64,000 nt of DNA. It comes from Gemmatimonadota bacterium (GTDB lineage: Bacteria; Gemmatimonadota; Gemmatimonadetes; Gemmatimonadales; GWC2-71-9). Below the pieces are notes generated by a model, which saw nothing but the letters and a program-made list of their open reading frames with translations, did not search any database and was not told where the DNA came from. The position numbers and the translations under genes are program-made. The DNA lies in NCBI GenBank assembly GCA_003221035.1, contig QHUB01000017.1, positions 1,298 through 65,297 of the forward strand. Reading direction: 5' to 3'. Below, one piece after another: positions 1-64,000 of the stretch; the stretch's first letter is position 1; the number at the start of each line of letters is the position of its first letter.

Positions 1-10085: not shown

Positions 10086-11403
10086 GCAGCGGCCGCACCG
10101 GCACCTCGAGCTGGCGCAGCGCGGTCAGGTCGATCGCGAACGCATAGACGAGCTGGCTCACCACCCAGGCCCAGGCGATCGCGAGCAGACCGGCGCCGGC
10201 GGCGCGCGCGACGAAGAACGTGACAAACAGCAGCGTCAATGACACCAGCCCGAGCGTCGCCGCGCGCAAAGGACGGCCGGCCGCCAGTTGAAACGCGTAG
10301 GCGGTGGTGCCGTGGGCGTTGAAGCTCAGCGCGCCGATCAGAATCACGAACAACGTCGTGTACTCGGCGGCGCCGAGGCCGATCGCGCCCAGCACCGTCG
10401 GTCCAAGCAGCGCGCCCGCGATCGCGAGCACGCCGTACGCGATCCAGCTGAGCGCCAGCAGACGCGGCAGCAATCCCTGGAGCGCGAGACGCTCGCGCGT
10501 ACCCGCGAGCATGCGCACGAACTTGGGGAACAGCACGAGGCCGATCGTATTGGAGAAGAACCAGATCCGATTCACGAGATCGAAGGTGGCGCGATAGACG
10601 CCGAGTGATCGGATGCCGAAGTACGCGTTCACCAGCACCGCCGGCACGGCGATGATCGAGACCTGGACCAGCTGCGCGGCCGACATCGCCGACGATCCAG
10701 CGAGGAAGCGCAGGAAGGGTTCGCGCGCGAACCGGGGCCGCCAGGCGCCGGCGGGCAGGCCTCCCGTGACGCGGAGCGCGAGCGGGATATCCACGAGGCG
10801 GCGCGCGGTGATCGCGGCGGCCACAAGCTCCGGACGGGTCGTCAGGAGCACGCCCGCAAACATCAGCGAATAGCGGATGAGGCCCGACGCGAGGGTGAAT
10901 CGCGAGTAGCGGCCGAAACGCTCGGCGGCGGCGCAGGTGTTCTGCATCAGCAGCACCGGCACGCCGAGCACGAAGTCGATCACGGCGAACAGGGTGAGCC
11001 ACTGAACGGCCCGCCGGCTGCCGGCTCCAACGGGAAACAGATACATGGGCACGATGTGTATGAGAACAAGCAGGACGACGAGCAGCCCGACCGATAGCAG
11101 CAAGTACAAACCCCACGCGGTCTGTATCTGCTGCCGCCGCCAGGCTTCGGAATCCCCGAACACACTCTCCGGCCGTCCGGGGGTCGGGCCGTCCGGCCGT
11201 CCAGCCAGCAGCCGTTGCAGATTCGGCCCGATGCCCAGGTCCGTCAGTGCCACATACCCGGCCACAACGGTGTAAATGGAGAGGAGTCCGTAGCCCGCGG
11301 CGCCGAGCCGATGCACGGCGATCGGCACGAACGCGATTCCGAGCGCGCCGTTCACGAAGTTCACCGCCCACACGGCCGAGACGTTTTTCAGGAACACGCG
11401 CAT
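10021..11403 (-). CDS. Polysaccharide flippase (Wzx-like, MOP superfamily)
   Basis: About 460 aa, polytopic membrane protein starting MRVFLKNVSAVWAVNFVNGALGIAFVPIAVHRLGAAGYGLLSIY. The start ATG chosen at 11403 is internal to the track ORF. Confidence 0.75.
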   Translation of the reverse strand: MRVFLKNVSAVWAVNFVNGALGIAFVPIAVHRLGAAGYGLLSIYTVVAGYVALTDLGIGPNLQRLLAGRPDGPTPGRPESVFGDSEAWRRQQIQTAWGLYLLLSVGLLVVLLVLIHIVPMYLFPVGAGSRRAVQWLTLFAVIDFVLGVPVLLMQNTCAAAERFGRYSRFTLASGLIRYSLMFAGVLLTTRPELVAAAITARRLVDIPLALRVTGGLPAGAWRPRFAREPFLRFLAGSSAMSAAQLVQVSIIAVPAVLVNAYFGIRSLGVYRATFDLVNRIWFFSNTIGLVLFPKFVRMLAGTRERLALQGLLPRLLALSWIAYGVLAIAGALLGPTVLGAIGLGAAEYTTLFVILIGALSFNAHGTTAYAFQLAAGRPLRAATLGLVSLTLLFVTFFVARAAGAGLLAIAWAWVVSQLVYAFAIDLTALRQLEVPVRPLRDTGLRVAVVLAVALVVLARA

Positions 11404-12691
11404 GGAGAGTAGACTACCCCCGCCGGTCTGGGTGCGTGCCGTGATTTCGGCCTGGGCATTTCTCATCCTGGCCGCCGATCTGAAAATCACGGTGCATCCG
11501 GTCATTCACTGGCTGGTCACCGGGGCCGCGGTGACGGGCGCGCTGCCGTACCTGCTGAGACTGCGTGTGCACTGGCGTCGGGTCCTGCCCGGCCTCACGC
11601 CCGCCTGCCTGCTCGTGCTTGCCGTGCTGCTCGCCGGCCTCGGTAGCGACGCTCCGCTCTACGCGATCGCCGAGGCCGGCAAACTGGCGATGATCCTGAT
11701 CGCGGCGCGCGCGCTGTTCATCGCGGAGCCTGCGCTCGCGCACGCCGCCATGCGCGGCTTCATCGGGGCGATCGCCGTCAACGTGCTGTTCCTCTTCCTG
11801 GGCCTCTGGGGGCTGGCGGCGACCGCCAGCGAAATGGGCCCGCGCCGCTTCGGCACGCTGCTCAACTTCCCCGGCTCGCTCGCGCGACTGGGATTCCTCG
11901 CGCTGTGCTACGCCGCGTATATGGTGCTTGCCTGGAGGCAGCCGCTGCGGCATCTCGCGCTGCTCGGGGCGTGCGCCGCGCTCATTTATTACGACGGCTC
12001 CCGGACCGCGTGGCTCCTGCTTGCCCTCCTCGTCCCGTTCGTGCTGTTCATTCGCTTCACGGAGCGTCGCGGTCGTCCTTCGCGGCTGGGTCGCCTCGCC
12101 GCCGTCGGCGTCTCGCTCGGCGCCGTACTCGTAGTGATCGCCGGCTGGCGCTGGGTGCAGCGGCAGACCGAAGTGCCTTCCGGGAGCGGCGCGATCGCGC
12201 GGATCGGGCAGCTCGCCGTGAACGTGCGTGTCTATGGCGCCGCCGGTCTCGCGATCGCCGATGAACGGCGCGCGCGCATGCTCGAGATCGGCATGGACGC
12301 GTTCCGGCGCGCTCCATTCATCGGAACCGGCGTCGGAACGACGCAGGCCGACACGGATATCGGCCTCATGGTCGTGCACATGACGTATCTGCAAATCATC
12401 GGCGACCTGGGACTGCTCGGATTGTTTGCGTACCTCTGGCTCGTCCTGGGCTGGCTTCCGTTCCTGCCGCGCGCCTGGCGCTCGATTTCCCGACTCCCGA
12501 ACCCCGAATCCCGAGCCCCGTACTACAACGCCATCTTCCTGCTCGGGGCGTTCGCATTGTCGGGACTGTTCCATCCGCTCAGCACCGAATGGACCGAATG
12601 GATCATGTTCGTCGTGCCGTCGGCGCTGTTCTGGGAAATGAGCGCGTCATACAACGCCGAGACATCCGCGACCATCCTCTCGAGTCCGTAG
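11402..12691 (+). CDS. O-antigen ligase/polymerase-like membrane protein (Wzy_C-type)
   Basis: 429 aa, polytopic, with a ..YYDGSRTAWLLLALLVPFVLF.. segment typical of the O-antigen ligase domain. Contains a heptamer repeat array at 12486..12520. Confidence 0.7.
   Translation: MESRLPPPVWVRAVISAWAFLILAADLKITVHPVIHWLVTGAAVTGALPYLLRLRVHWRRVLPGLTPACLLVLAVLLAGLGSDAPLYAIAEAGKLAMILIAARALFIAEPALAHAAMRGFIGAIAVNVLFLFLGLWGLAATASEMGPRRFGTLLNFPGSLARLGFLALCYAAYMVLAWRQPLRHLALLGACAALIYYDGSRTAWLLLALLVPFVLFIRFTERRGRPSRLGRLAAVGVSLGAVLVVIAGWRWVQRQTEVPSGSGAIARIGQLAVNVRVYGAAGLAIADERRARMLEIGMDAFRRAPFIGTGVGTTQADTDIGLMVVHMTYLQIIGDLGLLGLFAYLWLVLGWLPFLPRAWRSISRLPNPESRAPYYNAIFLLGAFALSGLFHPLSTEWTEWIMFVVPSALFWEMSASYNAETSATILSSP
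12486..12520. repeat. Tandem heptamer array, 5 x NNNCCCG
   Basis: tttcccg actcccg aaccccg aatcccg agccccg, inside the ligase-like CDS (peptide ISRLPNPESRAPY). Confidence 0.75.
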
Positions 12692-13806
12692 CGCGCGATC
12701 AGGCTGCTGCGATCCGCGCGTTCGAAGCGCTCACGCTCCACCGGGTTCAGTACGCGACGCAATGCAGCCGCGAAGTGAGCCACGCTTTCCGGCGGCACCA
12801 TCACGCCCAACCGTCCGTCCTCGAGCACATCGGCCACGCCGCCCACGTCGGTCGCGACAACCGCGCGCCCGCACGCGACCGCCTCGAGAAGGCAGACCGG
12901 CGTACCCTCGTTGCGCGAACTCAGCGCGATGATTTCCGAGCCATGGTAGACCGCCGGCAGGTTGTCGCCGGTCCACCATCCGGCGAACCGCACGCGGTCG
13001 GCAATGCCCAGCGCCCGCGCCAGCGCGCGCAGCGACGACTCGTCTTCGCCGCCGCCGACGAGGACGAGCAACGGACTGTGGAGTCCGTCGCGCGCGAGTG
13101 TGGCGAACGCGCGCAGGGCGAGCGCCTGGTTTTTGATCGCCGTCAGCCGGCCCACCATCGTGATGACGGTGTCCTGCTCTGCGGCTTCGACGGCGGCACG
13201 GAACCGTTGCCGTCCCGCAGTGGCTTGCTCCTCACGGCCGGTCGCGCTGAACGCGCGCAGATCGTACCCGAGCGGAATCGTCGCGAGACGCTCGTCGGGG
13301 ACCCGGAGAATGCGGCGCAAATCCTCAGACTGCCGAGGACTGATCGCAATGATTCGTGATGTGATGCGGGCCAGCAAGCGTTCGATCGCGATGTAGATCG
13401 CGGTCCGCCAGCCCGGGAAATTCTTGCGAAAGACGTGGCCGTGAAACGTGTGTACACGCACGGGCACGCCGGCGAGCCAGGCCGCGAGACGGCCGAGGGT
13501 GCCGGCCTTGGCGGTGTGCGTGTGCACGACGTCGGGTTTGAGCCGCCGGCACAACCGCCACAGAAACCAGAACGCGCGGAGGTCGCCGATCAGACCAATG
13601 GTCCGGGTCAGCCCGGGCACACGCGTCAGCGTCACGCCGTGCTCGTGCGCGAACGGGGTCATGTCGCCCTCGTGCGGGCTCTTCTTTCCCGTCGCGAGGA
13701 CGCAAGGGTAGCGCGCGCGCATGCCGGCGCTGAGCAGCACGACGTGCGACGCCGCGCCGCCGATGTTCAGGCGCGCGATCGCCTGGACGACGCGTACGCT
13801 TTCCAC
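12523..13806 (-). CDS. Glycosyltransferase family 4
   Basis: 427 aa. VVQAIARLNIGGAASHV.. N-terminus and ..SSRNEGTPVCLLEAVACGRAVVATDVGG.. C-terminal domain. The last ~35 aa overlap the convergent ligase gene. Confidence 0.8.
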   Translation of the reverse strand: MESVRVVQAIARLNIGGAASHVVLLSAGMRARYPCVLATGKKSPHEGDMTPFAHEHGVTLTRVPGLTRTIGLIGDLRAFWFLWRLCRRLKPDVVHTHTAKAGTLGRLAAWLAGVPVRVHTFHGHVFRKNFPGWRTAIYIAIERLLARITSRIIAISPRQSEDLRRILRVPDERLATIPLGYDLRAFSATGREEQATAGRQRFRAAVEAAEQDTVITMVGRLTAIKNQALALRAFATLARDGLHSPLLVLVGGGEDESSLRALARALGIADRVRFAGWWTGDNLPAVYHGSEIIALSSRNEGTPVCLLEAVACGRAVVATDVGGVADVLEDGRLGVMVPPESVAHFAAALRRVLNPVERERFERADRSSLIARYGLERMVADVSALYDALISQNSADGTTNMIHSVHSVLSGWNSPDNANAPSRKMAL

Positions 13807-15623
13807 CCGATCCTCCTCTCCACGGCGTTGCGCTTCACACCTCGGAGCGCGACGTCGAGCTCCAGCAGCTCGAATCCATGCGCCGTGCGCGCGGCATGCA
13901 GCAGCGCGAGCACGTCCGGGCGCAGCTTCTTCGTCGCGATCAGCACGCGCCGCACGTTGTGGCGCTCGGCGAGCGCCGCGAGCTGTTCGCGACCGCCCAG
14001 CACGGGCACGCCGTGGATCCGCTCGCCGCGCTTGTGCGGGTCGTCGTCCAGGAAGCAGAACGGCGTGACCCCAAGCGCCGCATTGTTGAGCAGCTCACGG
14101 ACCGCGAGCTCGCCCGCGTCGCCCGCACCGTAGATCGCCACCGGCTCGCCGCGCCGCGTGAGTCGCCGGCGCATCTCCTCGAGCGAGCGGAACGACACGC
14201 GGGTCGCCAGCACGAGCGCGGCCGCGAGCAGCGCGTAGATCCAGAGCACGCTGGTGGCGGCGAGCGCCGGCACGCGCCACACCGCATAGCCGAACAACAC
14301 CAGCGCGCCGGCTCCGATCGCGGCAAGCATGCGGTACAAATCGACGATGCTGATGTAGCGCCACGCGCCGCGATAAATCCCAAACGCCTGGAACGCGATC
14401 ACCTGCACCGCGATCGCGAGCCACAGCGTCATGCGATAGGCGTCCATGACTCCCGCCGGTGGCGCGCCCTCGAACCGCAGCCGGAACGCGCCGTAGTACG
14501 CGGCGGCGACGAGCGCAACGTCGAGCAGCATGATCGCGAGCCGTCGCTTGTACAGCAGCACGGTCGCCACGACCGTCGCCGGCTTCCATCCCAACGGCTT
14601 GTCCGGATAGACCATCTGCAGCCGCCCGAGGTAGGCGGCGAGCAGCGTGAGCGCGACGAGGAAGATCGTCCCGAGCATGAGGCCCAACGCCTGGTCCAGC
14701 CGGGACAGCAGCAGACCGACCGAACCACCCACGGCGGCGAACCCATACAGCAGGAGCGCGACGTCTCGCTCGCGCAGTCCCATGGCGACGAGACGGTGCG
14801 CGCTGTGATCGCGGCCGCCCTGGGAGATGGCGCGCGCGGCGAGCGTGCGCGTCACGGTGACGAGCGCGGTATCGACGATCGGCACCGCCATGATGGCGAG
14901 CGGCACGAACAGCACCGCGACGAGACTGCCGGACACCGACGCCGGCGAGGTCATCACGAGTCCGGCGAGCAGCGAGCCGATGAACAGGCTCCCGGTATCG
15001 CCCATGAAAATGCTCGCGGGTGAAAAGTTGAAGCGCAGAAACCCTACGCAGGCGCCCGCCAGGGCCCAGGCTGCCGCCGCGTGCAGCCAGGCATCTTGCA
15101 GGGCGAACGTGATGCCCAGGAAGGTGGCGGCGATCGCGCCGACGCCCGCGGCCACCCCGTCCATGTTGTCCAGCAGATTGAACGCGTTCGTCAGCGCGAC
15201 GAACCAGAACAGCGACGCGAGCACGTTCACGAGGTGCCACGGCGTGAGCACGAGGATTCCACCCGCCGCCACGACGCCTATTCCCGCGAGGAGCTGGAGA
15301 CTGAACTTGAGCTGCGGGCGCAGCCGAATGACGTCGTCGACCAGCCCTACGACGCACAGGAATGCCGCGCTCACTCCCACGGCCGCCGACGGCAGCGGCA
15401 ACGGCCGCGCGCCAAGCGGAAGAAAGGCCAGCATCCCGCCGAGCGTGGCCGCCGCGATCGCGATCCCGCCGAGCAGGGCCGTGGGCCGTTTGTGCCAGCG
15501 GTCGGCGCTCGGCCGCGCGATCAGCTCGTGACGCCGCGCCAGGGTACGCACGAAGGGTGTGAGCAGCAGCGCCAGCGCGCCCGAGAGCACCGCGACGACC
15601 GTTGCCGCCGCGGCTGCCGTCAT
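13767..15623 (-). CDS. WecA/MraY-like polyprenyl-phosphate sugar-1-phosphate transferase fused to a WbpM/CapD-N-terminal-like (4 TM plus Rossmann-like) module
   Basis: The first ~330 aa are MraY/WecA-like (..ADRWHKRPTALLGGIAI.., NLLDNMDG, MGDTGS). The last ~290 aa carry RRLAIMLLDVALVAAAYYGAFRLRF.., TM helices and ..VAIYGAGDAGELAVRELL...VRRVLIAT. Confidence 0.8.
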   Translation of the reverse strand: MTAAAAATVVAVLSGALALLLTPFVRTLARRHELIARPSADRWHKRPTALLGGIAIAAATLGGMLAFLPLGARPLPLPSAAVGVSAAFLCVVGLVDDVIRLRPQLKFSLQLLAGIGVVAAGGILVLTPWHLVNVLASLFWFVALTNAFNLLDNMDGVAAGVGAIAATFLGITFALQDAWLHAAAAWALAGACVGFLRFNFSPASIFMGDTGSLFIGSLLAGLVMTSPASVSGSLVAVLFVPLAIMAVPIVDTALVTVTRTLAARAISQGGRDHSAHRLVAMGLRERDVALLLYGFAAVGGSVGLLLSRLDQALGLMLGTIFLVALTLLAAYLGRLQMVYPDKPLGWKPATVVATVLLYKRRLAIMLLDVALVAAAYYGAFRLRFEGAPPAGVMDAYRMTLWLAIAVQVIAFQAFGIYRGAWRYISIVDLYRMLAAIGAGALVLFGYAVWRVPALAATSVLWIYALLAAALVLATRVSFRSLEEMRRRLTRRGEPVAIYGAGDAGELAVRELLNNAALGVTPFCFLDDDPHKRGERIHGVPVLGGREQLAALAERHNVRRVLIATKKLRPDVLALLHAARTAHGFELLELDVALRGVKRNAVERRIGWKAYASSRRSRA

Positions 15624-16597
15624 GCGGCCTGCGGGGTCAGCGAGCGCTCGTACTCGATGACCGAGATCAGGATCTCATCGAGGCCGATGACCGGCTCCCA
15701 GCCGATCGCCGACCGAATCTTCTCGAGCGAGGGCACGCGGCGCGGCATGTCCTCGAAGTTGTCGCCGTACGCTTCCCGGTACGGCACGAACGTGACCGGC
15801 GACTCCGACCCGGTGAGCTGCTTCACGCGCTCGGCGAGCGCCAGGATCGGGGTCTCGATCTCACTCCCGAGGTTGTAGACTTCGCCGACCGTGTCATCGG
15901 CGTCCATGAGACCGATCATCGCTCGCACCCCGTCGGCGACGTGGGTGAAGCAGCGCGTCTGCCGCCCGTCGCCGTAGACGGTGAGCGGCTCCTCGCGCAG
16001 GGCCTGCTGCACGAAGCGCGGCACGACCATGCCGTAGTGCCCAGTCTGGCGCGGTCCAACGGTATTGAAGCAGCGGCCGATCACGGTGGGACAGCGGCGC
16101 TCACGCCAGTAGGCGATCGCCAGAAACTCGTCGATCGCCTTCGAGCTGGCATAGCTCCAGCGGCCGCGACTCGTCGCGCCGAGGACGAGGTCGCCGTCTT
16201 CGCGAAACGGGACAGCCACGCTCTTGCCGTAGACTTCCGAAGTCGAGGCGACGAACACTTTCTTTCTTTTCTTGCAAGCCGCGGCGAGCACCATTTCGGT
16301 CGTCTTGACGTTGGTTTCGATGGTGCGGACGGGACTTTCAACGATGAGCCGCACGCCGACGGCAGCGGCGAGGTGAAAGATCTGATCGGCACCGTCTACC
16401 AACTCCGCAAGCAGCGGCGCATTCAAGACCGTATCGATCACGTAAGTGAATCCGGACCGGTTCTTGAGGTGGCGGATGTTCCGCATCGCTCCGGTGGAGA
16501 GGTCGTCGAGAACGGTGACCTCGTCGCCCCGCTGTAACAGAGCATCGGCCAGATGCGAGCCGACAAACCCCGCGCCACCGGTGATCAGGTAATGCAC
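15620..16597 (-). CDS. NAD-dependent sugar-nucleotide epimerase/dehydratase (extended SDR, UXS-like)
   Basis: GTG start preceded by GGAGG. ITGGAGFVGSHL Rossmann motif, YASSK catalytic motif, 325 aa. Confidence 0.85.
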   Translation of the reverse strand: MHYLITGGAGFVGSHLADALLQRGDEVTVLDDLSTGAMRNIRHLKNRSGFTYVIDTVLNAPLLAELVDGADQIFHLAAAVGVRLIVESPVRTIETNVKTTEMVLAAACKKRKKVFVASTSEVYGKSVAVPFREDGDLVLGATSRGRWSYASSKAIDEFLAIAYWRERRCPTVIGRCFNTVGPRQTGHYGMVVPRFVQQALREEPLTVYGDGRQTRCFTHVADGVRAMIGLMDADDTVGEVYNLGSEIETPILALAERVKQLTGSESPVTFVPYREAYGDNFEDMPRRVPSLEKIRSAIGWEPVIGLDEILISVIEYERSLTPQAA

Positions 16598-16849
16598 TCA
16601 AGCCTCCACTCGCAGCGTCCCAGCATTCGTGTTGTTATACCCAGGTCGTGAGCATTGACGCGAACTCTCGCCGACCAAAGGATCTAGCCCGTTTTGGCTA
16701 GCGCGCGGCGCGCTCCTTTGGCCTCCAGTGCGGCAAACGCGCACTTACCCGGGCGCCCGCCTCAACGGGGCGGAACGAATTCTTGATGCTGGAGGGGGCT
16801 GCTCGCGATTGCTACGAGACGTACCTGAAAGCGCAGATCGGCGGGTGAA

Positions 16850-16923
16850 TCGGGGCGGCGGGATTCGAACCCGCGACCTCCTGGTCCCAAACCAGGCGCG
16901 CTACCGGACTGCGCCACACCCCG
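16850..16923 (-). tRNA. tRNA-Pro (anticodon TGG)
   Basis: Hand fold. Acceptor CGGGGTG/CGCCCCG (one G-U), D stem GCGC/GCGC, anticodon arm CCTGG-TTTGGGA-CCAGG, T arm GCGGG-TTCGAAT-CCCGC, discriminator A. Confidence 0.9.
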
Positions 16924-16956
16924 TCTATGAACTACGTCGAAAGATACGTCGAAAGA

Positions 16957-17562
16957 CTACGTGGAACGGCGTAGGAGCACTTCGATCAAGGCGCGAAACG
17001 CCCTTCCCCGATGGGACACGCGGTGCTTCGACGCCGCCGGCGCTTCGCCGAAGGTCATGTTCAGCTCGGGAGAAAAGAACAGAGGGTCATAGCCGAAGCC
17101 CCCAGTCCCGCGCGGCTCGGTCAGGATGAATCCATCGCACGTGGCCTCGACGATTTCGGGTACACTGCTGGCCGTGGCCAGAAACGCCACGACACAGCGG
17201 TAGCGCGCCGTGCGCTTGTCCTGGGGGACACCCGACAACTGCTTGAGCAGCAGCGTGTTGTTCTCAACATCCCCACCACTGGCCGACCAGCGGGCCGAGC
17301 GAGGACCCGGCGCGCCGCCGAGCGCGTCGACTTCGATCCCCGAATCATCCGAAACGGCGGGCAGGCCGCCCCGCATCGCGTAGTAGCGGGCCTTGGCGAC
17401 CGCGTTCTCCACATAGCTCATGCTGCGCTCCAGGTCGGCTTCTTCAGGAAGCGGCTGGAGCAGACGGTCGGCGGGAAAGGACACCTCGAACGGCAAGCCG
17501 GCGAACAGCTCGCGGATCTCACGCGTCTTGCCGGGGCTGCGCGTGCCAACGAGGAGCTTCAT
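16957..17562 (-). CDS. rdgB: Non-canonical purine NTP pyrophosphatase (RdgB/HAM1)
   Basis: 201 aa. MKLLVGTRSPGKTREI.., ..DDSGIEVDALGGAPG.., ..GTGGFGYDPLF.. motifs. Confidence 0.9.
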   Translation of the reverse strand: MKLLVGTRSPGKTREIRELFAGLPFEVSFPADRLLQPLPEEADLERSMSYVENAVAKARYYAMRGGLPAVSDDSGIEVDALGGAPGPRSARWSASGGDVENNTLLLKQLSGVPQDKRTARYRCVVAFLATASSVPEIVEATCDGFILTEPRGTGGFGYDPLFFSPELNMTFGEAPAASKHRVSHRGRAFRALIEVLLRRST

Positions 17563-18092
17563 CCGCCGCGCAAACGCTCGAGCAGTCCCGTGGTGGACTG
17601 GTCCTTGACGAGCGGCACGCGCACGACGCGTCCTCCCCAGCCTTCGACGTCCGTGGCGCCGACGATTGCCTCGCGGGCGTAATCCGCGCCCTTCACCAGC
17701 ACGTCCGGCCGCAGGGCGCGAATCAACGCGAGCGGCGTGTCCTCGGCGAACAGGACCACACAGTCCACCGCCGCGAGCGCCGCGACCAGGCGCGCGCGTT
17801 CACGCTCCGGCACGACCGGGCGGTCGCTCCCCTTCCCCAGCCGCCGCACCGAGGCATCGCTGTTGATTCCGACGACGAGCGCCTCGCCTTCCGCCCGCGC
17901 CGCCTCGAGCAGCGTCACGTGACCGACATGCAGGAGGTCGAACACACCATTGGTGAACACCACCTGGTCAAGCCTTGAGCGCCACAGCGCGGCGGCCTCG
18001 GCGGTGCGGATCTTCGCGGCGGTGTTCAGAGCGGCTGCGTCGCCCTGGGATGGAATGAGAAGCTGTGATTGAAGAAGGGCAGCGACACCCAT
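17559..18092 (-). CDS. D-beta-D-heptose 1-phosphate adenylyltransferase-like (RfaE domain II, cytidylyltransferase fold)
   Basis: VVFTNGVFDLLHVGHVTLLEAAR...VVGINSDASVRRLKG motif. 4-nt overlap with rdgB. Confidence 0.75.
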   Translation of the reverse strand: MGVAALLQSQLLIPSQGDAAALNTAAKIRTAEAAALWRSRLDQVVFTNGVFDLLHVGHVTLLEAARAEGEALVVGINSDASVRRLGKGSDRPVVPERERARLVAALAAVDCVVLFAEDTPLALIRALRPDVLVKGADYAREAIVGATDVEGWGGRVVRVPLVKDQSTTGLLERLRGG

Positions 18093-18388
18093 TCGCTGTA
18101 CCGCGTCTCGATGACGATCTGGCGCGGCGCGTCGGTGCGGCGCACCTGCAGCGCCTGGCCGCCCGCGGAATCGGGTATTCCGATCTCATCGACGGCCGCT
18201 TGAATGCGCCGGCGGATCGTGCCGTCGTCGAGCCCCGCGGCGAGGCGCGTCTCGGTCTGCATCTCGTCGAGGAGCCGGTAGTAGCGGAAGTACACCTCGC
18301 CGATATTCACGGCGTAATACAGTGCCGCGACGAAGAGGAGCAGCGACAGCAGGCAGCCGCTCGAGCTCGCGCCGCGCCGCGACCGCAT
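18026..18388 (-). CDS. Small membrane-anchored hypothetical protein
   Basis: 120 aa from the internal ATG at 18388 (MRSRRGASSSGCLLSLLLFVAALYY..). Its start overlaps the upstream stop by 1 nt (TGATG). The N-terminal 147 aa of the track ORF look like GC-rich read-through. Confidence 0.5.
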   Translation of the reverse strand: MRSRRGASSSGCLLSLLLFVAALYYAVNIGEVYFRYYRLLDEMQTETRLAAGLDDGTIRRRIQAAVDEIGIPDSAGGQALQVRRTDAPRQIVIETRYSEWVSLPFFNHSFSFHPRATQPL

Positions 18389-18909
18389 CACCACTGCGAT
18401 TGCGCCCCGTCGACGATCTGCTGCACGAGCTTGGCCAGCGCCGCCCGGCGGCCGTCGCGCTCGTTCGGGGGATCGTAGTCGCCGTCCACCAACAGACCCT
18501 GCCGCTTCCACACCGTCGTTCCTTCGCGCTGGTTGACGATCTCGACGTCGATGATCAGCTGAACTTTGCGCTTCGTCACCGTCACTTGTCCCTGCCCCGG
18601 CAACACGCCCTGCGGTACGTCGGGTTCGTAGCGCACGACGCGGCCGCGCACGATGGCATCGGCATTGTCTTCTTTCGCGATCCGCAGTCCCAGCCGGCCC
18701 TCGAGCGCCAGGCGCACGGACTCCGTGACCTCCTGCGTCAGCGCCGGCTCCGGTGTGTCGTTGTCGAAGGGAAGGATGGCGACGGTCCTGACGTTCGGCA
18801 GCGTCCCGCCGTGGAATCCGTACGGGCACGCGCTGAGCGACAGGACGCCCGAGCTAATGGCGACTGCGCCAAGCATCGGGCGGAATGACCGCCGCAGTGT
18901 CCACCACAT
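18388..18909 (-). CDS. LptE-like lipoprotein (putative LPS-assembly lipoprotein)
   Basis: 173 aa from MWWTLRR. Lipobox LSLSAC. ..VAILPFDNDT...LIIDVEIVN.. pattern resembles LptE. Family call is tentative. Confidence 0.55.
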   Translation of the reverse strand: MWWTLRRSFRPMLGAVAISSGVLSLSACPYGFHGGTLPNVRTVAILPFDNDTPEPALTQEVTESVRLALEGRLGLRIAKEDNADAIVRGRVVRYEPDVPQGVLPGQGQVTVTKRKVQLIIDVEIVNQREGTTVWKRQGLLVDGDYDPPNERDGRRAALAKLVQQIVDGAQSQW

Positions 18910-19570
18910 CCACCGTGAGTTCAAATCTTGCCGGCCCTTCCGGAAAGTCGATGCGCGCGCTCGCGGGGTGCTGGAGTGAATCGCGTCTGGCGCGGCTGCG
19001 TGCGACCAGTGTGCCGCGCCGGCGCCACTCCGCCTCCAACAGGGACTCGCGTCCCGCACTGTCGGTCACCACATAGTCGAGCGTATCCTCGACCTGGGCG
19101 AAGCGCCATACCACCCGGCGCTTGTGCGACAGCGAATCCAGGACCTCGGCGCCGAATACGGCGGCGGCCTCCGCGGGCGGCCGCACCAGCGTGAACGCCG
19201 CCCACAGCATCGGAACCGCGGGAACCAAAGCGCGGAAGTTCTTCTCCGGGTCCGCCCACGCGACTGAATCGCCGATGATGACCGCCGCGCCACTGCCCAG
19301 ATTGAGCGGGCCCGCGAAATCGAAGCGCAGAGAGTCGGGCGGGGCGATGCGAATGGTGCCGCGTCCCGCGTACTTCACGCGCTCGTCCTGATAGTGCCAC
19401 CGAAAGCGAATCAGCATCGGTGCGCGCGGCAGCGTGGAGCGCGTCCATGCGACCGCGGCGTCGCGACTCCCGGGCGCCAACGGCATCGGCACGAGCGGCG
19501 CCGGCGGATGCGGGCAGGCCGTCAACAGCGTACACGCGCCAATGTAGGAAAGCGCGCGGCGCCGGGTCAA
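18854..19570 (-). CDS. Lipoprotein, LolB/LolA-fold-like (tentative)
   Basis: 238 aa. TTG start overlapping the upstream stop (TTGA). Lipobox LLTAC. No family confirmed. Confidence 0.5.
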   Translation of the reverse strand: MTRRRALSYIGACTLLTACPHPPAPLVPMPLAPGSRDAAVAWTRSTLPRAPMLIRFRWHYQDERVKYAGRGTIRIAPPDSLRFDFAGPLNLGSGAAVIIGDSVAWADPEKNFRALVPAVPMLWAAFTLVRPPAEAAAVFGAEVLDSLSHKRRVVWRFAQVEDTLDYVVTDSAGRESLLEAEWRRRGTLVARSRARRDSLQHPASARIDFPEGPARFELTVDVVDTAAVIPPDAWRSRH

Positions 19571-22482
19571 TAGTTGAAGCCGAAGAAGAAGTCGACAAAG
19601 CGCTGCTTACTCGTGCTCGCCGGCAGATGATACCCGGGCACATCCACCGTGCCGAGGCGATATCCGGCGTCGAGGCGCAACACCAGCGGCGGGCCGATCG
19701 GCATACGCAAGCCCAGTCCGCTCGCGCCCAACACGTGACGCATCTCGGTGCTCGTGGTCCACGCGCGGCCATAATCGACGAACAACGCGGCCTGGATCCC
19801 CGGAAAACGCGCGGAGCCGAACGGGAACCCGACAGTGAGAAAGTCGAGAACCGGAAACCGGTACTCCGCATTCACCAGCCAGGCACGCGTGCCCGCGACG
19901 TACCCGTACTGGGGGTAGCCCCGGAGTCCCCACGACCCCCCGATGCTGATGTGCTGCGGCCGCTCGCCGCCGGACGTGTATCCTTCTACGCGCAACGCGA
20001 CGGCGCTGCGCTGCGATGTTCTGATGTACCGCCGCCAGTCCGCCGACGCGACCCACGAGTCGAATCGGCCGTGACTGAGATCCGACACGATGCCGGCCGT
20101 GATGTTGTAGCGCGTGCCATCGATCGGCCCCGTGGCGAGCCACAGCGTGTTGTCCTTGACGTACGACAGATTATTCGAGGCGAGCCAGCCAACGCGGTGG
20201 GGATTCGCGAGATCATCGGCGGTCAGGTCAAGCCGATCCGAGCGCTCGAACCGGTACTCGCCCACGAGCCGGCGGAAGCGATCGAGCGGATAACGCACCT
20301 GCGCCGTGACGCCGTACGACTCTTCCTGGTACAACGAATTGTGATCGCCTTCATAAAACAGACCGCGCTCCCTGAACGCCCCCACACCCCAATTGATGCG
20401 ACGCGATTGGTTCAAGTAGAACGCGGATCCGCTGACGTTGTCCAACAGGCTTCCCACGTCGGAGCTCTGGAACGAGGACACGGAAAGATAGAGCTGATGA
20501 TCGGACAACAGGTCGCTGAACACGACCATCGCGCCCTGCGCCGAGCCGACACCGGGCGCCACCGCGGCATCTCCGGCAGCGAAATCCACGCTGAGCCGTT
20601 TTTGGTAGGGCGCCGCAGCAGTGCTGGCATACCGTGAATGCGCGAGCTCGTCCCACGTCCAGGACGGTGCGGGTACGCTGTCCGTCGCGAGACTGACGAG
20701 CGTCTCGTTTCCCGTGTCGCGCAGCGGCGGCGCGAGATAGATGCTGAAGCTGAGATCCGCAAAGCCGCCGAACAACAGGCCACCGTGCGGACCGGAGACC
20801 CATTGAGGATCGAACGCCCCATTCATCGTCCGGGTCTCACGGCGTCCCGTGCCGGTCGAGTCGATCGAGTAAATCTGGAACGTGCCGTCGCGGTCGGAGG
20901 CAAAGTAGATTCGGTCCCCGGCTTCGCCCCCTCCGCTCCACCCGCTCCCCCCGCCCCCTCCGCTTCCTCCGAATCGCGGCGATTCGTCGTGCCAGTCGCC
21001 GTAGGTCAGATACCGAATCGCCCCGCTGGGCAGGTCGAGCGCAAAGAGGTTCCTGGCGCCGTTCTTTCCAAAAGGCGTGCGATCCGATGAAAAGACGACC
21101 GTGTGCCCGTCCGGGCTGACGCTCGGATCGAGGTCTTCGTAGCGATCGGAGGTCAACCGCTCGAGACGCCCCGCACCCAACGAATCACCGGGATCTGCGA
21201 TCCAGAGACGATAGAGGTCCGAATACCCGGACTCCGAGAGTCCGCTGAAGACGACGCTCTTGCCATCGGGCGCCCAGGCCGGCGAGAGCATCGAGACCAG
21301 CTCACTGAACTGGTAGCGCGCGATCACCTTGGCCTTTCGCAGATCCCACAAGAACAGCGCATCGCGCTGCGCGTTCTTGCTGCTGAACACGGCGATGCCG
21401 TGCGCGTTCACGTCCATCCGTGACTCGAAGAAGTGAAAGGATTCGAACTGCTCGCTGCGCTCTCCCTGCACCACCGAACGGCGACTCCGGTTCGCCAGAC
21501 TCTGCGCGTAGATCGTGGCATAGCCGTTCGCCGGCGAGAAGAAGAGGAAGGAGAGCGCCGAATCGCCCGGCAGCAGGTATGCGGTGGGCTTCACCGCCAG
21601 GTCGCTCAACTTGCGTGCCGTGAGCGCGAGCGGCGACTGGGCGACGACGGCCGGATAATAGTGCTGACGCATCCAGTACAGCCACTCCTCGGACAATTCC
21701 CCAATGGAGCGGCCGTATACGCCCGCCAGCGCCGCGTCGAAAGATTTGTACTTCCAGATCTCAGCGTACAGGTCGAGAATCCGCCATTCTCCGTAGCGCT
21801 CGGCCAGGAAGCGATGGATGCTGCCCCCGACGGGATATACCAGTCCGCCCGACGCGTAATACAGATCCGGGAGCGACGGCAGGTGTCCGTCGATCGTCAT
21901 GTCGCGCAAGACCATTTCGTCACGGCTGTCTTCGCCGGCGGAAAAGAATTCGGCCATTCCCTCGGTCCACCACAGCGGCATCCCCACCTGCCGGAAACGT
22001 GGATGGCGGCCGAACGTCTGCGAAACCATGCTCAGCTGGAAGACGTGCACCAGCTCGTGGCGAATCGTGTGCCGGAATTCGGCGTAGTTGCCGCGGAACG
22101 GCAGCGCGACGCGGCGCCGCAGGAACTCGGTCACGCCGAGCAGCCCTTCGGGCGGAATGAACGGCAGCACGTTCGTCTGCTCGAAAGCGTTGTGTGACGC
22201 ATACACGATCATCGGAAAGCGTTTCGTGACCGCGTGATTGAAGCGGCGGGAGAGCGAGTCGTAACTCTCTTCGGCATAGGTCAGCGCGACGCGCCCGAGA
22301 TCCTCTTCCTCTGGATAGTAGTAGAGATCGACGTGCTCACCATGGAGAACGCGCCAGTTGAAGCGGCGGTACTGAATCTTGTTCTGCCCGAAGTTGCCGT
22401 ATTGCGCGCGTAACGCCGGAACCAGGCCAACGCTCAAAACCACGGCACAGGCCAAGGCCTGTGCACAGCGCCTGGGAGTCAT
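19567..22482 (-). CDS. Omp85-family outer-membrane protein with N-terminal MA-type peptidase-like domain and TolB-like (PD40) beta-propeller repeats
   Basis: 971 aa with a signal peptide. HELVHVF (HExxH) near residue 140, repeated ..SPDG..VVFSS.. PD40-like blades, and a C-terminal Bac_surface_Ag signature (..LFVDYGRAW...GLGLRM...LRLDAGY...FFFGFNY). Confidence 0.85.
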   Translation of the reverse strand: MTPRRCAQALACAVVLSVGLVPALRAQYGNFGQNKIQYRRFNWRVLHGEHVDLYYYPEEEDLGRVALTYAEESYDSLSRRFNHAVTKRFPMIVYASHNAFEQTNVLPFIPPEGLLGVTEFLRRRVALPFRGNYAEFRHTIRHELVHVFQLSMVSQTFGRHPRFRQVGMPLWWTEGMAEFFSAGEDSRDEMVLRDMTIDGHLPSLPDLYYASGGLVYPVGGSIHRFLAERYGEWRILDLYAEIWKYKSFDAALAGVYGRSIGELSEEWLYWMRQHYYPAVVAQSPLALTARKLSDLAVKPTAYLLPGDSALSFLFFSPANGYATIYAQSLANRSRRSVVQGERSEQFESFHFFESRMDVNAHGIAVFSSKNAQRDALFLWDLRKAKVIARYQFSELVSMLSPAWAPDGKSVVFSGLSESGYSDLYRLWIADPGDSLGAGRLERLTSDRYEDLDPSVSPDGHTVVFSSDRTPFGKNGARNLFALDLPSGAIRYLTYGDWHDESPRFGGSGGGGGSGWSGGGEAGDRIYFASDRDGTFQIYSIDSTGTGRRETRTMNGAFDPQWVSGPHGGLLFGGFADLSFSIYLAPPLRDTGNETLVSLATDSVPAPSWTWDELAHSRYASTAAAPYQKRLSVDFAAGDAAVAPGVGSAQGAMVVFSDLLSDHQLYLSVSSFQSSDVGSLLDNVSGSAFYLNQSRRINWGVGAFRERGLFYEGDHNSLYQEESYGVTAQVRYPLDRFRRLVGEYRFERSDRLDLTADDLANPHRVGWLASNNLSYVKDNTLWLATGPIDGTRYNITAGIVSDLSHGRFDSWVASADWRRYIRTSQRSAVALRVEGYTSGGERPQHISIGGSWGLRGYPQYGYVAGTRAWLVNAEYRFPVLDFLTVGFPFGSARFPGIQAALFVDYGRAWTTSTEMRHVLGASGLGLRMPIGPPLVLRLDAGYRLGTVDVPGYHLPASTSKQRFVDFFFGFNY

Positions 22483-24569
22483 CGGTGGATGCTCCTGATG
22501 CGATCGCCCTGCCCGATCGCGTTCAATACAACGGTACCGCCCCCGCTTCCCCCGCCCCCGCCCACGACGCGGCCGAAGACCGTGTAGATGCCGTCCAGGT
22601 GGGGTTGCGCGGAATGCGCGATGAAATACTGGCTTCCGCCGGTATTGGGACCCGACAGCGCCATCCCTACGGTCCCCGCCTCGTAACGCACGGGGTTGAT
22701 CTCGTCCCGAATGGAGAATCCCGGTCCGCCCCAGCCGTCGCCGCGCGGATCGCCGTCCTGCACGACGAAGTTCGGAACGACCCGATGCCAGCGCGTCCCG
22801 TCGAAATAGCGCCGCGACACGAGGTCCAAAAACGCCGCGACCGTGAGCGGCGCCTCTGCGGGCAGCAGCTCGATGTCGAGCGCCCCGCGATCAGTTTCGA
22901 GTGTGACGTGCGGATTCGTTCCCACGAATGCCGGCGCGAGCCAGCGGCGCGCGACGTCGCGGTAATCGACAATGGTCTTGCCGGTCGCGATCGGCAGCGC
23001 CGGGCCCCAGGCGTCGCGCGTGTCGGGGAGTGTGTCGGCGGCGAGACGGCGCACGAGATAATCGTCCGGCCGCTTGGTCGCCGCGATGAACTTCGATGCC
23101 ACCTGCACGCGCCCATTCGCCGACGCCGCGGCGATGGCGCCGAGCGCGGACACGGCAGACAGACGGGCATCGGTGAACGGATCGCCCTCGGCCCTGGTGT
23201 ACGCGACGACCAGCCGATCGATGTCTTCGGGATTGGGCCGCCGCGCGAGCAGGTCAGCCGCGAGGCTGCGGACGGCCGGGTCCGCGTGGGTCAGCAGCGT
23301 GCGCGCGCGGGCCGGCAGTGCAGAGTCGGTCGGGGGGACAATGCGCTGCAACATTTGCAGCGCCTGCGCCACCACGCGACCATCGGGATCCGCGAGCTGC
23401 GCCTCCAACCGGTCGCGGGCGCGGGCGGCCCCGTAGGCTTCGGCGGCGACGCTGCGCCAGCGCCAATCGGCATCGCCCGCCGGCGCCGCGGCCGCCGCGA
23501 CTCCGGCGCCGCTGTCAGCCTGGGCCACGGCGATCAGCGCCTGGCGCCGCAACGCGAAGACGCTGCTGGTGAGACGCGCGCGCAGCGCTTCGAGCGCGCG
23601 CGAGCCGCCGATCACGCCGAGTGTCGTCTCTGCCTGAACCGAGACGCCGATGTCGCGATCGGCGACGAGCGGGACGACCGCGACGGTCAATCCGGAATCG
23701 CGGAAGGAGGCGACCGCCCGCAGCGCGTTGATGCGAATGTGCGCATCGCCGTCGGCGAGCAGACGGCGGAGACCGGTAATCGCGTTCTGCGGATCGAGCT
23801 TCGCGCTGTCCAGCAACGCCTTGTTGATGCCACGCGCGCCGACGATGCGCGTTTGTGGATCGGCATCGCTGAGCGCGCGGACGAGCGGCGTCGCGCCATC
23901 TTTGGCCCGCAGGCGCGCCAGGGAGTACAACGCGCGCCACCGTGTGTCGGCGACCGCCGCGTCGGTAAATCGGACCAGTTGCGCGAGCGGCGCACGAGCG
24001 CCCAGGCGCCACGCCTCGATCAGAGCGGCATTCACCACCTCGTTCGCGTTGCCGGGCGACGCCGCAGCCAGGACGTCGCCGAGCGCGCGCGCGCCATCGT
24101 CACCACCGATTTTCGCGATCGCGGTCACCGCTTCGACTTGTGGCGCGCGCGCTTGCGGTGCCGATGCCAGGATCACGTCGACCAGCGGCGGGATCGCGCG
24201 CGCGTCTTTGAGCAGGCCCAGCGCGAATGCCGCGGCCGCTTGTACCGCGGGGACGGTGTCATGCAGGACGGGAAGCAGCAGGTCGACGGCGGCGCCATCG
24301 CCGATCCGTCCCGCGGCGAGCGCGCCCTGACGGCGCACGTCGGGATCGGGATGACTCAGCGCTTCGCCCAGGGGTACCGGGTCGAAGCGACGGGCATCGG
24401 CAGCGCCGAGGACCGCCGCGAGCACACCCACGGTTGTCTCGTCGATTGGCGCGCGCTGCTGTGCGACGGCAGCGGCGGGCGCCGCTGCGATCAGAACAAG
24501 GAGACTATAGACGAACCGGGTCCGACGTGGGTTCGAGCAGCTCACACACGTGCTCCGGGATGCGCGCAA
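22479..24569 (-). CDS. Secreted HEAT-repeat protein fused to cyclophilin-type peptidyl-prolyl isomerase
   Basis: 696 aa. The N-terminal ~480 aa are HEAT-like repeats (..DPDVRRQGALAAGRIGD.., ..DADPQTR.., ..HADPAVRS..). The C-terminus carries HRVVPNFVVQDGDPRGDGWGGPG...GGSQYFI...YTVFGRVV. ATGA overlap with the downstream Omp85 gene. Confidence 0.85.
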   Translation of the reverse strand: MRASRSTCVSCSNPRRTRFVYSLLVLIAAAPAAAVAQQRAPIDETTVGVLAAVLGAADARRFDPVPLGEALSHPDPDVRRQGALAAGRIGDGAAVDLLLPVLHDTVPAVQAAAAFALGLLKDARAIPPLVDVILASAPQARAPQVEAVTAIAKIGGDDGARALGDVLAAASPGNANEVVNAALIEAWRLGARAPLAQLVRFTDAAVADTRWRALYSLARLRAKDGATPLVRALSDADPQTRIVGARGINKALLDSAKLDPQNAITGLRRLLADGDAHIRINALRAVASFRDSGLTVAVVPLVADRDIGVSVQAETTLGVIGGSRALEALRARLTSSVFALRRQALIAVAQADSGAGVAAAAAPAGDADWRWRSVAAEAYGAARARDRLEAQLADPDGRVVAQALQMLQRIVPPTDSALPARARTLLTHADPAVRSLAADLLARRPNPEDIDRLVVAYTRAEGDPFTDARLSAVSALGAIAAASANGRVQVASKFIAATKRPDDYLVRRLAADTLPDTRDAWGPALPIATGKTIVDYRDVARRWLAPAFVGTNPHVTLETDRGALDIELLPAEAPLTVAAFLDLVSRRYFDGTRWHRVVPNFVVQDGDPRGDGWGGPGFSIRDEINPVRYEAGTVGMALSGPNTGGSQYFIAHSAQPHLDGIYTVFGRVVGGGGGSGGGTVVLNAIGQGDRIRSIHR

Positions 24570-24873
24570 GAGTTTGTTCTGTGTTCAACGCGATCAACGA
24601 CGTTTCAGCCGTGGCGAGGAGCTCGCCGGTCTCGGCGCGCTCGATTGCATATCCGAAAATCACGCGGCGCGACGCCAGGTCCCGCACCCAACAACGGGTG
24701 CGAATCATATCATCATAGCGCGCGGGCTGCCGATACCGCACCTGCACGTTGGTGACGGTGAGATACGTCCCCTGTTGTTCCATGTCGCGATACGACATGC
24801 CGCGCTCGCGCAGATGCTCGGTGCGCGCCATATCCATCCAGATGAGATAGTTCGCGTGATAGACGAACCCCAT
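24505..24873 (-). CDS. Acyl-CoA thioesterase, YbgC/4HBT family (true start probably upstream, non-canonical)
   Basis: GFVYHANYLIWMDMARTEHL.. hotdog-fold motif. Coordinates are from the first ATG. The conserved ..RVNYSETD.. segment is encoded in frame just upstream (see finding). Confidence 0.8.
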   Translation of the reverse strand: MGFVYHANYLIWMDMARTEHLRERGMSYRDMEQQGTYLTVTNVQVRYRQPARYDDMIRTRCWVRDLASRRVIFGYAIERAETGELLATAETSLIALNTEQTLARIPEHVCELLEPTSDPVRL

Positions 24874-24937
24874 CTGATCGGTTTCGGAGTAGTTGACGCG
24901 GTGCAGGACCGCGCTGATCGACGGCGGGGAGTTGCGG

Positions 24938-27328
24938 TTACTCGCCGTACGGAATCCAGATGTTCTTCACTTCCGACGCATGGCGCAGGAACTCGCGGCC
25001 TTCACTCTGACCGGCGTCGAACCAGTCGCGATCACGACTGAAGGTCCACGTGCGCTTCATGTTCGCGGCCGACGCGAGCTCGACGGCTTTCACGCCGGCG
25101 GCCGTTCCGAAGTACCAGATCCCGTCCACGTCATCGTGCTCGGCGAGCACTTTGGCCAGTGCATCCCTGGCCCCGGTGATCACGTTGATGACGCCGTCGG
25201 GGACGTCGGAGGTCTCGAGCACCGTATAGAACTCGGCGGCGGGGATCGGATTGGTCTCGGACGGGATGACGATGACGGCGTTCCCAACCGCGATCGCCGG
25301 CGCGACCAGCGATACGAAGCCGAGGAGGGGCGCAGCGTCAGGAGCGGCGATGCCCAGTACGCCGACGGGTTCGTTCATGGCGAGCGTGACGCCGCGAATC
25401 GGCGTGTGATGGACCGCGCCATCCCACTTGTCGGCCCATCCGGCGTAGGTGAAGAGCCGCGCGATACTCGCGTCGACTTCCTCGCGTCCTACCCGGGCCG
25501 CGAATTCGGCCGCGCGCGTCGCGAGATTCTCGGCGATGAAGTAGAGGATCTGGGCGCGCATGTGACCGCTGCCCCGACCCCACGCGGCGGCGGCATGCGC
25601 CGCTTCGACGGCGTTGCGCACGTCCTTGCGGTTCCCCTCGGCGACTTCGCCGAGCACTCGGCCGTCGGCAGCAACGATTCTGCGAGTATAGCCTTGGTCG
25701 GGCCTGGCCTGCTTCCCTCCGACGAACAGTTTGTACGTGCGATCGATGGGAGGGATCTCTGATGTCGGAATGCGGATTGCGGAATGCGGAATCGACCCAT
25801 CGAGCTTCTCGCCGCCCACCTTGTCATTCCGCATTCCGAATTCCGCATTCCGAGTTTCGTACTCCGGCTTGAGATACTCCCACATCCCCTCGCGCCCACC
25901 CTCTCTCCCGAACCCGGACTCGCGGTATCCGCCGAATCCTGACGCCGCGTCGAACAGGTTGGTGGAGTTTATCCAGACCACGCCGGCCTTCAGTTTCGGC
26001 GCGACGTCGAGCGCGAGGTTGATGTTCTCCGACCACACGCTCGCCGCCAGCCCGTACGGTGTGTTGTTGGCCAGCTCGACGGCTTCCGTGGGCGTCCGGA
26101 ACGTCATACTGACGAGCACCGGCCCGAAGATCTCGACCTGCGCGATCGTCGCGGCGGGAGAGACCTCGGTGAACAGCGTGGGCGGGTAGAAATAGCCTTC
26201 GGTCGGGCACGCCCACGATGGCTGCCACATTTTCGCGCCCTCGACGACGCCCTGCTCGACGAGGCCGCGAATCCGCTCGAGCTGCACCGGCGCCACGATC
26301 GCGCCCATGTCCACGGCTTTGTCGAGCGGCGACCCGACGCGCAACTTCTCCATCCGCGCGCGGAGCTTGTGCGTCAGGCGATCCGCGACCCCCTCCTGCA
26401 CCAACAGTCGCGAGCCGGCGCAGCAGACCTGCCCCTGGTTGAACCAGATCGCGTCCACCACGCCCTCGACGACGCTGTCGAGATCGGCGTCCTCGAACAC
26501 GATGAAGGGACTCTTGCCGCCCAGCTCGAGCGTCAGCTTCTTGCCGCTGCCCGCCGTCGCCTTGCGAATGATGCGACCCACCTCGGTCGAGCCGGTGAAC
26601 GCGATCTTGTGCACGTCGGGGTGCTCGACCAGCACTTTGCCGGTCGCGCCGTCGCCGGTCACCACGTTGAACACGCCGGCGGGCAATCCGGCGGCCTGCG
26701 CGATCTCCGCAAAGCACAGGGCGGTCAGGGGCGTGAATTCGGCAGGCTTCAGGATCACGGTGTTTCCCGCGGCCAGCGCCGGTGCCACCTTCCAGGCCAC
26801 CATGAGCAGCGGGAAATTCCAGGGAATGATTTGGCCGATGACGCCGACGGGCACATAGCCGGGGAATTCGCTGTCGCGCAGCTGCGCCCACCCGGCGTGA
26901 TGATAGAAGTGCCGGGCGACCAGCGGGATATCGAGGTCGCGCGTCTCGCGAATCGGCTTGCCGTTATCGAGGCTCTCGAGCACGGCCAGGAGCCGCGAGT
27001 GCCGCTGCACCTCCCGAGCGAGCGCGTACAGGTAGCGCGCGCGCGCATGCGCCGGCAGTCCGGCCCAGCCCGGCGCGGCGGCGCTGGCGGCCGCGACCGC
27101 GGCGTCGACATCAGCCTTGCTTCCCTGCGCGACGCGCGCGAGCACGACCTTGGTGGCTGGGTTGATCGTCTCGAAGAACTGCCCTTCACTCGGCTGGGCC
27201 CAGCGGCCGTTGCTGAAGTGGCCGAAGCGTCCGTTGTCGTGCTGGCGGATCCACTCCAGCGCCGGTGCCTCGCTCTCTGGCGCCGGTCCATACTCCATCG
27301 TTTCGAACAGCTTGGCGACGGTGGCCAT
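24938..27328 (-). CDS. Tandem aldehyde dehydrogenase family protein (full ALDH domain plus second partial ALDH-like domain)
   Basis: 796 aa. The first ~500 aa carry FTGSTEVG, ELGGKSP and NQGQVCCAGSR (catalytic Cys). The last ~270 aa repeat the N-terminal ALDH pattern (YKLFVGGK..., ..NEPVGVLGIAAP..) without the Cys motif. The linker is encoded by the heptamer inverted repeat. Confidence 0.9.
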   Translation of the reverse strand: MATVAKLFETMEYGPAPESEAPALEWIRQHDNGRFGHFSNGRWAQPSEGQFFETINPATKVVLARVAQGSKADVDAAVAAASAAAPGWAGLPAHARARYLYALAREVQRHSRLLAVLESLDNGKPIRETRDLDIPLVARHFYHHAGWAQLRDSEFPGYVPVGVIGQIIPWNFPLLMVAWKVAPALAAGNTVILKPAEFTPLTALCFAEIAQAAGLPAGVFNVVTGDGATGKVLVEHPDVHKIAFTGSTEVGRIIRKATAGSGKKLTLELGGKSPFIVFEDADLDSVVEGVVDAIWFNQGQVCCAGSRLLVQEGVADRLTHKLRARMEKLRVGSPLDKAVDMGAIVAPVQLERIRGLVEQGVVEGAKMWQPSWACPTEGYFYPPTLFTEVSPAATIAQVEIFGPVLVSMTFRTPTEAVELANNTPYGLAASVWSENINLALDVAPKLKAGVVWINSTNLFDAASGFGGYRESGFGREGGREGMWEYLKPEYETRNAEFGMRNDKVGGEKLDGSIPHSAIRIPTSEIPPIDRTYKLFVGGKQARPDQGYTRRIVAADGRVLGEVAEGNRKDVRNAVEAAHAAAAWGRGSGHMRAQILYFIAENLATRAAEFAARVGREEVDASIARLFTYAGWADKWDGAVHHTPIRGVTLAMNEPVGVLGIAAPDAAPLLGFVSLVAPAIAVGNAVIVIPSETNPIPAAEFYTVLETSDVPDGVINVITGARDALAKVLAEHDDVDGIWYFGTAAGVKAVELASAANMKRTWTFSRDRDWFDAGQSEGREFLRHASEVKNIWIPYGE
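25766..25852. repeat. Inverted pair of 4 x 7-nt heptamer arrays (CGGAATG)4 ... (CATTCCG)4 with 31-nt spacer
   Basis: Left arm 25766..25793: cggaatg cggattg cggaatg cggaatc. Right arm 25825..25852: cattccg cattccg aattccg cattccg. Total 87 nt, in frame, inside the ALDH inter-domain linker. Confidence 0.85.
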
Positions 27329-28336
27329 CTACACCATGGGGTGACGGTGGGCGGCCGCGTAGCGCCCCGTCACGAAATGCTCGAGCTGGCGCTCGATGTC
27401 GGTCAAGAGTGCGCTCGCGCCCAGCCGGAACAGGGCCGGCCTTAGCCAGCGATCCCCCAGCTCTTCCTTCATGAGGATCAGCCAGTCGAGCGACTGCTTG
27501 GCGGTGCGAATGCCGCCCGCCGGTTTGAAGCCGACGGCGTGACCGGTGCGCAGCTCGTACTCTCGGATCATGCGCGTCATCACCACGCCGACGGGCAGGA
27601 CCGCGTTGACCGCCTCTTTGCCGGTGGACGTCTTGATGAAATCCGCCCCCGCCATCATGGCCACCATGCTCGCGCGCGCGACGTTCGTGAGCGTCGCCAG
27701 ATCGCCCGTGCCGAGGATCGCTTTCATGTGCGCGCGGCCGCACGCGTCGCGGAACGCGCGGACTTCGGCGTAGAGCGCGGGCCAGTCGCCCGTGAGGACG
27801 TGCGCGCGCGTGATCACGATGTCGATCTCCTGCGCGCCGGCGGCGACTGAGGCCTGCACCTCCTCGAGGCGTTGCGCGAATGGACTCAGCCCGGCGGGAA
27901 AGCCGGTCGAGACCGCGGCGACGGGAATGCCGGATCCCTCGAGTGCCGCGACTGCTGTGGGCACGAGCGCGTGGTACACGCACACCGCGCCGACCTTGAT
28001 GTCGAGATGGGCGACGCCGAGGGCGTCGATCAGGTCAGGGCGAAGTGGGCGCCGTGCCTTGGCGCACAGCCGCAAGACGTTGCCGGGCGTGTCGTCGCCC
28101 TGGAGCGTCGTCAGATCCATGCAGGTGATCGCCCGGAGCAGCCAGGCCGCCTGCCATTCCTTCTTTACTGTGCGGCGCGTGGGGATCGTGGCGGCGCGGC
28201 GCTCCACCGCGCTGCGATTCACCCGCAGGCTGCGGATGACGTCGAGATCGAGCGGCAGCCCCGCATTACGATCGTCCTCGATGGCGGGAGGAGGACGCAC
28301 CGCCGGGGAGCGGAGCCGATCGTGGAGAGCCTTCAT
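27329..28336 (-). CDS. deoC: Deoxyribose-phosphate aldolase (long, DERA-like form)
   Basis: 335 aa. ..CMDLTTLQGDDT.., ..VAAVSTGFPAG.., ..ADFIKTSTGKE.. (Schiff-base Lys region). Confidence 0.85.
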   Translation of the reverse strand: MKALHDRLRSPAVRPPPAIEDDRNAGLPLDLDVIRSLRVNRSAVERRAATIPTRRTVKKEWQAAWLLRAITCMDLTTLQGDDTPGNVLRLCAKARRPLRPDLIDALGVAHLDIKVGAVCVYHALVPTAVAALEGSGIPVAAVSTGFPAGLSPFAQRLEEVQASVAAGAQEIDIVITRAHVLTGDWPALYAEVRAFRDACGRAHMKAILGTGDLATLTNVARASMVAMMAGADFIKTSTGKEAVNAVLPVGVVMTRMIREYELRTGHAVGFKPAGGIRTAKQSLDWLILMKEELGDRWLRPALFRLGASALLTDIERQLEHFVTGRYAAAHRHPMV

Positions 28337-28370
28337 GATGGCGGGAGAATGCGAACCGCCGCTGCAAAAG

Positions 28371-29555
28371 TCAACGCGGGACCGGCACTCCCGCGCCGAG
28401 GCGGCAGGAATTTACCGCGGCGAGCTCCTGCGCCTGCAGGCATTGCTGCTCGCGCTCCGGCAGCCCCGCGAGCAGCGTCGCGATTTCCTCGCCGAGGGCC
28501 TGATAGCACGTCGGACCGCCCGCCTCGTGCCCGACGATGCGGCAGAACGCGAACGCCGATTCGGTCGTCGCGGTCCAGTCGACGAGCGCCTTCACCGCGC
28601 CGAAATAGCAGGAGGAACGGTATGGCTCGGCGGCTTTGTGGCAGAGGTCCGATGTCTTCTGGGGATCGCGCGATGTATACGATGTGATGTCACGCCCCAG
28701 GCTCTGAAAGCAGATTGGCCGGACGGTCGCGGGGGCGCGCTCGCACGACTTCGCGGCATCGCCGATGTCGCCGTGATTCAGGTTCAACATCACCGATGTC
28801 TGCATTTGATAGCAGGCGTGCAGATACTTGTCGGCCATGATCGAGCACGGGTACAGCGGATCGGCGGGATCGAGCGCCTTGAACGGCGTGCCGCTCATGT
28901 GGTGATGACTGTGCATCGCGAGCATGGTTGCCGGATGATGCGGGGCGGTCGCGTTGATGACGCTTTCCATGAAGGCACCGCCGTAACACGATTCGCGGTC
29001 CCATCCATCCGACAGCATATCGCAGTCGGTGAGCGCGCGCGGCAGGTCATGCCCATACAGCATGGTCAAGCCGTGGCCCATGCCATGGACGCACTGAAAC
29101 AGCACCCAGCGACTGGCGCCCGGCATCTTGAATGGCTGGCACAGCGCCTCGACCTCGGGCTGGGTCACCTGGTCGCGCGACTCAAAGTAGGCCTGGATCA
29201 CCCCATGTCGGCAGCCGGACGAGAAGCCGTCCCCGCACTCGGTGAACGTGGCCGGTATATCGGATGAAAGGGCATACGCCTCGATGCCGATGCCGTGCGC
29301 GAACTCATGCGCATGCTCCGCGGCATCGCCGTCGGACGCGGCGAGCGCGTCGAGCGTCTTGACCGCGTCGGCAACCCCGTGCTGCCTGAGACGCTCCGAC
29401 AGGACCTGCGAGTAGCACGTGCGGCGCTGCTCGCCCGCAAAGCGGCGGCAGGCCTCACCCGGACCACCCTTCCCCGCCGGGGTGAACCGGTTCGCCGCAA
29501 TCCCGACCAGCGCGACGACGCCCATGGCGAGCAGCAGCTTGTGTGTCTGAGTCAT
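28371..29555 (-). CDS. Membrane-anchored/secreted Cys-pair repeat protein with His/Met-rich patch (uncharacterised)
   Basis: 394 aa with an N-terminal hydrophobic helix (LLLAMGVVALVGIAA). Nine repeats of C-x(7-15)-C-[YFRV]-x-[GQSA], plus HHPATMLAMHSHHHM. Confidence 0.7.
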   Translation of the reverse strand: MTQTHKLLLAMGVVALVGIAANRFTPAGKGGPGEACRRFAGEQRRTCYSQVLSERLRQHGVADAVKTLDALAASDGDAAEHAHEFAHGIGIEAYALSSDIPATFTECGDGFSSGCRHGVIQAYFESRDQVTQPEVEALCQPFKMPGASRWVLFQCVHGMGHGLTMLYGHDLPRALTDCDMLSDGWDRESCYGGAFMESVINATAPHHPATMLAMHSHHHMSGTPFKALDPADPLYPCSIMADKYLHACYQMQTSVMLNLNHGDIGDAAKSCERAPATVRPICFQSLGRDITSYTSRDPQKTSDLCHKAAEPYRSSCYFGAVKALVDWTATTESAFAFCRIVGHEAGGPTCYQALGEEIATLLAGLPEREQQCLQAQELAAVNSCRLGAGVPVPR

Positions 29556-29608
29556 GGCTCAACAGTAATGTGCTTGCGTGCGTGATTCCAGCTTCCTAAG
29601 CTTGGGCC

Positions 29609-30352
29609 GTGCGAGTCATCGTCGTTGCCGATGCGCACCTCGGCCAGGTGCCTGCGGCGGTCGGCCGGGCGTTCCATGCATTTCTGGAAGAGATCCCGCA
29701 GCCGGGGGATCACCTGGTGCTCACCGGCGATCTGTTCGACTTCTGGTTCGAGTATCGCAGCGTAATCCCCCGCAAACATTTTGCGACCGTCACCAGGCTG
29801 CAGGAGGTTCGCGCGCGCGGCATCCCCATCACCTTCGTCGGGGGAAACCACGACCGCTGGGGCGGCACCTTCTTCACCGAAGATCTCGGCATTCAGTTTT
29901 TCGCCGGCGAGGTGGAGCTCGAGCTGGCCGGCCGGACCGTCTTCATCGCGCACGGCGACGGCCTCACCGAGCAGCACTGGAGCGGCGCGCTCATGCACCG
30001 CTTTACGCGCAACCGTCTCGCGATCGCCGTATTTCGGACGCTTCATCCGACGATCGGGTTCTGGATCGCCGATCTCTTCTCGCGCCATCTGGCCGACAAT
30101 ACAAAGGATCGCGCGGTGCTCGATCGCGCCGCGGCGGCGCAACGCAAATGGGCGGCCGATTTTCTCGGCGCGCACCCCGCCGTGCAGCTCGTCATCATGG
30201 CACACACACACCGGCCGATGCTGGACCGGCGTCCCGACGGTCGGACGTTTCTCAATCCGGGGGCGTTTTTGGACGGCGGGCGGTATGCCGTGATTACGGC
30301 TGATGCGGTGGAGCTGAAGCAGTTCACAACGGAGCGACTTCCACCTGCTTGA
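29609..30352 (+). CDS. lpxH: UDP-2,3-diacylglucosamine hydrolase (LpxH-like metallophosphoesterase)
   Basis: 247 aa. VVADAHLG, LTGDLFDFWFEY, GGNHDRW, AHGDG and MAHTHRP motifs. Confidence 0.8.
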   Translation: MRVIVVADAHLGQVPAAVGRAFHAFLEEIPQPGDHLVLTGDLFDFWFEYRSVIPRKHFATVTRLQEVRARGIPITFVGGNHDRWGGTFFTEDLGIQFFAGEVELELAGRTVFIAHGDGLTEQHWSGALMHRFTRNRLAIAVFRTLHPTIGFWIADLFSRHLADNTKDRAVLDRAAAAQRKWAADFLGAHPAVQLVIMAHTHRPMLDRRPDGRTFLNPGAFLDGGRYAVITADAVELKQFTTERLPPA

Positions 30353-31118
30353 GCTTCCCGCCCAGGAACAGGGCGCCCACTTTCCGAAAGTGCGGCTCGT
30401 CATCGGACACCACGAAGCGATGCTCGTGCGCGCCGCCGTTCGCGAGCAGACCCTGCCGCTCCAGCTCATCCGAGACCACCTTCGCGGTTTCTTCCGCTGA
30501 ATCGACGAGCTTCACGTCCGGTCCCATCACGCGCGACAGCAGCTTCTTGAGCAGCGGATAGTGCGTGCAACCGAGGACGAGCACGTCCACCTGGGCGCGT
30601 TTGAGCGGCTCGAGGTATTCACGCGCGATCAACTCGGCGGCGGGATGGTCGAACCATCCTTCCTCGACGAGTGGCACGAACAGGGGACAGGGCCGGCTGT
30701 AGACGCGCACATCGGGACGCAACGCCGTGATCGCGCGCTCGTATGCGCCGCTGGCGATCGTGCCGGCGGTGCCGATCACCCCGATCGTTCCGGTTTTGGT
30801 GGCGGCGACCGCGGCGCGCGCGCCCGGTTCGATCACCCCGACGACCGGGACCGAGGATCGCTCTTTCAGATATCCGAGCGCATGGGCGGTGCTCGTGTTG
30901 CATGCTATCACGACGGCTTTGACGCCGCGTTTCAGCAGGTAGGCGAGGATCTCCGCGCTGTAGCGACGCACGGTGTCGGGAGACTTTGGGCCATAGGGGA
31001 CGCGTGCCGTGTCGCCGAAATAGATGATGGACTCATTCGGCAAGCGCTCGAACAACGCGCGCGCGACGGTCAACCCGCCGATCCCCGAATCGAATACGCC
31101 GAGCGGCGCCTTATTCAT
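30324..31118 (-). CDS. murI: Glutamate racemase
   Basis: 264 aa. GVFDSGIGGLTV, ..VIACNTSTA.., ..LVLGCTHYPLL.. Confidence 0.9.
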   Translation of the reverse strand: MNKAPLGVFDSGIGGLTVARALFERLPNESIIYFGDTARVPYGPKSPDTVRRYSAEILAYLLKRGVKAVVIACNTSTAHALGYLKERSSVPVVGVIEPGARAAVAATKTGTIGVIGTAGTIASGAYERAITALRPDVRVYSRPCPLFVPLVEEGWFDHPAAELIAREYLEPLKRAQVDVLVLGCTHYPLLKKLLSRVMGPDVKLVDSAEETAKVVSDELERQGLLANGGAHEHRFVVSDDEPHFRKVGALFLGGKLKQVEVAPL

Positions 31119-31623
31119 GGATCGGGCTGGGGAGCGTGATGCCGATGCCGCCGGGATACGCCTGCACCTTGAGATCCGGCGGGAAGTCGCGCAAATGCGC
31201 GGAGACGTACGCCTCGGCGCCCGAAAAGAAGTGGTTGAAGATCCACAGCACGAGCCAGTCCTGCACTTCCTGCCGCTTCTGCACCTGATTGGGCGAATTG
31301 ATCGCCTTCATGTAGTTCGCTTCCTGACGCGCCTTCAATGTCATCATCGCGGTCACGCCTTCCCACGCGACGAACACCGAGCCGGTCATCGGCCGCCCCG
31401 TCGCCGCCTGCCCCCAACCCGGCAGCACGAGTGAGCGCAGGAACGCGCCCATGGGCTTCACGCCGGGACGCAGCGTATCTGCCGGCAGGGCCAGATGCGT
31501 CGTGTCCGGTCGCGTCGTAACCGCTCGCGTCGTGTCCTGACCTGCAAGTCTGCACGTCGGGACGACGGCGAGAGCGAGCGCGAACGCGACTGCGTGCCGG
31601 CGTGCCGGCGTGCCGACGTGCAT
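31111..31623 (-). CDS. Hypothetical secreted/membrane protein (DUF5683-like, tentative)
   Basis: 170 aa from the ATG at 31623 with a signal peptide (AVAFALALAVVPTC). ..LVLPGWGQAATG.. motif. Contains a 3 x 15-nt in-frame tandem repeat. Confidence 0.5.
   Translation of the reverse strand: MHVGTPARRHAVAFALALAVVPTCRLAGQDTTRAVTTRPDTTHLALPADTLRPGVKPMGAFLRSLVLPGWGQAATGRPMTGSVFVAWEGVTAMMTLKARQEANYMKAINSPNQVQKRQEVQDWLVLWIFNHFFSGAEAYVSAHLRDFPPDLKVQAYPGGIGITLPSPIHE
31497..31541. repeat. 3 x 15-nt in-frame tandem repeat
   Basis: gcgtcgtgtccggtc / gcgtcgtaaccgctc / gcgtcgtgtcctgac, encoding (x-x-T-T-R/H)3 in the N-terminal region of the 31111..31623 protein. Confidence 0.7.
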
Positions 31624-31625
31624 GG

Positions 31626-32516
31626 TCAGCGAGCTACCAAGACGTTGAGTCGCCCGCGCTCCAGCTCCACCGTGCATTCATTCACTCCTGGTTCTCGCAA
31701 TTCGCCGTCGACGTGGACGAGCAACGGCTCTTCCGGCGCGCGAATCGTCAGCTTCGCCGTTTTGATCAGCGCCACCTCGCGCATGCGCACGTGGGTGCCG
31801 AGCATCACGCGCGGAATCGCGAGCAGGAAGCGCGGCAGCGATACGCGGCGAATCAGACAGACGTCCAGCTTGCCGTCCGCCGGATCGGCGTCGGGCGCGA
31901 ACCTGTAGTTGCCGCCCGCCGTGGTCCCGTTGCACACCTCGACCATCATCATGTACCCCCGCTCGCGAAACCCGGGAGCCGCGACGTCGAGCACCGGTGG
32001 CTGAAACCGGAAGAACGTCTGCACGATCGGCACGAGATAAGATAGAAAGCCGCGCAGGCGATTCGCGTTCCGCGCCTTCACGACGGCCGGCCCGAAGCCG
32101 AATCCGACGCTGTTCACGAACCATTCGTCGAACACGCGGCCCGCATCGAAGCGCCGGGAACGTGCCGTGACCAGGCGGGCCACGGCGCTGGCGACGTCGT
32201 GACCATGCACGCCGGTGAGCTTGGCAAAATCGTTTCCCGACCCCATCGGAACCACACCGAGCGCGGCGTCACTGTAGGAGCGCAGCAGGCCGTTCGCGAC
32301 TTCGTGGACCGTGCCGTCGCCGCCGACCGCCACGATATGCTTCGCACCCTGGCGCGCGGCCTGGGCCGCGAGCTCCTGGCCGTGCCCCGGTCCCTCGGTA
32401 CGCACGATGTCCACTGCCCATCCCTGGGCCCGGAACGCGCGCGCCACGCCGGACTCGGCGCGCCGGGCGGCGCCCCGTCCCGCGGCGGGATTCAGGATTA
32501 CCTGTGCATGTAGCAC
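31626..32516 (-). CDS. Diacylglycerol-kinase-family lipid kinase (YegS/LCB5-like)
   Basis: 296 aa. ..IVAVGGDGTVHEVANGL.., ..GVVPMGSGNDFAK.. Confidence 0.85.
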   Translation of the reverse strand: MLHAQVILNPAAGRGAARRAESGVARAFRAQGWAVDIVRTEGPGHGQELAAQAARQGAKHIVAVGGDGTVHEVANGLLRSYSDAALGVVPMGSGNDFAKLTGVHGHDVASAVARLVTARSRRFDAGRVFDEWFVNSVGFGFGPAVVKARNANRLRGFLSYLVPIVQTFFRFQPPVLDVAAPGFRERGYMMMVEVCNGTTAGGNYRFAPDADPADGKLDVCLIRRVSLPRFLLAIPRVMLGTHVRMREVALIKTAKLTIRAPEEPLLVHVDGELREPGVNECTVELERGRLNVLVAR

Positions 32517-32535
32517 GCGGAAAACAAGATACGAA

Positions 32536-32563
32536 GTAGGGGCGCAGCATGCTGCGCCCCTAC
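32536..32563. repeat. REP-like 28-nt perfect palindrome GTAGGGGCGCAGCATGCTGCGCCCCTAC
   Basis: 14+14 nt perfect inverted repeat in the intergenic gap between the lipid kinase start and the paralog-1 stop. A second copy lies at 47457..47484. Confidence 0.85.
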
Positions 32564-32602
32564 AGGATCTTCTCGTAGCACCTGACGTCTTACCGAGCGG
32601 GG

Positions 32603-32947
32603 TTACTTCGCGAGATAGTGCTCGTCCCAGTCGATCGCGAATTCAACCCTGCAGCGCAGGCACGCCATCCGGCTGGGGCGGCCGCGGAAGGCCACGCGAT
32701 CGCGACACGAGGGACACACCAGGTAGTGCTCACCAACATCGATCGAGTGCGGCACGTTCTGCGGCCGCGGCACGACGGTCCATTTACGCGGTGGTGTCTT
32801 CGACACTTGCAGGAAGGCACTGACCACCGCGACGGGCATCCCCTTCACATCCACTACCGCTGCGAGGCCCTGGGCTTTGATCAGCCGGTACCACGCACCC
32901 CGCCGCAGATTACAGTTCACATCGGCCTGCAGACGAGCCCACACCAT
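32603..32947 (-). CDS. Small zinc-ribbon protein, paralog 1 (uncharacterised family)
   Basis: 114 aa. LRRGAWYRL, PRKWTVVP, YLVCPSCRDR...CLRCRVEFAIDW. Confidence 0.7.
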   Translation of the reverse strand: MVWARLQADVNCNLRRGAWYRLIKAQGLAAVVDVKGMPVAVVSAFLQVSKTPPRKWTVVPRPQNVPHSIDVGEHYLVCPSCRDRVAFRGRPSRMACLRCRVEFAIDWDEHYLAK

Positions 32948-33015
32948 CGGTCACACTCGGGCGTCGAAGGGACGACAACAGTAACAACCACCAACCGCCT
33001 CCGAAGTGACCATGG

Positions 33016-33372
33016 TCACCCGGAAATCTTGATGCCGGCCTCAACCCAATCGATTTCGAACTCGTTCCCGCATTTTTTGCACTGATGCGTGCGTGCCTTC
33101 TTGGGCAACGGTGTGCGGGCACGACAGTTGGGGCACACGCCGTAGGTACCTCGAAGTGGCGGAGGCGCTTTCCGGTTGTCCTTCCCCTCCACCACGGCCC
33201 AGCGCTGCGGCGGGCGGTCACGGATCTCGAGCCAGGCCCGCAGCACGCCGACTTTGCGACGATTGACTTCGATAACTGCCTGAAGGTCATTGAGTTCGAC
33301 GACGCGGTACCAGGCGCCCTTGCGGAGCTTGAGGGGAACGTCGTCCTGGATACGAGCGAACAGAATAGGCAT
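33016..33372 (-). CDS. Small zinc-ribbon protein, paralog 2 (uncharacterised family)
   Basis: 118 aa from ATG 33372, preceded by AAGGAG 6 nt upstream. LRKGAWYRV, PQRWAVVE, YGVCPNCRAR...CKKCGNEFEIDW. Confidence 0.7.
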   Translation of the reverse strand: MPILFARIQDDVPLKLRKGAWYRVVELNDLQAVIEVNRRKVGVLRAWLEIRDRPPQRWAVVEGKDNRKAPPPLRGTYGVCPNCRARTPLPKKARTHQCKKCGNEFEIDWVEAGIKISG

Positions 33373-33446
33373 CGCCGCTCCTTGCGGAGAGAGGGAAAAA
33401 AGGAGGGCGCGGGGCACAATATACGAATTGTGGAACTACGCAACAG

Positions 33447-33791
33447 TCAGGAGTTGTCCCAGCCGATCTCGAAGTAGCCGTTGCACTTGGGACACCGCAT
33501 GCTCGTAGCGTGCTCTTCGAGGCGCGCTCGCTCGCGGCAATTGGGACACACGCCGTAGCGCTCGCCCCAGGTCGTGGGCAAGCGCGGCGAGCGCGGGGGC
33601 CTCGGCACGACGGCCCACTGCTTCGGACGTTCCGGCAGGATTTCCAGCGACTGGCGGGGGAATGATGTCTGTTTGCCGTGGACGTCGAGCACGACCTCGA
33701 CCGCCGTCAATTTGACGACGCGATACCACGCGCCGCGCCGCAGGTGGGTCGCTTCTGTGGGCCGGACCCGCGCCCATTGCGTTGCCGTCAT
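33447..33791 (-). CDS. Small zinc-ribbon protein, paralog 3 (uncharacterised family)
   Basis: 114 aa from ATG 33791. The longer track ORF would run through the selC gene. LRRGAWYRV, PKQWAVVP, YGVCPNCRER...CPKCNGYFEIGW. Confidence 0.7.
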   Translation of the reverse strand: MTATQWARVRPTEATHLRRGAWYRVVKLTAVEVVLDVHGKQTSFPRQSLEILPERPKQWAVVPRPPRSPRLPTTWGERYGVCPNCRERARLEEHATSMRCPKCNGYFEIGWDNS

Positions 33792-33860
33792 CAGTCCGCC
33801 GAGCCGTGAGACAGTGCTACAATTGCGCCGAGAACCGGCGAAAGTTAACCGCGATAACGA

Positions 33861-33954
33861 TGGCGGGAGCGTGTAGGAATCGAACCTACCGAGGCCCGTT
33901 AGAGCCCCAAACAGTTTTGAAGACTGGTCAGGCCACCAGACCCAATCCGCTCCC
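33861..33954 (-). tRNA. selC: tRNA-Sec (selC), anticodon TCA
   Basis: 94-nt minus-strand sequence GGGAGCGGATTGGGTCTGGTGGCCTGACCAGTCTTCAAAACTGTTTGGGGCTCTAACGGGCCTCGGTAGGTTCGATTCCTACACGCTCCCGCCA. Extended acceptor (7 bp plus G-A), 6-bp D stem TGGGTC/GGCCTG with a 4-nt loop, CTTCAAA anticodon loop, 7-bp variable arm, T arm GTAGG-TTCGATT-CCTAC and encoded GCCA. The layout parallels E. coli selC. Confidence 0.7.
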
Positions 33955-33972
33955 CCATGTGCCCGCCCCGCA

Positions 33973-34347
33973 TCACTGGAGGGCGATGACGTCGATCTCC
34001 ACGCGCGCATTCTTCGGCAACCCGGCCGCCTGCACGGTCGAGCGTGCGGGCTTGTGCGTGCCGAAGTGCCTGGCGTAGACCTCGTTCATCTGCGCGAAGT
34101 CGGCCATGTCGGCCAGATACACGGTCGTCTTGACGACATTTTGTAACGACGTCCCGGCGGCGGCGAGCACGGCCTTCAGGTTCGCGAACACCTGCTCGGT
34201 TTGCTCGGCCGTGGTGCGACCGACGAGCTCGCCCGATTTGGCATCGAGCGCCACCTGCCCCGCTGTGAAGACCATGTTGCCGGTCGCAATGGCCTGGCTG
34301 TACGGCCCAATTGCTTTGGGCGCCGCATCGGTCGCGATGACATGCAT
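33973..34347 (-). CDS. ridA: RidA/YjgF-family reactive intermediate deaminase
   Basis: 124 aa. ..APKAIGPYSQAI...VFTAGQ...ARSTVQAAGLPKNARVEIDVIA.. Confidence 0.9.
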   Translation of the reverse strand: MHVIATDAAPKAIGPYSQAIATGNMVFTAGQVALDAKSGELVGRTTAEQTEQVFANLKAVLAAAGTSLQNVVKTTVYLADMADFAQMNEVYARHFGTHKPARSTVQAAGLPKNARVEIDVIALQ

Positions 34348-36032
34348 TAGAAGAGACCCTCGATCGTTCCATCGGGAAGCAGCCGGATGCGCTCCGCCGC
34401 CGGGTTCTTGCCGAGGCCCGGCATGGTCATGATGTCGCCCGAAAGCGCGACCACAAAACCCGCGCCCGCAGACGGCAAGAGATCGCGCACGTGCAACGTG
34501 AACCCGCTCGGCGCGCCGATCTGTGTGGCATCGTCGGAGAAGGAGTACTGCGTCTTGGCCATGCAGACGGGCGTCTCGCCGAGGCCGAGCTTGGGCAGCA
34601 GCTCGAGGGCGCGCTCGGCCGCGGGCGCGAACGAGACGTTGCCCGCTCCATAGATCTCGCGCGCGATCGTCTCGATCTTCTCGCGAATGGGCCGGCGCTC
34701 ATCGTACAGCGGTTTGAACGATGACTTGCCGGTCTTGAGCAGACCGAGCAGCGCTTCGGCGACCGCGACGCCACCCTCGCCCCCCTTTTCCCAGACATCG
34801 CACCGCAGGACGTCGATTCCTTCGGCCGCACCGACCGCGCGCACCGCGTCGACCTCTTCGTCGGTATCGGTGATGAACCGATTCAGCGCCACGATCGCGG
34901 GGACGCCGAACTTCTTCACGTTGCGGATGTGGCGCCGCAGGTTTTCGGCGCCCCGCTGCACCGCCGCGGGGTCAGCCGTGCCAAGCTGCTCCTTCTTTTT
35001 GCCGCCGTGCATCTTCAGGGCCCGGACGGTGGCGACGATGATGGCGGCCTCGGGTTTCAGGCCCGCAAACCGGCACTTGATGTCGAAGAACTTCTCAGCG
35101 CCCAAATCCGCGCCGAATCCCGCCTCGGTCAGCACGATGTCGCCGAGCGCGAGGCCCAGCTTGGTCGCGACCACGGAATTGCAGCCGTGGGCGATGTTCC
35201 CGAAGGGACCGCAGTGGACGAGCGCCGGACCGCCCTCGAGCGTCTGCACCAGATTCGGATTGATGGCGTCCTTCAGCAGCAGCGTCATCGCGCCCTGCGC
35301 CTTGAGATCGCCCGCGCGGGCCGGCGTCCTGTCCGGACGGATTCCCACGATGATGCGCGCGATGCGCTCTTCCAGGTCCTCGATGCCGGTCGCGAGCGCC
35401 AAGATCGCCATGATCTCCGAGCCCGGGATGATCACGAAGCGCTCTTCACGCATCGGCCCCCCCTGCAGCCCGCCGAGGCCCACGATGATGTTGCGGAGCG
35501 CGCGGTCGTTCATGTCGATCGTGCGCGGCCAGGTGACGCGCCGCACGTCGATGCCCAGCGCGTTGCCGTGATGCAGGTGCGCGTCGAGCATCGCGGACAG
35601 CAGGTTGTGCGCGCTCGCGATCGCGTGGAAGTCGCCGGTGAAATGGAGGTTGATGTCTTCCATCGGCACGACCTGCGCGTAGCCGCCGCCCGCGGCGCCG
35701 CCCTTCACGCCAAAGACGGGTCCGAGCGAGGGCTCGCGCATCGCGAGGATCGCGTTCTGGCCGAGCTTCCGGAGCGCCTGCGTCACACCCACGGTGACGG
35801 TCGACTTCCCTTCCCCCGCCGGTGTCGGATTGATGCCGGTCACGAGGACCAACCGCCCCTTGGCGGGACGCTTCTGCAGCGCGCGCAGCGAAATCTTCGC
35901 CTTGTATTTCCCATACAGCTCGAGCTCATCGTCTGTCAGGCCCAGCTCGGCCGCGACGTCGCGGATGGGCCGGAGTATGGCGGCCTGCGCGATCGCGATG
36001 TCGGATGGCACCTTCACGGCGGTGGCGGTCAC
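34347..36032 (-). CDS. fhs: Formate--tetrahydrofolate ligase
   Basis: 561 aa from GTG 36032 (GTGA overlap with the tatD stop). ..PSDIAIAQAA.., ..TPAGEGKSTVTVG.., ..EAGFGADLGAEKF.. The upstream part of the track ORF is an Arg-rich extension. Confidence 0.9.
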   Translation of the reverse strand: MTATAVKVPSDIAIAQAAILRPIRDVAAELGLTDDELELYGKYKAKISLRALQKRPAKGRLVLVTGINPTPAGEGKSTVTVGVTQALRKLGQNAILAMREPSLGPVFGVKGGAAGGGYAQVVPMEDINLHFTGDFHAIASAHNLLSAMLDAHLHHGNALGIDVRRVTWPRTIDMNDRALRNIIVGLGGLQGGPMREERFVIIPGSEIMAILALATGIEDLEERIARIIVGIRPDRTPARAGDLKAQGAMTLLLKDAINPNLVQTLEGGPALVHCGPFGNIAHGCNSVVATKLGLALGDIVLTEAGFGADLGAEKFFDIKCRFAGLKPEAAIIVATVRALKMHGGKKKEQLGTADPAAVQRGAENLRRHIRNVKKFGVPAIVALNRFITDTDEEVDAVRAVGAAEGIDVLRCDVWEKGGEGGVAVAEALLGLLKTGKSSFKPLYDERRPIREKIETIAREIYGAGNVSFAPAAERALELLPKLGLGETPVCMAKTQYSFSDDATQIGAPSGFTLHVRDLLPSAGAGFVVALSGDIMTMPGLGKNPAAERIRLLPDGTIEGLF

Positions 36033-36706
36033 AGGGAGCCGTCGATGCGGGCGCCGAAACACCGGCGCGCATTTACGGTCGTGCGCTGCGCCAGGCTCTC
36101 GAGCGTCTCGCCCCGTACTGCAGCGGCGCGCTCGGCGACGTCGCGCACGAACGCCGGTTGATTGCGCTGGCCACGATGCGGCACCGGGGCGAGATACGGC
36201 GCGTCGGTCTCGACCAACAGCCGGTCCGCCGGGCAGTCGGTCAGTCGGTCGGTCAACTTCCAGTTCTTGAACGTGATCATGCCGCTGAACGAGAAATATG
36301 CGCCGATAGCGGTCCCGGCGTCCCATACGGCATCGCCGGAGGAAAAGCTGTGCAGGATCACCACGGGCGGGCGCGAGCCGAGATTGCGCAGCATCGCCGC
36401 CATGTCGTCGTCGGCGGCGCGCGCGTGCACGACGACCGGCTTGCCGAGCTCCGCGCCGAGCGCGAGTTGCGCCTCGAAGGCCGCCCGCTGGACCTCGCGC
36501 GGCGAGTGCATGTAGTGATAGTCGAGTCCTGTTTCGCCGACGGCGACGACTTCGGGCGCGGCGAGCAGCTCACGCACCTGGTCCCGGGTATCCGGCCAGC
36601 CGGACGATTCGTGCGGGTGCACCCCCGCCGTCGCGGACAACCCGCGCGACTCGCGCGCGAGGGACAGCGCGCGCTCGCTTCCTGCCAGCGACTCGCCGAT
36701 CACCAT
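36029..36706 (-). CDS. TatD-family metal-dependent hydrolase (true start probably upstream, non-canonical)
   Basis: ..GVHPHE.., ..ETGLDYHY.., ..VVHAR.., ..ILHSFSG.., ..VETDAPYL.. Coordinates are from the first ATG. LVDTHCHLGDAAF... is encoded in frame upstream (see finding). Confidence 0.8.
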   Translation of the reverse strand: MVIGESLAGSERALSLARESRGLSATAGVHPHESSGWPDTRDQVRELLAAPEVVAVGETGLDYHYMHSPREVQRAAFEAQLALGAELGKPVVVHARAADDDMAAMLRNLGSRPPVVILHSFSSGDAVWDAGTAIGAYFSFSGMITFKNWKLTDRLTDCPADRLLVETDAPYLAPVPHRGQRNQPAFVRDVAERAAAVRGETLESLAQRTTVNARRCFGARIDGSL

Positions 36707-36798
36707 GACGTGGCTGATGCCCGCCTGCTTCGCGCGGACAAGGACCGCGTCCCGGTCGGCATCGAACGCGGCATCGCCCAGGTGGCAGTGCGTGTCGA

Positions 36799-37818
36799 CT
36801 AGCGTGTGGGCTGCGGGGTACGCGGCGACGGCGACGACGTCGGTGTCGCGGGCGCAAATTGCGGCGCCGGTGCCCGCGACCCGAACGTCCGCGCTCCGCG
36901 CGCGTCCTCACCGGGCCAGCGCTTCTCGATCCAGAGCAGCACCGGCGCGGCGATATAGATCGACGAGAAGGTGCCGGTAAAAATGCCGAACGACATCACC
37001 CACGCGAACGGCCGGATCACTTCGCCGGCGAGCAGGAGCAGCGACAGCGTCGTGGCGATCGTCGTGCCGTGCGTCAGCACCGAGCGCGGCAGCGTCTCGT
37101 TGATCGAGAGATTGAGAATCTCGTAGAGATTCTGGCGCCGGTATTTGCGCAGGTTTTCGCGCACGCGGTCGAAGATGATGATGGTGTCGTTCAGCGAGTA
37201 TCCCACCACCGTCAGCACCGCGCCCACGACCACGAGGCTCACTTCGAGATGCATGACGCTGATGAACGCGATCGTCGCCACGACGTCGTGCGCCGTCGCG
37301 ATGGTCGCCGCGAGGCCGAAGCGCCACTCGAACCGGAACGCCAGGTAAATCAAGGTCACCACAAAGCTGAACAGGATCGCCATGAGCGCTTTGCCCTGCA
37401 GCTCGCGGCCCACTTTCGGTCCTACCGACTGGCGCTGCGCCAGCTTGTACTGTCCCGGGCCCATGCTCCGGTCGAGCGCGCGGGCGACGGAATCGGCGAC
37501 CGCCTGCGTGCCCGCGTCACCTTCGGACGCCTGCGAGCCAAGCCGGGCGCGCACCATATAGGAGGTGTCGGAGCCGAAGTTGTAGACGTCGGCGCCCTTG
37601 AGGCCTACCTGGTCCAGCGCCGCCCGGATTTGCCCGGTCTCCACCTTGTGCGCGGCTTCGAACTGCACCGACGTACCGCCGGTGAATTCGATGCTGTAGT
37701 TGATCCCGCGGATCAATAAGAAGACGAGCCCGACGAGCATGATGGCACCCGTCAGCGAGAACGCGAACCGGCGCCACTTGATGAAGTCGTAATTGGCGTT
37801 CGAAAAGAGTCGGATCAT
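36799..37818 (-). CDS. secF: Protein translocase subunit SecF
   Basis: 339 aa. ..YDFIKWRRFAFSLTG..., ..IEFTGGTSVQF.., and ..VGYSLNDTIIIFDRVREN.. in the TM region. Confidence 0.9.
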   Translation of the reverse strand: MIRLFSNANYDFIKWRRFAFSLTGAIMLVGLVFLLIRGINYSIEFTGGTSVQFEAAHKVETGQIRAALDQVGLKGADVYNFGSDTSYMVRARLGSQASEGDAGTQAVADSVARALDRSMGPGQYKLAQRQSVGPKVGRELQGKALMAILFSFVVTLIYLAFRFEWRFGLAATIATAHDVVATIAFISVMHLEVSLVVVGAVLTVVGYSLNDTIIIFDRVRENLRKYRRQNLYEILNLSINETLPRSVLTHGTTIATTLSLLLLAGEVIRPFAWVMSFGIFTGTFSSIYIAAPVLLWIEKRWPGEDARGARTFGSRAPAPQFAPATPTSSPSPRTPQPTR

Positions 37819-39440
37819 CAGATGCTCAAGGTGACCATGTCGGGCCGCCGGTGCAACCAGATCAGGAACATCGTTTTCACGACGAAGATCGCGGAGATCA
37901 TCGAGGCGGCGATACCGATGATCAGGGTGATCGCAAAGCCCTGGACCGGGCCCGTGCCGACCGCGTAGAGAATCAAGGCCGTGAGCACCGTGCTGACGTT
38001 GGAGTCGACAATGGCGTTCATGGCATGCAGGAAGCCGTCGTCCACGGCAATCCGGAGCGACTTGCCGTGCACCAGCTCCTCACGGATCCGCTCGAAAATC
38101 AGCACGTTCGCATCCACGGCGATTCCGATGGACAGGACGAATCCAGCCAGACCTGGCAAAGTCAGCGTGAAGCCGAACATCGCGAGCCCCGCGATCGTGA
38201 ACAGGCAGTAGAGCGTCAGCGCGGCCACCGCGAGCGCGCCCGACATGCGGTAGTATCCGATCATGATCAGGATCACGAGCACGATCCCGACGACCCCCGC
38301 CCGTATGCCATCGTGGACTGAATCCGCGCCCAATGTGGCGCTGATCTGGCGCTCGTCCACAATCGTGAGCGGCGCGGGCAACGCACCGGCGCGCAAGACC
38401 AGCGCCAGGTCGCTCGCTTCCTGCAGCGGCTTGCTGCCGAGCTCGATCTGACCGTTCGCGCCGATCTGTCCGCGAATGACGGGCGGCTGTCCCTGCACCC
38501 GCCCGTCCAGGATGATCGCCATGAAGTCGTTGATGTGCCGGGCGGTTTCGTCCGAGAACTTCCGGGCGCCGCGGTGGCTCAGCTGGAACGCCACGATCGA
38601 CTGGTTCGTCACCTGATCGCGCCGCGCGACGGCCTTCACCAGCTCCTCGCCCGTGATGATCGGCCGAGACTCGACTGCGTAAAGCGCGCGATAGGGCTGG
38701 GCGCTGCGGGACTCCGACTGCGCGCCCCAGCGCAGCTCGATCCCGCGCGGAATCGCCGCGGTGACCTCGGGCCGAGTGATCAAGCTATCGACCAGCGGCC
38801 ACTGCTCTTCGTGCACCAGGTACTCACCCGGCAGCTGGCCCTGAAACAGCAGCGCCGACAGCACGCCAGGCGCGTTGGCCTCGGCCGCCGAATCGCGCGC
38901 CGCCTTCGTCGTATCGCCGCCGAAGAGCTGGGACACCGCCGACGGCGCGGCATTGCTGCGCGACTTCACGCCGGCCTTGCGGAGCGCCGCATCGATGCCG
39001 GGCAGCGCATCCTTGAACGCGCCCTTCATGTCGGTAATGCGGAACTCGAGAAAGGCCGTCCGCTGAATGACACCCCGGGCGCGCGCGGGATCCTTCTCGC
39101 CCGCGAGCTCGACGATCAGCCGGCACCGGCCCTGGATCTGGACCACGGGCTCCGTCGTGCCGAACTCGTCCACCCGGGTCCGCACGATCCGCTCGGCGCG
39201 CTGAATCGCGTCGGCGCAGTCGGGCACGGGGCCTTTCGATTGATCGACCTCGAGCGCCAGGTGGATGCCGCCTTGCAGGTCGAGGCCGAGGTTGATCGGC
39301 ACGACCCGGACCGTCGTGTCGCGCATGCGACCGGTGGCGCGATCCTCGACGCGCCGGGTCACATTCCGGGGCACGAGCGCAATGATGCTCCCGACGATCA
39401 GAACACCGATGAAAATCAATCGCTGGCGAATCTTACCCAT
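37818..39440 (-). CDS. secD: Protein translocase subunit SecD
   Basis: 540 aa from ATG 39440 (MGKIRQRLIFIGVL..). ..NLGLDLQGGIHL.., ..GIAVDANVLIFERIREE.. 1-nt overlap with secF. Confidence 0.9.
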   Translation of the reverse strand: MGKIRQRLIFIGVLIVGSIIALVPRNVTRRVEDRATGRMRDTTVRVVPINLGLDLQGGIHLALEVDQSKGPVPDCADAIQRAERIVRTRVDEFGTTEPVVQIQGRCRLIVELAGEKDPARARGVIQRTAFLEFRITDMKGAFKDALPGIDAALRKAGVKSRSNAAPSAVSQLFGGDTTKAARDSAAEANAPGVLSALLFQGQLPGEYLVHEEQWPLVDSLITRPEVTAAIPRGIELRWGAQSESRSAQPYRALYAVESRPIITGEELVKAVARRDQVTNQSIVAFQLSHRGARKFSDETARHINDFMAIILDGRVQGQPPVIRGQIGANGQIELGSKPLQEASDLALVLRAGALPAPLTIVDERQISATLGADSVHDGIRAGVVGIVLVILIMIGYYRMSGALAVAALTLYCLFTIAGLAMFGFTLTLPGLAGFVLSIGIAVDANVLIFERIREELVHGKSLRIAVDDGFLHAMNAIVDSNVSTVLTALILYAVGTGPVQGFAITLIIGIAASMISAIFVVKTMFLIWLHRRPDMVTLSI

Positions 39441-39448
39441 CGTTCTCT

Positions 39449-40366
39449 CTACCGGTTGAGGCTCGCCCGCGCCGCCTGGCGGTCGCGCTCGAGCTGCGCC
39501 ACCAGCGCCTCGCGGGACGCGAACGCCTGCACGTCGCGCAGGCGCCGGACCCATTCCACGTTTACCGTTTCACCGTACAGCTCGCCGTCGAAATCGAACA
39601 GATGAATCTCCAGCGTGCGGGCGTGCTCCCCAAACGTCGGGCGCGGGCCCTGGTTCATCATCCCGCCCAGGATCTGGGAGTCAGAAATCGGGATCCGGGA
39701 TTCCGACTTCAAGATCCTGACTTCAACAGCATACACACCATCCGGAGGCAACAACTTCCGCGGATCCGGCGATTCCAAATTGATCGTCGGAATCCCGATC
39801 GTCCGCCCCCGCCCCGCCCCCCGCACGACCCGGCCGCGAATGCCGTAGCGCCGGCCGAGCCACCGCGCCGCCGAGTCCAGATCGCCGTGGGCGAGCGCGG
39901 TGCGAATCATGGTCGACGAGATCGGCTGCCCGTCTTCCCGCACCGGATCCACCACCGCGACGCCGAAATTCCGGTTGCGCGCGAGACGCTGCACCAGCTC
40001 GACGTCGCCGCCCCGCCCCCGGCCGAAGCCGTGATCGAATCCCATCACGAGCTCGCGCAGCGCGTATTGCTCGCACAACCGCTGCACGAACGCCTCGGCG
40101 TCGAGCTGCGCGATCGCGGGCGTGAACGGCATTACGACGAACTCCGCAATACCGGCCGCTCGCACGAGGTCTTCCTTCTCGTCCGGCAGCGTCAGCAACT
40201 TCGGCGCCCCAGCCGGATTCACGACCGCCAGCGGATGCGGGTCGAACGTCACCACCACGCTCTCGAGCTGCCCGGCCCGCGCGCGACGCGTCACCTCGGC
40301 CAGCACCGCCTGATGCCCGCGGTGCACGCCATCGAAGGTACCCAGAGTGACGACCGCGCCGCTCAT
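39449..40366 (-). CDS. ribF: Bifunctional riboflavin kinase / FMN adenylyltransferase
   Basis: 305 aa. ..TLGTFDGVHRGH.., ..GRTIGIPTINL.., ..LEIHLFDFDGELYG.. Contains a heptamer array in a surface-loop region. Confidence 0.9.
   Translation of the reverse strand: MSGAVVTLGTFDGVHRGHQAVLAEVTRRARAGQLESVVVTFDPHPLAVVNPAGAPKLLTLPDEKEDLVRAAGIAEFVVMPFTPAIAQLDAEAFVQRLCEQYALRELVMGFDHGFGRGRGGDVELVQRLARNRNFGVAVVDPVREDGQPISSTMIRTALAHGDLDSAARWLGRRYGIRGRVVRGAGRGRTIGIPTINLESPDPRKLLPPDGVYAVEVRILKSESRIPISDSQILGGMMNQGPRPTFGEHARTLEIHLFDFDGELYGETVNVEWVRRLRDVQAFASREALVAQLERDRQAARASLNR
39668..39723. repeat. Degenerate heptamer array, about 8 x CNGGATY, with dyad symmetry
   Basis: caggatc tgggagt cagaaat cgggatc cgggatt ccgactt caagatc ctgactt. 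The outer units (CAGGATCTGGGAGTC / GACTTCAAGATCCTG) are inverted repeats. Lies inside ribF (peptide RILKSESRIPISDSQILG). Confidence 0.65.
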
Positions 40367-41214
40367 GAGTCCCCGGCCACCACCACGCGCGGCTTCAGAA
40401 GCTCACCCGACTGCTCAGCGATCGCCAGCAATTCGTCGCCGGCAAAGAGAGCGACACGCTCCCCGCTCCCGGCTCCCGGCTCCTCGGCAGAAATCGGTCG
40501 GCCGTGCAGCACGGCCTCCCGTTCCTTCTCATCTATCTGGCGGCGCGGCAGGTGGGCGACCAGTACCGCCGCATTCTGCAACGTCGCTTGCGTTACGGCT
40601 TCGGGTGCGACGGCGTCCTCGAGACGGAGCGGCCCCACGGCCGTGCGCCGCAGCGCCGTCACATGCGCGCCGCAACCCAACTTCGCCCCGATGTCCCGCG
40701 CCAGCGATCGCAGATACGTCCCCGCACTCACCGTCGCGCGAAACTGCAGATCAGGGACCGCCGCTTCGAGAATCTCCAGCTCCCTGACCTCGACCTGCCG
40801 CGCGGCGGGAGCGACGACTTCCCCGCGCCGCGCGCGCCGATACGCACGCTCTCCGTCGATCTTGACCGCGGAGTACGCCGGCGGCCGCTGGGCGTAGGTG
40901 CCGCGAAAGCTGCTGATCACCTCCGCCAGCTGTCCCGGCGTGATGCCCGTCCAGGGCGCGGTCGCCAGCACCGTTCCGGTCAGGTCGTCGGTGTCCGTCG
41001 TGACGCCGAGGCGAATGACGCCCTCGTAGGTCTTGGGCCAGTCCGCGGCGAACGGCGCGAGCCGCGTCGCGCGCCCGACAACCAATACGAGCAACCCCTT
41101 GGCGAACGGGTCCAGCGTGCCCAGATGTCCAACGCGCTGTTCGCCGAGCGCACGGCGGACGATGTCCACGACATCATGTGAGGTAGGGCCGGCCGGTTTC
41201 GCGACCAGCGCCAC
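40363..41214 (-). CDS. truB: tRNA pseudouridine(55) synthase
   Basis: 283 aa, GTG start. ..KPAGPTSHDVV.., ..GHLGTLDPFAKGLLVL.. Confidence 0.9.
   Translation of the reverse strand: MALVAKPAGPTSHDVVDIVRRALGEQRVGHLGTLDPFAKGLLVLVVGRATRLAPFAADWPKTYEGVIRLGVTTDTDDLTGTVLATAPWTGITPGQLAEVISSFRGTYAQRPPAYSAVKIDGERAYRRARRGEVVAPAARQVEVRELEILEAAVPDLQFRATVSAGTYLRSLARDIGAKLGCGAHVTALRRTAVGPLRLEDAVAPEAVTQATLQNAAVLVAHLPRRQIDEKEREAVLHGRPISAEEPGAGSGERVALFAGDELLAIAEQSGELLKPRVVVAGDS
40458..40485. repeat. Tandem heptamer array, 4 x GCTCCCG
   Basis: gctcccc gctcccg gctcccg gctcctc, inside the truB C-terminal region (peptide EEPGAGSGE). Confidence 0.65.
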
Positions 41215-41231
41215 GCCGTCCTGCCCCTGGC

Positions 41232-41588
41232 TCAGTCGTCCGACTCCTTCAGCTCCTTCAGGACGCGGTCGATACGCTGCGCGTGCTCCAGCCCCCGATC
41301 CAGATGGAAATGCAGCTCCGGGCTGGTGCGCAGGTGCAGCTCCTTCGAGAGTTGGGCCCGCAGAAAGCGCGCGGCGCTCGCGAGTCCTTCGAGCGACGTC
41401 GCTTTCTCTTCGTCCGATCCCATGACGCTCACCCGCACGTTCGCGTGCGAGAGATCGGGTGAGACGTCGACGCCCGTGACCGTGACGAAGCCGATCCGGG
41501 GATCACGCACGTCGCCGGTGAGAAACGCACCGACGGCTTGCCGGATCAGCTCGCTCACGCGCTCGGGACGGTGACTGCGCCGCTTCAT
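41232..41588 (-). CDS. rbfA: Ribosome-binding factor A
   Basis: 118 aa from ATG 41588. ..RVSELIRQAV...VTVTGVDVSPDLSHANV.. Confidence 0.85.
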   Translation of the reverse strand: MKRRSHRPERVSELIRQAVGAFLTGDVRDPRIGFVTVTGVDVSPDLSHANVRVSVMGSDEEKATSLEGLASAARFLRAQLSKELHLRTSPELHFHLDRGLEHAQRIDRVLKELKESDD

Positions 41589-41869
41589 CAGAGATAGCTC
41601 GTGGTCGTATCGACGATCCGGGCCCCATCGGCGCCCGCGACCAGCTTGTCCGCTTCCCGCAGCACACTCTCGGCGTGCCGCCGGTCGGTGCTCGCCACCG
41701 CGGCCGTCAGCTCGGCGCGCTGCCACAGGTCCTGATGCGCCGTCTCGGCGACCGAAACGTTGAAACGGTTGTGCATCCGGTCCTTCAAACTCTTCACGAT
41801 GGTGCGTTTGTCCTTGAGCGACTGGCACCCGGGCAGATGCAGCTCCCACACCATCACCCCCACAATCAC
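41588..41869 (-). CDS. DUF503-family protein (YlxP-like)
   Basis: 93 aa. ..LHLPGCQSLKDKR.., in the conserved position between infB and rbfA. Confidence 0.75.
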   Translation of the reverse strand: MIVGVMVWELHLPGCQSLKDKRTIVKSLKDRMHNRFNVSVAETAHQDLWQRAELTAAVASTDRRHAESVLREADKLVAGADGARIVDTTTSYL

Positions 41870-44544
41870 GACTCAGCGGCGCTGAGCGAGCGCGCGACCT
41901 CCTCGATGCGATACGACTCGATCAGATCGCCGACCTTCACGTCGTTGAAGTTCTCGATGCCGATGCCGCACTCGAAGCCTTCGCGCACTTCGCGCACGTC
42001 GTCCTTGAAGCGCTTCAGCGACGACAGCGTGCCGTCGTAGACCTCGACGCCGTCGCGGATCACACGGACCCGGCCGGTGCGCGGGATGACGCCGGAGCGC
42101 ACGAAGCACCCCGCGATCGTGCCGATCTTCGCGATCTTGAAGATCTGGCGGACTTCGGCCTCGCCCAGCACCACTTCCTTCTTTTCGGGCGCGAGCAGGC
42201 CTTCCATCGCCAGCTTCACCTCTTCGACCGCCTCGTAAATGATCCGGTAGGTGCGGATCTCCACGCGCTCGCGATCGGCGGCCGCGCGCGCGTTGGAGTC
42301 GGGACGCACGTGGAAGCCGACGATGATCGCCCCCGACGCCCGCGCGAGCAGGACGTCGGACTCCGTGATCGCGCCGACGCCGCGATGGACGATCTCGACC
42401 TTGACCTCGGCCGTCGAGAGCTGCGACAGCGCATCGGCCAGGGCTTCGGCGGGGCCCCCTTGATCGGCCTTGATGATGATCCGCAGCGTCGCCACACCGC
42501 CGGCGGCCGCGTCGGCCATGAAGTCTTCGAGCGTCTTGACCCGGCCCGAACGCCGGTGCTGCGCTTCGCGCTCGAGGCGCTGGCGCTTCTGCGCGATGTC
42601 GCGCGCTTCCGCCGCGTCGGCCATCGCGAGGAAGGTGTCCCCCGCTTCCGGCACGCCTTCGAACCCGAGGATCTGGACCGGCGTCGACGGTCCGGCGTCC
42701 GGCTCGGTCCCGCCGCGCTCGTCGTACATCGCGCGGACGCGGCCCGAATACTGGCCGCAGATGAAATCGTCGCCCACGCGCAGCGTGCCGGTCTGTACGA
42801 TGATCGTGGCGAGCGCGCCCTTCCCCGGATCGAGCTGCGCCTCCAGCACCGTGCCCTGCGCCTTGCGATCGGGATTGGCCTTGAGATCGAGCAGCTCGGC
42901 CTGCAGCAGCACCTGCTCCAGCAACTCGTCGATGCCCGTGCCCTTCTTGGCGGAGATCGGCGTCGCCAGCGTCGTGCCGCCAAATTCTTCGAGCACGACG
43001 CCGTGGGCCAGCAGGTCCTGCTTCACCTTCTGCACGTTGGCGGTCGGCAGGTCGATCTTGTTGATCGCGACGACGAGCGGCACGCCGGCGTTCTTGGCGT
43101 GGGAGATCGCCTCGATCGTCTGCGGCATGATCGCGTCATCGGCGGCGACGACGAGCACCACGATATCCGTGACCTGCGCGCCGCGCGCGCGCATCGCCGT
43201 AAAGGCCTCGTGACCCGGCGTGTCGAGGAACGTGATCCTCCGGCTGTCCTTCAGCGTGACCTGATAGGCGCCGATGTGCTGCGTGATGCCGCCGGCCTCG
43301 CCCGCAACGACGTTCGTCTTGCGGACATAGTCGAGCAGCGACGTCTTCCCGTGATCGACGTGGCCCATGATCGTCACGATCGGCGGCCGGGGCTTCAGGG
43401 TCTCGACGGCGTCCTGGGTCTGCTCCGTCTGGGTGGTCGCGTATTCCTCTTCGCGGACCGCCTGGAACCCGAAGGCCGACGCGATCAACTCGATCATGTC
43501 GAAATCGAGCCGCTGGTTGATCGTGACCATCTGGCCGAGCTCTTTGAAGGCGAAGGTGACGATCTGCGTCGGCGGCACCTTCAGCGTATTGGCGAGCTCG
43601 GAGACGGTGATGAACTCCGTGACGCGCACGAGCGTCTTCTCGCGCTCGCGCTCTTCGCGGCGCCGCTCCTCCTGCACCTCGCGGAACGACGGTCCCTCCT
43701 CGCGACGGTGGACGCCCTTCTTGCCGACCGGCGCCTTCAGCGTCGCGAGCGTGCGCGAGATGTTCTGCGCCACCGCTTCCTGATCGACCAGCGACTTCTT
43801 GCCCTTCTTGCGCTTCTTGCCCTTCTCTCTGCGCCGCTCATCGAGCGGCGGCGCGCCCGGCGCGGCGGACGCCACGGGCCGCGGCGGCGGAGCGCTGGGA
43901 GCGCCAGGGCCGCCGCCCGACGGTGTGCCACGGGCGACGGGCCGGGGACGCACCGGCGTCGGGATGAAAGGCCGGGGCGGCGGTGACGACGACGGCGCCG
44001 AGAAAACCGGCGGCGACGGGGCGGCGGAGGGCGGCGGCGGCGCAAAGGTCAGACTGGCCGTGGCGGTCGACGTCTCCGCCGACTCAGCCGGGGCGAGATC
44101 CTTGAAGAGCGCCGCGGCGCGCTGTTCGAGCGACGGCGCGGCCTTCTCTTCTTCCTGCTCGCGGACCGCGGTCTCGAGCACCAGGCGCGCGCGCTCGGCA
44201 TCCGCCGCTTCGGCGGCCGCGACTTCAGCCGCGGCGGCGTCGGCGGCGGCGACTTCGGCGGCGGTGCGACGGCGGCGCTTGGGGCGGTTGTCGCCTGCCG
44301 CGACCGGCTCGGGCTCGGGCTCGACAGCCTTGGCCGCGGCGCGGCGCCGTTTCGGCGGCGTCGCCGGCTGCTTCTGCTTGCGCTTGTCGCGCTCCCAGCG
44401 CGCGCGCATCAGCGACACCTGCTCGTCCTTGAGCGGCGTGAGATGACTGCGCACGAAAATGTCCATCTCCTTGAGCATGCCCATCAGCTGCTCGCTGGAG
44501 ATGCCGAACTCTGCCGCTAAATCGTGGATCCGCGTTGTTGCCAC
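41866..44544 (-). CDS. infB: Translation initiation factor IF-2
   Basis: 892 aa. GTG start with GAGGGG upstream. Ala/Pro-rich N-terminal region, then G domain ..IMGHVDHGKTSLLD.., DTPGH, NKID. Confidence 0.95.
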   Translation of the reverse strand: MATTRIHDLAAEFGISSEQLMGMLKEMDIFVRSHLTPLKDEQVSLMRARWERDKRKQKQPATPPKRRRAAAKAVEPEPEPVAAGDNRPKRRRRTAAEVAAADAAAAEVAAAEAADAERARLVLETAVREQEEEKAAPSLEQRAAALFKDLAPAESAETSTATASLTFAPPPPSAAPSPPVFSAPSSSPPPRPFIPTPVRPRPVARGTPSGGGPGAPSAPPPRPVASAAPGAPPLDERRREKGKKRKKGKKSLVDQEAVAQNISRTLATLKAPVGKKGVHRREEGPSFREVQEERRREEREREKTLVRVTEFITVSELANTLKVPPTQIVTFAFKELGQMVTINQRLDFDMIELIASAFGFQAVREEEYATTQTEQTQDAVETLKPRPPIVTIMGHVDHGKTSLLDYVRKTNVVAGEAGGITQHIGAYQVTLKDSRRITFLDTPGHEAFTAMRARGAQVTDIVVLVVAADDAIMPQTIEAISHAKNAGVPLVVAINKIDLPTANVQKVKQDLLAHGVVLEEFGGTTLATPISAKKGTGIDELLEQVLLQAELLDLKANPDRKAQGTVLEAQLDPGKGALATIIVQTGTLRVGDDFICGQYSGRVRAMYDERGGTEPDAGPSTPVQILGFEGVPEAGDTFLAMADAAEARDIAQKRQRLEREAQHRRSGRVKTLEDFMADAAAGGVATLRIIIKADQGGPAEALADALSQLSTAEVKVEIVHRGVGAITESDVLLARASGAIIVGFHVRPDSNARAAADRERVEIRTYRIIYEAVEEVKLAMEGLLAPEKKEVVLGEAEVRQIFKIAKIGTIAGCFVRSGVIPRTGRVRVIRDGVEVYDGTLSSLKRFKDDVREVREGFECGIGIENFNDVKVGDLIESYRIEEVARSLSAAES

Positions 44545-44553
44545 TCACCCCTC

Positions 44554-44581
44554 GCTATCGGCTATCTGCTATCGGCGATCA
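44554..44581. repeat. Tandem heptamer array, 4 x GCTATCG
   Basis: gctatcg gctatct gctatcg gcgatca, spanning the ylxQ-like stop codon and the gap before the infB GTG start. Confidence 0.7.
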
Positions 44582-44861
44582 GGCCGCGGGCCAACGCGGC
44601 GTCCATCACTCCAACCGCCTGCACCGGCGGCTTTCCGAGTCCCTCCCCCAGCTCCTGCGCGTCGGGCCCGCGGAGTACGGGGACCTTCTTGCCGTCCGCC
44701 AGCCGCCCGACTTTCTCCAGTGTTCGCGCCCCGGCGTCCGACGCCAACACCACACAGACCACCTTGCCGCGTTGCAACCCTGCTCGCACGCCCGCCACAC
44801 CGATCACGACGTTGCCTGCCCGCAATCCCAGACCGAGCAGCCGCGTGATTTTCGCACTCAC
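44562..44861 (-). CDS. L7Ae-family RNA-binding protein (YlxQ-like)
   Basis: 99 aa. ..LLGLGLRAGNVVIG...VVLASDAG...LGEGLGK.., in the conserved nusA-infB position. The last codons lie in a heptamer array. Confidence 0.7.
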   Translation of the reverse strand: MSAKITRLLGLGLRAGNVVIGVAGVRAGLQRGKVVCVVLASDAGARTLEKVGRLADGKKVPVLRGPDAQELGEGLGKPPVQAVGVMDAALARGLIADSR

Positions 44862-46186
44862 GCCGTCGTCTTACCCGCTTCTTCCTCTTCGCCGCCTTCC
44901 TCGGTCATCTCGTTCAAGAAGGCCATCATCTTGTCCGCGAGATCGGGCGTCATCCCGGGCAACAGATCGACTTCTTCGCGCTCCAGGTCGAGAATGTCCT
45001 GCAGCGTCTTCTTGCCCGCCTGCTCGAGCACCGCGACGAGCTCCGGCGAGAGTCCCTTCATCTCGCTCAGCGCCACCTGCGTGACCGATTCATCGGTCGG
45101 CGGCAGCGGCGCGAACAGCGGGCCTTCGCCGCCACGCTCGAGCCATTCGCGACTCGAATAGAGATCGACTTTCCAGCCCGTGAGCTCGGAGGCGAGCCGG
45201 ACGTTCTGCCCGTTCCGCCCGATCGCGAGCGACAGCTGGTCCTCGTCCACGATCGCCTGAATCGTTTTCGATTCGGGATCCGAGAAGACGCGCGCCACCC
45301 TCGCCGGCGCGAGCGACAGCTTGGCAAAGCGCTCGGGGTCGGACGACCAGGGGACGATGTCGATCCGCTCCCCATTCAGCTCGTTGACCACCGCCTGCAC
45401 GCGCGACCCCTTGAGCCCGACGCACGCCCCGACCGGATCGATGCCGTCGTCACGCGACCAGACCGCGATCTTGGTGCGGCTGCCGGCTTCGCGCGCCGTC
45501 GCCCGGATTTCGACGATCTGCTGCTGGATCTCCGGGACTTCGAGCTTGAACAGCGCCTTCACGAACAGCGGATCGGCGCGCGACAGGATCAGCCGCGGCC
45601 CCTTGGGCGTCTCTTCGATCCGCTTCAGGACCGCGCGGATCGTGTCGCCCTGATGGAAATGTTCGCGGTGATTCTGGTCGCGGTACGGGATGATCGCTTC
45701 GGCTTCGCGGAACTTGTTCAGCATGACGACGATCTTGCCGCGCTCGATCTGCTGCACCTCGCCCGACAACAGCTCGCCCACTTTGCTGGAAAACTCTTCG
45801 CGGATGCGGCTGCGCTCGCCCTCGCGGACGCGCTGGATGATGCGCTGCTTGGCGGCCTGCACGGCCGTGCGCCCGAATTGCTCGAACGGCACTTCTTCCT
45901 CGAGCACGTCGCCCGGCTCGAAGTCCGGGTCCTCGTACCGCGCTTCTTCGAGCGAGACTTGCGTCCCGGCGTCCTCGACGGCTTCCACCACCGTCTTGAG
46001 CACGACGATCCGGATCGACCCCTTCAGCTCGTCGATCCCGATCTCGGCGCGCACGTTCGGGCCAAAGCGCTTCACCAGAGCCGCGTGCAGACCGTCCTTG
46101 AGCAGATCGATCAGCTCGCTCCGTTCGAGCTGCTTGGTGCTGGTCAGCTCTTTGATCGCGGAGACAACGTCAGTCGTGTTGGCCAT
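44858..46186 (-). CDS. nusA: Transcription termination/antitermination factor NusA
   Basis: 442 aa from ATG 46186. S1 and KH regions (..GELLSGEVQQIERGKIVV.., ..ACVGLKGSRVQAV.., ..AIGRNGQNVRLAS..). Confidence 0.95.
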   Translation of the reverse strand: MANTTDVVSAIKELTSTKQLERSELIDLLKDGLHAALVKRFGPNVRAEIGIDELKGSIRIVVLKTVVEAVEDAGTQVSLEEARYEDPDFEPGDVLEEEVPFEQFGRTAVQAAKQRIIQRVREGERSRIREEFSSKVGELLSGEVQQIERGKIVVMLNKFREAEAIIPYRDQNHREHFHQGDTIRAVLKRIEETPKGPRLILSRADPLFVKALFKLEVPEIQQQIVEIRATAREAGSRTKIAVWSRDDGIDPVGACVGLKGSRVQAVVNELNGERIDIVPWSSDPERFAKLSLAPARVARVFSDPESKTIQAIVDEDQLSLAIGRNGQNVRLASELTGWKVDLYSSREWLERGGEGPLFAPLPPTDESVTQVALSEMKGLSPELVAVLEQAGKKTLQDILDLEREEVDLLPGMTPDLADKMMAFLNEMTEEGGEEEEAGKTTA

Positions 46187-46647
46187 CAAGAGTCCTTGTC
46201 GGCATCGCTTGCCAGTCGAGCATCCTTTACATCCGAGAGCCTGAATTCCCGCTCCGCGCCGCCTTCGGGCTGGAGCACCACCGAGTCTTCCGAGAGCACG
46301 GCGACGATGCGCGCACGCACGCGGCCCAGCCCCGCCAATTTCACGCTCACATCGCGGCCCACGAATTGGACCCAGTGCCGGTGCCAGCGCACGGGCCTGT
46401 CGATCCCCGGGCTCGACACTTCCAGGACGTAGCGATTCCCGAGGGGGCCGCCAGCGGCGTCCAGCCACTGTTCCAACGCCCGGCTGACCCGGCTGCAGTC
46501 TTCGACCGTGACGTTGCGTGGCGAACAGTCGATGCGGACTTGAACGAGTGGCCGGTTCGGCGTCCCGCCGATCCGCAGGTCGGCCAGATCGAACCCCAAC
46601 CCCTCCAACCGGGTCCGAAAGGCCTCGACAAGACTCTCAGTGAGCAT
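46186..46647 (-). CDS. rimP: Ribosome maturation factor RimP
   Basis: About 153 aa from MLTESL.. ..YVLEVSSPGIDRPV.. 1-nt overlap with the nusA start. Confidence 0.85.
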   Translation of the reverse strand: MLTESLVEAFRTRLEGLGFDLADLRIGGTPNRPLVQVRIDCSPRNVTVEDCSRVSRALEQWLDAAGGPLGNRYVLEVSSPGIDRPVRWHRHWVQFVGRDVSVKLAGLGRVRARIVAVLSEDSVVLQPEGGAEREFRLSDVKDARLASDADKDS

Positions 46648-46713
46648 GAAAAAAAAGCGCGGGCCGAACTTCGCCCGCATCAGGATGGGAATGTATCCTG
46701 GGTCCCTTCGATG

Positions 46714-47412
46714 TCAACCGAGCGGGCGTCCCAGGTAGGCCACCATGCGCCCGTCGCGCCCCTGCGACGCGCGATGCGAGTAGAAGCGATCCCGCCCCTC
46801 GGCGCTGCACCATGGCGAGATCGTGATGTCATTAATCCCGAGCGCGCGCGCCTGTCGCGCGAGCATGGCACGGAGATCGAGCTGCACAGTCCCAGACATT
46901 CCAAAGCGGACGGCAACCTCAGAACCTACTTCATAACACGATCCGCAAATGCCAATGCCACAATGCATTACGATATCGCTCGCCTTGGCGAGGCCGCGCC
47001 ACTTCAAGAGCTCGACGCACTGCTCGAGAATGCCGTCCGCCGCGCCGCGCCACCCGGCATGCACCAACGCGATCGCGCCTTTTTGCGGGACCGCGAGATA
47101 GATCGGGATACAGTCGGCGACGGTCACCGTGAGGAGCACGCCGCGCTCGGCGGTCGCGTGACCATCGCTCCCGTCGAGGATCAGCCAACCCTCGGGCAGC
47201 GGGTCGTGCCAGTGCACGTCGGTGCCGTGCACCTGGTGCGCGAGCACCAGCGAAGGAAATCGATCGCCAAACGCGGAGCGAAACGCGCGCCAGCGGCCGA
47301 TGACCTGCCCCACCGGTTCGTCGCTCCATAGGCCGAGGCTCAATGGTCGCGTCGTGATGCCGGCGACCAGGCCGTAGCGATTGGCCCATTCCAGGAGCTC
47401 GAGGCGTGGCAC
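46714..47412 (-). CDS. pgeF: Peptidoglycan editing factor PgeF / YfiH (DUF152, laccase-domain)
   Basis: ..HQVHGTDV.., ..DCIPIYL.., ..HAGWRGA.., ..CGSCYEV.. I chose GTG 47412 as the start so that the REP palindrome at 47457..47484 stays intergenic. The start is uncertain. Confidence 0.7.
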   Translation of the reverse strand: MPRLELLEWANRYGLVAGITTRPLSLGLWSDEPVGQVIGRWRAFRSAFGDRFPSLVLAHQVHGTDVHWHDPLPEGWLILDGSDGHATAERGVLLTVTVADCIPIYLAVPQKGAIALVHAGWRGAADGILEQCVELLKWRGLAKASDIVMHCGIGICGSCYEVGSEVAVRFGMSGTVQLDLRAMLARQARALGINDITISPWCSAEGRDRFYSHRASQGRDGRMVAYLGRPLG

Positions 47413-47456
47413 GGCGGCATCCCCGGAAGGAATTTCGGCCAGGGAAAGGGGCGCAG

Positions 47457-47484
47457 GTAGGGACGCAGCATGCTGCGCCCCTAC
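47457..47484. repeat. REP-like palindrome, second copy (GTAGGGACGCAGCATGCTGCGCCCCTAC, one mismatch)
   Basis: Same 28-mer as 32536..32563 with one arm mismatch. Preceded by an extra half-copy GGGGCGCAG at 47448..47456. Lies between the murA stop and the probable pgeF start. Confidence 0.8.
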
Positions 47485-47506
47485 GCTATCCGCCTTCGCC
47501 CCAAGA

Positions 47507-48796
47507 TTACGATCGGCGCTCAATCTGCGCTCCCAGTGCCTTCAGTCGCGTGTCGATGTGCTCATACCCGCGCTCGATCTGACCGATGTTCTGAATCACC
47601 GAGTCACCTTGCGCGGCGAGCGCGGCCAGCAGCATCGCCATCCCTGCGCGAATGTCGGGACTCTCGACCTGCTGGCCACGCAGCGCGGATGGTCCCGCGA
47701 TCACCGCGCGATGCGGATCGCACAGCACGATTCGCGCACCCATGCCGATCAGCTTATCCACGAAGAACAGCCGCGACTCGAACAGCTTCTCGAAAACGAG
47801 GAGCAGACCTTCACACTGGGTCGCCACGACGATGGCAATCGACATGAGATCGGCGGGGAACGCGGGCCACGGGCCGTCCTCGAGCTTCGGGACATGGCCG
47901 CCGAGATCGGGACGAATCCGGCGCTCCTGATCGGCGTCGACGATCAACTTGGTGCCGTCAAGCCGGGGTCGCACGCCGAGCCGCTCGAACGCGAGCAGTG
48001 TGGACCGAAGGTCGTCGCCGCGGACGCCGTCGATCGTGATCGCACCGCCGGTGACCGCGGCGAGACCGATGAATGATCCGATCTCGATGTGATCGGGACC
48101 GACCACGTGCGCGGCAGCGTTCAGCGGCCGACCACCCTCGATGGTCAGGGTGTTGCTGCCGATGCCGTCGATCGCGGCCCCCAGCGTGACCAGGAACCGC
48201 GCGAGATCCTGGACATGCGGCTCGGAGGCGGCGTTGCGGAGCACGGTGGTGCCCGCCGCGCGCACGGCCGCCATCAGCGCGTTCTCGGTCCCGGTGACGC
48301 TCGGCTCATCGAGAAAAATGTCCGCCGCCTTGAGCTTGCCTTCGAGCTTGTACACGTCACCGACCGAGACCTCGGCGCCGAGGCGCTCCAACGCGAGGAA
48401 ATGCGTATCGACACGGCGCCGACCGATCACATCTCCGCCGGGGGGCGGCAGCGTCACGCGGCCGAAGCGCGCCAGCATAGGGCCGGCGAGCAGGATCGAC
48501 GCGCGGATCTCCTTGCACAGCGCCGGCTCGAGCGCCTTCGGCTCGGCGCGCGTCGTATCGATCTCGACGGTGTTCGTGCCCTGCCACTGTACCGTGGCCC
48601 CCACGTGCTGCAGCAGCGCGAGCAGCGTTTCGACGTCGCGAATGCGCGGGACGTTGTCGATGCGGCAAGGACCCTCCGCGAGGAGAGTGGCCGCGAGAAT
48701 GGGTAGGGCCGCGTTTTTGTTGCCGGCGGGGCGGATCGTGCCAGAGAGAGGGCGGCCTCCCGTGACACGGAACGACGGTGGCATAGATCCGCCCAA
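47507..48796 (-). CDS. murA: UDP-N-acetylglucosamine 1-carboxyvinyltransferase
   Basis: 429 aa. ..[21 protein letters not shown].. and the ..[12 protein letters not shown].. region. Confidence 0.95.
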
Positions 48797-48828
48797 GCTA
48801 CGGGGACGCTTGCGCCTGCGTCAAGCGT

Positions 48829-50013
48829 TTGCGAACGTTGGCCCTCGTGCATCCCGTGCTTGCGCTGGCGCTCGTCCTCGTGGCCGGCATCGGCGTGACG
48901 CGTCTCTCGCGACCCGCGCTCCGTCGTCTTCCACTCCTCGCCGATTTCGCTGCGAGCGGCGCGCCATTTCTGCTGCTCGGCCTGCTGCTCGGACCGGCAC
49001 TCGGCGTGATCGATGGCGCGGGACTGCGCCTCCTGCAACCCGTCGTGGCGCTCGCCCTCGGCTGGATCGGGGCGCTCTTCGGCGCGCGACTCGAGTGGCG
49101 GATGGTCCGTCGCATTTCGGTCCGCACGTGGCTCGTCGGCGCCACGCTCGCGCTGCCCGTGCTGGCGACGACGACCATCATCGCCTGGGTGCTCGCACGC
49201 CGGCTCCCGGCCCTGACCGAATCGTGGGGTCCCCCGTCGTTTCCCGCCGCGCTCGCCCTCGGCGGCGCGCTGACAACGGCGGCCAGCCAGCGCGGACCGC
49301 GACTCGGTCGCCGCAATGCCGTGATCGATACGCTGTTTGGCACACTTGCCGTGGTGGTCGCCGTGGCCTTGTACCATCCGCATCTGGCGCCACGCAGCGT
49401 CGCCTTGACGGTGATCGCGGGGGTGGGACTCGGCGGCCTGTTTGTTGCGCTGGCGCGGAGCGACATGATGCCCGATCCGAGCGAAGCCGGAGTCGCCGCG
49501 CTGGCCGTGCTCCTGTGCGGCGCAGGCCTCAGCTACGCCGCGGGACTCTCGCCCTTCGTCGTCTGCGCCCTCACGGCAGCGATCGCGATGAGTTTTTCGC
49601 CCGTACCGATCCGGCGCGCGATGGCCGGCGTGCTGACGCGATGGGAGAGCGCCCTGTACGCCGCTTTCCTTATAGTAGCGGGCGCCCTGCTCCGGCCGAT
49701 GACTCCATGGATCCTGTTGGCCGCGCCGGTCCTGGCGGTCGTGCGGGTCCTGGCGCGATGGGTCACCGTGCGGTTCGGGCTCGATCAGGTGGACCCGGTG
49801 TGGCGTTCGCTCCCGTTCGCGCCGCCGCCCGAGTTCGCGCATTCCGCCATCCGCCAGGGCGCGACCGCGATCGCGCTGGCGGCGGGATTCGATCTGGTGC
49901 GCGGCGCCCCGGGCGCCGTGCTGGTCACGGTGCTCCTCAGCGTGATGACGGCCGAAGCACTGGCGTTGCGTACCCCGTTGACAGCACGCCCAAAGCACGC
50001 AGAGGTTACGTGA
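48829..50013 (+). CDS. Polytopic membrane protein, cation:proton antiporter-like (tentative)
   Basis: 394 aa, TTG start, about 11-12 hydrophobic helices. The family call is weak. Confidence 0.5.
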   Translation: MRTLALVHPVLALALVLVAGIGVTRLSRPALRRLPLLADFAASGAPFLLLGLLLGPALGVIDGAGLRLLQPVVALALGWIGALFGARLEWRMVRRISVRTWLVGATLALPVLATTTIIAWVLARRLPALTESWGPPSFPAALALGGALTTAASQRGPRLGRRNAVIDTLFGTLAVVVAVALYHPHLAPRSVALTVIAGVGLGGLFVALARSDMMPDPSEAGVAALAVLLCGAGLSYAAGLSPFVVCALTAAIAMSFSPVPIRRAMAGVLTRWESALYAAFLIVAGALLRPMTPWILLAAPVLAVVRVLARWVTVRFGLDQVDPVWRSLPFAPPPEFAHSAIRQGATAIALAAGFDLVRGAPGAVLVTVLLSVMTAEALALRTPLTARPKHAEVT

Positions 50014-50432
50014 TGCTTCCCACCTGGGTGGGCGTCGTCACCGCCATCAGCCTCGCCATCATCGCGCTCGCCACACTCGTCACCGCTGCCGCGGTGATCG
50101 CTGCCGCGCTCGGTATCCGCACGGCGGTGAAGGCATTGAAGGCGTTCGCGGGGCCCGCAATCGGGGACGTGCGCCAGCTCATCGCCGGGATCAAGACCGA
50201 AGCCGATGCGCTGGTGGGCAGCTCGCGCGACGTGCGGCAACGCATCGTCCGCGCGGTTGATGCCGCGGAGGACCGCCTCACCGATCTGGACACGCTGGCC
50301 GAGGTGATGCAACAGGAGCTGGAGGAGACGGCGCTGGATGCCGCCGCGACGATGCGCGACGTCCGGCGCGGACTGTCGGTGTGGCGCTGGAGCCGGAAGC
50401 TGCTCAAGCGGGGAGGCAAGAAGCGGCGGTGA
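50013..50432 (+). CDS. Small membrane-anchored coiled-coil protein (DUF948-like, tentative)
   Basis: 139 aa. ATG overlaps the upstream TGA. One N-terminal TM helix (VGVVTAISLAIIALATLV), then a helical acidic region. It forms the C-terminal end of an otherwise spurious 763-aa track ORF. Confidence 0.55.
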   Translation: MLPTWVGVVTAISLAIIALATLVTAAAVIAAALGIRTAVKALKAFAGPAIGDVRQLIAGIKTEADALVGSSRDVRQRIVRAVDAAEDRLTDLDTLAEVMQQELEETALDAAATMRDVRRGLSVWRWSRKLLKRGGKKRR

Positions 50433-51352
50433 AACGTCTCGGAGCCACCGTCCTGATCGCCGCCGTCGGGCTGGTGCTCTTCCCCGGCGTCGCTCATGCC
50501 TGGACGCCCGGCACGCACATCTTCCTCGGCGAATCGGTGCTCGCCAATCTGCATCAGCTTCCCACGCTCGTCGCCGACCTGCTGCGCGCGTTTCCCTACG
50601 ACTACCTCTACGGCAACATCGCCGCCGACACGTCGATGGCCAAGAAGTACGCGCCCGTGGGGCGGCATTGTCATGCCTGGCACGTCGGACAGGAGATCTT
50701 CGATCTCGCGCCCAGCGATCCGTTGCGCGCGTTCGGGCTCGGGTATCTCTCCCATCTCGCCGCCGACACCATCGCGCACAACTTCTTCGTCCCGCGCCAG
50801 CTCGTGCTCACATCGAGCACGGCGTCGCTGGGTCATTCCTACTGGGAGAGTCGCTTCGAGACGCATTTGGGTGACGCGTATGCCCGCGAAGCGCGGGACG
50901 TGATCCTGAAGGATCATACCGCGAGCGATACGCATCTCGACGAGATTCTGTCGCCCACGCTGTTCAGCACACGCACCAATCGCCGGCTGTTTCGGGGGAT
51001 GGTGCATCTCACCGAGAGCCAGAGCTGGCAGTGGGTATTTCAAGTGATCGCGGGCGCCAGCAGGTGGGATCTCGCCGATTCGGATATCGAACAGCACATG
51101 GCGGTGGCATTCGAATACGTCATGGAGACACTCGGCGCCGACGCCGCCGATGCGGCGGCGCGCCGGCTCGATCCGGCGGGTGAGAAAGCGCTGGGCCTGG
51201 CGAAACGGATGCGGCGCCAGGCGCTCCGCGAAGGCGGACGCCATGAGCCTGAGCGCGTCGAAGAAACGGCCGCACAGCATTTCGGATTGCCGAAGCCGGC
51301 GCTGGACTACTGGACGCAATCGACGTCGCAGCGTCCCTGGCGGGAAGGTTAG
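50429..51352 (+). CDS. Zinc-dependent phospholipase C-family protein
   Basis: GTG start in a GTGA overlap. Signal peptide, ..WTPGTHIFLG.., ..YLYGNIAAD.., ..GYLSHLAADTIAHN.. Confidence 0.7.
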   Translation: MKRLGATVLIAAVGLVLFPGVAHAWTPGTHIFLGESVLANLHQLPTLVADLLRAFPYDYLYGNIAADTSMAKKYAPVGRHCHAWHVGQEIFDLAPSDPLRAFGLGYLSHLAADTIAHNFFVPRQLVLTSSTASLGHSYWESRFETHLGDAYAREARDVILKDHTASDTHLDEILSPTLFSTRTNRRLFRGMVHLTESQSWQWVFQVIAGASRWDLADSDIEQHMAVAFEYVMETLGADAADAAARRLDPAGEKALGLAKRMRRQALREGGRHEPERVEETAAQHFGLPKPALDYWTQSTSQRPWREG

Positions 51353-52779
51353 GCCGAGAGCTTCTCCTCGAGCACGCGCTGGGCGAGTTTCGGATCGGCT
51401 TTCCCTTTGGACGCCCGCATGACCTGCCCGACAAAAAACGCCATCAGCTTGGTCTCGCCGTTCTTGTAGCGGCCGACCTCGGGTGCGTGGGCGCCCAGCA
51501 CGTCGCTCACCCAGGCGGCCAGGACGTTCGTATCCGCCACCAGCACCAGTCCCAGGGACTCCGCGATCGTGCGCGGATCCCCGCCCTTGCTCGCCACCTC
51601 GGCGAACACGCGTTTCGCCGCCTGATTGCTCAGGGTTCCACCTTTGACGAGGGCGATGATCTGCGCGAGCGCCGCCGGCGATACGCGCAGCTGCTCCTGA
51701 TGGTCCTTCGCATCCGCGAGTGCTTCGGTCATCACCCAGTTCGCGGCGGACTGCGGCTCGGCGGGCGCGCGCACGACGTGCTCGTAATACTCCGCGACCG
51801 CCCGGCTCGCGGTGAGCACGGTCGCGTGCTCGCGCGACAGCGCATACTGCGCCATGAAACGCTCGCGCTTCTGTCCCGGCAGCTCCGGCAACTCGCTCTG
51901 CTGTTCCGCCACGAATTCCGGCGTGAGCACGAGCGGCGGCAGATCCGGCTCCGGGAAGTAGCGATAGTCGTGACTTTCTTCCTTTGAGCGCTGCGGGCGG
52001 ACGGTGCTCTCCTTCGCATCGTACAGCATCGTCTGTTGGCTCACGCTGCCGCCCGATTCGACGAGAGCGATTTGCCGGTCGCGCTCGACGCCGAGCGCTT
52101 TCTCGACGAAGGAGAATGCATTGATGTTCTTCACCTCGGTGCGCGTGTTGAGCGCCGTCTCGCCGGCACGCCGGATCGAGACGTTCGCATCGACGCGCAG
52201 GCTGCCCTTCTCCATGTCGCAGTCGGAGATGCCGATGTACTCGAGCAGCTGCTTCAACGTCTGCAGATAGGCGCGTGCCTCCGCCGGCGAGCGCAGGTCG
52301 GGCCCGCCGACGATTTCGATCAGCGGGACACCCGAACGGTTGAGATCGACCGCCGTCGCCTTGGGGAACCGGTCGTGAATGGATTTGCCCGCGTCCTCCT
52401 CGAGATGCAGCCGCACGATCGTGGCAGTCACTGCGCCACGCTCGGGCGAGAGGAATGACAAGCTCCCTTGCGTCGCAAGCGGCTGATCGAACTGCGAGAT
52501 CTGATATCCCTTCGGCAGATCCGGATAGAAATAGTTTTTGCGCGCAAAGATGCTCTTGGGATGCACGGTGCATCCCAGCGCGAGCGCGCCGCGGACGGCA
52601 AGACCGATCGCCGCGCCATTCGCCACGGGGAGCGCGCCGGGCAATCCCAGGCACACGGGACAGACTTGCGTATTGGGCGGCGCGCCGAAGGACGTCGAGC
52701 AGCCGCAGAACATCTTGGAGCGCGTGCGGAGCTGCACGTGTGTCTCGAGCCCGATCACCGTTTCCCACGCCTGGCTCAT
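51349..52779 (-). CDS. gatB: Asp/Glu-tRNA(Asn/Gln) amidotransferase subunit B
   Basis: 476 aa from ATG 52779 (ATGA overlap with gatA). ..IGLETHVQL...KMFCGC.., ..DLNRSGVPLIEIV.. Confidence 0.95.
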   Translation of the reverse strand: MSQAWETVIGLETHVQLRTRSKMFCGCSTSFGAPPNTQVCPVCLGLPGALPVANGAAIGLAVRGALALGCTVHPKSIFARKNYFYPDLPKGYQISQFDQPLATQGSLSFLSPERGAVTATIVRLHLEEDAGKSIHDRFPKATAVDLNRSGVPLIEIVGGPDLRSPAEARAYLQTLKQLLEYIGISDCDMEKGSLRVDANVSIRRAGETALNTRTEVKNINAFSFVEKALGVERDRQIALVESGGSVSQQTMLYDAKESTVRPQRSKEESHDYRYFPEPDLPPLVLTPEFVAEQQSELPELPGQKRERFMAQYALSREHATVLTASRAVAEYYEHVVRAPAEPQSAANWVMTEALADAKDHQEQLRVSPAALAQIIALVKGGTLSNQAAKRVFAEVASKGGDPRTIAESLGLVLVADTNVLAAWVSDVLGAHAPEVGRYKNGETKLMAFFVGQVMRASKGKADPKLAQRVLEEKLSA

Positions 52780-54143
52780 GCTTCGTCCGTCGCGGGCACG
52801 ACCCGTTCCAGCGCGTAGGCCGCTTCGATCATCTCGTCTTCGAGAAACGCTTGACCGATCAGCTGGCCCCCGATCGGCAGTCCTTTGACCCGCCCGATCG
52901 GCAGCGACATCGCGGGAAGTCCGGCGAGATTCGCGGTCACGGTGAAAATGTCGGACATGTACATCGCGATCGGATCCGAGAGCTTCTCCCCCGCCTTGAA
53001 CGCCGGTGCGGGCACCGTCGGGGTGAACAGCAGGTCCACGCCGCGATCGAATGCGTTCCGGAAATCCTGCGCAATCAACGCGCGCATCTGCTGCGCCCGG
53101 CGGTAGTAGGCGTCGTAGTAGCCGGCCGAGAGGACGTACGTCCCAACCAGAATCCGCCGCCGCACTTCGGGTCCGAACCCCTGACCGCGCGTCGTCCGGT
53201 AGAGCGCATGCAGATCCTGATGCCCATCGAAGCGCGGTCCGTACCGCACCCCGTCGTAGCGCGCCAGGTTGGACGACGCCTCGGCCGGGGCGATCACGTA
53301 GTAGGTCGGCACGGCGTAGGGCGTGTGCGGCAACGACACCTCGCGTACCGCCGCGCCCAGCTCCTTCATCATCCGAATGGCGCGATCGCACGCCCGCTTT
53401 ACGGCCGGATCGAGCTCGGCCGGGAAGTATTCCTTGGGAAGGCCGATCACGAAGCCCTGCAAGGACTCCGGGACCGTGGGCAGGCGCAGCGGATCGCGAT
53501 CCTCGCACGTCGAATCCCTGGCATCGCGCCCGCTGATGACCGACAGCACGCGCGCCGCGTCATGGACGCTGCGGCCGAGCACACCGATCTGGTCGAGCGA
53601 CGAACCGAACGCGACGAGCCCGTAGCGACTGACGCGGCCGTACGTTGGCTTCATGCCCACGACGCCGCAGAACGCCGCGGGCTGGCGCACCGAGCCCCCG
53701 GTATCCGAACCGAGCGCCGCGGGCACCGCCCCGGCGGCGACCAGCGCCGCCGAGCCACCCGACGAGCCGCCGGGCACGCGCGCCTTGTCGAGCGGATGGA
53801 TCACGCGGCCGTACGCGGAATGCTCGGTCGACGACCCCATGGCGAATTCATCGCAATTGGTCTTGCCCGCGATGAGCGCTCCCGCGGCCTTCAACTTCGT
53901 GATCGCGGTCGCCTCATAGGGCGATTGATATCCTTCGAGGATTTTCGAACCGCACGTCGTCGTGAATTCGAGCGTGCAGATGTTGTCCTTCACGGCGACC
54001 GGCATGCCGTACAAGACACCGGTCGTCCGCGCGGCCTCAGCCTGCGCGAGCAGCGATTTGCGGAGATCCTTGGCGGGCGTGAGCAGCGCATTGAGGCGCT
54101 TCGCTTTGATCAGGCGGTCGGCGACCGCGCGCGCGTCACTCAC
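52776..54143 (-). CDS. gatA: Glutamyl-tRNA(Gln) amidotransferase subunit A
   Basis: 455 aa with the amidase signature ..GGSSGGSAALVAAG.. and ..VAVKDNICT.. Confidence 0.95.
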   Translation of the reverse strand: MSDARAVADRLIKAKRLNALLTPAKDLRKSLLAQAEAARTTGVLYGMPVAVKDNICTLEFTTTCGSKILEGYQSPYEATAITKLKAAGALIAGKTNCDEFAMGSSTEHSAYGRVIHPLDKARVPGGSSGGSAALVAAGAVPAALGSDTGGSVRQPAAFCGVVGMKPTYGRVSRYGLVAFGSSLDQIGVLGRSVHDAARVLSVISGRDARDSTCEDRDPLRLPTVPESLQGFVIGLPKEYFPAELDPAVKRACDRAIRMMKELGAAVREVSLPHTPYAVPTYYVIAPAEASSNLARYDGVRYGPRFDGHQDLHALYRTTRGQGFGPEVRRRILVGTYVLSAGYYDAYYRRAQQMRALIAQDFRNAFDRGVDLLFTPTVPAPAFKAGEKLSDPIAMYMSDIFTVTANLAGLPAMSLPIGRVKGLPIGGQLIGQAFLEDEMIEAAYALERVVPATDEA

Positions 54144-54429
54144 TCGAACTGACCGAGCTTCGGTACGACGAAGAAGCCCTCCTTGAAGGCCGGCGCAAAC
54201 TGCGCCGGCCCGAACATGAGCGGAGACGGCGCGACTTCGTCGGGCCGGAATCGCATCGCATCCGGACCCGGGACGAACGTCTTCACCGTGCCGTTGGTGG
54301 GAATGGCGCTGAGCTGGGCGACGTAGTCGAGAATGCGCGACATCTGCTCCGCGATCTCCGGCAGCGCATCGTCATCCACGTCGAGCTCGGCGAGCTGCGC
54401 AATTCGCAGCACCTCGTCGCGTGAGACAC

Positions 54430-54433
<4 letters not shown>
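54140..54433 (-). CDS. gatC: Asp/Glu-tRNA amidotransferase subunit C
   Basis: 97 aa from ATG 54433. ..VLRIAQLAELDV.., in the gatCAB order. Confidence 0.85.
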
Positions 54434-56684
<2,251 letters not shown>

Positions 56685-56688
<4 letters not shown>

Positions 56689-57869
56689 TTCAGCGGGAAC
56701 TCCAAGACAAAAACCGACCCCCGACCATCCGAACCCGGCCGAAACGAGACGCGCCCATCGTGCTGTTGCTCCACGATGCGGCGCGCGAGCGCGAGACCGA
56801 TCCCCCATCCACCGGTCTTGCTGCTGACGCCCGGCTCGAACAGCTGGCGTTGCATGTCCGGCGCGACGCCGGGGCCGTCGTCACGGACGTTGAGCAGCCC
56901 TGTCGATTCCGTGGCTTCCACCTCGACGTCGATCCGACCGCCCCGGCCGCTCAACGCATCGACGGCATTTTTGACGATCACCTCCAGCGCCCATTCGATC
57001 AGCACTGGATCACCCATTACCGTCGGACCGGCAGCCGGTGATCGAATCGCGATCGTCACCGAATGCGCCAGCGTAGGAAGGCGTGGCCGGAAGTAGCCAA
57101 CGACGCGCTCGGCCACGGTGCCCAATCCCACAGCTTCGCGCCGTGCGGGCCGCCCGATCCGCTCGAACCGCCGGGCGACGCGCCCCAGACGCTCCGCGTC
57201 CGCTTCAAGATGTGGTACCAGCTCGCTGCCGGGTGTACCCGGATTCTCCCGGAGATAATCAATCCAGCCCGTGAGACTCATCAGCGGCGTTCCGAGCTGA
57301 TGAGCCGACTCTCGCGCCATCGCGACCCACAGGCGGTCGCGCGCCGCGCTCACGCGCTCGCGCATCGCCGAGAGGGCCAGGAGCACCAAACTCAGGAACA
57401 TCGCTCCCTGCAGCACGGCGAGGCCTGTGAACGCGCGCGCCGTCGGCAGCGCGCCGTAATGAATCGTGCCGACCCCCGGCTGGCTCAGCGGCGCGTGGAT
57501 GCGGTCCAGCTCGGCGATCCAATTGCGCCGCGTGCCCTCGCCGGCGTCCGGACCGAAGGGCGCGTTGTCGAGGGCCGTGATGCGGCCCGCCGTGTCGGTG
57601 ACCGCCAGCGGAATGCCGAGGTGCCGGACTTCATCGGCGAGCCCGAGGAGCGCATCGGCGGCGGCGCCCTCACGCGGATCGTTCAATCCGGCAAAGACGT
57701 GCCCCAGCAAGCGGCTGGTCTCGCGCGCGTCGTTGCGGAGATGGCGCGCCACGATCCAGGCGTACCCGACCGAGAGCACGCCGAACAGCAGCGCGGCGAA
57801 CACGAGGACGGGTGGACCGGCGCGCCGCAGCGCGCCTGTCCTCTCAGGCGATTCGATCGGTGCCGACAT
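56685..57869 (-). CDS. Sensor histidine kinase (2 TM, HisKA plus HATPase_c)
   Basis: 394 aa. H-box ..ESAHQLGTPLMSL.., N-box ..IVKNAVDA.., G-boxes ..DDGPGV.. and ..GGWGIGLALA.. Confidence 0.85.
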
Positions 57870-59100
57870 AGGGCACCAATGCCGGCGGAAGGGTCACGGA
57901 GCCGTCCGGCTGCTGATGAGTCTCGAGCAATGCCGCGATCGTGCGCGGCAGCGCCACGCCCGAGGCGTTCAACGTGTGCACAAACTCCGGCTTCTCGCCG
58001 GGGCGCGGCCGACACCGGATGTTGGCGCGGCGAGCCTGGTAGTCGGTGAACGTGCTGGAGCTCGACACCTCGAGCCATTGCCCGACGCCCGGCGCCCACA
58101 CCTCGAGGTCATAGGTCTTGGCGGCGGCAAATCCGAAGTCGTTTGCGGGCAGCAGCGCCACACGGTAGGGCAGCTCGAGCCGGCGCAGCACCTCTTCGGC
58201 ATGTCCCGTGAGCTGCTCGTGCTCGGCGGCCGACTCGGCGGCGCGACTGAAGCGCACCAGCTCGACCTTGTCGAACTGGTGGACGCGCAACAACCCGCGC
58301 GTGTCCTTGCCTGCGGCCCCCGCCTCGCGGCGGAAGCACGGCGTATACGCGACGTAGCCGAACGGCAACGCGCGATCGATGATTTCGTCGCGGTGCAGAT
58401 TCGTCACCGGCACTTCCGCGGTCGGAATCAAGAACAGGTCATCGGTACCGAGCCGGTACATGTCGTCTTCGAACTTGGGCAGCTGGCCCGTGCCCGTCAT
58501 CACGTCGCGCCGCACGAGCAGCGGCGGCTCGACCTCGACGTAGCCGTGCTCGCGCGTGTGCAGATCGAGCATGAAGTTGATCAGCCCGCGTGCGAGACGC
58601 GCGCCCATCCCCACCAGCACCGGAAATCCCGAGCCGGACAGCTTCGCGCCGCGCGGCAGATCCACAATCCCCAACGTCTCCGCAATCTCCCAGTGCGGCT
58701 TGCCGCCCTTCGGCGCCGGCGTACCCCAGCTCCGCAGGTTCGTCTGCTCATCCGGAACGTCGGGCAGCGGAAGGTTCGGCACGAACAGCGCCTTGGCCTC
58801 GAGTGTCGTCTCGATCTGGCGCAGCTCGGATTCGAATCCGGTGATCCGCTCGCCGAGCTTCCGGCGCTCGGCGACGATGGTCGCCGCCAAGCCGCCCTGC
58901 GATTTCGCGGCAATCGCGTCAGCCTTCGCGGCATCGTTGCGCTCGGCCTTCAACGTGTCGAGCTGCGCGGTCAACGTGCGCCGCTTCATGTCGAGCGCTT
59001 CGATTTCATCGAGCAGGCGCGTCAACGACGCGTCGCCGCGGCGGGCGAGCGCCGAGCGCACCTGACCGGGGGAGGCGCGCAGCAACTTCAGATCGATCAC
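57844..59100 (-). CDS. serS: Seryl-tRNA synthetase
   Basis: 418 aa. MIDLKLLR.. coiled-coil arm, then class II motifs (..FRREAG.., ..GSGFPV..). Confidence 0.95.
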   Translation of the reverse strand: MIDLKLLRASPGQVRSALARRGDASLTRLLDEIEALDMKRRTLTAQLDTLKAERNDAAKADAIAAKSQGGLAATIVAERRKLGERITGFESELRQIETTLEAKALFVPNLPLPDVPDEQTNLRSWGTPAPKGGKPHWEIAETLGIVDLPRGAKLSGSGFPVLVGMGARLARGLINFMLDLHTREHGYVEVEPPLLVRRDVMTGTGQLPKFEDDMYRLGTDDLFLIPTAEVPVTNLHRDEIIDRALPFGYVAYTPCFRREAGAAGKDTRGLLRVHQFDKVELVRFSRAAESAAEHEQLTGHAEEVLRRLELPYRVALLPANDFGFAAAKTYDLEVWAPGVGQWLEVSSSSTFTDYQARRANIRCRPRPGEKPEFVHTLNASGVALPRTIAALLETHQQPDGSVTLPPALVPYVGTDRIA

Positions 59101-59103
59101 GGC

Positions 59104-59682
59104 TTAGTGCTTCGGCAGGCCTGGGTCGAGCCCGCGATAGCCGCAGTTGACGTTGGCGAGGATTTCGAAATCGATCCGACGGCCGTAGAGACCGGTCGTC
59201 GTGTCGATGGCGGCGGTCGTGTCGATCTTGAGGATGTGCATCTTGGCGTAGTACGCGGCAGGCAGCGAGAAGCTGCAGGTCGTCGGGATCGACTGCCCCA
59301 TCACGACGTCGTTCTCATGCACCACCGTGGCGCTGTCCTTGTTGTAATTCGCGAGCAGCGCCGTGTGGATCGAATCGAACGGCACGGGGACGATCTGCAA
59401 TCCCGAGTTCCGGCCCATCTTCACTGCGCCCGTCGGGAGAAATATGGCTCGTCCGGCGGTGTCGATATCGAATACGAAATCGAACAACGGATACACGTCC
59501 GTACGCACCACCAACCGTCCCGAGATCACGTACCCGGACGGCAGGGTGACCGGGGTGCCGCTCAGCGCGTACAGGTGCACCGTGTCGACCGTGTTTGCAA
59601 TGAACGCGGGAGGCAGCCCAAGTGGGCTCCCGCAGGATGCCAGGATGGCACAGACGAACATGAGCAGAAAGAAGTAACGCAT
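59104..59682 (-). CDS. Hypothetical lipoprotein
   Basis: 192 aa. MRYFFLLMFVCAILASCG lipobox. Visibly less GC-rich codon usage than its neighbours. Confidence 0.6.
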   Translation of the reverse strand: MRYFFLLMFVCAILASCGSPLGLPPAFIANTVDTVHLYALSGTPVTLPSGYVISGRLVVRTDVYPLFDFVFDIDTAGRAIFLPTGAVKMGRNSGLQIVPVPFDSIHTALLANYNKDSATVVHENDVVMGQSIPTTCSFSLPAAYYAKMHILKIDTTAAIDTTTGLYGRRIDFEILANVNCGYRGLDPGLPKH

Positions 59683-59738
59683 TGAGTGTTGGAGAACTTA
59701 CAGGGCGCCCGCCAAGTGGGTCAACCCATAGTCGCTGC

Positions 59739-59767
59739 TTGACTTCGACTTCCCGGAAACCTACGTT
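59739..59767 (+). promoter_or_regulatory. Candidate sigma70-type promoter (TTGACT-17 nt-TACGTT) for the Roadblock operon; near-leaderless
   Basis: TTGACT at 59739..59744, a 17-nt spacer, TACGTT at 59762..59767, and the ATG at 59779 with no Shine-Dalgarno sequence between. Confidence 0.3.
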
Positions 59768-59778
59768 GGCCCGCGCGT

Positions 59779-60132
59779 ATGGCGACCATCCGCAATGTCG
59801 TGGAGGCGCTCAGCCGTTCGAACGGCGTGGACGCCGTGGTAGTGGTGGGCCGCGATGGGCTGCCCATCGACTCGCGCGTTGCCAATGGCGTCGACGCCGA
59901 CACCGTCGCGGCAGTTCTGCCGACCGTGATCAGACACATGTCGCAACTCGGAGATGCCGGTGGCCGCGGCGACTTTACGACCGCCGTCCTGGAATTCGGC
60001 AAGGGGCTCGCCATCGTGGCGGTGCTCCACGCCGATGCGCTCCTCATCGTGCTGGTGCAGCCGGCGACGAACGTAGGCGCCCTCCTGTTCGATCTGCGCC
60101 GTCACCGCGCAGCCATCGCCGGTCTGTTGTAA
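59779..60132 (+). CDS. Roadblock/LC7 (MglB-like) domain protein
   Basis: 117 aa. ..GVDAVVVVGRDGLPI.. pattern typical of Roadblock/LC7. Confidence 0.8.
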   Translation: MATIRNVVEALSRSNGVDAVVVVGRDGLPIDSRVANGVDADTVAAVLPTVIRHMSQLGDAGGRGDFTTAVLEFGKGLAIVAVLHADALLIVLVQPATNVGALLFDLRRHRAAIAGLL

Positions 60133-60148
60133 AGCGGGACGGCGGCCG

Positions 60149-60565
60149 GTGGCCAACTCCGCACGACACCTTCTGGTGGTGGACGACGAGCCCCATATCG
60201 GACTCGTCTTGCGTCCGTTTCTCGAGCAGCTCGGCTACAGCGTGAGCATCGCCAAGACGCTCGACGAGGCCCGCAGCGCGCTCAAGGCCAAGCCCCCGGA
60301 TGGCTTGCTGCTCGATCTTCACCTGCCCGACGGCTCGGGTCTCGACTTTCTGCGCGATTTGCGAAACCAGGGCCGCACGTCCCGCCTTCCGGTCCTCGTC
60401 CTGACCGCGGAAGGCGAGGACCGGATCCTCCGTGAAGCCCGCCGGCTCGGCGCCGCGCTCGTCACGAAGCCGTTCAGTCCGACGAAGCTCACGCAACGTA
60501 TCGCGTTGATGTTCGGCGATGCGCACCCGGACGCGGGTCCCGGGAGCGCCGGGAGCGCCTCGTGA
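60149..60565 (+). CDS. Response regulator, receiver domain only (CheY-like)
   Basis: 138 aa, GTG start. LLVVDDEP.., ..LLLDLHLPDGSG.., ..VTKPF.. Confidence 0.85.
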   Translation: MANSARHLLVVDDEPHIGLVLRPFLEQLGYSVSIAKTLDEARSALKAKPPDGLLLDLHLPDGSGLDFLRDLRNQGRTSRLPVLVLTAEGEDRILREARRLGAALVTKPFSPTKLTQRIALMFGDAHPDAGPGSAGSAS

Positions 60566-61572
60566 GCACGTGGGCCGCGATCCTCGCGGGCGGATCGGGC
60601 ACCCGGTTTTGGCCGCTGTCCACGCCGGAACGGCCCAAACAGTTCCTGCCGCTCACGGGCGACCAACCGCTGCTCGCGCAGGCCGTCGCGCGGCTGCACG
60701 GCCTTGTGCCGCCCGAGCGCATCCTCATTCTCACCGGGCCGACGCTGGTCGAGCGCGTGGCGGGCACCGTGCCCGCAGTTCCCCTTGCCAACATCTTCGC
60801 CGAGCCACGCGCGGCATCTACGGCCCCCGCGCTGGCGTGGGCCGCCCACTGGATCGCCAAGCACGACCCCGGCGGACAGATGCTCTCATTGCACGCCGAC
60901 TGGTCGGTGGGCGACGACCGCGCGTTCCGCGCCGCCGCGACCCACGCGCTGAGCGTCGCCGCCGAACAGGATGTCCTGGTCACCGTCGGCGTGAAACCGA
61001 CACGGAATGAGACGGCCTATGGTTACATCGTGCCCGGCAAACCCCTCGGCAGCGCGCGCCGCGTGAAAACGTTCGTCGAAAAGCCGAGTGCGGCGCGGGC
61101 CGCCCTGTTGCGGCGGCGCGGCGCGCTCTGGAACAGCGGGCTGTTTGCATGGAGCGCGGCTCGGTTTCTTGGCGAGGCGGGCGCCTATGCCGAGGAGCTC
61201 GCGCCGGGCTGGAGCGCGCTCACGAACGGCGATGCGGAGCGGTTTTTCGCGGCGGTGAAGCCGGTGGCCGTCGATGTCGCCGTGCTCGAGCGCACGACGC
61301 GCCTGGGGGTCGTGACCGGAACGTTCGCCTGGGACGACATCGGCTCCTGGGATGCCCTGCTGAGGATCCGCCGCCGCGATGCGCGCGGAAACGTCACCGT
61401 GGGGAACGTGACGCTGGGCAAGGATGTAAAGGACTCCGTGATCTGGGCGGAGAACGAAGATCTCGCGGTCGCCGGTGTGCAGGGCATGGTCGTCGTGCGC
61501 GCCAATGGGCACACGCTGGTGATGCCCACCGGGCAGCCCGAAAAGCTGAAGGCCCTGGTGCAGAACCGATGA
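60562..61572 (+). CDS. Mannose-1-phosphate guanylyltransferase-like nucleotidyltransferase
   Basis: 336 aa, GTGA overlap with the upstream stop. ..ILAGGSGTRFWPLS...PKQFL.. Confidence 0.85.
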   Translation: MSTWAAILAGGSGTRFWPLSTPERPKQFLPLTGDQPLLAQAVARLHGLVPPERILILTGPTLVERVAGTVPAVPLANIFAEPRAASTAPALAWAAHWIAKHDPGGQMLSLHADWSVGDDRAFRAAATHALSVAAEQDVLVTVGVKPTRNETAYGYIVPGKPLGSARRVKTFVEKPSAARAALLRRRGALWNSGLFAWSAARFLGEAGAYAEELAPGWSALTNGDAERFFAAVKPVAVDVAVLERTTRLGVVTGTFAWDDIGSWDALLRIRRRDARGNVTVGNVTLGKDVKDSVIWAENEDLAVAGVQGMVVVRANGHTLVMPTGQPEKLKALVQNR

Positions 61573-62750
61573 CGCACGCGCTCTATCTGCTCGATCCGGA
61601 TCCGACGCCCGCTTGGGCGCCGTTCGCGGGCATCCGGCCCCTGTGCGAGCTCCGCGCCGGCGCGCACCTGGTCCGCGAGCGGTGGGAAACATTCGTGGGC
61701 ACGGAGGCGACGGGGATCTTTGCGCTCCCCCATCTCGCCGGCTTTCCAGAGGCCGGGGTGCCGGCGGTGGAGGCCCGCCGCGCGGTGCAAGGACCGGCCG
61801 TGATCGGCTCGTCCACGTTCGCACCCCGCGGACTCGCCAGCCAGCTCCCGGACGCGCCCGCGCGCCTGATCCATGATGGCATCACCGTTGGATGGGCGGT
61901 GCCCGCGGGACAAACCTGGACCGGTCCCGTGGGCAATGCGCAGGCCGTGAACGTGGAAGGGGTTCTGCTGCGCGGCGTGCACGACCTCGTAAGCGCGCTC
62001 GATCAGTTGCTCCGCGAAGACGCGATCCGGTTACTCGGCGATTCCGACGCGGTGCCGAAAGGATCGATCGTGGTCGGCGATTCTGCATGGGTTTCCGTGC
62101 GTGAGGCGATGATCGAGCCCGGAGTGATCTTCGATACGCGCAACGGTCCCGTCGTTCTGGAAAGCGGGGTCGAGGTCCGCTCGGGTACCCGGCTCGAGGG
62201 GCCGCTCTGGGTGGGCGCCAACACCCGCCTGGTTGGAGGTCCGATCCGGAACTCGGCGGTCGGGCCCTGGTGCGTAGTGCGGGGCGAGCTGTCCACGACG
62301 ACGATGCTGGGCTACGCCAACAAGAGCCACGACGGCTTCGTCGGCCATTCCGTGCTGGGACGCTGGGTCAATCTCGGGGCGGGCACCATCACATCCAATC
62401 TCAAGAGCACGTATGGACCCGTGCGTCTGCACGTCAACGGTGCGGACTTGGAAACCGGACACCAGTTCCTGGGTAGTCTAATCGGCGACCACGCGAAGAC
62501 GGCCATCGGAACCCTGCTCGATACCGGGTCGGTCGTCGGAGCCGGCGCCAATGTGTTCGACGGGTTGCGTCCACCGAAATACGTCCCACCCTTCGCCTGG
62601 GGAGGTGCCGGATCCGAGCGGATGACGCAGCAGAAGTTCTTGGAGATCGTCGAGCGCGTACTTCCCCGGCGCAACGTCGAGGTTACCGACCCGATGCGAT
62701 CGTATCTGCGGCGATCGTTCGAGTGGTTGACCCGTCCGCCCCGTCCGTGA
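61569..62750 (+). CDS. Putative sugar nucleotidyltransferase with C-terminal left-handed beta-helix (NTP_transf_4 / alternative GlmU-like)
   Basis: 393 aa from ATG 61569 (ATGA overlap). ..FAGIRPLCELRAGAHLVRERWE.. and hexapeptide-like ..VGHSVLGRWVNLGAGTITSNL.. Confidence 0.7.
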   Translation: MTHALYLLDPDPTPAWAPFAGIRPLCELRAGAHLVRERWETFVGTEATGIFALPHLAGFPEAGVPAVEARRAVQGPAVIGSSTFAPRGLASQLPDAPARLIHDGITVGWAVPAGQTWTGPVGNAQAVNVEGVLLRGVHDLVSALDQLLREDAIRLLGDSDAVPKGSIVVGDSAWVSVREAMIEPGVIFDTRNGPVVLESGVEVRSGTRLEGPLWVGANTRLVGGPIRNSAVGPWCVVRGELSTTTMLGYANKSHDGFVGHSVLGRWVNLGAGTITSNLKSTYGPVRLHVNGADLETGHQFLGSLIGDHAKTAIGTLLDTGSVVGAGANVFDGLRPPKYVPPFAWGGAGSERMTQQKFLEIVERVLPRRNVEVTDPMRSYLRRSFEWLTRPPRP

Positions 62751-64000
62751 CTGAAGCCCAGCACCGCTACCGGCGGCTCGGCAAATACGAGCTGCACCAG
62801 CTCCTCGGCGAAGGCGCGATGGGCATCGTGTGGAAAGCCTACGACACGGTGCTGCGCCGCTTCGTCGCGCTGAAGCTCCTGAGCGCGAGCTTCCGCAAGA
62901 CCAAAGACATGCAGGAGCGGTTCCTGCGCGAGGCGCGCGCCGCCGGCGCCATTCAGCACGCCAACATCGTCACCGTGTATGACCTGGGCGAGTCCGACGG
63001 CCAGCTCTATATCGCCATGGAGCTGGTCGAGGGCCGCGACCTTTCCGACATGATCGCGCTGCGCGATCCGCTCGCGCTCGAGCGCAAGCTCGACATCACG
63101 ATCGAAGTGCTCACAGGCCTCCACTTCGCCCACCAGCGCGGCGTGATCCATCGGGACGTCAAACCGTCCAACGTCCGTGTGATGCCCGACGGCCGAATCA
63201 AGATCATGGACTTTGGCATCGCGCGCCTGCAGAAGGCCGACGCGACGGGCTCCGGCGCGATCGTCGGGACGCCGACATATATGGCGCCCGAGCAGATCAC
63301 CAACGGCGCGATCACGCCCGCGACCGACGTGTTCTCGGTGGGTTGCATGCTGTACGAGTTGCTGTGCTACCAGCGCCCATTCGAGGCCGAGTCGGTGCAC
63401 GGTGTGCTGTATCAGGTGCTCACGACGGAGCCGCGGCCGCTCAGGACGGTGGCGCCTTCCATTCCGGCCGCGCTCGAGCGCGTGGTGGCCAAGGCGATGA
63501 ACAAAGTGCCGCACGAGCGCTACGAGTCCGCGGGCCAGATGATGTCGACGTTGCAGCAGATTCGCGCCGCGCTCTCGGGTGCGGACGAGGAAGCGACGCA
63601 GCCGCTGGGCCGCTGGACGCCGCTGCCCCGGCCAATGCTGAAACTGATCACCCACGCGTCGATGAAAGCGCGGCTTGCGGTGCTGGGGGCGCTCGCGGCG
63701 GTCGTGTTGCTCCTCCTGTATGCCCCGAGCCAGCCGGGACAGGACAACCCGGGAGTCGCGTTCGCGCCCGTGCTCCCCAATCCGCCGGCGGTGCGGCCAA
63801 GCCCATCGGGGCTGGCGCCCACTGGTCCGCCCACCGCTCCAGGTCGCGTGTCCCACGGCCTTGTCGCAAATCCCGATGCCCCTCCGGTCTCCCTGGCCGT
63901 CAGCACGCGCCGCGATTCCGCGCTCGCCGCGCGCGATCGGGCGATCGGCGCGGGCGCGCAGAAGAACAGCGTGCCGTCGCTGCTGCTCGCGCAGACGATC
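62747..64000 (+). CDS. Ser/Thr protein kinase (Hanks-type), partial, continues past window end
   Basis: GTG 62747 in a GTGA overlap. GEGAMGIVWKA, VALK, HRDVKPSN, DFGIA, GTPTYMAPE, then a TM helix (LAVLGALAAVVLLLLY) and a Pro-rich region. No stop codon before 64000. Confidence 0.85.
   Translation, partial: MTEAQHRYRRLGKYELHQLLGEGAMGIVWKAYDTVLRRFVALKLLSASFRKTKDMQERFLREARAAGAIQHANIVTVYDLGESDGQLYIAMELVEGRDLSDMIALRDPLALERKLDITIEVLTGLHFAHQRGVIHRDVKPSNVRVMPDGRIKIMDFGIARLQKADATGSGAIVGTPTYMAPEQITNGAITPATDVFSVGCMLYELLCYQRPFEAESVHGVLYQVLTTEPRPLRTVAPSIPAALERVVAKAMNKVPHERYESAGQMMSTLQQIRAALSGADEEATQPLGRWTPLPRPMLKLITHASMKARLAVLGALAAVVLLLLYAPSQPGQDNPGVAFAPVLPNPPAVRPSPSGLAPTGPPTAPGRVSHGLVANPDAPPVSLAVSTRRDSALAARDRAIGAGAQKNSVPSLLLAQTI

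Follow-up and report, generated by a model that had tools for sequence, protein, structure and literature searches.

An in-frame heptanucleotide palindrome at the domain junction of a two-domain aldehyde dehydrogenase of Gemmatimonadales

The heptamers of cyanobacteria known as STRR were reportedly described by Mazel et al. in 1990. Heptamers are the commonest class of long simple sequence repeats (SSRs) in bacteria, and polymerase slippage with a 7-nt footprint was proposed for them (both after Mrazek 2007, as cited in PMC4679880). Arrays of the heptamer TAACTGA occur in Beggiatoaceae, Cyanobacteria and Bacteroidetes (MacGregor 2015, PMC4679880), and a Beggiatoa genome holds 169 direct heptamer sets versus a single inverted one (PMC4679880). 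G-rich heptameric repeats were described as (GGGAATC)n and (GGGANTN)n in Xanthomonas and as GGGGAYT in Nostoc (Rehm et al. 2015, PMC4692102). In X. campestris, 70 convergent pairs with the capacity for a stem-loop are found among 186 heptamer arrays; the Xanthomonas arrays have about four units and lie mostly within 50 bp of a stop codon, and 7-11% of them overlap an ORF, a share that is higher in Nostoc (PMC4692102).

Palindromes of other kinds are also known from bacterial genomes. REP and BIME are short imperfect palindromes of 20-40 nt with a GTAG or CGTC head, and REPs are present in more than 100 near-identical copies, usually after genes, where they are thought to stabilise mRNA 3' ends; RAYT are the tyrosine transposases associated with them (PMC2817692, PMC3733652). 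Translated palindromes, termed RPE, were found in protein-coding genes of Rickettsia (Ogata et al. 2000, summarised in PMC10969869). RPE are sequence families whose members measure about 100-150 bp and encode a conserved peptide, with many copies per genome and presence or absence among orthologues (PMC10969869).

The palindrome analyzed here lies in the gene of a 796-aa two-domain aldehyde dehydrogenase (ALDH) of a Gemmatimonadales soil bacterium (24938..27328, minus strand; Pfam Aldedh, E = 1e-194). All positions refer to the window, the whole 64-kb stretch of DNA that was analyzed. The gene is directly preceded by deoC (27329..28336) and followed by a 4HBT thioesterase gene. Its 120 orthologues of 782-808 aa are from named Gemmatimonadales. 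The N-terminal part (aa 1-487; 25868..27328, minus strand) is a complete ALDH domain, with a PF00171 match from aa 43 to 487 that covers profile positions 1-457 of 461. In the C-terminal 269 aa (aa 528-796; 24938..25747, minus strand) the Pfam match is confined to profile positions 11-232 of 461, which is the first half of the ALDH fold. Between them lies a linker that is hypervariable among orthologues (aa 488-527, PEYETRNAEFGMRNDKVGGEKLDGSIPHSAIRIPTSEIPP; 25748..25867, minus strand). The Pfam limits of both domains therefore place the element exactly between them, in agreement with the original prediction of a complete ALDH domain followed by a partial one.

The protein is a fused two-domain ALDH, with a complete fold followed by a partial one and with the two domains encoded by separate genes in some lineages. 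Fused relatives have 690-830 aa, and free-standing homologues of the C-terminal half-domain with 274-294 aa are found in other bacteria. At one split locus (L211/L212), deoC is accompanied by a 497-aa ALDH and a separate 277-aa homologue of the C-terminal domain. Because such split versions exist, the linker marks the point at which an ALDH was fused to an ALDH-like half-domain, and the earlier suggestion of two formerly separate ALDH genes holds. Another candidate for a free-standing C-terminal domain (P0126, start 'MIDRT') was discarded since its contig is full of frameshifts, and P0225 was used instead.

An inverted-repeat search and TRF resolved two arms of four heptamers each on the minus strand. 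On the mRNA, the G-rich 5' arm (25826..25853) reads TCGGAATG CGGAATT CGGAATG CGGAAT and encodes RNAEFGMRN, and the C-rich 3' arm (25765..25792) reads ATTCCGC ATTCCGC AATCCGC ATTCCGA and encodes IPHSAIRIP. The loop, delimited by the inverted-repeat search and the fold (25793..25825, 33 nt, minus strand), encodes DKVGGEKLDGS and holds a small inner helix of 5 bp. The arms are 28 nt long and 93% complementary (26 of 28 positions pair), which bears out the predicted facing arrays of four heptamers with a stem of about 28 bp. TRF reports period-7 arrays with 90% matches at 25766-25792 (3.9 copies, CGGAATG) and 25825-25852 (4.0 copies, CATTCCG). The proposed extent of 87 nt (25766..25852) stands, while the spacer of 31 nt has to be corrected to 32-33 nt, the exact value being set by where the arms are taken to end. 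The ORF is unbroken across the element, which is translated as 29 in-frame codons (R493-P521) with the translation foreseen. The palindrome is the strongest short-range inverted repeat of the window, and the 13-mer CGGAATGCGGAAT (two mismatches allowed) occurs eight times in the window versus 2.2 expected, six of these within the element. Folding of 25750-25870 in mRNA sense gave a minimum free energy of -59.1 kcal/mol (z = -6.05), compared with -37.4 +/- 3.6 kcal/mol for 200 dinucleotide shuffles, none of which was as good; the strong hairpin that had been expected is thus seen, and the palindrome in the linker is confirmed.

Assembly of such a repeat deserves attention, as short-read contigs from two runs (X2, X3) end inside the element. 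However, contigs X1 and X5 from two independent soil-metagenome runs cover 25556-26024 and 25625-26029 with zero differences, and dozens of independent MAGs and metagenome contigs carry the identical architecture at the matching place. The read-level artefact that had been named as a possible refutation was not found in these two runs, which reproduce the sequence, and an artefactual origin of the repeat is hardly conceivable.

The arrays have a period of seven with at least three copies and are convergent and complementary, so that they are able to form a stem-loop. We consider it probable that the element is an in-frame member of the bacterial heptanucleotide SSR class, in which inverted pairs with long hairpins are frequent, and that it is situated in a permissive, length-tolerant linker at a fusion junction. 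It shares with the pairs of Xanthomonas and Nostoc the 7-nt unit, about four units per array and the convergent arrangement, and its unit GGAATGC resembles GGGAATC. Unlike those pairs, it lies wholly in frame in a conserved gene and is inherited across a bacterial order, and its unit varies by lineage and by locus where Xanthomonas has a single genome-wide consensus. That such a palindrome may be tolerated as an inter-domain linker was rightly anticipated, since this kind is otherwise mostly intergenic and is here found in frame. The STRR and TAACTGA repeats are likewise tandem heptanucleotide arrays, dispersed in intergenic DNA; unlike the linker palindrome, almost all of them are direct repeats, they are located upstream of start codons, and each genome has a single unit. 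A G-quadruplex would need at least three G in each of four units. CGGAATG has GG runs only, and therefore the G-quadruplex explanation offered for Xanthomonas is inapplicable here. The orthologous units GGGGAAG, GGGGGAC and GGGCCTG would provide such G-tracts; since only some orthologous units are G4-capable, G-quadruplex potential is not the conserved property.

To see how the linker is inherited, 78 orthologous linkers were recovered from 80 species-level genomes. All 78 have a length of 34-75 aa (34-51 aa within the clade of the window), and the ORF continues across the linker in 77 of them. An empty site was not found among the 78, so that the idea of an indel, with the 29 codons absent from orthologues, has to be abandoned. 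In distant fused homologues the junctions are non-repetitive and of similar length. In alignment A1 the flanks are on average 91% identical, and the linker columns are without consensus. Nevertheless, the best period was seven in all 35 linkers of the window's clade, and their median fold z was -5.2 versus -0.9 in coding segments taken from the same genes as controls. Under strict criteria 36 heptamer palindromes with 25 distinct units were counted. The clade uses at least 25 units. The unit of the 5' arm is the reverse complement of that of the 3' arm in 25 of the 36 and deviates by 1 nt in ten more. Of 38 orthologous heptamer palindromes, 37 have their G-rich arm on the 5' side of the sense strand. 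Likewise, 37 of 38 linker units contain no stop codon in any frame of either orientation, compared with 6 of 11 among intergenic heptamer palindromes of the same phylum.

Position, G-rich-first orientation and palindromic heptamer architecture are thus inherited throughout the Gemmatimonadales clade of the window, and the repeat unit, and hence the peptide, is not inherited in the way the architecture is. Both arms always bear a matching unit, and persistence is seen for units without a stop codon in any of the three frames of either orientation. A conserved, non-repetitive linker in the orthologues had been named as grounds for refutation; the orthologous linkers are indeed alike in length, but they are heptamer palindromes with different units. 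In L035, CTAG is present in both arms despite the resulting in-frame TAG in the 5' arm, and this mirrored CTAG indicates that likeness of the arms was preserved even though it cost an open frame. Changes in array length were also seen: one group (P0042) lacks exactly 'TRNAEFG', a 21-nt indel that yields 789 instead of 796 aa, and L021 has seven extra aa in the 3' arm compared with L015. In several clades of the Gemmatimonadaceae (L044, L046, L050-L052 and others) a linker of equal length is non-repetitive, with a fold z of about 0.

A REP/MITE-like origin was part of the original prediction and would imply repeated, independent insertions into the linker by one mobile element or by a family of related ones. 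Heptamer palindromes are indeed found at numerous other sites in related genomes and in metagenomes, the repeat unit is uncoupled from the phylogeny of the flanks, and in-frame insertion of palindromes is known from the RPE of Rickettsia (PMC10969869). Against mobility stand the lack of an empty site in all 78 orthologues together with the equally long non-repetitive junctions of distant fused homologues, and the constant position and orientation of the palindrome (37/38). The window contains no further copy of the unit array, the arms are not bordered by a direct repeat that could be a target-site duplication, and a GTAG or CGTC head is missing, the arms beginning with TCGGAATG and ending with CATTCCGA. 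Moreover, each palindrome within one genome (L050, L058) has a different unit, unlike a transposing family. No evidence for transposition of a heptamer palindrome was found, and the REP/MITE-like assignment is not upheld; we regard mobility as quite improbable. The element is a short imperfect palindrome as REP and BIME are, but its arms are tandem heptamers, it is headless, and it is unique in 64 kb. With RPE it shares a hairpin-forming palindrome that is translated within a housekeeping enzyme, at a site whose fold can accommodate additional residues, whereas an empty site, a conserved sequence, a repeat-free core and a second copy in the window are all lacking here.

The level at which the arms are constrained was analyzed by codon position in a 13-member family with the unit GGAATGC. 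The arms differ at 0.151 per site, with 0.148 at third and 0.152 at first and second codon positions, while in the flanks the values are 0.407 at third and 0.084 at first and second positions. The arms thus evolve 2.7 times slower than flanking synonymous sites, a figure in which the arm divergence appears too low since the family was chosen partly by linker similarity; this bias touches the absence of a codon-position effect less. Loop substitutions are codon-like (0.307 at third, 0.189 at first and second positions). In the stem, 87.4% of the cells are paired, and double-sided changes occur in six pairs (12 cells), which was matched by none of 500 shuffles. Slow evolution of the arms without a codon-position effect indicates that, among members of a single unit family, the constraint on the arms is on the nucleotides and not on the codons or the peptide.

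These data bear directly on the idea that selection acts on the peptide, a low-complexity linker rich in Gly/Arg/Glu and then in Pro/Ser, and that the palindrome is a by-product. The linker length, held at 34-51 aa in the window's clade, and a composition typical of disordered spacers would fit such selection. However, the peptide is not conserved from one unit family to the next, divergence of the arms is independent of codon position, and a need for the peptide explains neither a second half that is the reverse complement of the first nor a 7-nt period out of codon phase. Peptide selection is therefore very improbable as an explanation. The linker itself is probably disordered, as suggested by its composition and non-conservation; AlphaFold2 on the 32-sequence alignment A1 gave a mean pLDDT of 32, and the model was unusable.

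Selection of the hairpin for a role in the mRNA would account for a constraint on nucleotides. It might pause ribosomes, block 3' exonucleases within the message or be cleaved by RNase III. The pausing variant proposes a stall between the domains that would aid folding of the ALDH domain, and the RNase III variant a cleavage that would set the level of full-length message. In favor of an mRNA role, the RNA stem is predicted to be highly stable (-59 kcal/mol, z = -6), its structure is retained through at least 25 unit changes, its pairing shows double-sided changes, and the arms are constrained regardless of codon position. In addition, one metatranscriptome contig spans the element, which apparently is transcribed as one piece. 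On the other hand, the mismatches of the sense-strand stem have no G.U bias, with 12 G.U versus 34 A.C (p = 0.002, opposite to the expectation for sense RNA). Whole clades of Gemmatimonadaceae have a non-repetitive linker with a fold z of about 0, and from these hairpin-free linkers of equal length it follows that the enzyme does not need the hairpin. Such palindromes are also common in non-coding DNA, and neither a slippery site nor a U-tract is present. We regard selection for an mRNA role as rather unlikely; a separate mRNA function of the hairpin is possible but not supported. A scan of 24700-27500 for intrinsic terminators found none, the 3' arm being followed by CAUCAGAGAUCC and no U-tract. 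Programmed frameshifting was dropped as a candidate, as no slippery heptamer lies upstream of the stem. A scan of the element against Rfam 15 gave no match at the gathering threshold (best 25 bits versus 168), and this best match was a generic hairpin match to a miRNA precursor model.

Comparison of closely related genomes revealed that whole cassettes differ where the flanks hardly do. In L013 (unit GAACGCG) and L015 (unit GGGCCTC) the flanks are 96% and 95% identical and the cassettes are unrelated; per 60-nt segment, 0-4 differences were counted upstream and up to seven downstream, with 11 in the segment abutting the linker. This evidence for recombination comes mainly from one very close pair of MAGs, whose contigs could be chimeric. 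Identical cassette families reappear in distant lineages, unit similarity is unrelated to flank similarity, and the unit is uncoupled from flank phylogeny. A network of 27 units joined by single-base steps has 25 edges and a largest component of 19, which does not exceed a composition-matched null (p about 0.1), so that it does not demonstrate a gradual, concerted passage from one unit family to another.

For an SSR in a length-tolerant linker the following course of events is proposed. The arrays would change by replication slippage, whole units at a time, and the outcomes that survive would be the frame-preserving ones, such as indels of three units (21 nt, 7 aa). Likeness of the arms would be upheld at the DNA level, either by hairpin-templated correction through template switching at quasipalindromes or by selection on the DNA or antisense structure; structure selection and templated correction predict an identical pattern in the arms. 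Whole cassettes are probably exchanged among lineages by homologous recombination, with the highly conserved flanks as its substrate, and for the protein the element is no more than a low-complexity spacer of about 40 residues.

Quasipalindrome correction, in which intramolecular template switching uses one arm of an imperfect inverted repeat to rewrite its partner (Ripley; Lovett laboratory), is a mutational hotspot mechanism known from reporters in E. coli. By analogy it would keep the arms alike whatever their sequence, as in the mirrored CTAG of L035, but it is not known as a means of long-term maintenance of repeat arrays. A bolder proposal is that heptamer palindromes are made and kept symmetrical by a dedicated, as yet undescribed cellular process, either synthesis or correction of repeats on a hairpin template or the recognition of a cruciform or antisense structure by a protein. 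In a weaker form of this proposal, the hairpin may be a required co-translational or RNA-processing signal between the domains. We hold a dedicated process to be unlikely. If true, numerous loci of diverse soil bacteria would be subject to it, and the ALDH linker would be a site within an essential reading frame where it has been active for as long as the order has existed, with about 30 codons rewritten again and again and the frame kept open.

The linker offers a natural experiment, with one palindrome site that is orthologous across dozens of species. Its highly conserved flanks permit exact alignment of the site, and the surrounding reading frame records each frame-breaking event as lethal. 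The comparison shows that the conserved property is the palindromic 7-nt architecture, and not the sequence, the peptide or the G-quadruplex potential. This bears on why the period of heptanucleotide repeats is seven, why inverted pairs are so frequent and what the repeats do. A stretch of protein can be encoded by DNA that is dictated by repeat dynamics and not by the protein, which is relevant for the origin of inter-domain linkers and low-complexity regions following gene fusion and calls for caution in annotation, alignment and dN/dS analyses of such regions.

Heptamer palindromes were also found beyond the linker. The only other period-7 array of the window is a single one at 12480-12520, inside a Wzy_C gene. 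The flanks of related Gemmatimonadota loci hold 11 further heptamer palindromes, four of them directly after the ALDH stop codon, so that, as in Xanthomonas, pairs directly after stop codons exist in Gemmatimonadota too. In related genomes each heptamer palindrome has its own unit, e.g. within L050 and within L058. Metagenomes with a GC content of 0.42-0.73 contain at least 120 (CGGAATG)n stretches. Among the matches listed, none of 80 loci lies in an ALDH of the 796-aa type and 19 of the 80 have an inverted partner array, and 34 of 67 have no open frame across the array. CGGAATG-type units are in frame in linkers or loops of unrelated metagenomic proteins (L134, L150, L115), and in the GlcF-like protein of L134 a full palindrome separates the Fer4 domain from the CCG domain.

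The ALDH gene is encoded on the minus strand (24938..27328, 796 aa), with deoC directly before it and a 4HBT thioesterase gene after it. Inside this ORF, two inverted-repeat arms of 28 nt each (25765-25792 and 25826-25853) are 93% complementary at a spacing of 33 nt. Each arm is a period-7 array with some four copies of its unit (CGGAATG and CATTCCG, respectively), which agrees with the original prediction. The codons R493-P521 correspond exactly to 25766..25852. Since Pfam assigns aa 43-487 to a complete ALDH fold and the C-terminal 269 aa match only positions 11-232 of the 461 positions of the ALDH profile, i.e. its first half, the element forms the central part of the inter-domain linker (aa 488-527), in keeping with its proposed place between the domains. 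Folding of 25750-25870 in mRNA sense gave -59.1 kcal/mol compared with -37.4 +/- 3.6 for dinucleotide shuffles (z = -6.05; stability reached by 0/200 shuffles), bearing out the predicted hairpin potential, and the element ranks as the strongest short-range inverted repeat of the window. A further copy of the CGGAATG unit array was not found in the 64 kb. An assembly artefact was ruled out, as in two independent soil-metagenome runs contigs cross the element with zero differences; contigs from two other soil runs break inside it, which is typical of short-read assemblers at repeats.

The best 120 matches of a protein search span 782-808 aa at 87-100% identity, and in an alignment of 32 sequences the flanks were ~91% identical around linker columns without any consensus. 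For comparison at the DNA level, the gene was taken from 80 species-representative Gemmatimonadota genomes (65-91% protein identity) and the linker was excised between two invariant anchors. This succeeded in 77/80 and, together with the window's own, gave 78 linkers. Rather than being an indel among the orthologues, the element varies in sequence while its architecture is kept. In the window's clade the best period was seven in all 35 linkers, and fold z had a median of -5.2 (<= -4 in 25/35) versus -0.9 for length-matched control segments of coding sequence within these genes. The nearest relatives use the same unit as the window, GGAATGC; other units include GGAACGC, GGATTGC, GGGGAGT, GGGAGAT, GGAGCCN, ACGGGAA, GGGGAAG, GGGCCTG, GGGGGAC, GCGGGAT, GAGGTCA and GGGACTC. 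Strict criteria leave 36 heptamer palindromes among the linkers, built from 25 distinct units. Their 5'-arm consensus unit is the reverse complement of the 3'-arm unit in 25/36 and one base off in 10/36, and on the sense strand the G-rich arm comes first in 37 of 38 palindromes. Linker length varies by three units or multiples of three units: a group of 789-aa orthologues (796 aa in the window) lacks exactly TRNAEFG, and the 3' arm at the ALDH locus L021 is seven residues longer than that of L015. At the linker position of three deep-branching Gemmatimonadota (L067, L075, L078), inverted arrays of 8-nt units (GGGAAGGC / GGAAGGTC) are present, and in L067 the 5' octamer array has grown to ~15 units, giving a 70-aa linker. 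Some Gemmatimonadaceae clades (L044, L046, L050-L052) carry a linker of equal length that is non-repetitive and has no excess folding, indicating that the enzyme does not need the hairpin.

Constraint on the arms was analyzed in the GGAATGC family, to which eight extra loci were added (13 ungapped sequences). Its 28-pair stem is 87.4% paired. Both-sided changes affect six pairs (12 cells), notably G-C to A-U at two positions, and 0/500 shuffles match this count, which is raised by relatedness and refers to a structure taken from one family member. Arm divergence was 0.151 per site (third positions 0.148, first/second 0.152), values that are biased downward by recognition of the family partly via the linker itself. 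The flanking coding sequence diverged by 0.407 at third and 0.084 at first/second positions, and the loop (0.307 vs 0.189) is closer to this coding pattern. Unlike the flanks, the arms thus show no codon-position effect, which argues that they are constrained as nucleic acid and not as codons. In the L035 linker (11457-11560 of MAG QHUY01000044.1), CTAG is present in both arms despite the resulting in-frame TAG, which lies in the 5' arm GGGACTAGGG and is mirrored by CCCCTAGCCCC in the 3' arm; arm symmetry was kept here at the expense of the ORF. Either a real fission or an error in the consensus may underlie this TAG; it would split the gene at the linker, and an in-frame GTG follows 9 nt later. 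A stable hairpin might also pause ribosomes between the domains, as the original prediction had raised, a reading that we do not favour: mismatches in 41 stems comprised, on the sense strand, 12 G.U vs 34 A.C, and this strand test gives the sense mRNA no advantage. The reading frame acts as a filter on the repeat units. Stops were absent in three frames and both orientations from 37/38 linker units, compared with 6/11 stop-free units among the intergenic heptamer palindromes found in this phylum (~65% expected at this base composition).

The units are scattered on a tree built from flanking protein sequence, and sharing a unit, or nearly so, does not go with closer flanks: flanking third-position divergence is 0.575 for such pairs and 0.566 for the others. 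Links between units by single-base steps were no more numerous than for random units matched in composition (p ~0.1). The clearest case is that of the orthologous loci L013 and L015, which are 96% and 95% identical in their flanks and have unrelated linker cassettes (GAACGCG and GGGCCTC). Upstream, each 60-nt window holds 0-4 differences between them, apart from 11 in the window abutting the linker (Poisson probability ~4e-7 at the rate of the other upstream windows); downstream the maximum is 7. Both cassettes, loops included, resemble those of other, more distant lineages. We read this pattern as a probable swap of whole cassettes by homologous recombination via the conserved flanks; chimeric MAG contigs would be an alternative source of the same pattern.

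Period-7 arrays with an inverted partner were scanned in 1.34 Mb of fetched Gemmatimonadota sequence, yielding 38 matches, with 27 in the ALDH linker and 11 elsewhere. The latter have a separate unit each, also inside one genome. Four are located directly 3' of the ALDH stop codon in four Gemmatimonadaceae genomes (L043:7114-7175, GCAGAAT; L050:11042-11145, GTAGGTG; L058:12383-12440, GAGCTCA; L068:10839-10920, CGGTGAA) whose own ALDH linkers are weakly or not palindromic. Another of the 11, at L019:20373-20640, consists of inverted TGATCAA/TTGATCA arrays ~170 nt apart that flank a tRNA-Pro(TGG) gene (20447-20520). A CGGAATG palindrome also adjoins an apparent tRNA gene at the metagenome locus L086. 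When metagenome contigs were scanned for the exact pattern of three CGGAATK units, at least 120 stretches were listed; among the 80 loci fetched from these, none was the ALDH locus. The GC content of their contigs is 42-73%, the arrays lie mostly directly after stop codons or ahead of starts, an inverted ATTCCG array is found within 160 nt at 19/80 loci, and 34/67 arrays have no open frame across them in any of the six frames. In the soil runs X1, X2, X3 and X5, assembler word depth over 25751-25858 was 40-1100 in the arms vs 7-12 in the flanks (10-100x), so these soil communities contain the same heptamer words at numerous further sites. Three metagenome loci (L098, L138, L156) carry composite arrays with grading units, e.g. 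GAATGAC x3 to GAATGCG x3 to CAGAATG, which suggests that units mutate and spread inside arrays; the outer array of L098 has its own inverted partner.

A few CGGAATG arrays are in frame in proteins other than ALDH, all in linkers or loops. A full (CGGAATG)n / (CATTCCG)n palindrome is present in a GlcF-like iron-sulfur protein (L134:1890-1975, contig Ga0209378_1035203, GC 0.73) between the Fer4 dicluster domain and the CCG domains, and its peptide VRNAEFGMRNRSSRVNSAFRTPHSAF (VRNAEFGMRN...SAFRTPHSAF) is near-identical to that of the ALDH linker. It is an independent second heptamer palindrome serving as an inter-domain linker. Single arrays were found in a PMT_2 membrane glycosyltransferase, where ~13 units occupy a loop (L150:12790-12905), in a HutI-like protein, where the array separates the composite domain from the catalytic (amidohydrolase) one (L115:503-526), and in a glycosyltransferase whose N-terminal helix is joined by the array to its GT2 domain (L142:2680-2750).

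Relatives of the C-terminal domain are free-standing (274-294 aa) as well as fused, and at L211/L212, which come from two samples, the neighbourhood contains deoC, an ALDH of 497 aa and its 277-aa partner, each as a gene of its own. This marks the linker as a fusion (or fission) junction, one of the alternatives raised in the original prediction, and the palindrome is tolerated there. Such a junction is the kind of unconstrained stretch where a repeat array can settle. The palindrome may go back to an intergenic ancestor, such as the palindromes that follow the ALDH stop codon in Gemmatimonadaceae, or may have arisen later, within the linker. Because the junctions of distant fused homologues are non-repetitive and similar in length, takeover of an existing linker appears preferable to simple insertion.

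Among long simple-sequence repeats, heptamers are reported to be the commonest class in many bacterial genomes, and slippage of a polymerase with a 7-nt footprint has been proposed for them (Mrazek 2007, as cited in PMC4679880). The nearest described kind are the 186 (GGGAATC)n arrays of Xanthomonas campestris, in which four units are preferred, 70 cases are convergent, stem-loop-capable pairs, most lie <= 50 bp from gene ends and ORF overlap is 7-11% (Rehm et al., PMC4692102). In contrast to these, the ALDH palindrome is wholly in frame and fixed at a single orthologous site across an order, and its units vary with lineage and locus and are frequently free of G-tracts, so that the G-quadruplex idea is not transferable. 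Like the Rickettsia in-frame palindromic elements, it is a hairpin-forming element translated at a tolerant site; it falls outside the definition of that class (PMC10969869), because it neither belongs to a conserved sequence family nor shows presence/absence polymorphism. The REP/MITE-like origin first suggested, taken in the sense of a mobile element, is not supported: the element has neither the GTAG/CGTC head nor, within the 64 kb, the multiple identical copies of REPs, and neither the target-site duplication nor, among the 78 linkers, the empty orthologous site of MITEs. It matched no Rfam family and no terminator signature. With moderate confidence, we regard it as an in-frame heptanucleotide-repeat palindrome that repeat dynamics would maintain together with a nucleotide-level force keeping both arms alike, while the reading frame would filter the outcomes and recombination would shuffle the cassettes. 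It belongs to a known, so far unexplained kind of bacterial repeat, and the locus is a good system for learning how heptamer repeats arise and persist.

A second in-frame heptamer array of the window (12480-12520, plus-strand ORF 11402..12691) consists of TCCCGAC TCCCGAA CCCCGAA TCCCGAG (TCCCGAN x4). It is single, without an inverted partner, encodes ISRLPNPESRAP and belongs to a membrane protein of 429 aa, in which it directly follows the Wzy_C (O-antigen ligase) domain. A 696-aa ORF (22479-24569, minus strand) that lies downstream of the thioesterase gene shows by eye HEAT-like repeats and a C-terminal cyclophilin-type peptidyl-prolyl isomerase.
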